From: Eledone cirrhosa
Lineage: Eukaryota
Assembly (NCBI GenBank): GCA_964016885.1
Contig: OZ024745.1
Coordinates: 11,470,001 to 11,534,000 of the forward strand
Direction: 5' to 3'
DNA: 64,000 bases
The position numbers were made by a program, and so were the translations under genes. Of the stretch, positions 1 through 64,000 are shown piece after piece. The notes beneath the pieces are model-generated. The model had not been told where the DNA came from. It did no database searches and saw nothing but the letters and a program-made list of their open reading frames with translations. Numbering within the stretch: the stretch's first letter is position 1; each line of letters begins with the position of its first letter.

Positions 1-3000
1 ATGGATGTGAGATAAAGAGAGTGAGAGAATGGATGTGAGATAGAGAGAGTGACGAATGGATGTGAGATAGAGAGAGTGAGAGAATGGATGTGAGATAAAG
101 ATAGTGAGAGAATGGATGTGAGATAGAGAGAGTGAGAGAATGGATGTGAGATAGAGAGAGTGAGAGAATGTATGTGAGATAGAGAGAGTGAGAGAATGGA
201 TGTGAGATAGAGAGAGTGAGAGAATGGATGTGAGATAGACAGAGTGAGAAAATGGATGTGAGATAGAGAGAGTGAGAGAATGGATGTGAGATAGAGAGAG
301 TGAGAGAATGGATGTGAGATAAAGAGAGTGAGAGAATGGATGTGAGATAGAGAGAGTGAGAGAATGGATGTGAGATAGAGAGAGTCAGAGAATGGATGTG
401 AGATAAAGAGAGTGAGAGAATGGATGTGAGATAAAGAGAGTGAGAGAATGGATGTGAGATAAAGAGAGTGAGAGAACGGATGTGAGATAGAGAGAGTGAG
501 AGAATGGATGTGAGATAAAGAGAGTGAGAGAATGGATGTGAGATAGAGAGAGTGAGAGAATGGATGTGAGATAGAGAGTGTGAAGAATGGATGTGAGATA
601 GAGAGAGTGAGAGAATGGATGTGAGATAGAGAGAGTGAGGGAATGGATGTGAGATAAAGAGAGTGAGGAATGGATGTGAGATAGAGAGAGGAGAATGGAT
701 GTGAGATAAAGAGAGTGAGAGAATGGATGTGAGATAAAGAGAGTGAGAGAATGGATGTGAGATAAAGAGAGTGAGAGAATGGATGTGAGATAGAGAGAGT
801 GAGAGAATGGATGTGACATAGAGAGAGTGAGAGAATGGATGTGAGATAGAGAGAGTGAGAGAATGGATGTGAGATTAAGAGAGTGAGAAAATGGATGTGA
901 GATAGAGAGAGTGAGAGAATGGATGTGAGATAAAGAGAGTGAGAGAATGGATGTGAGATAGAGAGAGTGAGAGAATGGATGTGAGATAGAGAGAGTGAGA
1001 GAATGAATGTGAGATAGAGAGTGAGAGAATGGGTGTGAGATAAAGAGAGTGAGAGAATGGATGTGAGATAGAGAGAGTGAGAGAATGGATGTGAGATAAA
1101 GAGAGTGAGAGAATGGATGTGAGATAAAGAGAGTGAGAGAATGGATGTGAGATAAAGAGAGTGAGAGAATGCATGTGAGATAAAGAGAGTGAGAGAATGG
1201 ATGTGAGATAGAGAGAGTGAGCGAATGGATGTGAGATAGAGAGTGAGAGAATGGATGTGAGATAAAGAGAGTGAGAGAATGGATGTGAGATAGAGAGAGT
1301 GAGAGAATGGATGTGAGATAAAGAGAGTGAGAGAATGGATGTGAGATAGAGAGAGTGAGAGAATGGATGTGAGATAGAGTGAGTGAGAGAATGCATGTGA
1401 GATAGAGAGAGTGAGCGAATGGGTGTGAGATAGAGAGAGTGAGAGAATGGATGTGAGATAAAGAGAGTGAGAGAATGGATGTGAGATAGAGAGAGTGAGA
1501 GAATGGATGTGAGATAAAGAGAGTGAGAGAATGAATGTGAGATAGAGAGTGAGAGAATGGATGTGAGATAGGGAGAGTGAGAGAATGGATGTGAGATAGA
1601 GAGACTGAGAGAATGGATGTGAGATAAGAGAGTGAGAGAATGGATGTGAGATAAAGAGAGTGAGAGAATGGATGTGAGATAGAGAGAGTGAGAGAATGAT
1701 GTGAGATAGAGAGTGAGAGAATGGGTGTGAGATAAAGAGAGTGAGAGAATGGATGTGAGATAGAGAGAGTGAGAGAATGGATGTGAGATAAAGAGAGTGA
1801 GAGAATGGATGTGAGATAGAGAGTGAGAGAATGGATGTGAGATAGAGAGAGTGAGAGAATGGATGTGAGATAGAGAGAGTGAGAGAATGGATGTGAGATA
1901 AAGAGAGTGAGAGAATGGATGTGAGATAGAGAGAGTGAGAGAATGGATGTGAGATAGAGAGAGTGAGAGAATGGATGTGAGATAGAGAGAGTGAGAGAAT
2001 GGATGTGAGATAAAGAGAGTGAGAGAATGATGTGAGATAAAGAGAGTGAGAGAATGGATGTGAGATAGAGAGAGTGAGAGAATGGATGTGAGATAGAGAG
2101 TGAGAGAATGGATGTGAGATAAAGAGGTGAGAGACTGGATGTGAGATAGAGAGAGTGAGAGAATGGATGTGAGATAGAGAGAGTGAGAGAATGGATGTGA
2201 GATAGAGAGAGTGAGAGAATGGATGGGAGATAAAGAGAGTGAGAGAATGGATGTGAGATAAAGTGAGTGAGAGAATGGATGTGAGATAGAGAGTGTGAGA
2301 GAATGGATGTGAGATAGAGAGAGTGAGAGAATGGATGTGAGATAGAGAGAGTGAGAGAATGGATGTGAGATAGAGAGAGTGAGAGAATGGATGTGAGATA
2401 GGAGAGAGTGAGAGAATGGAAGTGAGATAGAGAGAGTGAGAGAATGGATGTGAGATAGAGAGAGTGAGAGAATGGATGTGAGATAGAGAGTGAGAGAATG
2501 GATGTGAGATAGAGAGAGTGAGAGAATGGATGTGAGATAGAGAGAGTGAGAGAATGGATGTGAGATTGAGAGAGTGAGAAAATGTATGTGAGATAGAGAG
2601 AGTGAGAGAATGGATGTGAGATAAAGAGAGTGAGAGAATGGATGTGAGATAGAGAGAGTGAGAGAATGGATGTGAGATAGAGAGAGTGAGAGAATGAATG
2701 TGAGATAGAGAGTGAGAGAATGGGTGTGAGATAAAGAGAGTGAGAGAATGGATGTGAGATAGAGAGAGTGAGAGAATGGATGTGAGATAAAGAGAGTGAG
2801 AGAATGGATGTGAGATAAAGAGAGTGAGAGAATGGATGTGAGATAAAGAGAGTGAGAGAATGGATGTGAGATAAAGAGAGTGAGAGAATGGATGTGAGAT
2901 AGAGAGAGTGAGCGAATGGATGTGAGATAGAGAGAGTGACAGAATGGATGTGAGATAAAGAGAGTGAGAGAATGGATGTGAGATAGAGAGAGTGAGAGAA

Positions 3001-6000
3001 TGGATGTGAGATAGAGAGAGTGAGAGAATGGATGTGAGATAGAGAGAGTGAGCGAATGGGTGTGAGATAGAGAGAGTGAGAGAATGGATGTGAGATAAAG
3101 AGAGTGAGAGAATGAATGTGAGATAGAGAGTGAGAGAATGGGTGTGAGATAAAGAGAGTGAGAGAATGGATGTGAGATAGAGAGAGTGAGAGAATGGATG
3201 TGAGATAAAGAGAGTGAGAGAATGGATGTGAGATAGAGAGTGAGAGAATGGATGTGAGATAGAGAGAGTGAGAGAATGGATGTGAGATAGAGAGAGTGAG
3301 AGAATGGATGTGAGATAAAGAGAGTGAGAGAATGGATGTGAGATAGAGAGAGTGAGAGAATGGATGTGAGATAGAGAGAGTGAGAGAATGGATGTGAGAT
3401 AGAGAGAGTGAGAGAATGGATGTGAGATAAAGAGAGTGAGAGAATGGATGTGAGATAAAGAGAGTGAGAGAATGGATGTGAGATAGAGAGAGTGAGAGAA
3501 TGGATGTGAGATAGAGAGTGAGAGAATAGATGTGAGATAAAGAGGGTGAGAGACTGGATGTGAGATAGAGAGAGTGAGAGAATGGATGTGAGTTAGAGAG
3601 AGTGAGAGAATGGATGTGAGATAGATAGAGTGAGAGAATGGATGTGAGATAGAGAGAGTGAGAGAATGATGTGAGATAGAGAGTGAGAGAATGGGTGTGA
3701 GATAAAGAGAGTGAGAGAATGGATGTGAGATAGAGAGAGTGAGAGAATGGATGTGAGATAAAGAGAGTGAGAGAATGGATGTGAGATAAAGAGAGTGAGA
3801 GAATGGATGTGAGATAAAGAGAGTGAGAGAATGGATGTGAGATAAAGAGAGTGAGAAAATGGATGTGAGATAGAGAGAGTGAGCGAATGGATGTGAGATA
3901 GAGAGAGTGAGAGAATGGATGTGAGATAAAGAGAGTGAGAGAATGGATGTGAGATAGAGAGAGTGAGAGAATGGATGTGAGATAAAGAGAGTGAGAGAAT
4001 GGATGTGAGATAGAGAGAGTGAGCGAATGGAAGTGAGATAGAGAGAGTGAGAGAATGGATGTGAGATAGAGAGAGTGAGAGAATGGATGTGAGATAGAGA
4101 GTGAGAGAATGGATGTGAGATAGAGAGAGTGAGAGAATGGATGTGAGATAGAGAGAGTGAGAGAATGGATGTGAGATTGAGAGAGTGAGAAAATGTATGT
4201 GAGATAGAGAGAGTGAGAGAATGGATGTGAGATAAAGAGAGTGAGAGAATGGATGTGAGATAGAGAGAGTGAGAGAATGGATGTGAGATAGAGAGAGTGA
4301 GAGAATGAATGTGAGATAGAGAGTGAGAGAATGGGTGTGAGATAAAGAGAGTGAGAGAATGGATGTGAGATAGAGAGAGTGAGAGAATGGATGTGAGATA
4401 AAGAGAGTGAGAGAATGGATGTGAGATAAAGAGAGTGAGAGAATGGATGTGAGATAAAGAGAGTGAGAGAATGGATGTGAGATAAAGAGAGTGAGAGAAT
4501 GGATGTGAGATAGAGAGAGTGAGCGAATGGATGTGAGATAGAGAGAGTGAGAGAATGGATGTGAGATAAAGAGAGTGAGAGAATGGATGTGAGATAGAGA
4601 GAGTGAGAGAATGGATGTGAGATAAAGAGAGTGAGAGAATGGATGTGAGATAGAGAGAGTGAGAGAATGGATGTGAGATAGAGAGAGTGAGAGAATGGAT
4701 GTGAGATAGAGAGAGTGAGCGAATGGGTGTGAGATAGAGAGAGTGAGAGAATGGATGTGTGATAAAGAGAGTGAGAGAATGAATGTGAGATTGAGAGTGA
4801 GAGAATGGGTGTGAGATAAAGAGAGTGAGAGAATGGATGTGAGATAGAGAGAGTGAGAGAATGGATGTGAGATAAAGAGAGTGAGAGAATGGATGTGAGA
4901 TAGAGAGTGAGAGAATGGATGTGAGATAGAGAGAGTGAGAGAATGGATGTGAGATAGAGAGAGTGAGAGAATGGATGTGAGATAAAGAGAGTGAGAGAAT
5001 GGATGTGAGATAGAGAGAGTGAGAGAATGGATGTGAGATAGAGAGAGTGAGAGAATGGATGTGAGATAGAGAGAGTGAGAGAATGGATGTGAGATAAAGA
5101 GAGTGAGAGAATGGATGTGAGATAAAGAGAGTGAGAGAATGGATGTGAGATAGAGAGAGTGAGAGAATGGATGTGAGATAGAGAGTGAGAGAATGGATGT
5201 GAGATAAAGAGGGTGAGAGACTGGATGTGAGATAGAGAGAGTGAGAGAATGGATGTGAGTTAGAGAGAGTGAGAGAATGGATGTGAGATAGATAGAGTGA
5301 GAGAATGGATGTGAGATAGAGAGAGTGAGAGAATGAATGTGAGATAGAGAGTGAGAGAATGGGTGTGAGATAAAGAGAGTGAGAGAATGGATGTGAGATA
5401 GAGAGAGTGAGAGAATGGATGTGAGATAAAGAGAGTGAGAGAATGGATGTGAGATAAAGATAGTGAGAGAATGGATGTGAGATAAAGAGAGTGAGAGAAT
5501 GGATGTGAGATAAAGAGAGTGAGAAAATGGATGTGAGATAGAGAGAGTGAGCGAATGGATGTGAGATAGAGAGAGTGAGAGAATGGATGTGAGATAAAGA
5601 GAGTGAGAGAATGGATGTGAGATAGAGAGAGTGAGAGAATGGATGTGAGATAAAGAGAGTGAGAGAATGGATGTGAGATAGAGAGAGTGAGAGAATGGAT
5701 GTGAGATAGAGAGAGTGAGAGAATGGATGTGAGATAGAGAGAGTGAGCGAATGGGTGTGAGATAGAGAGAGTGAGAGAATGGATGTGAGATAAAGAGAGT
5801 GAGATAATGGATGTGAGATAGATAGAGTGAGAGAATGGATGTGAGATAAAGAGAGTGAGAGAATGAATGTGAGATAGAGAGTGAGAGAATGGATGTGAGA
5901 TAGGGAGAGTGAGAGAATGGATGTGAGATAGAGAGACTGAGAGAATGGATGTGAGATAAAGAGAGTGAGAGAATGGATGTGAGATAAAGAGAGTGAGAGA

Positions 6001-7788
6001 ATGGATGTGAGATAGAGAGAGTGAGAGAATGAATGTGAGATAGAGAGTGAGAGAATGGGTGTGAGATAAAGAGAGTGAGAGAATGGATGTGAGATAGAGA
6101 GAGTGAGAGAATGGATGTGAGATAAAGAGAGTGAGAGAATGGATGTGAGATAGAGAGAGTGAGAGAATGGATGTGAGATAAAGAGAGTGAGAGAATGGAT
6201 GTGAGATAGAGAGTGAGAGAATGGATGTGAGATAAAGAGAGTGAGAGACTGGATGTGAGATAGAGAGAGTGAGAGAATGGATGTGAGATAGAGAGAGAGA
6301 GAATGGATGTGAGATAAAGAGAGTGAGAGACTGGATGTGAGATAGAGAGAGTGAGAGAATGAATGTGAGATAGAGAGAGTGAGAGAATGGATGTGAGATA
6401 GAGAGAGTGAGAGAATGGATGTGAGATAAAGAGAGTGAGAGAATGGATGTGAGATAAAGAGAGTGAGAGAATGGATGTGAGATAGAGAGAGTGAGAGAAT
6501 GGATGTGAGATAGAGAGTGAGAGAATGGATGTGAGATAAAGAGAGTGAGAGACTGGATGTGAGATAGAGAGAGTGAGAGAATGGATGTGAGATAGAGAGA
6601 GTGGGAGAATGGATGTGAGATAGAGAGAGTGAGAGAATGGATGGGAGATAAAGAGAGTGAGAGAATGGATGTGAGATAAAGTGAGTGAGAGAATGGATGT
6701 GAGATAGAGAGAGTGAGAGAATGGATGTGAGATAGAGAGAGTGAGAGAATGGATGTGAGATAGAGAGAGTGAGAGAATGGATGTGAGATAGAGAGAGTGA
6801 GAGAATGGATGTGAGATAGAGAGAGTGAGAGAATAGATGTGAGATAGAGAGAGTGAGAGAATGGATGTGAGATAGAGAGAGTGAGAGAATGGATGTGAGA
6901 TAAAGAGAGTGAGAGAATGGATGTGAGATAGAGAGAGTGAGAGAATGGAAGTGAGATAGAGAGAGTGAGAGAATGGATGTGAGATAGAGAGAATGAGAGA
7001 ATGGATGTGAGATAGAGAGAGTGAGAGAATGGATGTGAGATAGAGAGAGTGAGAGAATGGATGTGAGATAAAGAGAGTGAGAGAATGGATGTGAGATAAA
7101 GAGAGTGAGAGAATGGATGTGAGATAAAGAGAGTGAGAGAATGGATGTGAGATAAAGAGAGTGAGAATGGATGTGAGATAGAGAGAGAGTGAGAGAATGG
7201 ATGTGAGATAGAGAGAGTGAGAGAATGGATGTGAGATAGAGAGAGTGAGAGAATGGATGTGAGATAGAGAGAGTGAGAGAATGGATGTGAGATAAAGAGA
7301 GTGAGAGAATGGATGTGAGATAAAGAGAGTGAGAGAATGGATGTGAGATAGAGAGAGTGAGAGAATGGATGTGAGATAAAGAGAGTGAGAATGGATGTGA
7401 GATAGAGAGAGTGAGAGAATGGATGTGAGATAGAGAGAGTGAGAGAATGGATGTGAGATAGAGAGAGTGAGAGAATGGATGTGAGATAGAGAGAGTGAGA
7501 GAATGGATGTGAGATAAAGAGAGTGAGAGAATGGATGTGAGATAAAGAGAGTGAGAATGGATGTGAGATAGAGAGAGTGAGAGAATGGATGTGAGATAGA
7601 GAGAGTGAGAGAATGGATGTGAGATAGAGAGAGTGAGAGAATGGATGTGAGATAGAGAGAGTGAGAGAATGGATGTGAGATAAAGAGAGTGAGAGAATGG
7701 ATGTGAGATAAAGAGAGTGAGAGAATGGATGTGAGATAAAGAGAGTGAGAGAATGGATGTGAGATAGAGAGAGTGAGAGAATGGATGT
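1..7788. repeat. 28-bp purine-rich satellite (ATGGATGTGAGATA[G/A]AGAGAGTGAGAGA)n, about 280 units, open at window start
   Basis: Direct tandem periodicity. The ORFs at 385-7875 are its translation. Confidence 0.98.
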
Positions 7789-8776
7789 TCTAATTCGCCA
7801 CCGTCGTTTGTATTTGATATTAACATATTTCTGGCAAGTACGATTATTCCCGATATGTTTCGAATATAATCTCACCTTCTCAGCTAAACATAACTCTTTG
7901 CCTTACTTGACTGTATTGGCGATCAATAACTATACAACGATCCAGTTATTGAACTAACCGATTGGAAATTTATAATAATAGATTGAAGTGAAACCCAACA
8001 GGTGCGTGTGATTTTATTGGCGGCATGACCCCACCAAAATATAATATACATATACATATATGTTTATATATATAGATATATGTAATAATAGTAATAAGAA
8101 TATTTATATATGTTTGATATAACTATAAATATGGAGGGTAGTACTAAGTACTAGCCGGTTACCGGTATGACAAAAGGCTCAATGCAAATTTTCAAGTGTC
8201 TTACAGAGCCGAGATACAAAGTGTTAAAACGATCAAATTTTAGTTTAGAACATTTATTTGCTTACAATTGTTTCTTCCAGAGGGAAGTCTGGATTCATCG
8301 GAGCATAAGGAATGTCAAAACATGTAACTAAAATCCTAGTCATTTAGAACATTTAGGTTACATAATTATTATTAGTGTCAAAGGCATCGTGTGGAAAGTC
8401 AGCAGTTAAAAATATGTTCTGCTTGAAAGAACACAATTACAGGCAGCACTGGTTGGAAGTGTAGTAGGTATAAGTAAAAAGCACAAGCAAAAAATCACAA
8501 GCAAAAAATAACACAGGAAAAAAAGTTATAAGCAAGGAAAATTAGATATATGTATATATATGCATGCGTGGTATATGCAGGGATATATATATATATATAA
8601 ATCAAGAAAGAAGAGTGACACTGTTTGCTATACAAAAATCACCGCGTACTCGCAGCATCACTATGGAAACGCCTTGTTGAGTCAAACTTAGCCAAGTGTT
8701 GCTACCATCCACTACTCGGAGTACCCTAACTGGACTACATCTAAGTGGACTACCCATAACAATAATCTGTTATCCC

Positions 8777-8850
<74 letters not shown>

Positions 8851-9547
8851 TGAGAGAGAGAGAGACAGCACCAATCTCACATCAAGATATTAGTTATTTA
8901 CTGAAATATATTTTTATTTTTATGCATTTTAATGAATTCTGAATAATTTACTTTTTATATTCATTAATTACAATTATAATTTTAGACTGATCTGCCATAT
9001 GTTAGTGTGTGTGTGTGTATGTGTGTATATGTGTGTGTGCCCGCTCGTGTGTGTGTGTATGTGATTATACATGTGTAAGCATGAATGCTTACATATCATT
9101 ATTGGCGTGATGAAAAGTAATGTGCACACAAATACACGCGCACATATACACAAATATACAAACACATATACACAAATACACGCGCACATACACACAAATA
9201 CACAAACACATACACACTAAAAGAAATAAAGACAAAAAAAAAGGAAAGAAATTATGAGCGAATGAATCCAATAATGAAGGAAGGGAAGAATGTTTGCAAA
9301 CGAACGAATGACGTGTAAAAAGACGAAAAGAGCCGAGAGCAAAGTGAACTAAAAAGAAACCGAAACGAAAGGTAACCGCTTGATTTAAAGCTAACCAGAG
9401 TAGTGTGACTTGTTGTGAATAGATGTTTCTAGAATGATGGGATGTTATTGATGAAGAATACAGAAGTAAACATCAGATATGAAAAACATTTGCACGAATG
9501 TTCTGCTGCAGAGAATCATTCTAGAGTTGGAATGATTCGTTGTGCGT

Positions 9548-9618
9548 GACTGAGCTGCTTTTGTCCGAGAAAATATAGCGGCAAAAGCCACCTTGTATGT
9601 ATTGTTCGTAGTCATTGG
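9548..9618 (-). promoter_or_regulatory. Candidate Pol II core promoter (CCAAT, TATA-like, TCAGTC initiator)
   Basis: On the minus strand: CCAAT (9614-9618), TATATTT (9571-9577) and TCAGTC (9548-9553) in unique CpG-containing sequence. Motifs only. Confidence 0.2.
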
Positions 9619-9719
9619 CACACACACACACACACACACACACGCACCAAGCGCGCGCGCGCACACACACCTGTATGCACTCTCTCAGACACCAGATACT
9701 ATCTCTCACACATACAAAT

Positions 9720-10222
<503 letters not shown>

Positions 10223-10603
10223 GAAGCAGGAGAAGTTTGATTTTGAAGAATATATTGAATTTTATTAGTGAATACAAGAAGTATGAAACGAATGTGTTGG
10301 TACATACTAGTTGTTGTCATGGTTGATTGGAACTTCAATTTTCTTAAAGAATTAAAATACCGTAGAACTAAGACTACTAAGATGGAGCACACACATTTGT
10401 AATATGACTCATATACATTGGTATGGACGCTCATTAGGTTTTACATGAATATCAAAGAGTGAAATATCTATACATTGTTATATAATTATATATACTCACA
10501 AACATATGTACGAATATATATTTGTATGTAGATTTGACATGATGGCTTCGTCGTCCCCGGACCTTTGTTCTGTTGCCAGCAAGACCATGACCACTTATTA
10601 GAT

Positions 10604-10932
10604 CAGAGTTTCTCAACTATATTGCCCCTCACGGCCATGTAATACCCTCAGTACCCCCACCCCTATTTCCAGAGAAACCTACCTACACGAAAATTGTAAA
10701 TAATATATAATAAATAAAATCGTTAATTTATATATAATAGATAATATAATATATACTATGTATAAATACATATTATATATTTTTTATTTTATTATATTTA
10801 TATATATATCATTTGATATTTAACATACTATTATATCATCTCTACTCTCCACCAGCGCCCCTTATGCCCCAGCGCCCTCTGGATCTTCTCAACTCACCCG
10901 GGTGGCAGTAGAGCCTACTTTAAGAACCTCTG
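10604..10932. mobile_element. hAT (Charlie-like) MITE
   Basis: TIRs CAGAGTTTCTCAA and TTAAGAACCTCTG; 8-bp flanks TATTAGAT and GATTAGAT (7/8 match, TSD). Confidence 0.75.
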
Positions 10933-10947
10933 GATTAGATTCTCTAC

Positions 10948-11100
10948 TTGTCCCTCTAGCTAGCAGCAATCCCGTATCTTCACTGTTCTCAGAGACCCTT
11001 GTCCCTGTAGCCAGCAGCAATCCCGGGTCTTTACTGTTCTGAGAGACCCTTGTCCCTGTAGCCAGCAGCAATCCCGGGTCTTTACTGTTCTGAGAGACCC
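10948..11100. repeat. 51-bp minisatellite, 3 copies
   Basis: Unit CTTGTCCCTGTAGCCAGCAGCAATCCCGGGTCTTTACTGTTCTGAGAGACC. Confidence 0.9.
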
Positions 11101-11129
11101 ACTTTTTAGGCGGTCTAGTGTTGGTCATG

Positions 11130-11335
11130 TGATCTAGTCTTTGGAAAGACTTTGCTAAAAACCATCGTTATATAGTTATTGGCTGTCCTTACATGACCGA
11201 ACCATTTCAGTCCCTCTTTTGTGAAGAGATTTTCAGATGGAACAACAGCTACCATGAAGGATATCTTTGATTTCTCTGAAGCACCACGGATCCACATTGA
11301 TAATGGATTGGAAATCCGAAATATTTGGGGACTAA
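11130..11335 (-). pseudogene. Degenerate RTE-type LINE RT fragment
   Basis: LKWFGHVR motif typical of the RTE C-terminal region; otherwise decayed. Confidence 0.4.
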
Positions 11336-11502
11336 TAAAAGATAACTTTGAGTCATTTCTTTTCTTTTCTTTTTCCTCCGCCTCCCACTTTTTACTTTTT
11401 ACCTCTCTCTTACCCCTTCCGACTTGTTACCATAGTAATTCTAACCCACCTACATTGTACAACTTTCTATACTTTTACTTTTCATATTCCACAATGCTCA
11501 AA

Positions 11503-11690
11503 ATGGGACAACATGCTCTGCGGTATATAGTTACGTCCCTTTACAGTCTGAGTCCAAATCCCACTGAGCTTAGCTTTGCCTTTCATCCTTACGGGGTCAA
11601 TAAAATAAAGTACCAGTAACGCACTGGGGTCGATTTAATCGACATTCCGCTACCCCCAAATTGTTGGCCTTGTGTCCAAATCAGAAACCA
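11503..11690 (+). mobile_element. tRNA-derived SINE, family A
   Basis: B-box-like GAGTCCAAATCC, body GCCTTTCATCCTTACGGGGTCAATAAAATAAAGTACCAG, tail GGCCTTGTGTCCAAATCAGAAACC; many copies in the window. Confidence 0.85.
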
Positions 11691-11780
11691 TATATGTGCA
11701 GTCGCACGTGTCTCTCTTCGTCATAGATTAAATATGTGTTGTATGTCTTTGTGTATAAATGTGTCTGTATATTTGTGGCA

Positions 11781-11880
<100 letters not shown>

Positions 11881-12467
11881 ATTTGGCATTTTAAGAAAGA
11901 CATTGCCGAGAGAACGATGTAATTAAAAAAAGTATTCTTTGATTACACACGTAGATTTCAATACAGAAAGTTGTTTAGAAGATATGAATGTTACTGGACA
12001 TACATAAGCGACAAATGTTAAAGTGTAAAATGAAAGAAGTGGAAAAGAGCGGTGATTGAAACGTGTGTTGCAATAGAATTGCTTTCTGGGTACTTTTAGA
12101 CTTATCACGTCTTCTATATATTCCGTCAATGTAGTCTCTATTTGTATTATATGTAAGGAAAAACAAATACGTACATATACACACACGTACATAAATACAT
12201 ACGCACACACTTATATCACACACATACTTACATCACACACACATCACACACACAAACTGACATCACGCACATTAAATACACACTTACATTAGACACATAC
12301 ATATACATACACACACATACATACACACATATAAACACACATACACACATACATACGTTTGAAGGTAGATTGTCCATGTGGTCAATGAACCTGTTAGAAA
12401 TAACAACCAAATCACTTTCTTTAAATTGTAAATATTTTGATAATTTATCTAGATAAAATCTTATATA

Positions 12468-12570
12468 ACCAGAACTATATAATGGTTTCTTATATAGACA
12501 CAAGGCCACCCAGAACTATATAATGGTTTCTTATATATACACCACAAGGCCAACCAGGACTATATAATGT
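12468..12570. repeat. About 41-bp tandem repeat (2.5 copies) containing a SINE-A tail motif
   Basis: Unit CCAGAACTATATAATGGTTTCTTATATAGACACAAGGCCAC. Confidence 0.7.
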
Positions 12571-12665
12571 TGAACTTATTAAAAATAATTTCATTTATCC
12601 AAAGTCGCTTAATTGGAGAAGTGTCTATCTTTAACGTTCTATCTATCTATCTATCTTTCTATCTC

Positions 12666-15240
12666 AAAAAGTGGCAACAAGTCCACGATTCGGTCTTTGA
12701 ACGACCAAAACCGACGCGTGATACGTGAGCCGAAGCAGATGTGTGCGGCCTTTCAGCGGCACTTTGCTCAACTGTTCCGGCAGGGCGGCGCGCCGGGAGG
12801 GGCTATGGATTTCGGTCCATACCTCGACGGCCTACCGCGACTCTCGAACAGCAAGGCAAAGTTCTGCGATAAGCCGATTTCAGCCGCTGAGATAGGGGAC
12901 GCGCTGAGCCAATGCGGCAAACGCAAATCTCCAGGTCTCGACGGTCTACCCTACGAATTTTACGTAGCAATTCCGGACTTATTCTCCGGTCCCCTGGAAG
13001 CAGTCTACTGCAACTGGCAACAGAACGGGAGAATTCCCAGTTCTGTGACCGGGGGCGTAGTCTCACTACTCAGGAAGGACGAGAATAAGGGGGATGACAT
13101 AGACAACTTCCGGCTCATAACTCTGCTAAACACAGAGTTACAGATTTTGGCCAAGGTGTTGGCAAAGAGGCTGGCGCTTGTCGTCGAGAACCTGGTGGGA
13201 GAGGCGCAGACATGCGCAATCCCGACCAGGTCCATATACGACAACCTCCACCTCATGCGATACATCATAGAGAGGGTAGGGTGTAAACCTGGCTTCGGTG
13301 GGGCCCTGATCAACTTGGATCAGTCTAAGGCTTTCGATAGGGTTGACCATCGTTACCTGGATGCGGTGCTCGCGGTGGCAGGCTTCGGACCCGTGTTCAG
13401 GGGCTGGATTGCTGCAATGCACAACAGCAACATCTGCTCAAGGGTTAAGGTAAACGGCTACCTCTCGGAGCCGTTCCATATCACGCGATCCATTCGACAG
13501 GGATGCCCTCTCTCCTCCCTTCTGTAGGTACTGACTCTCGAGCCACTACTTCGGAAGTTGGAGCTATTGCAGGGCATCCATCTGGAACCGGGACTGCGGA
13601 AAGCGGCGTCGGCCTACGCCGATGACGTGACAGTAATGGTGTCGAGCGCCTCGCAAATCGAGGAAGTCGGCACCTTACTGAAGGAATACGAAAGGTTCAC
13701 AGGAGCGAAGCTGAACCGGGACAAGTCCATCGGTTTGCAACTCGGTTCGTGGAGAGGCAGACCGATGCCTTCCGATAGCGTCGTCGGACGCTGGACGGAA
13801 GGACCAGTAAAGCTGCTCGGGGTCTGGTTTGATCCGGACCTCCAGGTGGAGAAGAACTGGAACGAGGTGTCGGCCAAGGTGTTTGCACTCACCCAGAAGT
13901 GGGCCGAGTGCAAACTATCCTTGGAAGGTCGAGCGGAGGTGGCGAACACTTTTATAGCGTCCACCATCTATTACCGCTTGACCGTCGTGCTTTGTCCAGC
14001 CAGAACGCTCGCCAAAATGGAGCGAACGCTTTTCCAATTCCTTTGGAAGGAACGGGCTCCTTTGGTGAGAAGATCCATCTGCTGCCAATACCCTTCCAAC
14101 GGAGGGCTTGGGATGCCGTGGCTGACGATGCGCAAACACGCGCTCAGGCTGCGGCATCTCTACGTATTCCTCACCGGACAACCGGTGTGGGCCCCGTTCG
14201 TGAGGCGAGACTTCCCACGACTCGTCTCGCTGACCGAGCTGCAGTCCTGGGTCAAGCAAAGACCGAGGAAAATGGGCGACTGGCACTTCGAATGTACTCA
14301 GGCGCTTACAGCCCTCTGGCAGGCGGACCCGGCGATCAGTGGAGACTCCACTTCGTCATTCTATAGAGGGTTGATCCGCAGCAAGTGCGACGACGTGCTC
14401 GATGAAACTCTAGGCGTAGAGGAAGACGAACTGGCCAGTCTGTTCGGTAGGACCTTCCGCCCGGGACCGATGGACAACTTCCAAAAGTCCCTGGCCTGGC
14501 AGTGCTACCGAGGAGCTCTACCAGTTCGAGACAAGCTCTACACATATGGGCGCCTGGGCAGGGACCCTGCAAAAAAGATCTGTCCGAGGTGCGTGCGAGA
14601 CGAAGAAACCGTCGCGCACGCATTCATACACCGCCCGGGCGTCACCGACCTGTGGGGCTATGTAGAACGACTATTGTCACGGGTGGGACCAATCCGGTTG
14701 ACCACCGAGTCCATTGTCATGATCAAACCGCCACCCTCCTTCAAAAACGAAGGAGAGGCGGTTTTCCTTTGTGTGATAGCTATGGCGAAAGAGGTTGTAT
14801 GGTGGACAAGGTTGAAAGGGCTGAGGTCAGACACCTTTCTCTTCGGCCAACAACTGATTCTTTTTTTCAAATACCACTTTGGAAGAAGAATCAGGATGGA
14901 GAGAAAGGTGTTGTACCCCAGCAAGTTTTCTGAAAGGTGGGTGAAAGTGGCGAGAATGGCCCGAGTGAATGGGCCTTCTCTATATATCAGCCTGTAGGTT
15001 GAGGAAAAAGAGAAGGAGAGGAAAGGAGTACAAACTCTTCGTACTCCTGGGGATGAGGGTTGCACATATTTTTTCGGGGGTATGTGTTACCCATATGTAA
15101 TGTCTCCCCTATTGAGGAAAATCGACCAATTTTTAAATTGCATTTGTGATAATATTTTACACGTTTTTATTGTATGTAAACTTCCCCCTTTGTATTGTCC
15201 CCTTCTTTTGTGCCCCTGTGGCTAATAAAGAAACATATCT
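12666..15240 (+). mobile_element. Tx1/L1-clade non-LTR retrotransposon, 5'-truncated (ORF2 RT and zf-RVT, plus 3'UTR)
   Basis: KSPGLDG, LDQSKAFDRVDH, RQGCPLS, YADD, GGLG and CPRC...ETVAH motifs; AATAAAG end followed by TATC repeats. Confidence 0.93.
12667..14997 (+). pseudogene. Tx1-like ORF2 (reverse transcriptase) broken by one in-frame TAG at 13525-13527
   Basis: ORFs 12613-13527 and 13558-14997 share a frame. PLSSLL*VLTLEPLL has the stop where Tyr is expected. No endonuclease domain is present. Confidence 0.9.
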
Positions 15241-15249
15241 ATCTAACTC

Positions 15250-15585
15250 ATTCGTTTTTTCAAATATCATTTTGGAATCAGGATGGAGAGAGAGGTGCTG
15301 TACCCCAGCAAATTTTATAAAAGGTGGGTGAATGTGGCAAAGATGGCCCGAGTAGTTTGGCCTTCTCTCTATATAAGCCTGTAGGTTGAGGAAAAAGAGG
15401 AAGAGAGGAAGGGAGTACTCACTCTTGGTGCTCCTGGAGATGAGGGTTGTAACACCTCCCCCCTATTGGGGGTTTCAATTGTTATTTGTTATTTTATTAA
15501 TAGTTTTATTTTCATATACCTGTATGTAAACTCCCCATTTGTATTTGTCCCCTTCTTTTGTGCCCTTGTGGCTAATAAAGAAATT
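15250..15585 (+). mobile_element. Second Tx1 copy, short 3' fragment
   Basis: Matches 14858-15235 (ORF end ATAAGCCTGTAGGTTGAGG, 3' end GTGGCTAATAAAGAAA). Confidence 0.9.
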
Positions 15586-15657
15586 TATCTATCTATCTAT
15601 CTATCTATTCTTATCTAACGTTCTATCTATCTATCTCTATCGAACGTTCCATCTATC

Positions 15658-16600
15658 TGGCACCTCGAGTGCCTCCAGGCGCCCACAGTCCTCTACCAAG
15701 CGGAAACGGCAATCAGCGGAGGGGATTAGTGGAGGATAAGTGCGACAACGTTCTCGGCGAAACTCTAGGCATCGAGGAGGACGAACTGACCAGTCTGTTC
15801 GGGAGGACTTTCCGTCCAGGGCCTATGGATAACTTCCAGAGGTCTTTGGCCTGGCAGTGATACCGAGGAGCTCTACCAGTTCGAGACAAAATCTACAGGC
15901 ACGGACGCCCTGGCAGAGATCCTGCCAAAAGGACCTGTCCAAGATGCGAGTAGGACATCGAAACCGTCCTGCACGCAATTGTTCAATGCCCAGGGGTGAC
16001 CAACCTGTGGAATTATGTCGAACAGCTACTGTCACGTGTGGGACGCATCCAGTTGTCAGCCGAGTCCATCGTGAGGATCACCCCGCCGCCTTCATTTAAG
16101 AACGAAGGAGAGGCGGTTTTCCTCTGTCTGGTGGCTATGGCGAAAGAGGTAATATGGTGGACGAGGTTAAAAGGACTGAGGGCAAACACCTTTCTCTCTG
16201 GACAACAACTTATCCCCTTCTTTAAGTATCACTTCAGAAGGAAGGTGGGAGTGGAGAGAGAGGTGCTACACCCCAGTAAATTCGCTGAAAGGTGGGTGAA
16301 TGTGGAGAAAATGGCCCGAGTGAATGGGCCTTCTCTGTATATAAACCTGTAGGTTGAGGAAGATAAACAGAGGGAAGACGGGAACACCTACAAAACGTGT
16401 TCCTGGTGTTGAGGGTTGTTCTATCCACGGGGTGTAAAACAACCCCGCAGTAACGTTCCCCGCCATTGGGGATTTCAATTGTTATTTTATTATATATAGT
16501 TTATTGTTATTTATTAATGTTAAAGATTTTATGCCAAACCCCCGCCGTCATGTCTTGTAATGTCCCCTTTTTGTACACCCCTGTGGCAAATAAAGAAAGA
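15658..16600 (+). mobile_element. Third Tx1 copy, 3' fragment (zf-RVT and 3'UTR)
   Basis: Peptides DKCDNVLGETLG and PPPSFKNEGEAVFLCL nearly match copy 1; in-frame stops present. Confidence 0.92.
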
Positions 16601-17479
16601 TATCTATCCCTATCTAACGTTCTGTCTATCTTTATGTATTATTACTCTTATTGTGTTATATGTGGAAAAAAACAACCAAATCAATACATTCTTCCGCCTC
16701 CAGGGTTACTTTACCTAATTTGTTTAAAATATTTACAATAAATAATTATAATTATGACCTTAAGTCAACCGGACGTAATCTTATATGTAATTTAAAAGTT
16801 AAAAAAATAATCGTATAGTTGTAGATAATATATAATTCAGTGTTGGGGAAATCATATTTCTTATAACTAAATGTTTCGTACGTTTAATATTAATAAGGTA
16901 TAGGTGTGATATGAACATTGTATATACGATAAAGACCAGGAAGGTTACTATCACCATCTTTAGATACTGCTGGTCTATGTGTAAGATCCTTGTTAGTGTT
17001 TTATAGGCAATGATTGACACCAAACAGAAATACGGCACTTACTTGGATGAAGGCTCTGTTGAATGTGACAAGCTGAGGTGAGTACCACACGAATATTATC
17101 CACATATAGAAGATCAGAAACGAAATCAGTGTAAGATAAGTTAGTTGATGTGGCATATAGATTTGGGCTTCACAAGTGGTACATGCCACCCTGATTCTGA
17201 CTCTATTCTTTATGGAAACTGAAGAGAACTCCCAAAAGACAAAAGCCTGGAATTATAGCTGAAAGTAAAAATCTTACCAGACGAAATTCTCAATCAATGA
17301 CGTATGTATGAACTCGTAACTCGTGATGGAATCATAGGGACACCTTAGTAACATACAGCGTGTCTTTGGGAAAACCTAGCCCCTTTTCAGGTCTGAATAC
17401 AGCTGCTTTCGTCAATAGAATGGGTGTGAGGGTGAGGAAGTGAGATAGGGGAAGAATCGAACCAAGAAATGGACGGCTA

Positions 17480-17612
17480 CATTTTTATCGACCCCGAAAG
17501 GATGAAAGGCAAAGTTGACCTCGGCAACAGTTGAACTCGGAGTGCAGAGAGCCGGAACGAATACTACAAAGCAATTTATCGGACGTTCTAACGAGTCTGC
17601 CAATTTCCCGCT
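17480..17612 (-). mobile_element. SINE family A, partial
   Basis: TTTTATCGACCCCGAAAGGATGAAAGGCAAAGTTGACCTCGGC. Confidence 0.8.
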
Positions 17613-18254
17613 TCCAATCAATGATACAGATAGACAAAAGAAAAATGATGAAAAAATAATCGATGCAACTTTACAGTGAGTTTAAAACATTCCTGGCAGT
17701 TTATTAGGAAGATAATGTATGAACAATAAAAAAAGAGAGAAATCGTTAGCTAGCTGCTGTCAGACTAAATGTTGATGTCAATCATTGCCTAACTATCAGG
17801 TGAGATATGAACCATCACAAATAACTTCAGAAGTAGCCAACTTTGTACAGCAATAATTGAGTCAATAGGTAGAAGTGGATAAAGGTAACATATCATACGG
17901 CACCCCTTTCATGCCTCAATAAATATATAGCGACAAACGGTGAATATAAAGCAGATAAACTAGGACAAATAAAATAAAAGGTAATCTCATTAATATTTGG
18001 AATAAACTGAGAAAAAAAATGTCTATAAAATAAATTCAATACTGAAAACAACTGCGACAATGTTTTACGAGACCATAAATAATAGTGTTTGGTTTAGGGG
18101 AGGGAACAGTCGATTTTATCGACACCAATATGTGACTGGTACTTTATTTTAACGACACCAGAAGAGTGCCACAGAAATATGTATATTATTGATATATGTT
18201 ATATTGGTCTCAAAGAATTGAAATGTAAAATTGATCACCGTTATTTGGTTTGAA

Positions 18255-18443
18255 CGGCGGTGCATTGACAGTATCGGTAGAGGATCGGACGCTATGCTTT
18301 GCAGCAAAGAGTTACGGCCCTTTATGGTCTGAGTTCAAATCCCGCCGAGGTTAACTTTGTCTTTCATCCTTACGGGGTCGATAAAATAAAGTACCAGTAA
18401 TGTACTGGGTAATTGCTGGCCTTGTGCCAAAAGTAGAAACAAT
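18255..18443 (+). mobile_element. SINE family A, short-body variant
   Basis: A box TGACAGTATCGGTAGAG, B box GAGTTCAAATCC, body and tail present. Confidence 0.9.
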
Positions 18444-18921
18444 TGTTTGGTTCGAACTCAACAACATAAAAAAAAAAACAAACGAAACTCCATTCAGTTA
18501 TTTTGTCAAATGTTTTACTGTTTCTGCTTACTTGCAGTTTTTGTCTTCAATCGAAACATTGCCAACTGCCATCCAATCTCCTATGGTTAACAACAATTAT
18601 AGAAACGGTTCCTTTCTTAAATGTAATTCTTTTTCAGTGGATTTTATCAAAAAGCAAAGTTGGCACCTGGGGGGATTTGGACTTGGAACTATGAAGCATT
18701 AAATTAGGTACGGTAAACTATCTGTTCTAGCTTTCTATTATCTGTGACAATTCTATCACAACAGGAACGGCAAGGATATTGAAAAGGGCATTAGAAATCT
18801 GAAGAAAATATCAGATAAAAGCATTATGATATTCATCTGAGACTTTAGGCTGTTGTTTGTTATTTCTCCTCAAAAGTAACAATTTCTAGCATACCGCAAT
18901 ATAAATACAGCAACAACAACA

Positions 18922-19852
18922 ATTGTTTAGACACCAGGCCAACAATTTAGGGAGGTAGGAGAAGTCGATTAAATCGACCTTAGTGCGTTACTGGTACGTT
19001 ATTTTATCGACCACGTAAAGATGAAAGACAAAAGGTGGCGGGGTTTGAACTCAGGACTATATGTCACAAACTATGTCGTACGACGCTCTACCGAGGCTGA
19101 CATTTCAACAATAATAATTTTTTTTTAAAAATTCTGGCACAAGGCCAGCAAGTGTTTTGGGGGGAGTCGTTTATATCGACCCCAGTACTTGACTGGTACT
19201 TTATTTTACCGATCCCCCCCCCCCCGTAAGGGTGTGGAAGGCAAAGTTGACCTTGACGGAAATTGAACACAGACCGTAGAGAGCTGGAAGAAATAGCACA
19301 TAGCACCTTCTTGGATGCTCTACCAATTCAGACTAGCCACTTATCTCATCAACAACTAATAATTGTTTCTACTTTAGACACAAGGCCAACATTTTGAAGG
19401 GGATGGTAAAATCGATTTCATCGGCCCCAGTGTATTACTGGTACTATATTTTATCGACCCCGTAATGATGAAAGGTAAAGCTAACCTTGACGGGATTTGA
19501 ACTCAGAACGTAAAGGGCTGTTACTCTATGCTGCGAAGCATGGTGTCCATCGTTCTACCGATTCTTCCAATTCAGTGCACTTAATTATAATAATAGTAAT
19601 AATAATGATTAGAATTGTTTCTACTTTTGGCACGAGGCCAGTAATTAACCAGTACATTACTGGTACTTTATTTTATCGACCCCGTAAGGATGAAAGGCAA
19701 AGTTAACCTCGACGGGATTTGAAATCAGACCGTAAAGGAACGTAACTATGCTAGAAAGCATGGCGGCCAACCCTCTACCGATACTTGGACGCCATGTTTT
19801 CTAGCATAGTTACGTCCCTTTACGGTCTGAGTTCAAATCCAGTCGAGGTTAA
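18922..19852 (-). mobile_element. Cluster of four tandem SINE-A copies (about 18922-19100, 19134-19342, 19362-19582, 19614-19790) plus an inverted head
   Basis: Repeated CTGGTAC..TTTTATCGACCCCGTAAGGATGAAAGGC, separated by (AAT)n. Confidence 0.85.
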
Positions 19853-20169
19853 TAATAATGATAATATGATAATATGATGATGTCATAATATCTGAAAATT
19901 GCTTTGTGGAGATTAAAAATAAAATGGATACCGTTTAAAGCAATTTAATATTTATGACAATGGTTTTTGTTTTGGTTGAGAGACTTAATAACATTATTAG
20001 TATAAGTAGTAGTTTACTTTTTACTTTTCTCACTGTTAACTTCCGAACGAGACTTGTGGGAACATAAAAATACATAACGTGAGAAATGAAGGATGAACTC
20101 GCGAGGGTTAACTAACATAACACAGTATATTTATATATACATTAGTTTGTATGTATGTATGTATGTATG

Positions 20170-20235
<66 letters not shown>

Positions 20236-20238
<3 letters not shown>

Positions 20239-20974
20239 GTATATATATAAAGACGAAGTTTTCTGTATGTGTGTGTATGTGTGTGTGGACAATTTTTGAT
20301 GAGGGCTCATATATTCTAAACCATTCATGCGATTTCTTTGAAATTTTTTAGAGCTTCTCCTTGCACAAATCCTGTACATGATCTACAAAGACATTCAAAA
20401 ATCGACATTGGGGCCTTTGGAGACATTAAAAAAGTTTCGGTTATTTGTATCAATGTTCGTGATTGAGTAAGACAAGAGTTATCTTTAAGTAAGACAAGAG
20501 TTATCTTTCGTAATTCGGCTCATTCGGATTTTAATTTACTCTTTGTACTTGAAACAAAAGGTACGCTTCCTTGAGGCTAACAATATCATTTTGTATATTT
20601 CACAACCAGCAATTTCTAACAGATTACTAAGTTAAGTTATAGATTTGACATTGTATAATTTATCGTTTCAAGCTTCATGTTCATACATTAAGTGATGTCA
20701 TAACTTTTACAATATTATTCACTTCACTTCTCTATTTCATGATGCGCTTTTACTGTTGTCAAAAAAATTTATACCTAGACTGGATTTCTGTTGTTACATG
20801 GTATAACGGATGACACCGAGCTCACATATGAATTATTTCGCTAGAATAGTGCCTAAGGTTTTCATGTTTACATAAATTACGTTTTTCTTCTATGTATTCA
20901 CATTTACTTTGTTTAGTTTAATGAGCTACATCGAAAGCTACTTGGACCGTCCAAAGGATCGGTAGTTTAGCTAG
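20236..20974 (+). mobile_element. Non-autonomous Helitron
   Basis: 5' TCTGTATATATATAAA; 3' hairpin ACCGTCCAAAGGATCGGT then AGTTTAG-CTAG; inserted between A and T in (TA)n with no TSD. Confidence 0.75.
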
Positions 20975-21006
<32 letters not shown>

Positions 21007-21039
21007 TATATATACATACACACATATATATGTGTATGC

Positions 21040-21085
<46 letters not shown>

Positions 21086-21123
21086 TCATATATGGACATG
21101 GACATAGATATACGTATGCACTC

Positions 21124-21190
<67 letters not shown>

Positions 21191-21197
<7 letters not shown>

Positions 21198-21273
21198 GGT
21201 AAACAGAAATAACAACACAATCGGTACAGTATATAAAAGGGATATATTAGGTTAACGCTTGATATAGCAGGAA
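21191..21273 (-). mobile_element. Terminal fragment of the Neptune-type PLE pLTR
   Basis: Near-identical to 38199-38281 and to the reverse complement of 50000-50085. Confidence 0.85.
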
Positions 21274-21862
21274 CACACCTATATACAGTGTAGCAGGTTT
21301 TGATGTAATCGACAGACAATTCCATCACAATAACTAATATTGATTTCTCCCCCCCCCCGCCCACCACCACGCCTCTTAGGCTCAATTTTACTTTTTTTTA
21401 AAGAACTTGATCATAATCCCGAATATGAAAGAGAAAGATGATAATGATGTTAGCGATGATGATGATAATTGTGTAAATGGTGATCATAACACAAACACAC
21501 ACGTTTAATCAGTAAATCATTACACTTCTGTCGGCCGGGGCTGTGGGGAGGCCACCAATATCATTGACTGACTTGTCATTTTATCAGTTAGATGATCCAT
21601 ACTTTTCCATATATATATTATGAAAGACTTGTGTACTACTTCTACTAAACATACATATATCTTAGGATTTGTTGAGGCGTTTCGATATGAAATACGAAAT
21701 TTTGAAATCCTCACACAGAATCTCTACAACAGTAAACACTAAAACTATTAACTACTAAAAACAAAAGCTATCTTTACTAACATCCCAAACTAGTTTATTA
21801 CGAATACCATTTCCAAAGTCTATTCCCCAAATAGTTTCCTTACATATTACACAACATCAGTA

Positions 21863-22063
21863 ATTTAGGGGACAAGTCATTTAGGGACAAGTCATTTAGG
21901 GAACAAGTCATTTAGGGACAAGTCATTTAGAGGACAAGTCATTTAGGGAACAAGTCATTTAGGGACAAATCATTTAGAGGACAAGTCATTTAGGGAACAA
22001 GTCATTTAGGGACAAGTCATTTAGAGGACAAGTCATTTAGGGACAAGTCATTTAGGGGACAAG
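21863..22063. repeat. 16-18 bp minisatellite (GGACAAGTCATTTAG), about 12 copies, expanded at the 3' part of a SINE-A
   Basis: Tandem units run directly into a degenerate minus-strand SINE body (22064-22157). Confidence 0.85.
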
Positions 22064-22169
22064 GGATATTGTTTATATCAACACCAACACGTGACTGGTA
22101 CTTATGTTAGTGAGATCCAAAGGGATGGAAGTTAAAGCCGTCCTCAGCGAGATTTTGTCATAAAAAATA

Positions 22170-22495
22170 GTTTCTAATTTAGACACAAGACCAATAGATT
22201 TTTTTTGGGGGGGAGGGGAAAGTCTATTAAACAACTGGTACTTTATTTTATCGACTCCTTAAGAATGAAAGGCAAAACTATCAGGCGGATTTGAACTCAA
22301 GCATAGAATTTCCATACAATGGGTTCGAATCTGGTCACAAGGCCTACAATTTTTTTTTGGGGGGGGGGGCATAAATGTCGGTTATACCAACCCCAGCACT
22401 TTACTGCTACTTTATTGTATCGACCTTGGAATTATGAAATTAACTCCGGGGGAGGGGGACTTCAACAAAGCGCTAACGATCCACGTAACCCACCC
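22170..22495 (-). mobile_element. Two degenerate SINE-A copies
   Basis: GTTTCTAATTTAGACACAAGACC...CTGGTACTTTATTTTATCGAC and a second decayed copy. Confidence 0.7.
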
Positions 22496-23259
22496 CTTTC
22501 CTATTGCCATGTAATCAATGTTTGTTTCGTTAGTGTTGTTTCTTACGGGGCGCCATTTAAATATATTCCTCCCCTAATGTTCCATGGATTACTAACAGTT
22601 TCTTAAGGGGTTAATGTCACTGGGCCCCATTTAAATATAGTCTTCCCTAATGTTCCATAGATTACCAACAGTTCAGGGTTATTCTGCTGCTTCAGATACT
22701 ACTTACTGAGTTCAACTTTGATATTTAACCTTTCAAGGTCGACAAAAAATATATCATATCAGGGAGATCGATCGGGGGAGTTATTAGAGCGTCGGGTGAG
22801 GCCTTGCGGTATTTTTTCCGAGTCTTTGCATTCTGAGTTCCCTGGGCGGTAGATTTAATCCCTTAACCAGTTTAATAGCACCACCTGACTTTTGGGTGTT
22901 CACTGTTTTATATAATTTGGTTTGGTACCCGATTTGAGGATAAATTCCTCCCTTCCCACCAACAGCCAAGAAACTCAAATGCAGCATCTATGAAGTGTCT
23001 TGGAAACCTTCACTGGAATGTTAATCCATTGGATTTGAAGGAGGCGGCTTAATTTGGCGTGTTTTTTCTTGTAGAATTACAGCTTTTCCAGGCGTTTATT
23101 CAAATCTATAGAGCCAGTGCTCCTTTTACAATACATACAAATGTGAACCTGTAGTCAGAATACCAGAGCTGTATGTAAGTGTGTATGTATGTGTGCATGT
23201 ATGTATGTATGTATGTATGTATGTATGTATGTATGTATGTATGTATGTATGTATGTATG

Positions 23260-23868
23260 TCAGGTCACCACTTGGTGCTACTGGTAACATGTATCCCAGT
23301 ACAACCTGTCTCATGGTCGGGTTGTTGGCGACTAAACTGGCAACCCCACCAAGGTTTCTTGGTGAGGAGGGTGACTTTGGACATCCTGCAGGACTAAAAA
23401 CAAAACCTGTCAAAGGGCAAAGGAGCTCTTAAGAGTCAATGGCCATCCAAAATCACTGGGAGAGATGACCCCTTAGCCTTTGTCAAGGCAGAATTCTAGG
23501 AGAAGGAAAACTCTGATATAACACCTGCAACCCTGATGGTATCCAATGATGTTGACTTGTTCTTCTTTTTGGTAAATATCATCTTGGTTAAGAGAGTGGG
23601 ACTGGCTTTGTGCAGTGCCTTTGCTCACTATAAAAGCTTCACGGCACAGGCATTGCTTTATATCTGGAGATCTCTCTGTACTTGTCGTCACATGGTACCA
23701 AAGGCAAAGCACTATGTGTCAATAATTGTCACAGGTGTAGTGTTTGTACCAGAGTTTTCAAGTCGCTGGCTGGACTAAAAAGTCACACTCGTTCAGCGCA
23801 TCGGTAGGGGTTCTCCTACATGGATATAAAGTAGTGGCCGTACTCGAAAACGAGTTGGCAGCCACCAT
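23260..23868 (+). mobile_element. Non-autonomous bipartite RTE derivative (RTE 5'UTR joined to RTE 3' end) with (TGTA)n tail, longest copy
   Basis: GGCGACTAAACTGGCAACCCC and CTAGGAGAAGGAAAACTCTG resemble RTE 5'UTR motifs; 23736-23807 encodes CSVCTRVFKSLAGLKSHTRSAHR*, an RTE-type terminal C2H2 finger. Confidence 0.75.
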
Positions 23869-23933
23869 GTATGCATGTATGTATGTATGTATGTATGTAT
23901 GTATGTATGTATGTATGTATGTATGTATGTATG

Positions 23934-26900
23934 TTCTGGTTTTATAATTTCACAAAATTTTACCAATAGAGTGAGAGTCGGTTTCTAACATAGACACAAG
24001 ACTCTCTCATTGGAATTTACACAACATCAACTAGGTAGATATGTATGTATGCATGCATGTGTAGATATGGATGTTATTGTATGTGTTGATGTGTATGTTT
24101 TGAGTTGTATGTGTGCATGTATATATGCTTTGTATCTGTACATGTGTATATGCAGTTATTAGATGCAAAATATTTGGAATTTTTACATATTTTTACTGTT
24201 CCATTAATGGATTGTACTTGTAATTTCCTAACTAGTTGTGTTCTTTCTGTTCCCGTGAAGCCTAACATATCCCAGTGCCCCAATAATCACAGGCATACAT
24301 CTGAAGGTGTAATCAGGGTGGAGTATCTGCAGATTTCTCATCAGTTCTGCATAAATATTCTCCTTTTCACTAATCTTTGATATTATATTGGCATCTGCTG
24401 GGCAGCTAATTTCCACTACTGTGCATGTTTTCTTCTCCCTGTCCCATATCATAATATCTGGTCTGTTATGCCTGCATTTTATTGGGGTTTTTACTGGAAC
24501 AATCCACCAATACTCTTTCATATTATGTACATGGATGTCTTCCACATTGTTGTAGCTTTTAATGTGTTTATTATCGGGGCTAACTTTTTTACGAACTGCA
24601 TTGTACAGTGTTTTGGCCACTACATCATGCCTCATAGGTAGATAGTCCCGCGATGACATCTTTGGACAGCTGCTGATGACATGGGTGATATCCTCGAGGT
24701 TAGTTCTGCAGAGTCTGCACTTGTTATCACATCTAGGTGTTTTGCCTGCATCCCTATCTCTTTTGTGAATCAGGTATTTCGTGGTTACGCGTTCTTTATT
24801 ACAGATACCATTATAGGATATGTTCTCATCTATCCCCAGGTATCTGTAGCAGTCCTCATCAGATATCGGTGAAACAGATAGGCCATTGATGACAATGTTG
24901 CTAGATTGGGTTGTTGTTTTCCCCGCTTTACAGTCATGTATGAGCATTTATCTTGGCCAAACTCCATTCCTATATCCTTTGAGAACGTTGTAACCAGGTC
25001 AAGATATTTCTTCATCCCATCCATGTTCTTGGCATAGAGTTTCAGATCGTCCACAAAGAAATTATGGGTTAGGTTCGTATTTCTGTCCTCCTGTGAGCCA
25101 ATGATGTATCCCTCACATTTCTTGAGCAGAAAGGACAAGGGGTTTAATGACAAGATGAACAATATCACAGAGAGACTGTCACCCTGAAATATACCCCTGC
25201 AATATTTTATTTTATCAGTGAAAATAGAGTCCTCCCTCTCTGTCTTTAACCTTAGGATAGTAGCCCAAGAAGAAGACAGCCTCTCTATGGCTCTGACAAT
25301 AATGTCTGGGACTTTAGCAAGTTGGAGGGCTTCTATCACCAAAGAGTGGGGAATAGAATCGAAAGCTTTCCTGTAGTTCAGCCAGACTGTAGTCATATTC
25401 CTCCTAAGTTGTCGCACCTTTGACATCGCAGTTTTGTTGATTAGGAGTTGTTCAGCACAACCCCAAACCCCTTTCTTTCCAGCTGCTTGTTCATCTGTGA
25501 TGATGTTATTATTTTCACAGTGATCTTGGAGGAATAGGTTCAGGCAGGCTGTATACATCTTATACATCAAGTTCTGGCATGCAATGGGTTGGTAGTTTTT
25601 TGCCAAGTGGGTGTCTTTGTTCTTGGGGACCAGTGTATCTCCTTTAAGAACTTGTTGGTAGAGGTCAGTAAGATACCTCCGATAGAATATCAGTTTTTGT
25701 ACCAGTAGCCAAAAATCATGTCTCTCCCTGGTGTTTTCTTATCTTGGAGTTTTCTATCACAGTCTCAAGGGTACCCTCACTTATTTCGTATGTTTTTGTT
25801 GTAATGTAGGAGCAATAGTTCTTTCGGATTTCTCTTAGCCACACTGCATCTTGGTTGAAATTCTTCTTTTCACCCCATATTTTTCTCCAAAAGGAATCTA
25901 TGTCTTCTGGGATGGGGCCTCAGTGACACTTATTATTTTGCCCTTCATATCTCTATAGACTGATGTTTGGTTTCGTCTGAATCTTTTATTACGCACTTTT
26001 CTCTCATCTACTTTCTTCAGGTATCGGCGTTTGAGGTTGATCAGCTTATATTGGAGAGTTCTGGTTCTACTGTTACCAAACATCGTCTCTATTTTATTTT
26101 TCACTCTTTGTTGGTTAGGAGTGAGGTATTTTTGTGTTTGTTTGCATGTAAGGAGCATTGTCACATATCCTATGGTTTTTCGTAGGTCAGCAATCTTTTT
26201 TTCTATTTTAGTTATATACGATGGTATTTTTGGTGGTGTTCTGTTCTTGTTAATATCTCTGCTATCACCAAGATAATGCTTCACTGTCGTTGCTAAGGCA
26301 TATAAACAGGCGTTGATTTGCCAAAATGTTTGGGTTTTTATCCGTCGTAACTATTCATCCCCTATTTCGTCAATAACACGTAGTATTTCATTATTTGGTT
26401 TTTTATTCACCATTGTCGTTTTAACACGTTCAGCCAGAGAGATATTTATACATGAGTTAATTTCTCTCTGGAAGATTTCGTTGAGGAAAATTTTCTATTG
26501 TTTATACTTTTGATTATTATCATTATCGATAGTATTTTCCACAACAGTCGAGGTAGACTCGGATGGTATCCGTGGTGTCACATTTATTCGATTATTATTA
26601 TTATCGATAGAGGGCGGTGGATTGGCAGTATCGGTAGAGGGTCGGACGCCATGCTTTCCAGCATACTTACGTCCCTTTACGATCTGAGTTCAAATCCCGC
26701 CGAGGTTGTATTTGCCTTTCATCCTTACGGGGTCGATAAAATAAAGTACCAGTAATGCACTGGGTAATTGCTGGCCTTGTGCCTAAAGTAGAAACAATTA
26801 TTATTATGGATAGTGTTTTCACCAGCATTCAAGGTAGACTTAGATGGTACAGGTGGTGTCAAGTTTCTTACAGGCGTAGTTGTTTCAAGGCGCTGTTCGA

Positions 26901-27505
26901 CCTGGCTGCTACGAAGTCTAGTAGCATGGCGACCTGTAGCACGTGTTGTTGATTCCATGTTTGTTGTGGGGGACTTACATCTAATAATATTTATCTTATT
27001 TTTACGTTCAACAAACGTCGCTTGTTGGCGTAATTGTTTCGCTGTGAAATAATTTAGCTCTGGGTGCATTTCGTCCCAGTATAGCTTCATTCTATTCATA
27101 TAGCCAATGGAGAGATTGTTTTCTGCCATTTTATAACAATTAAATAAATCATCATTAAGTTCGCGACTCCAAGAGAAATGCGATTTATAATTTCAGTTTC
27201 TTCTGTAGCTACAACTGAATAAAGTTTGTTTACCTTCCTTGTTATTTGTCTTCGGTACTTCCTTTTTTTTTGTTGATGTTGTGTTCAGCCATGCTGTTTG
27301 TAGCAAATCCTTGTGAAATGAATTATTTATTAGTCGGATATCTCTACGAATTCGAATAAAAGGTGTCTTCAGAAGGGATAGTTAGAAGAATAACCAGTTA
27401 TTCAACCTGACTGTAGTTGTGGCATTACTGTCGGAGATAGTGTTCATCTTAAATCTAATAAATAGTCGCCCACGCCAAAATATGCGACTGAGCGTGTTGA
27501 CTGTC
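23934..27505 (-). mobile_element. R4/Dong-clade non-LTR retrotransposon (RT and restriction-like endonuclease), decayed, near full length
   Basis: NYQPIAC, YRKAFDSIPH, FQGDSLS, FVDDLKLY, CRLC..ITHVISSC, RHD, RPDI..E.SCP; frameshifts; (TATG)n on both sides. Confidence 0.9.
26612..26796 (+). mobile_element. SINE-A short variant inserted in the R4 element
   Basis: Complete A and B boxes; flanked by ATTATTATTATCGATAG and ATTATTATTATGGATAG (TSD). Confidence 0.92.
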
Positions 27506-27518
27506 TATGTATGTATGT

Positions 27519-27975
27519 AAAGGGCAAACGAGCTCTTAAGAGTCAATGGCCATCCAAAATCACCGGGAGAGATGACTCCTTAGCCTTTGTCAAGGCAGAC
27601 TTCTAGGAGAAGGAAAACTCTGATATAACACCTGCAACTCTGATGGTATCCGATGATGTTGACTTGTTCTTCTTTCTGGTAAATATCATCTTGGTTAAGA
27701 GAGTGGGACTGGCTTTGTGCAGTGCCTTTGCTCACTATAAAAGCTTCATGGCACAGGCATTGCTTTATATCTGGAGATCTCTCTGCACTTGTCATCACAT
27801 GGTACCATGGGCCCAGCACTATGTGTCAATAATTGTCACAAGTGTAGTGTTTGTACCAGAGTTTTCAAGTCGCTGGCTGAACTAAAAAGTCACACTAGTT
27901 CACTGCATCGGTAGGGGTTCTCCTAAATGGATATAAAGTAGTGGCCGTACTCGAAAACGAGTTGGCAGCCACCAT
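27519..27975 (+). mobile_element. Bipartite RTE derivative, 5'-truncated copy 2
   Basis: Highly similar to 23412-23868; (TATG)n tail. Confidence 0.9.
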
Positions 27976-28039
27976 GTATGTATGTATGTATGTATGTATG
28001 TATGTATGTATGTATGTATGTATGTATGTATGTATGTAT

Positions 28040-29350
28040 CTCTTTCTCTTAATTTCGAGTATATTTTTTTTGACCGGCCACCTTCCTGGTGGCAAGGTTG
28101 TAAAAGAAAAGAAATTGTCATCCCTTGAATCGCAAGAATGTTTTGCAAATGTTGAAGGTGCCAGCTATCGCAGCCATTTGTAGACTATGAATTAGGGAGC
28201 TGGGCTTTTTGTCCGCAAATCCAAGTTCAGTCAAACTTTGGTCCAAGCGGGTTGGTATATAACCCGTAGCTCCAATAATGATGGGTATGAAGCTAAAGGT
28301 GTATCTTGGATACTGGATTTGTAAACTCCTCATCAATGGTCCGTAGATGTCCTCCTTCTCCTGTATTTTTCTGACAACGTTTACATCAAGTGGGCAGCTG
28401 ACCTCCACAACAGAACACGTTTTCAATGTGTGGTCCCAAACAACAATATCAAGCCGGTTGTGCTTTAATTTGGTGGCAGTTTTTATTTTCAGGTTCCACC
28501 AGTATTCCTTAGTGCCATCTGTCTCAATATATTCTTCCTCGTTTGTTGTTAATTTTGTTTTCCGAAGTGCATTCCAGATGGTTCTAGCTATCCCATCGTG
28601 TCTCATGGGGAGATAGTAGCGAGATGATATTCTTTCGCAGCTCGCAACAATGTAGCTTACATCCTCGATCTTTGTTTTACATAGCCTACATTTATTGTCA
28701 GCTGCTGGCCCTCCTCTTTTGTGCAGCAGATATTTGGTAGGGAGTTCTTGTTCCTGTATTGCATAGAGATATCGCTCAAGGTGTGATGTCATAAACTTGT
28801 CGGAACTCCATGCCAGGCTTTTTGAGTGGTTTATCCCCTCTATGGTCTGTGTTTTACGTCTCAAGTATCCATGCACAACTTTTTCTGTAAATTGGTCAAT
28901 TTTTTTATCTTGTTTGAACATTGAATAGGATCTTCCGATTTCTCTGGGTGAGAGATTTATATCAGGCTTTATTCCATATCTCTCCTCCAGATCAGTCGCT
29001 ATTCTAATGATATTTTTTTTTCATGCTCATAAACCTGGGCAAGATGGTTGCCAACCTTTTTCCTCTGTTGAAGGTGTTGCTTCAGTGTTACTATCCGGGT
29101 CTCATATGTTGTTAATATTGATTTTAGACCCCGGCCACCTTCCTGGCGTGAGAAGTATAGCCTATCCACATCACCATTGATGTTAAAGTTCCCAGTAACA
29201 CTAGAAGTTTGCGAGTTCTAACATTCTTCTCACTTAGTTCTTGCAATGACCAGTTCAGCAGGCCAAATGTTGGCGTTAGAATTGGCACAGCATAAGTATT
29301 GTGGGCAATGTATTTGTTGTACGCTGACAGTTCTGATGACCATATTTTCT
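28040..29350 (-). mobile_element. Second R4/Dong-clade LINE (different family), 3' fragment
   Basis: ORF 28118-28921 contains AIQEQELPTKY, CRLC, RHD, RLDIVVWD..VEVSCP; (TATG)n flanks. Confidence 0.9.
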
Positions 29351-29703
29351 ATGTATGTATGTATGTATGTATGTATGTATGTATGTATGTATGTATGTAT
29401 GTATGTATGTATGTATGTATGTATGTATGTATGTATGTATGTATGTATGTATGTATATTTCTATGTGTATATATATGTATGTATGTATGAATGTATGTAT
29501 GTATGTATGTAGTATGTATGTAGTATTATGTGTGTATGTGTGTATGTATGTGTGTATGTATGTGTGTATGCATGTGTGTATGTATGTATGTATGTTTGTA
29601 TGTGTGTATGTATGTATGTATGTATGTATGTATGTAGTATGTATGTGTGTATGTGTGTATGTATGTGCGTATGTATGTATGTATGTTTGTATGTGTGTAT
29701 GTA

Positions 29704-29977
29704 TGGGAGAGATGACCCCTTAGCCTTTGTCAAGGCAGAATTCTAGGAGAAGGAAAACTCTGATATAACACCTGCAACCCTGATGGTATCCAATGATGTT
29801 GACTTGTTCTTCTTTTTGGTAAATATCATCTTGGTTAAGAGAGTGGGACTGGCTTTGTGCAGTGCCTTTGCTCACTATAAAAGCTTCACGGCACAGGCAT
29901 TGCTTTATATCTGGAGATCTCTCTGCACTTGTCGTCACATGGTACCATGGGCCCAGCACTATGTGTCAATAATTGTG
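29704..29977 (+). mobile_element. Bipartite RTE derivative, internal fragment copy 3
   Basis: Near-identical to 23457-23729. Confidence 0.9.
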
Positions 29978-30599
29978 GTGATGGTGGTGATGGTGATGGT
30001 GGTGGTGATGGTGGTGGTGGTGATGATGGTGGTGGTTGGGGTGGTGGCGGTGGTTGTGGTGGTAGTGATGGTGGTGGTGGTGGTGGTGGTAGGTGGTGGT
30101 GGTGGTGGTAGATATTACAGCAGTAGATATTGCAGTAGTAATCACTGTAGCAGTAGATATTGCAGTAGATATTATAGCAATAAATAGTGCAGCAGTAGAT
30201 ATTGCAGTAGATATTGCAGTAGATATTGCAGCAGTAGATAGTGCAATAGTAGCTATTGCAGTAGATATAGCAGTAGTAGATAGTGCAATAATAGATATTG
30301 CAGTAGATATTGCAGTAATATGGCAGCAGTAGATAGTGCAGTAGTAATCACTGCAGCAGTAGACACTGCTGCTGCAGTACAATTCACAGCAGTCAGCTAC
30401 ATGTGCAGTAATGACAGTTGCAGTTGCAACAACAATAGTCACAGCAGCTGCACAAACAATAATGTCTTTATTGTGTTAGCAACTGTCATAATCTTACCAA
30501 GTTCATCATCACCACCACCACCACCACCACCACCATCACCACCACCACCACCACCACCACCACCACCACCACCACCACCACCACCACCACCACCACCAC

Positions 30600-30636
<37 letters not shown>

Positions 30637-30665
30637 ACCACCACCACCACCATCACCATCACTAC
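29978..30665. repeat. (GGT)n, then a degenerate 12-bp (AGTAGATATTGC)n, then (CCA/CCG)n
   Basis: Direct sequence. Confidence 0.9.
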
Positions 30666-30677
30666 GAGGCTCAAGTA

Positions 30678-32240
30678 GATAAAACAATCTATAAAACAGC
30701 TTCAACGAGGCTTTAGGAGATGTTTGATAAAACAATCTATAAAACAGCTCCAACGAGGCTTTAGGAGATGTTTGATAAAACAATCTATAAAACAGCTTCA
30801 ACGAGGCTTTAGGAGATGTTTGATAAAACAATCTATAAAACAGCTTCAACGAGGCTTTAGGAGATGTTTGATAAAACAATCTATAAAACAGCTTCATAGA
30901 GGCTTTAGGAGATGTTTGATAAAACAATCTATAAAACAGCTCCAACGAGGCTTTAGGAGATGTTTGATAAAACAATCTATAAAACAGCTCCAACGAGGCT
31001 TTAGGAGATGTTTGATAAAACAATCTATAAAACAGCTTCAACGAGGCTTTAGGAGATGTTTGATAAAACAATCTATAAACAGCTTCAACGAGGCTTTAGG
31101 AGATGTTTGATAAAACAATCTATAAAACAGCTCCAACGAGGCTTTAGGAGATGTTTGATAAAACAATCTATAAAACAGCTTCAACGAGGCTTTAGGAGAT
31201 GTTTGATAAAACAATCTATAAAACAGCTTCAACGAGGCTTTAGGAGATGTTTGATAAAACAATCTATAAAACAGCTTCATAGAGGCTTTAGGAGATGTTT
31301 GATAAAACAATCTATAAAACAGCTCCAACGAGGCTTTAGGAGATGTTTGATAAAACAATCTATAAAACAGCTCCAACGAGGCTTTAGGAGATGTTTGATA
31401 AAACAATCTATAAAACAGCTTCAACGAGGCTTTAGGAGATGTTTGATAAAACAATCTATAAACAGCTTCAACGAAGCTTTAGGAGATGTTTGATAAAACA
31501 ATCTATAAAACAGCTTCAACGAGGCTTTAGAAGATGTTTGATAAAACAATCTATAAAACAGCTTCAACGAGGCTTTAGGAGATGTTTGATAAAACAATCT
31601 ATAAAACAGCTTCAACGAGGCTTTAGAAGATGTTTGATAAAACAATCTATAAAACAGCTTCCACGAGGCTTTAGAAGATGTTTGATAAAACAATCTATAA
31701 AACAGCTTCAACGAGGCTTTAGGAGATGTTTGATAAAACAATCTATAAAACAGCTTCAACGAGGCTTTAGGAGATGTTTGATAAAACAATCTATAAAACA
31801 GCTTCAACGAGGCTTTAGAAGATGTTTGATAAAACAATCTATAAAACAGCTTCAACGAGGCTTTAGGAGATGTTTGATAAAACAATCTATAAAACAGCTT
31901 CAACGAGGCTTTAGAAGATGTTTGATAAAACAATCTATAAAACAGCTTCAACGAGGCTTTAGAAGATGTTTGATAAAACAATCTATAAAACAGCTTCAAC
32001 GAGGCTTTAGGAGATGTTTGATAAAACAATCTATAAAACAGCTTCAACGAGGCTTTAGGAGATGTTTGATAAAACAATCTATAAAACAGCTTCAACGAGG
32101 CTTTAGAAGATGTTTGATAAAACAATCTATAAAACAGCTTCAACGAGGCTTTAGAAGATGTTTGATAAATCAATCTATAAAACAATCTATAAGACAATCT
32201 ATAAAACAATCTATAAAACAATCTATAAAACAATCTATAC
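30678..32240. repeat. 48-bp satellite (about 31 units) ending in a 12-bp sub-repeat
   Basis: Unit GATAAAACAATCTATAAAACAGCTTCAACGAGGCTTTAGGAGATGTTT. Confidence 0.97.
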
Positions 32241-32471
32241 AACAAGAGACAGTAACTACAACTTAGACTGGATCACGTTTGAAACAAACGGATTTCCTTT
32301 TTTTATCTGTTTCATTCCAGTTTGATTTTATGTTTTGTAAAGGAAATAGAATCACGTTCCTTCACATCTTCATTCAAACTGGCACGTCATATTATATATA
32401 TCTATACATACATACATAATGTGTGTATCTATATATGTATATATACATTATATAAATATTTTCTCCCCCCC

Positions 32472-32525
<54 letters not shown>

Positions 32526-32827
32526 CTATATGTATATATATATATATATATCTTTTGCCCTTTCATTTTCCTTTACTGGTTCCAGTCAATGAACTGCGGC
32601 CGAGATTTTAGTCGATTATATCGACCTAACTCCGTCTTTCTGTCTGGGACAGTTTAACGATCCATATTTCTTCTCGGTGTCTGTGTTTATGCTGTGTCAG
32701 GCCACGGTTTGTATCAAGACACACAAGCACACACACTAGCTGAGCACCGAGTGTATGTATGTGTAAGTGTGTGTGTGAAAGTGTGTGTCTGTGTGTGTGA
32801 ATATATATAGTAGTAATAATATAGTCA

Positions 32828-32882
32828 CAGATGTTCCCGCTTAGGGTGAAAGTAGAAATTGTTTACTTAAACTTTTAATCTG
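32828..32882 (+). ncRNA. Hammerhead-like motif, U4A family, degenerate copy lacking the 5' stem I strand
   Basis: CAGAUGU-UCCC-GCUUA-GGGU-GAA-AGUAG..UUACU-U-AAACU. Confidence 0.5.
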
Positions 32883-32890
32883 CGCTAATA

Positions 32891-33077
32891 ATTGTTTCTA
32901 CTTTTGGCATAAGGCCAGCAATTACCCAGTGCATTACTGGTACTTTATTTTATCGACCCCGTAAGGATGAAAGGCAAAGTTAACCTCGGCGGGATTTGAA
33001 CTCAATCTGTAAAGGGACGTAACTATGCTAGAAAGCATGGCGTCCAACCCTCTACCGATACTGCCAATTCACCGCTC
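32891..33077 (-). mobile_element. SINE-A short variant
   Basis: Near-identical to 26612-26796; CTGCGCTAATAAT on both sides. Confidence 0.92.
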
Positions 33078-33107
33078 TTTAATACCTGCGCTAATAATAA
33101 TAATAAT

Positions 33108-33135
33108 GGTTTCTTTATTGGCCACAAGGGCTAAC
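33108..33135 (-). mobile_element. Short element end resembling the Tx1 3' terminus
   Basis: Reverse complement GCCCTTGTGGCCAATAAAGAAA versus Tx1 GCCCTTGTGGCTAATAAAGAAA. Confidence 0.55.
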
Positions 33136-33181
33136 ATGAAGAAAAACATTAGAGACGGTACAGGACGGTACAACTTTAAGC

Positions 33182-33258
33182 ACAGAATCGCTGTAAAGAG
33201 TTTCAGAAGAACCGGTTAAGGGTGAAAGCAACGATTCTTTGCTTAAACTTTAATCTGT
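33182..33258 (+). ncRNA. Type I hammerhead-like motif, U4A family
   Basis: AGUUU-CAGAAGA-ACC(GGUUAAG)GGU-GAA-AGCAA(CGAUUCU)UUGCU-U-AAACU. Confidence 0.65.
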
Positions 33259-33272
33259 TATTTTAATAAATA

Positions 33273-33496
33273 CTAGCAGAATGGCCCGGCGTTGCTCGGG
33301 ATTCTAAACATAGATTGGCATGTTTATCCCTCCTTTCTGAAACAGTTTCGTCGTTTGTTCACCAATTGATCCAGAAGTCCTAATAAAAAGTGAAGTCGCC
33401 TTGGGTAAATAGGCAAATCACTTTCCATTAAGATTTTTCAAAAGCATGTAATTGCGTTCCCTCACTTTTTCTTTGTTGTTTTTGCTGCTGTCGAGC
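33273..33496 (-). mobile_element. Helitron 3' end (other boundary uncertain)
   Basis: Minus strand CCCGAGCAACGCCGGG hairpin followed by CCATTCTG-CTAG-T. Confidence 0.6.
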
Positions 33497-33542
33497 CTCG
33501 TGAAATAAATACGTTTGTTTATATTTTGTTATTGTGTATGCA

Positions 33543-33639
<97 letters not shown>

Positions 33640-34112
33640 TATTTTCCGTAGTGTTGTAATAAAACCAACCACGCATATCTATACTATCTCTAATCCTTCT
33701 ATAGATTTAGAAAAATAACCAATAATATATTCTATAAAAATGTCAAAACAACAGATGGGAATCTAATGACTCACTGCCACCAAAAATTCTCACTGCTATC
33801 AAAAAAACACTCCCTCAACTATTCTTCTAACAACTTCACCCCTCCCTCCTAATATTCTCTATAAAAACCAAACAGGTCCTCAGTAAAATTATTCCGATGA
33901 AATGACAGTTGATAATAACATTGAAATATTGAATGTCTGCATAACTAATACTTTGTAGATAGCAGCTGTTTTCAGGTTATGTAACTGTTATAGAAACACG
34001 TGTCAATAAATTCCTTTTAACTAAACTGTATATATATATAATTATATATTCGTGTACAGATATTTTTGCATACACACTAACAAAATATAAACAAACGTAT
34101 TTATTTCACGAG
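33497..34112 (+). mobile_element. PLE pLTR-like segment with 52-bp inverted termini and a decayed HHR at 33891-33934
   Basis: 33497-33548 is the reverse complement of 34061-34112; AUUC-C(-)GAUGA-AAUG..CAUU-GAAAUAUU-GAAU. Confidence 0.5.
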
Positions 34113-34443
34113 TTATAATTTTATAAATTTTATGTATTTCATAAATCCATCTGTTATACAGTTGTGACTGTTAAAATATAAGTTTGTTTACTATAACGTC
34201 TTAATGTTTAAAGTTTTTCATAAGAATATATCTAAAGCAAAAACCGTAAAAAAAACTTTTATATATCGAATACATTCTATGAATGAACTCGTATAAAAGG
34301 TTTTTTTACGGTTTATGCTTTAGATATATTCTTATGAAAAACTTTAAACATTAAGCGTTATAGTAAACAAACTTATATTTTAACAGTCACAACTGTATAA
34401 CAGGTGGATTTATGAAATACATAAAATTTATAAAATTATAACT
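34111..34443. repeat. Long AT-rich inverted repeat (about 153-bp arms, about 27-nt spacer)
   Basis: 34111-34264 is the near-perfect reverse complement of 34292-34443. Confidence 0.95.
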
Positions 34444-34780
34444 TACTATAAAATAATATAAGGTTTTTTTATAATCTTAACTTTTTTATCATCTTAATCT
34501 TTATAACATTTAATCCTTAGAGCTATCTAAATTACAAATAAATCACTTATTTTCCTTCACGCTGTATTGCTATTACAAAGAAGAGATTTTTCTTCGGTAA
34601 AATCTCTGAATTTCCATGGGTTTAGAAACATTCCTATATTTTAAACACAACATTTTTTATTTTTTATTATTTCTTATTATTTTTATTGATAATTAATTGG
34701 AAAATTAATAATTAATTGTTGGTTGATGATTAATAATAAATTTATATATGGTTATGTAATAATAACATATATTTTTAATA

Positions 34781-34840
34781 ATTGTTTCTACTTTAGGCAC
34801 AAGGCCAGCAATTACCCAGTGCATTACTGGTACTATATTT
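34781..34840 (-). mobile_element. SINE-A short variant, 3' fragment
   Basis: GTTTCTACTTTAGGCACAAGGCCAGCAATTACCCAGTGCATTACTGGTAC. Confidence 0.85.
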
Positions 34841-34862
34841 TTTGAAATAATATTTTTTAATA

Positions 34863-34938
<76 letters not shown>

Positions 34939-35420
34939 ATATATATTCTTTTAATAATATATAGATTTCAAGTTTAATGTATAGATCTCAATAATTTAAT
35001 TGATAAATTAAACATTTAATCAAATTTAAACATTAGATGAAATTCTCCGGTTATTATTATTTATTTATTTATTTATCCACGCTTTATTTACTCCGCGTAA
35101 TTCATCCACTATATATTTATTCTTTCGCTTCATCATCTCATAAATTACGTTAATACAACACTCTCTCACTTAGTGTTTTCTCTCTTTCTCTTTCTTTTGT
35201 TTTCCTTCTTTAGGTTTGCTCTTTCTTTTTCTTTTTCTTTTTCTTTTTTCCCTATTCCAACGGCTTAATTTAAATGTACTGGGTTTTAAACCTCTCCGCT
35301 AATTTGCATAATAGACCAATAATAAAATTAGTAACCCCACTATCCAGGAGCTTCCAACCGACATGGTCGCATTCTTTAAGGGTATGTCAATATTTGTTTA
35401 TAAAACTGATCTATATTATA

Positions 35421-35478
35421 TTTTATCTGATGAAAGCGGACCATAATTTACTTTGGTGTCCTTGAAATATGTATAATG
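35421..35478 (+). ncRNA. Minimal hammerhead-like motif in a PLE pLTR-like segment (about 34960-35515)
   Basis: CUGAUGA, long stem II (AAG.GGAC..GUCCUU), GAAAUAUGUA; stem I imperfect. Confidence 0.5.
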
Positions 35479-35517
35479 AAATAAATATGGTTTTATAAAT
35501 ATAGTTTCCATTTGTTA

Positions 35518-35634
<117 letters not shown>

Positions 35635-35643
35635 ATTAAAATA

Positions 35644-35719
35644 ACAGATTATAGTTTAAGCGAAGAATCCCTGCTTTCACCCTTAACGGGATCTTCTGAA
35701 CATTAAAAAATCAATCTGT
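35644..35719 (-). ncRNA. Type I hammerhead-like motif, U4A family
   Basis: Homologous to 63414-63489; CAGAAGA-UCCC-GUUAA-GGGU-GAAAGC; some stem mismatches. Confidence 0.6.
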
Positions 35720-35778
35720 GAACGCAGAAGTAAATATTTCGAAAAACGTTATTTAGTCTTCACATATATTATTATTAC

Positions 35779-35924
35779 TAGAAGAGGAAGAAGAAGGTTA
35801 ACGTATGTTGATGCCCTAAGGACAGACACTGGTCTGCTGGAGACGCAGGACATGGCAGCGATAATGAGGGACAGAGACCCCTGGAGAGAACTCGTCCATG
35901 GATCTCGGGAATTTTACCCGCCTT

Positions 35925-35927
<3 letters not shown>
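35779..35927 (+). mobile_element. RTE-clade LINE 3' terminal fragment
   Basis: Translates to RRGRRRLTYVDALRTDTGL...MRDRDPWRELV. Confidence 0.8.
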
Positions 35928-35989
<62 letters not shown>

Positions 35990-53294: not shown

Positions 53295-54932
53295 TATACA
53301 CTATACACAGTACACTATACACTATACACTGTACACTATACACTATACACTATACTCTATACACTATACACTATATACTATACACTATATACTATACACT
53401 ATACACTATACACAGTACACTATACACTATACACTATATACTATACACTATATACTATACACTATACACTATACACTGTACACTATATACTATACACTAT
53501 ACACTATACACTATATACTATACACTATACACTATACACTATACACTATACACAGTACACTATACATTATACACAGTACACTATACACTATACATTATAC
53601 ACTATACACTATACACAGTACACTATACACTACACACTATACACTATACACTATACACTATACACTATACACAGTACACAGTACACTATACACTATACAC
53701 TATACACTATACACTATACACTATATACTATACACAGTACACTATACACTATACACAGTACACTATACACTATATACTATACACTATATACTATACACTG
53801 TACACTATACACTATACACTATACACTATATACTATACACTATACACAATACACTATACACTACATACTATACACTATACACTATACACAGTACACTCTA
53901 CACTATACACTATACTCTATACACTATACACTATACACTATACACAGTACACTATACACTATACACTATACACTATACACTATATACTATACACTATACA
54001 TTATATACTATACACTATACACTATACACTATACACTATACACTACATACTATACACTATACACTATACACTATACACAGTACACAGTACACTATACACT
54101 ATACACTATACACTATACATTATACACAGTACACTATACACTATACACTATACACTATACACAGTACACTATACACTATACACAGTACACTATACACTAT
54201 ACACTATACACTATACACTATACACAATACACTATACACTATACACTATACACTATATACTATACACAGTACACTATACACTATACACTATACACTATAT
54301 ACTATACACTATACACTATATACTATACACTATACACTATACACTATATACTATACACTATACACTATATACTATACACTATAAACTATACACTATACAC
54401 TATACACTACATACTATACACTATACACTATACACTATACACAGTACACAGTACACAGTACACTATACACTATACACAGTACACTATACACTATACACTA
54501 TACACAGTACACTATATACTATACACTATACACTATACACTATACACTATACACTATACATTATACACAGTACACTATACATTATACACAGTACACTATA
54601 CACTATACACAGTACACTATATACTATACACTATACACTATACACTATACACTATACACTATATACTATACACTATACACTATACACTGTACACTATACA
54701 CTGTACACTATACACTATACACTATACACTATACACTATATACTATATACTATACACTATACACTATATACTATACACTATACACTACATACTATACACT
54801 ATACACTATACACTATACACAGTACACAGTACACTATACACTATACACTATACAAAGTACACTATACACTATACACTATACACTATACACTACATACTAT
54901 ACACTATACACTATACACAGTACACTATACAC
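53295..54932. repeat. 7-bp satellite (TATACAC)n, about 230 units
   Basis: Direct periodicity. Confidence 0.98.
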
Positions 54933-55082
54933 CAATTGCTAATACTCTCTATCGGTCACAACTCCTAGCAGAAAGAGTAACGTGAAATAAAGTGTCTTGC
55001 TCAAGAACATAACGCACGGGTATCAAACTCGCAACCTTCCGATTGCAAATCCAATTATCTAACCACTAAACCACGCGCTTCA
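54932..55082 (-). mobile_element. SINE family B
   Basis: Reverse complement matches 49712-49867. Confidence 0.8.
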
Positions 55083-55111
55083 ATAAATTAAAAATCCCTA
55101 ACTACCTGGCG

Positions 55112-55320
55112 TAGGTCAGTCGGTGGGCAGTAGAGCGTCGGACAACATGCTTTGTGGCATATAGATACGGTCCTTTACGTTCTGAGTTCAAATCTCACCG
55201 AGGTTAGCTTTGCTTTTCATCCTTACGGGATAAAATAAAGTACAAGTAACGCACTGGGTTAGATTTAACCAACTTTTTCCTTCCACAAAATTGTTGGCCT
55301 TGTGTCTAAATTAGATACCC
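55112..55320 (+). mobile_element. SINE family A, long variant
   Basis: A and B boxes, body, tail GGCCTTGTGTCTAAATTAGATACC. Confidence 0.85.
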
Positions 55321-55346
55321 TTAATTACTTATTTTCATTCGATGAT

Positions 55347-56566
55347 GTTCAACCTTTCTCAGAAGGTTGAACAGAAGGTTCAACCTTTCTCAGAAGCTTG
55401 AACAGAAGGTTCAACCTTTCTCAGAAGGTTTAACAGAAGGTTGAACCTTTCTCAGAAGGTTTAACAGAAGGTTGAACCTTTCTCAGAAGGTTTAACAGAA
55501 GGTTGAACCTTTCTCAGAAGGTTTAACAGAAGGTTGAACCTTTCTCAGAAGGTTTAACAGAAGGTTGAACCTTTCTCAGAAGGTTTAACAGAAGGTTGAA
55601 CCTTTCTCAGAAGGTTGAACAGAAGGTTCAACCTTTCTCAGAAGGTTTAACAGAAGGTTCAACCTTTCTCAGAAGGTTTAACAGAAGGTTGAACCTTTCT
55701 CAGAAGGTTGAACAGAAGGTTGAACCTTTCTCAGAAGGTTGAACAGAAGGTTGAACCTTTCTCAGAAGGTTTAACAGAAGGTTCAACCTTTCTCAGAAGG
55801 TTTAACAGAAGATTGAACCTTTCTCAGAAGGTTTAACAGAAGGTTCAACCTTTCTCAGAAGGTTTAACAGAAGGTTGAACCTTTCTCAGAAGGTTTAACA
55901 GAAGGTTGAACCTTTCTCAGAAGGTTGAACAGAAGGTTGAACCTTTCTCAGAAGGTTTAACAGAAGGTTGAACCTTTCTCAGAAGGTTTAACAGAAGATT
56001 GAACCTTTCTCAGAAGGTTTAACAGAAGGTTGAACCTTTCTCAGAAGGTTTAACAGAAGGTTGAACCTTTCTCAGAAGGTTTAACAGAAGGTTGAACCTT
56101 TCTCAGAAGGTTTAACAGAAGGTTGAACCTTTCTCAGAAGGTTGAACAGAAGGTTGAACCTTTCTCAGAAGGTTTAACAGAAGGTTGAACCTTTCTCAGA
56201 AGGTTTAACAGAAGGTTGAACCTTTCTCAGAAGGTTTAACAGAAGGTTGAACCTTTCTCAGAAGGTTGAACAGAAGGTTCAACCTTTCTCAGAAGGTTTA
56301 ACAGAAGATTGAACCTTTCTCAGAAGGTTTAACAGAAGATTGAACCTTTCTCAGAAGGTTTAACAGAAGGTTGAACCTTTCTCAGAAGGTTTAACAGAAG
56401 GTTGAACCTTTCTCAGAAGGTTGAACAGAAGGTTCAACCTTTCTCAGAAGGTTTAACAGAAGGTTGAACCTTTCTCAGAAGGTTGAACAGAAGGTTGAAC
56501 CTTTCTCAGAAGGTTTAACAGAAGGTTCAACCTTTCTCAGAAGGTTGAACCTTTTTCAGAAGGTTG
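55347..56566. repeat. 31-bp quasi-palindromic satellite, about 39 units
   Basis: Unit AACCTTTCTCAGAAGGTT[T/G]AACAGAAGGTT[G/C]. Confidence 0.97.
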
Positions 56567-56764
56567 TGCATAAAATCCTCCAGGTAAACTTCATAAATGA
56601 CTAAATATAATATTTTCAACAGCATTATGCAACAAACAACACAGTAGGATATAAAATTAATGGCGAACCTCCAAAACAATAGTGTGGCTCACGGCTAGTT
56701 CATCTGAAAACACGTTGTCTAATCTACGAATATCTTATAAACTGCAACGAGTCAACGAAGGAGC

Positions 56765-57490
56765 TTTTACGCTAACTCTGCTGGATATAGCAGCCAAATC
56801 TCCCTTATACTACACTCTATCACCTATAAAATGAAGGACACGTTTGATAAATGGTCCTAGATGCATTATGCATGATTGTGGTTAAAATGTTTGCCCCGTA
56901 ATCATATAGTCCCAGGTTCAATCCTACTTCTGGTATTTTGGGCAAGTTGACCCTAGCTTTGCGAGAGAAATTTGGTAGACGGAAACTACGTGGAACGTCG
57001 TCGTAATTGATTGTACCTGTAACTCAAAGATCCAGCCTTATCATATACTGTGTTACGTTGATTCAAATTGAGAATTATATTGAGAGTAAATATGTCTGTG
57101 GAATAGTCAACCATTTACACGTTAAGTTAATGCAATGGAAGTTCAGCTGAATGATCATCGTAGAAAACGACGGATGATCTATCACGTCTGCAAAATAAAA
57201 AGTTTGGTTGCTATCAAAATGTCTCTGATTCACCTGATCAAAGGTGACGCGGGGCTAAACATCAGCAATTACTTCGAGTTATCGAAGACTCATATATGTA
57301 GCAGTTCGTCGTGCAAGATATAGCAACCAAATCCCCCTAAAATCATGTCTTACTGACTTAGTAATTATATCACTGAATATGTTCTTAATTTGTTTAAGTC
57401 ACTATACCTGAAAAAACAAAAGCGAAGCATGGACCAGCTTTGATCGTTGGTCTACACACTCGTGGTTGACCTGGGGCTAAACAGGGGGTT
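56765..57490 (+). mobile_element. Old nested SINE-like relics
   Basis: tRNA-like GTGGTTAA..GGTTCAATCC, TTGGGCAAGT and TTTGGTAGACGGAAACT; ATAGCAGCCAAATC motif also seen at 12398 and 57318. Confidence 0.55.
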
Positions 57491-57725
57491 TCAACAGCCA
57501 TAATAACGATAGCTTTAATTGGTTCTAACGGATGAACATTTCTTCTCTGCCAACCTATATTTCTCATGGAATATAAATTGCTGTAGTAAAGTTGCCCAAA
57601 GCAGAATTTCTGTGACCAAATTCTCCACAGATGTTTCAAATCTTCAATTAATTCAACTGGAATTTATTCTGCTCCTTCAACACGTATTGCAGGCAGTGAA
57701 CTGGTTTCTCTTGAAGGGAGAGGGT

Positions 57726-57945
57726 AACAACAACAACAACGACAACAATGATAACAACAACAGCAACAATAGCATCAACAACAACAACAACGACAACAAT
57801 GATGACAACAACAGCAACGATAGCAACAACAACAACGATGACGACAACATCAACAACGACAGCAATAATAACAACAACAACGACAACGACAACAATAACA
57901 AGAACAATGACGACAACAACAAAGACAGCAATAATAACAACAACT
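57726..57945. repeat. Degenerate (AAC/GAC/AAT)n trinucleotide repeat
   Basis: Direct sequence. Confidence 0.9.
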
Positions 57946-58377
57946 ATATGAGAATCTTTAAGCTTTAAAACGAGCTAGAAATGGTGTGAAGAGCATTTCT
58001 TGAAGTTCGTGCAATAACCCTAACCCAATAAACCCCACTTCCTCTGAAACTGCTTCTAGTGTTTCCACTTCAATCCAAACCTTCGACTAGAATCTCATTG
58101 TTACATGACAGATATTAGATTTCCTTAGTTAAATATTGGCATTGAAAGTGAATTATTTCAACAAATCTCTCATAATTCGTGATTACTCTGATGATTAAAA
58201 TATAAAGGCAGAATATTCTTGTTAGAATATGATCACAAAAGGAACAGTAAAAACCCACGTGTTTTAAACTAGGCGAGGAAAAAGAATATACCTGTTAAAT
58301 TCAAAAATACAGGTGCATCATATGCCTGCTACCTTATTTAAGCTCTACTGCAAATACATACATACGTGCGTACATAC

Positions 58378-59480
58378 ATTTCAAGGAGACAATCTCTCCG
58401 ATGTGCTGTTTATACTGTTAGTAAACCCATTGTCCATTGAGGAAATATGAAGGGTATGCAATTGGTTCCCCGGAGGGAAGAAACATCAATTTAACATATA
58501 CCTTTTTGTTGTATGTCAAGAATATATATATTTAACGAAGAAAAGCCTTGACCTAGTTAGGATACTCTCGAAACATATAGGGAAGGTATTTGGCCAGGAT
58601 AAATGTTCCTACTACTACTACCACCACCACCACTACCACTTGGTGAGATGATAAAACCTTTCGCTCTCACACGATCCAACATTAACTACCTCAGTTCTTC
58701 ATCGGACAATTCCGTATCTTCCTCAATAACTCTTTATAATATCTTGTTTCTACATAAATGTTCCTACATGATTGTAAAACTTAGGAAAGCTCCAAGCCAG
58801 TCTAATGATATGTCTATCAATATCGGGACAGTTTCGCCGGTATCTGACAAAGAATATTACTGGTACTTAGGGATTCATGGAAATATATATCCCATGATAG
58901 AAATTGTAAAAAGGAACATGTAGCTGAAGAATATAATACCAAATAAAGAAGATATGGTCTCTAGAACACTCTATATACAATAAAGCAGTCGCCCACGATG
59001 TTGCTGTACCTGTACTCATGCAATATGTGTGTTGTACTTGAACTACTTGACTGGGCGGTAGATGAAGCTCAAGTCATTTATGTCAAAACCCCCAAATTCT
59101 AACCAGCACAGGAAATTTTCACATCAATAATGATATAAATCGCCTAAACAGGGAACCAGAGGGTTAATGTCGACCCAAACAACTTTTAAATGTTAGGTTT
59201 TGGTGTAAAATTTTACTGTGAGAATAATATAGATAACTGAGTAGTGTATATTGGACCAACAACCGGTACTCTTTGACTTTGAAGGTCATCCTTTTGTAAT
59301 CCAGGAAGAAGAAATAACGAAATACCTGATGTACAAAAGAGATAGAGATGCAGGCGAAACTCCTATATGCGACTACAGATGTAATAAACATGGAGGATAT
59401 CATCGACATAATAAGCAGTACTATATAGTTGTGAGACATGATGTAGTCGTCAAAACAATATAATGTAATCCGTAGAAAGC
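58378..59480 (+). pseudogene. Highly decayed R4/Dong LINE related to 23934-27505
   Basis: FQGDNLS..VNPLS, VSPVSDKEYYWYLGI, TSTGNFHINND, TKYLMYKRDRDAG and RHDVVVKT; preceded by (TACA)n. Confidence 0.8.
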
Positions 59481-59639
59481 TCTAGGAAACCCACTTTTTG
59501 AAAATACTCCCACGATTTCTCAAAGACCTACCGCAGCCTGAGTATTTGACAAGTTGTGCGGCACCCCGGGCGAAAACCACACTGTTTGTCAGCTAGTTTG
59601 GACCCGACAACATCCTTATATCGCTTTGCCAGACACATA

Positions 59640-59990
59640 CCATAGGGAGGCTTAACAAGAAGATCCATCTTTAATTAGAGAAATCTCTCTTTCCTACTTT
59701 TTTGAAAATTGGGATTGCTTAGCTGCCTTTCCAGATATCCAGGCCACCCAACACACATGGGTCAGTCAGAGAATACCTTAGCTAGTTAAGGCTTTTAATA
59801 TTTTTAACATCTCGGGCCGAACTTCATCCTCTCCAAAGGCCGTGCCACATTTCAGTTTTTTTATTGCTCTAGTGACCTCAACCTCAGAGGGGTTAGACAT
59901 CGTTCCCAGATGTACCTCATGTACATCAGAAAATGCTGTTGTGACCGGGTTTTGGGAGATCAGAAAAGTATTCTCTCCACCTCGAAAGGA
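59640..59990 (-). pseudogene. RTE/Expander-like RT N-terminal fragment
   Basis: EVTRAIKKLKCGTAFGEDEVRPEMLK. Confidence 0.65.
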
Positions 59991-60403
59991 TGCACCTCTC
60001 TGAAGAGAGAACTCCAGACCCGTTCCTGATAGCAGGCGTGGAGGGAGACTTCTTATGAAATCAGTGTATAGTCTACCAGAATACTTTATTTTCTTATGTA
60101 AAATGGTTAATTTACGAAGCATTTAGGACATTTTAAATGTTAAAATATGTTACCCACAGTGCAGATAACTAAAAGTATAGGTTGAATAAGGTAGACTGCC
60201 CTTGGATGGAATTGACTGCGGGAATCGAACTACGCATCTCTCGTAGTTTTAAATGCGCACGTACAGCTTACGAAAGGTGCCTTGTTCGTTTACTGCAGGG
60301 GTTTCTGCCTTCGTTATTACGCCTTGAAAGCTACTTTACCTGATTTACCTTAATTATTATTTGTACTTATCTGCATTTTGGATAATATATTTTCAAATAT
60401 CTA

Positions 60404-60492
<89 letters not shown>

Positions 60493-60493
<1 letters not shown>

Positions 60494-62037
60494 ACACATA
60501 TAGTAATCTATTCGATATTACTATGGGCTCAAGTGATTCTGCCCAAATTACTGATCTTGTGGGCCTCTTTCTTCTTTTCAACATAAATGCTTCCTTTCCC
60601 CACCTTAAAGGTGGTTTATATCGTGACGACTATCTTCTTCTTTCCAATAACCTTAGCCTTTCAGAGATAGAAACAAATAAAAACCTTATAAGAACTTTCC
60701 TTAAAGACTATTATAGTCTAGATATTACATTTGAAAACACAAGTAAAGTAGTTAATTTCCTTGATATAACATTAGACTTATCTACGGGTATCTACCAACC
60801 TTACCATAAACCTAACCAACATTTACACTACATACACTCACAATCTAATCACCCTAAGTCTATCCTTAAAAACCTTGCATATAATATATCACTTAGAATT
60901 TCTAACCTTTCGTCTAACCAGGATGTATTTGATAAAAATACGACCTTTTATAACGAAGCTCTAGCTAGAAGTGGCCACAAAAATAAATTAGTATATATAC
61001 CTTCTACCAATAACACTACAAACATACAACCTAATATTACCAACAAACACCAAATGAAACATACACACCTAATGGCCACTCACACTATACCCCAAAATAC
61101 CAACATAAAACCAAATTTCTCTAACTCTTCTAATATACAATATAGTAACTCTCAAAAAACCACTCATCCTACAACTCTAATAAATGGTAATAATAAAACT
61201 CCTAATAAACAAGCTAAAACACCTAAATCAATAAATCTAACTAAAAATGTGTGTGGTGAAGTCATTAACAATAATTCTCTTAATAAACATCAGGATACAT
61301 CCTATAAAAACAATAAACAACATCGAAACCGTAATAGACGAGTTACTTGGTATAATGCTCCATTTAATTTACAAATTAAGGATAATATACCTAAAAAATT
61401 CTTTAATATCCTAGAGAAGAACTTCCCGCCAAACCACAAATACCATCAAATTTTAAATAGATCAACGGTTAAATTCTCCTACTCAACAACCAAAAACATA
61501 AAACAAAATATAAGTGCCTACAATGCATATAAATCTAAAAAAACCATGAGTATACCACCAGTACATCAAACTAACCATAATATCTCCTCGGATACAGGAT
61601 TCACGAAAAGTTGTAACTGTAGAAACAAGGCAAACTGCCCATTAAAAGGAAATTGCCTTGTTAATAACATAGTATATAAATGTAAAGTTAACACTAAAGA
61701 CTCAATTTATTCATATATAGGAGCTACCTCTAACAAATTTAAGGTAAGATTTAATACCCACAAACATAGCTTTAAAAATGCCGCACTAGCTAATACAACA
61801 TCTCTAGCTGAAATAATTAATAATTATGGAAAGAGGAATATAGATTATGACCTGACCTGGAGTGTGCTCAAAAGGGCCACCCCTTATCAAAATAATAGAT
61901 ATGAATGTAGATTATCTTCCCAAGAACTTTTTGAAATAATGAAATCTAAGGATATCCTATTAAATAAGCGACAGGAATTAATAATATCGTGTAATCACAA
62001 ACTGAGAAAAACCTTTAAATATTATAAACCTAATTAA
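60493..62037 (+). CDS. 5'-truncated PLE polyprotein (RT C-terminal half and GIY-YIG endonuclease), tentatively Nematis-like
   Basis: FDITMGS..AQITDLVGL, GLYRDD, NFLDITL, YHKP, SNHP, CNCR..CPLKGNC, IVYKCKV..YIGAT..FKVRFNTH and LLNKRQE; open for about 515 aa. Confidence 0.9.
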
Positions 62038-62307
62038 TATACATCTTAGAAATTAATATATAAACTGTTTTTAATTTAGTTAACCTATAATTAATATTCT
62101 ACTACTGATGAACTACATAATTTTACTTTCCTTCTTACAACTATCATTTCCTAAAACTGATACCATTAAGTAAACATATATAATGCTTTAATTTCAGGTT
62201 ATGACTCTATGTTCCTTGAAATCTCTATATATTTATTATAAATTTAACTCCCCCCCAAATAATTATATGTATGTGTATGCATGTATGTGTGTATATATAT
62301 ATATGTA

Positions 62308-62352
<45 letters not shown>

Positions 62353-63266
62353 ATGTGTGTGTATATATATGTATATATATATATATATATATATTATTTT
62401 TATATTCTTTTAATTTCCCCTCATCTTTAACAGCACTCTTCAACTACATCTAACTCTTATTTATCATATCTATATGCATTAGTATAATTTTATCAATATA
62501 AATATACCCATCAATTAAATTAATTTATATTCTTTTCATGGATGTATTTTTTTCACTAACACTCTTATCGTAAAATTTTAGTCTCCTTAGATATTTGCAT
62601 TGGCATTACTATTTTATAACAGCAACTGTTCCTATACCTTTTACTGACCTGACCTATTTTTACCCCTAAAATAACCTTCTCATTCTTCACACTCCATTCA
62701 AAACTGAAACCTACCCCTAAAATAAACTTCAATTACTACTATTTTACCATTTGGCCAATTATTAACTTTCTATTGGTTAATTCTAAACCTCTTACCAAAC
62801 AGACAAACTATATCAAATCTTTGTTGGTTTTATTCAATGAACAAATATAATTATTTCTGAGGTCAGCATACGACCTATTTTCATCCCTAAAATAATCTTT
62901 CATTCATAATATTCTTTTCCATCCAAAACTGAAATCTACTTTCCTCTACCCATAAATTAAGGTTCTTTTACTACTAGATTACTATCTTGACCTTCACTAT
63001 CCTTCTATTGGTCAATTCAAAACCTGTTCCCAAACAGACCCATTGTATTAAATCTTTGTTTTTTTCAATAAACAAATATCATTATTTCTGTAGACAGCAT
63101 ATATATGTGTAGGTATGTATATTCCCTCTGATAGTTTGTATAAATATTTTACATAGATCTATAGAATATGCATACCAACACTAACACATATATATCCTAG
63201 AAACGATCGTAAAATGATGAATTTTTTTAATATAAGGAACTGTTTCTTTGTTTATTCATTACTTTA

Positions 63267-63270
<4 letters not shown>
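62038..63270 (+). mobile_element. Probable PLE 3'UTR with an internal tandem duplication of about 220 bp (62651-62870 and 62873-63101)
   Basis: Follows the PLE stop codon; two diverged GACCTATTTT...CAGCATA units; ends at (TA)n. Confidence 0.6.
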
Positions 63271-63329
<59 letters not shown>

Positions 63330-63413
63330 ATGATAATAAATTTGAAGACTAAAATCCAAAGAGGGCTCGATAAGGATAAATATATATATATAGAGCAAAT
63401 ATTTATTAAAATA

Positions 63414-63489
63414 ACAGATTAAAGTTTAAGCAAAGAATCGCTGCTTTCACCCTTAACGGGATCTTCTGAAACTAACAAAGTCAATCTGT
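63414..63489 (-). ncRNA. Extended type I hammerhead-like motif, U4A family (best copy)
   Basis: ACAGAUUGA(CUUUGUU)AGUUU-CAGAAGA-UCCC(GUUAA)GGGU-GAA-AGCAG(CGAUUCU)UUGCU-U^AAACU-UUAAUCUGU. Confidence 0.72.
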
Positions 63490-63559
63490 GAACGCAGAAG
63501 TGAATATTTCAAAAAACGTTGCAACCGGAGGAAGACAGGAAGACGATACTTTGTTTCGT

Positions 63560-63830
63560 GGAAACGTTCCCTGGCAAAGAACGGGAAAAAACGAATATAA
63601 TACGTCATTAATTGGAGCGGTGAAAAACAATTACGCGCAAAGACAAAACCATGTTTATGGTATAAAAGAAGTCGTAGACTAATATTCTATTAGGTCGTTC
63701 ATAGAGACGTTCTCTGGCAATGAACGAAAAAAATGAAGATAATACGTCATATGTGGAGCGGGGAGAACAATTGCACGCAAAGACAAAACCACGTAAATGG
63801 TATAACTGAAGTCGTAGACTAAAATTCTAA
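63560..63830. repeat. Two direct copies of an approximately 125-bp unit upstream (minus sense) of the U4A HHR
   Basis: ACGTTC.CTGGCAA...GAAGTCGTAGACTAA at about 63565-63690 and 63707-63830. Confidence 0.85.
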
Positions 63831-64000
63831 CTAGGAAACCGAATGATTCTCGGCTTCAGAGTTAAGAATAAAGTAAATAAAATACAGAGGTTATTGAAAT
63901 TAAATAAATACATACACGCATCCATATACGTACATACACAAGCATACGCGAAAACACTCGCCATAGGTATACAAATACACGCACGTACACCCCCCCCCCA

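Follow-up and report, generated by a model that had tools for sequence, protein, structure and literature searches.

Position U4 of the hammerhead core is held to be near-invariant and search descriptors demand CUGANGA, so that a selected U4A core would mean that descriptors miss real motifs; clades of Penelope-like elements (PLEs) that are reported to be hammerhead-free may hide such variants. Does the motif at positions 63414-63489 of the window (the whole 64,000-nt stretch of Eledone cirrhosa DNA analysed here), which has the shape of a hammerhead with A at position 4, represent such a case, and which element carries it?

Architecture of the motif in the window

The window contains four copies of the motif, the features of which are as follows.

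63414..63489, minus strand: complete hammerhead-shaped motif of type I topology with the core CAGAAGA, PLE subfamily A2
63481..63489, minus strand: 5' arm of the outer stem I, partner 63422-63414, 9 bp including one G.U, pair probabilities 0.72-1.0
63474..63480, minus strand: U-rich 7-nt bulge in stem I, which varies by subfamily
63469..63473, minus strand: stem I 5' arm AGUUU, with its first A (63473) as the putative capped transcription start of the family, judged from the 5'-end hot spot and the extra G in other copies
63462..63468, minus strand: core C3 A4 G5 A6 A7 G8 A9, the canonical U4 being replaced by A4 at 63467
63449..63461, minus strand: U10.1, stem II CCC/GGG with the 5-nt loop GUUAA, and U11.1
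63429..63448, minus strand: G12 A13 A14, 5-bp stem III (A15.1-U16.1, G-C, C-G, A-U, G.U) and 7-nt loop 3
63427..63428, minus strand: cleavage site predicted by hammerhead numbering, after U17 of CUU
63326..63427, minus strand: 5' leader ('tail') of the element, here shortened by a small internal loss and bordered at its end by (TA)n, the end agreeing with the second family-wide 3' end (+114 to +117)
63490..63987, minus strand: PLE 3' UTR, running on beyond the window edge
35644..35719, minus strand: copy of subfamily B, decayed and 5'-truncated, with an inverted stub of the tail upstream of it
33199..33258, plus strand: short copy whose first letter is the A of AGUUU, preceded by a non-native G at 33198, and with an inverted arm at 33172-33193
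32823..32883, plus strand: old subfamily-C copy (N7 = U, stem III AGUA/UACU, mutated stem I and A9), starting at the stem I edge

The 63414 copy fits a type I hammerhead letter by letter except for A4 and a U.U at 10.1/11.1. Its three helices surround the core and are open at stem I, all modelled pairs are standard, and across 63 copies the modelled pairs are formed in 95% of cells. Compared with the core C3 U4 G5 A6 N7 G8 A9, the motif deviates at position 4 alone and keeps C3-G8. The elements G12 A13 A14, A15.1-U16.1 and the NUH triplet are present as GAAA and CUU, the same in all compared subfamilies, and U.U takes the place of an R10.1-Y11.1 pair. An earlier sequence-only reading of the window had described stem I AGUUU/AAACU with a 9-bp helix beyond a 7-nt bulge in the best copy, stem II CCC/GGG, GAAA, a 4-5 bp stem III, CUU and a predicted cut at 63428/63427, all of which we recovered in the 63414 copy (stem III there with 5 bp), and it was correct in placing A at core position 4 in all four copies. 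Its statement that the four copies fit a type I hammerhead stood in part: all four exist, but only 63414 is whole, the other three being damaged or truncated. The 33199 copy is without the outer arm and has a G.G in stem II, stems I and III are broken in the 35644 copy, and the 32823 copy has stem I AGUCA/AAACU and A9U. The possibility that the 32823 copy was a deletion was rejected, as subfamily C shows the CAGAUG core to be genuine. The 63414 copy itself belongs to an insertion of which it forms the inverted arm; the direct arm, bearing a second motif, falls immediately beyond the window edge (L046:460-709).

ViennaRNA gave the hammerhead model of the 63414 copy -13.0 kcal/mol versus -15.1 kcal/mol for the minimum free energy (MFE) fold (z -0.63), in which the proximal stem I is broken; pair probabilities were 0.05-0.08 for the proximal stem I, and the outer helix and stem II were backed, stem III weakly. 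No match to an Rfam hammerhead family was obtained at E<=10 for 63380-63520, nor was there any among the matches listed for the whole window (150 of 236), in agreement with the earlier expectation that standard models would miss the motif.

Abundance and the letter at position 4

A 28-nt pattern with position 4 left free matched the 3.0-Gb genome 21,247 times, the reversed control 0 times and the U4 version 96 times; position 4 was A in all 100 of the listed matches. Using a 23-nt pattern beginning at the predicted cut site, we obtained 40,409 genome matches. Among its first 100 consecutive copies, an unbiased run, 80 were colinear over the core, with 76 A4 and 4 T. Position 4 was also A in 22/22 copies of subfamily C and in 87 of the 100 listed copies of subfamily D. 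The motif is thus non-random, with tens of thousands of copies in the genome, and A4 is the majority letter in all sampled subfamilies; the genome-wide consensus, checked for a U at this position, is A. The generic pattern CAGANGAT...TGAAAS gave 53,569 overlapping matches, of which 99 of the 100 listed belong to the A4 PLE family, while its CUGANGAT version gave 146,310 overlapping matches (control 658) from several other families. Since the A4-type pattern comes almost entirely from one family and the U-type from several others, A4 marks this PLE lineage among canonical neighbours.

U4 as an ancestral subfamily was considered and rejected, the U4 copies being mostly junction products: 5' ends or inversion junctions account for 9 of the 12 U4 loci fetched, and head-to-head junctions were found at a TTC-A-GAA quasi-palindrome (L192, L193, L195, L206, L209 and L216). 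A search for a close U4 sister family with P0003 (56%) matched only the A4 PLE family among 71 scored matches. Enrichment of U4 copies at 5' ends and head-to-head junctions was seen at L031, L034, L038, L039, L041, L192 and L193. At L034, each junction pairs one U4 arm with one A4 arm, which suggests templating within the TTC-A-GAA quasi-palindrome.

The carrier element

The flanks of the motif contain RT and GIY-YIG frames. An endonuclease query returned 70,007 first-look candidates, and the 150 that were scored were 98-100% identical, many of them in open frames of about 713 codons. In 7 of the 20 fetched long copies the motif occurs twice, about 150 nt 5' of the ATG and about 950 nt past the stop; its positions are -177 and +3082 relative to the ORF frame, and the element unit is 3,259 nt long. 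The single intact ORF of 709 aa contains RT plus GIY-YIG at its C-terminal end, with YRDD at 346, VY...YIG at 583, RWR at 37, DKT at 115, CNCRNRADC at 564 (CxCX5C), CDLC at 662 (CxxC) and CKH at 690 (CxH), and CCHH is absent between GIY and YIG. The 709-aa protein had no Pfam match, while a 39%-identical homolog matched GIY-YIG; its database homologs are 38-56% identical and nearly all unnamed. An RWK-type motif, DKT, a CxCX5C linker, the lack of CCHH, and CxxC with CxH are features of the Hydra clade as described in PMC8557442. The element also has pLTRs, an inverted 5'-truncated arm, an optional tail and (TA)n targets, and the place near the 3' end where a Hydra-clade element is expected to bear a canonical hammerhead is occupied, but by the A4 motif.

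Judged from protein motifs and a by-eye comparison with the published alignment, on which the clade assignment rests, the carrier is a young, very abundant, autonomous Hydra-type PLE, and the motif is its putative pLTR hammerhead. Of the two carriers suggested from the sequence alone, the PLE terminus was therefore right, and the retrozyme-like element was not, as the PLE is autonomous with an intact ORF. A non-LTR retrozyme was rejected because the copies are truncations of a 3.26-kb coding element, not short non-coding tandem repeats. Hydra-1_Obim was rejected as the carrier on its different hammerhead and N-terminus, and a DNA transposon or MITE was rejected after the ORF was discovered.

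Constraint and covariation among subfamilies

The copies sort into subfamilies A1, A2, B, C and D. We compared columns among A1, A2, B and C (78, 10, 19 and 22 copies, respectively), counting a column as changed when the majority letter differed or when C had a second letter at >=30%. With B and some A rows pattern-selected over the core and most A1 rows taken from protein searches, changed columns numbered 1 of 56 in the core and stems (a CpG), 11 of 20 in the loops, bulge and N7, 31 of 86 in the upstream flank and 5 of 22 downstream. Excluding the 18 core and stem columns fixed by the pattern that retrieved subfamily C, 1 of 38 was changed (p 7e-6 versus loop/bulge/N7 and 3e-5 versus upstream). 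The sole core letter changing between subfamilies is N7, while C3, G5, A6, G8, A9 and G12-A14 are fixed; the bulge U's and the 3' A of loop 2 are conserved between subfamilies, and loop 2 is 6 nt long in subfamily D. In contigs of runs X1 and X4, of which X1 is possibly the assembly's own sample, there were 0 variants at >=8% over the 72-nt stretch that reaches from the bulge end beyond the outer stem (L093:4599-4670), 2 in the bulge and 12 in the 85 nt upstream (4500-4584), with the loops likewise invariant; X5 and X6 are represented by one contig each. The invariance of core and stems beside change in loops, bulge and N7 is a sign of selection, and N7 varying amid fixed catalytic letters is the pattern that would be expected of a catalytic core.

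These columns bear directly on the idea that U4 was lost neutrally in a single master copy and that the unconstrained motif has been decaying since. Hitch-hiking in a successful master is conceivable, and the stems are without compensatory change. The A4 letter and the core have persisted, though, while subfamily flanks differ at about a third of columns and decayed ORF remnants of those subfamilies are about 60-83% identical in protein, so that the column comparison largely refutes the idea, which we consider highly improbable.

Covarying stems had also been claimed, and this part failed. Across the genome the stem III swap AGUA/UACU has 16 instances, about 10 of them in the main loop type, a number that independent mutation could reach given a chance expectation of up to 10-19 doubles, an upper bound with G>A seen in 0/80; each of the two changes is a C>T within GCA, one on either strand. 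Two-sided changes made up 7 cells in 63/117 distinct complete copies (2/500 shuffles), and the apparent excess arises because 5 of the 7 are rows chosen via the AGUA/UACU pattern itself. No compensatory change was found at the subfamily level in any helix, and the change from G.U to A-U at the end of stem III, previously taken as compensatory, is one-sided (7/63 copies). What supports a function is the invariance of core and stems across subfamilies, not covariation, and the function so supported is a putative one.

Ends of the copies

The 3' ends from 89 distinct contexts fell mostly into two zones past the cut site, +23 to +29 (62 ends) and +114 to +117 (24 ends). The 5' ends of 100 consecutive copies included 25 lying 37-50 nt upstream of the predicted cut site, just before the core, another 9 within stem III, no more than 1 at the cut site and 20 beyond 390 nt. 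The letter before the A of AGUUU was G in 20 of 37 pooled copies ending near there, and in 17 of 21 when native letters and three G templated by the inverted arm were excluded. Counted by hand once per junction, from a pool that includes pattern-selected loci, with three ambiguous D cases left out and the window 33199 copy included, 12 of 16 unambiguous junctions had G (p 4e-5). These 5' starts just before the core, and the extra G carried by most of the copies that begin precisely at the A of AGUUU, are new here. Separately, 5 of the 100 consecutive copies (L248, L251, L268, L290 and L302) begin at one point 96 nt upstream of the cut site, which perhaps marks a non-autonomous derivative.

An untemplated 5' G is described as a copied-cap mark for L1/SVA in PMC4859970. 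The extra G at the A of AGUUU accordingly suggests that the RNA is likely capped and starts on stem I, that the short copies derive from uncut RNA, and that uncut RNA probably often serves as template. The TTAGTT/TCAGTT at the putative start resembles the invertebrate Inr, a likeness that also suits the view, weighed below, that the fold is catalytically dead and retained in part as an initiator; by eye, no match to a DPE-like consensus was present at +28 to +32.

Among 44 full-length copies that extend to the ATG, the end falls in the leader in 17, shortly after the cut site in 3 and beyond the start site in 24, so that 24 of the 27 crossing the cut site continue beyond the start site; their junction letter at the start point is native, not G, in 26/26 (not de-duplicated). 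Within single insertions, the upstream part and the 3' end had 42 rare variants in common in 11,090 columns (20 pairs), and inverted arms had 51 in 9,862 columns (21 pairs), compared with a background sharing between insertions of 8e-5 per column. This sharing within insertions indicates that one template unit was copied more than once, seamlessly over the cut site. The seamless second round is explained by a circle, ligated or held by stem I, and also by strand transfer on uncut RNA.

Function of the motif and competing explanations

From the placement of the motif, A4 in all sampled subfamilies and the invariance of core and stems, we favor, with a probability of roughly 0.55, a terminal-repeat hammerhead fold of the PLE with fixed U4A that is a predicted cutter, slow or protein-assisted. 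A capped transcript would start at the first A of stem I, leaving the cap-proximal motif copy without the outer helix and bulge, and reverse transcription would begin about 25 or 116 nt past the cut site. Uncut RNA would often be copied up to the cap, giving many short copies with the extra G, while some RNAs would likely be cut at both ends and held or ligated via the 14-bp stem I into a 3,259-nt circle, from which seamless copies longer than the unit could be made. According to published work, a natural U4C is weak in vitro and functional in vivo (PMC3088659), PLE hammerheads are slow (PMC4209133), and the Poseidon hammerhead cuts only with PLE protein, uncut RNA being the main template (PMC11167929). 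Several points count against this reading, namely a full mutant scan in which every CUGA single mutant was weak and only a C3/G8 swap rescued (PMC9901934), the finding that no more than 1 copy in 100 begins at the cut site, the lack of covariation and the MFE fold; the invariance could instead be a promoter or protein-binding constraint. Since U4 is a defining letter and A stands in its place, we file the motif as a hammerhead-derived variant, not as a canonical member.

The main rival is that U4A has rendered the fold catalytically dead and that it is kept as a transcription initiator in its 5' arm and as a protein landing and RT start signal in its helices, longer-than-unit copies being products of read-through transcripts or of strand transfer on uncut RNA from one repeated end to the other. 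This is a possibility we take seriously without preferring it. The putative start at stem I and the RT starts just downstream of the motif on uncut template agree with it, as do published reports that cutting is dispensable in vitro for Poseidon, whose hammerhead mutants insert unaffected (PMC11167929), that Naiads thrive without canonical hammerheads (PMC8557442) and that U-turn mutants are weak (PMC9901934). On the other hand, the fixation of unpaired C3, G5, A6, G8, A9, G12, A13 and A14 with N7 alone varying is a catalytic and not a generic-helix pattern, the outer helix lies upstream of the start site and is formable only at the 3' copy or an end-to-end junction, and full-length copies have no cap-derived G at their junction.

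At the other extreme, it seems unlikely to us that the motif is an efficient monomeric ribozyme with U4A fully rescued by the long stem III and by a contact between bulge and loop 2, and the monomer competence proposed by the sequence-only reading is doubtful in the sense of an efficient cutter. The 5-bp stem III with its non-palindromic loop, the 14-bp stem I, the conserved bulge U's and loop 2 3' A, and the monomeric cutting of fungal PLE hammerheads with a long helix III (PMC4209133) speak for it. The ends, however, show that capped, uncut RNA is often reverse transcribed and that few or no 5' ends lie at the cut site, ViennaRNA predicts a competing fold, and CUGA mutants were weak in the scan cited above. 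A more specific and tentative version of the cutting fold, which we find rather doubtful, is a tuned, ligation-biased U4A ribozyme, where the capped 5' copy without the outer helix would stay mostly uncut and the 3' copy or end-to-end junction, with its 14-bp stem I, would close the circle for rolling-circle reverse transcription; if true, it would be a case of a core that works although it departs from the accepted consensus, and would give genomic evidence on the role of PLE hammerheads.

Comparison with known hammerheads

Among the closest known systems, the type I hammerheads of Hydra-clade PLEs (Craig et al. 2021, PMC8557442) have the same position at the 3' end and in the pLTR, the same CNGANGA-U...U-GAAA frame, the U...U at 10.1/11.1 being common there, and a short stem II. 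These elements also have the same (TA)n targets and a protein with RWR, DKT, CxCX5C and no CCHH between GIY and YIG. The Hydra-clade cores listed there are all ctga, while the Eledone cirrhosa element has A4, G15.2-C16.2 with CUU, an extra 9-bp helix, a unit of 3.26 kb and a 7-nt non-palindromic loop 3 in place of 1-3 nt. Stem III is accordingly less distinctive than had been thought, 3-4 bp being already known in the clade, but the longer non-palindromic loop 3 is new.

Minimal PLE hammerheads, as given by Cervera and De la Pena 2014 (PMC4209133), likewise occupy both pLTRs of an RT/GIY-YIG element and occur as massive dispersed truncated copies and opposite-strand pairs, and the cut-circularise-copy model proposed for them fits the seamless second rounds seen here. 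Their core stays CUGANGA (with U3-A8 in one family), helix III is small or absent and a dimeric mode of action is assumed for them, whereas in the Eledone cirrhosa motif helix III is complete and the core is U4A. Poseidon of Anolis (PAc; Frangieh et al. 2024, PMC11167929) similarly has two RT start sites downstream of the hammerhead, making an optional tail, uses uncut RNA as the main template (here it would often be the template) and has AT-rich targets; it belongs to a different clade, with a hammerhead that extends over the start of the ORF and that, in vitro, cuts when assisted by protein. The tail of the Eledone cirrhosa element is about 90 nt of 5' leader, and its hammerhead, unlike that of Poseidon, is a predicted cutter. 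Non-LTR retrozymes (PMC7229834; bioRxiv 10.64898/2026.07.22.740005) share a type I hammerhead in an animal repeat and are short non-coding tandem repeats, in contrast to the coding 3.26-kb element.

Natural core variants that are known to be tolerated include a U10.1.U11.1 mismatch and, at position 4, the change U4C (Perreault et al. 2011, PMC3088659), and U4A is not named in the portions of its text and supplement that were searched. Such variants are rare there, whereas U4A is fixed in tens of thousands of Eledone cirrhosa copies. In the literature and supplement text searched, we found no report of a U4A or CAGANGA-core hammerhead, although Lunse et al. 2017, Ambros and Flores 1998 and Nelson and Uhlenbeck 2008, which lie outside that text, may contain one; for hammerheads in octopus Penelope, the literature searched gave no title on the A4 motif. 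As a natural one-letter variant beside canonical families in one genome, the family offers a clean test of the PLE hammerhead role, its assets being copies that are young and intact, a pair of RT start sites and a putative capped start on stem I.

Other repeats in the window and the genome

The window begins with about 8 kb of purine-rich tandem repeat (1-8000) with a GC skew near 0.98. Eleven SINE-core matches were detected, including 32905-33020, with a core that presumably resembles octopus SINEs, and the stretch at 33272-33310, right after the 33199 copy, resembles a Helitron-type end. Another repeat family contributes two minimal hammerheads with a canonical CUGAUGA core, at 49963 on the plus strand and 38318 on the minus strand. 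A second Hydra-type PLE (44-49% protein identity) has left decayed RT and endonuclease pieces at 60511-62040 on the plus strand, with no hammerhead by eye in the 380 nt following this remnant.

At least six canonical-core PLE-type hammerhead families were seen in the genome (first 5 Mb of G000:C1; L180-L191). One of them shares G15.2-C16.2 and CUU with the A4 motif and another has a CC/GG stem II with a GCUAA loop; these two could be used as in-genome controls. Fragments of further Hydra-type families were found at L120:2180-3082 (32% protein identity) and L220:27-1307 (42-60%). In metagenome contigs L143-L146, a distant Hydra-type ORF has a canonical hammerhead about 250 nt downstream, close to the published Hydra-1_aMil motif (PMC8557442), and the 4 of 7 metagenome loci with a hammerhead represent one distant canonical family of about 40% identity.
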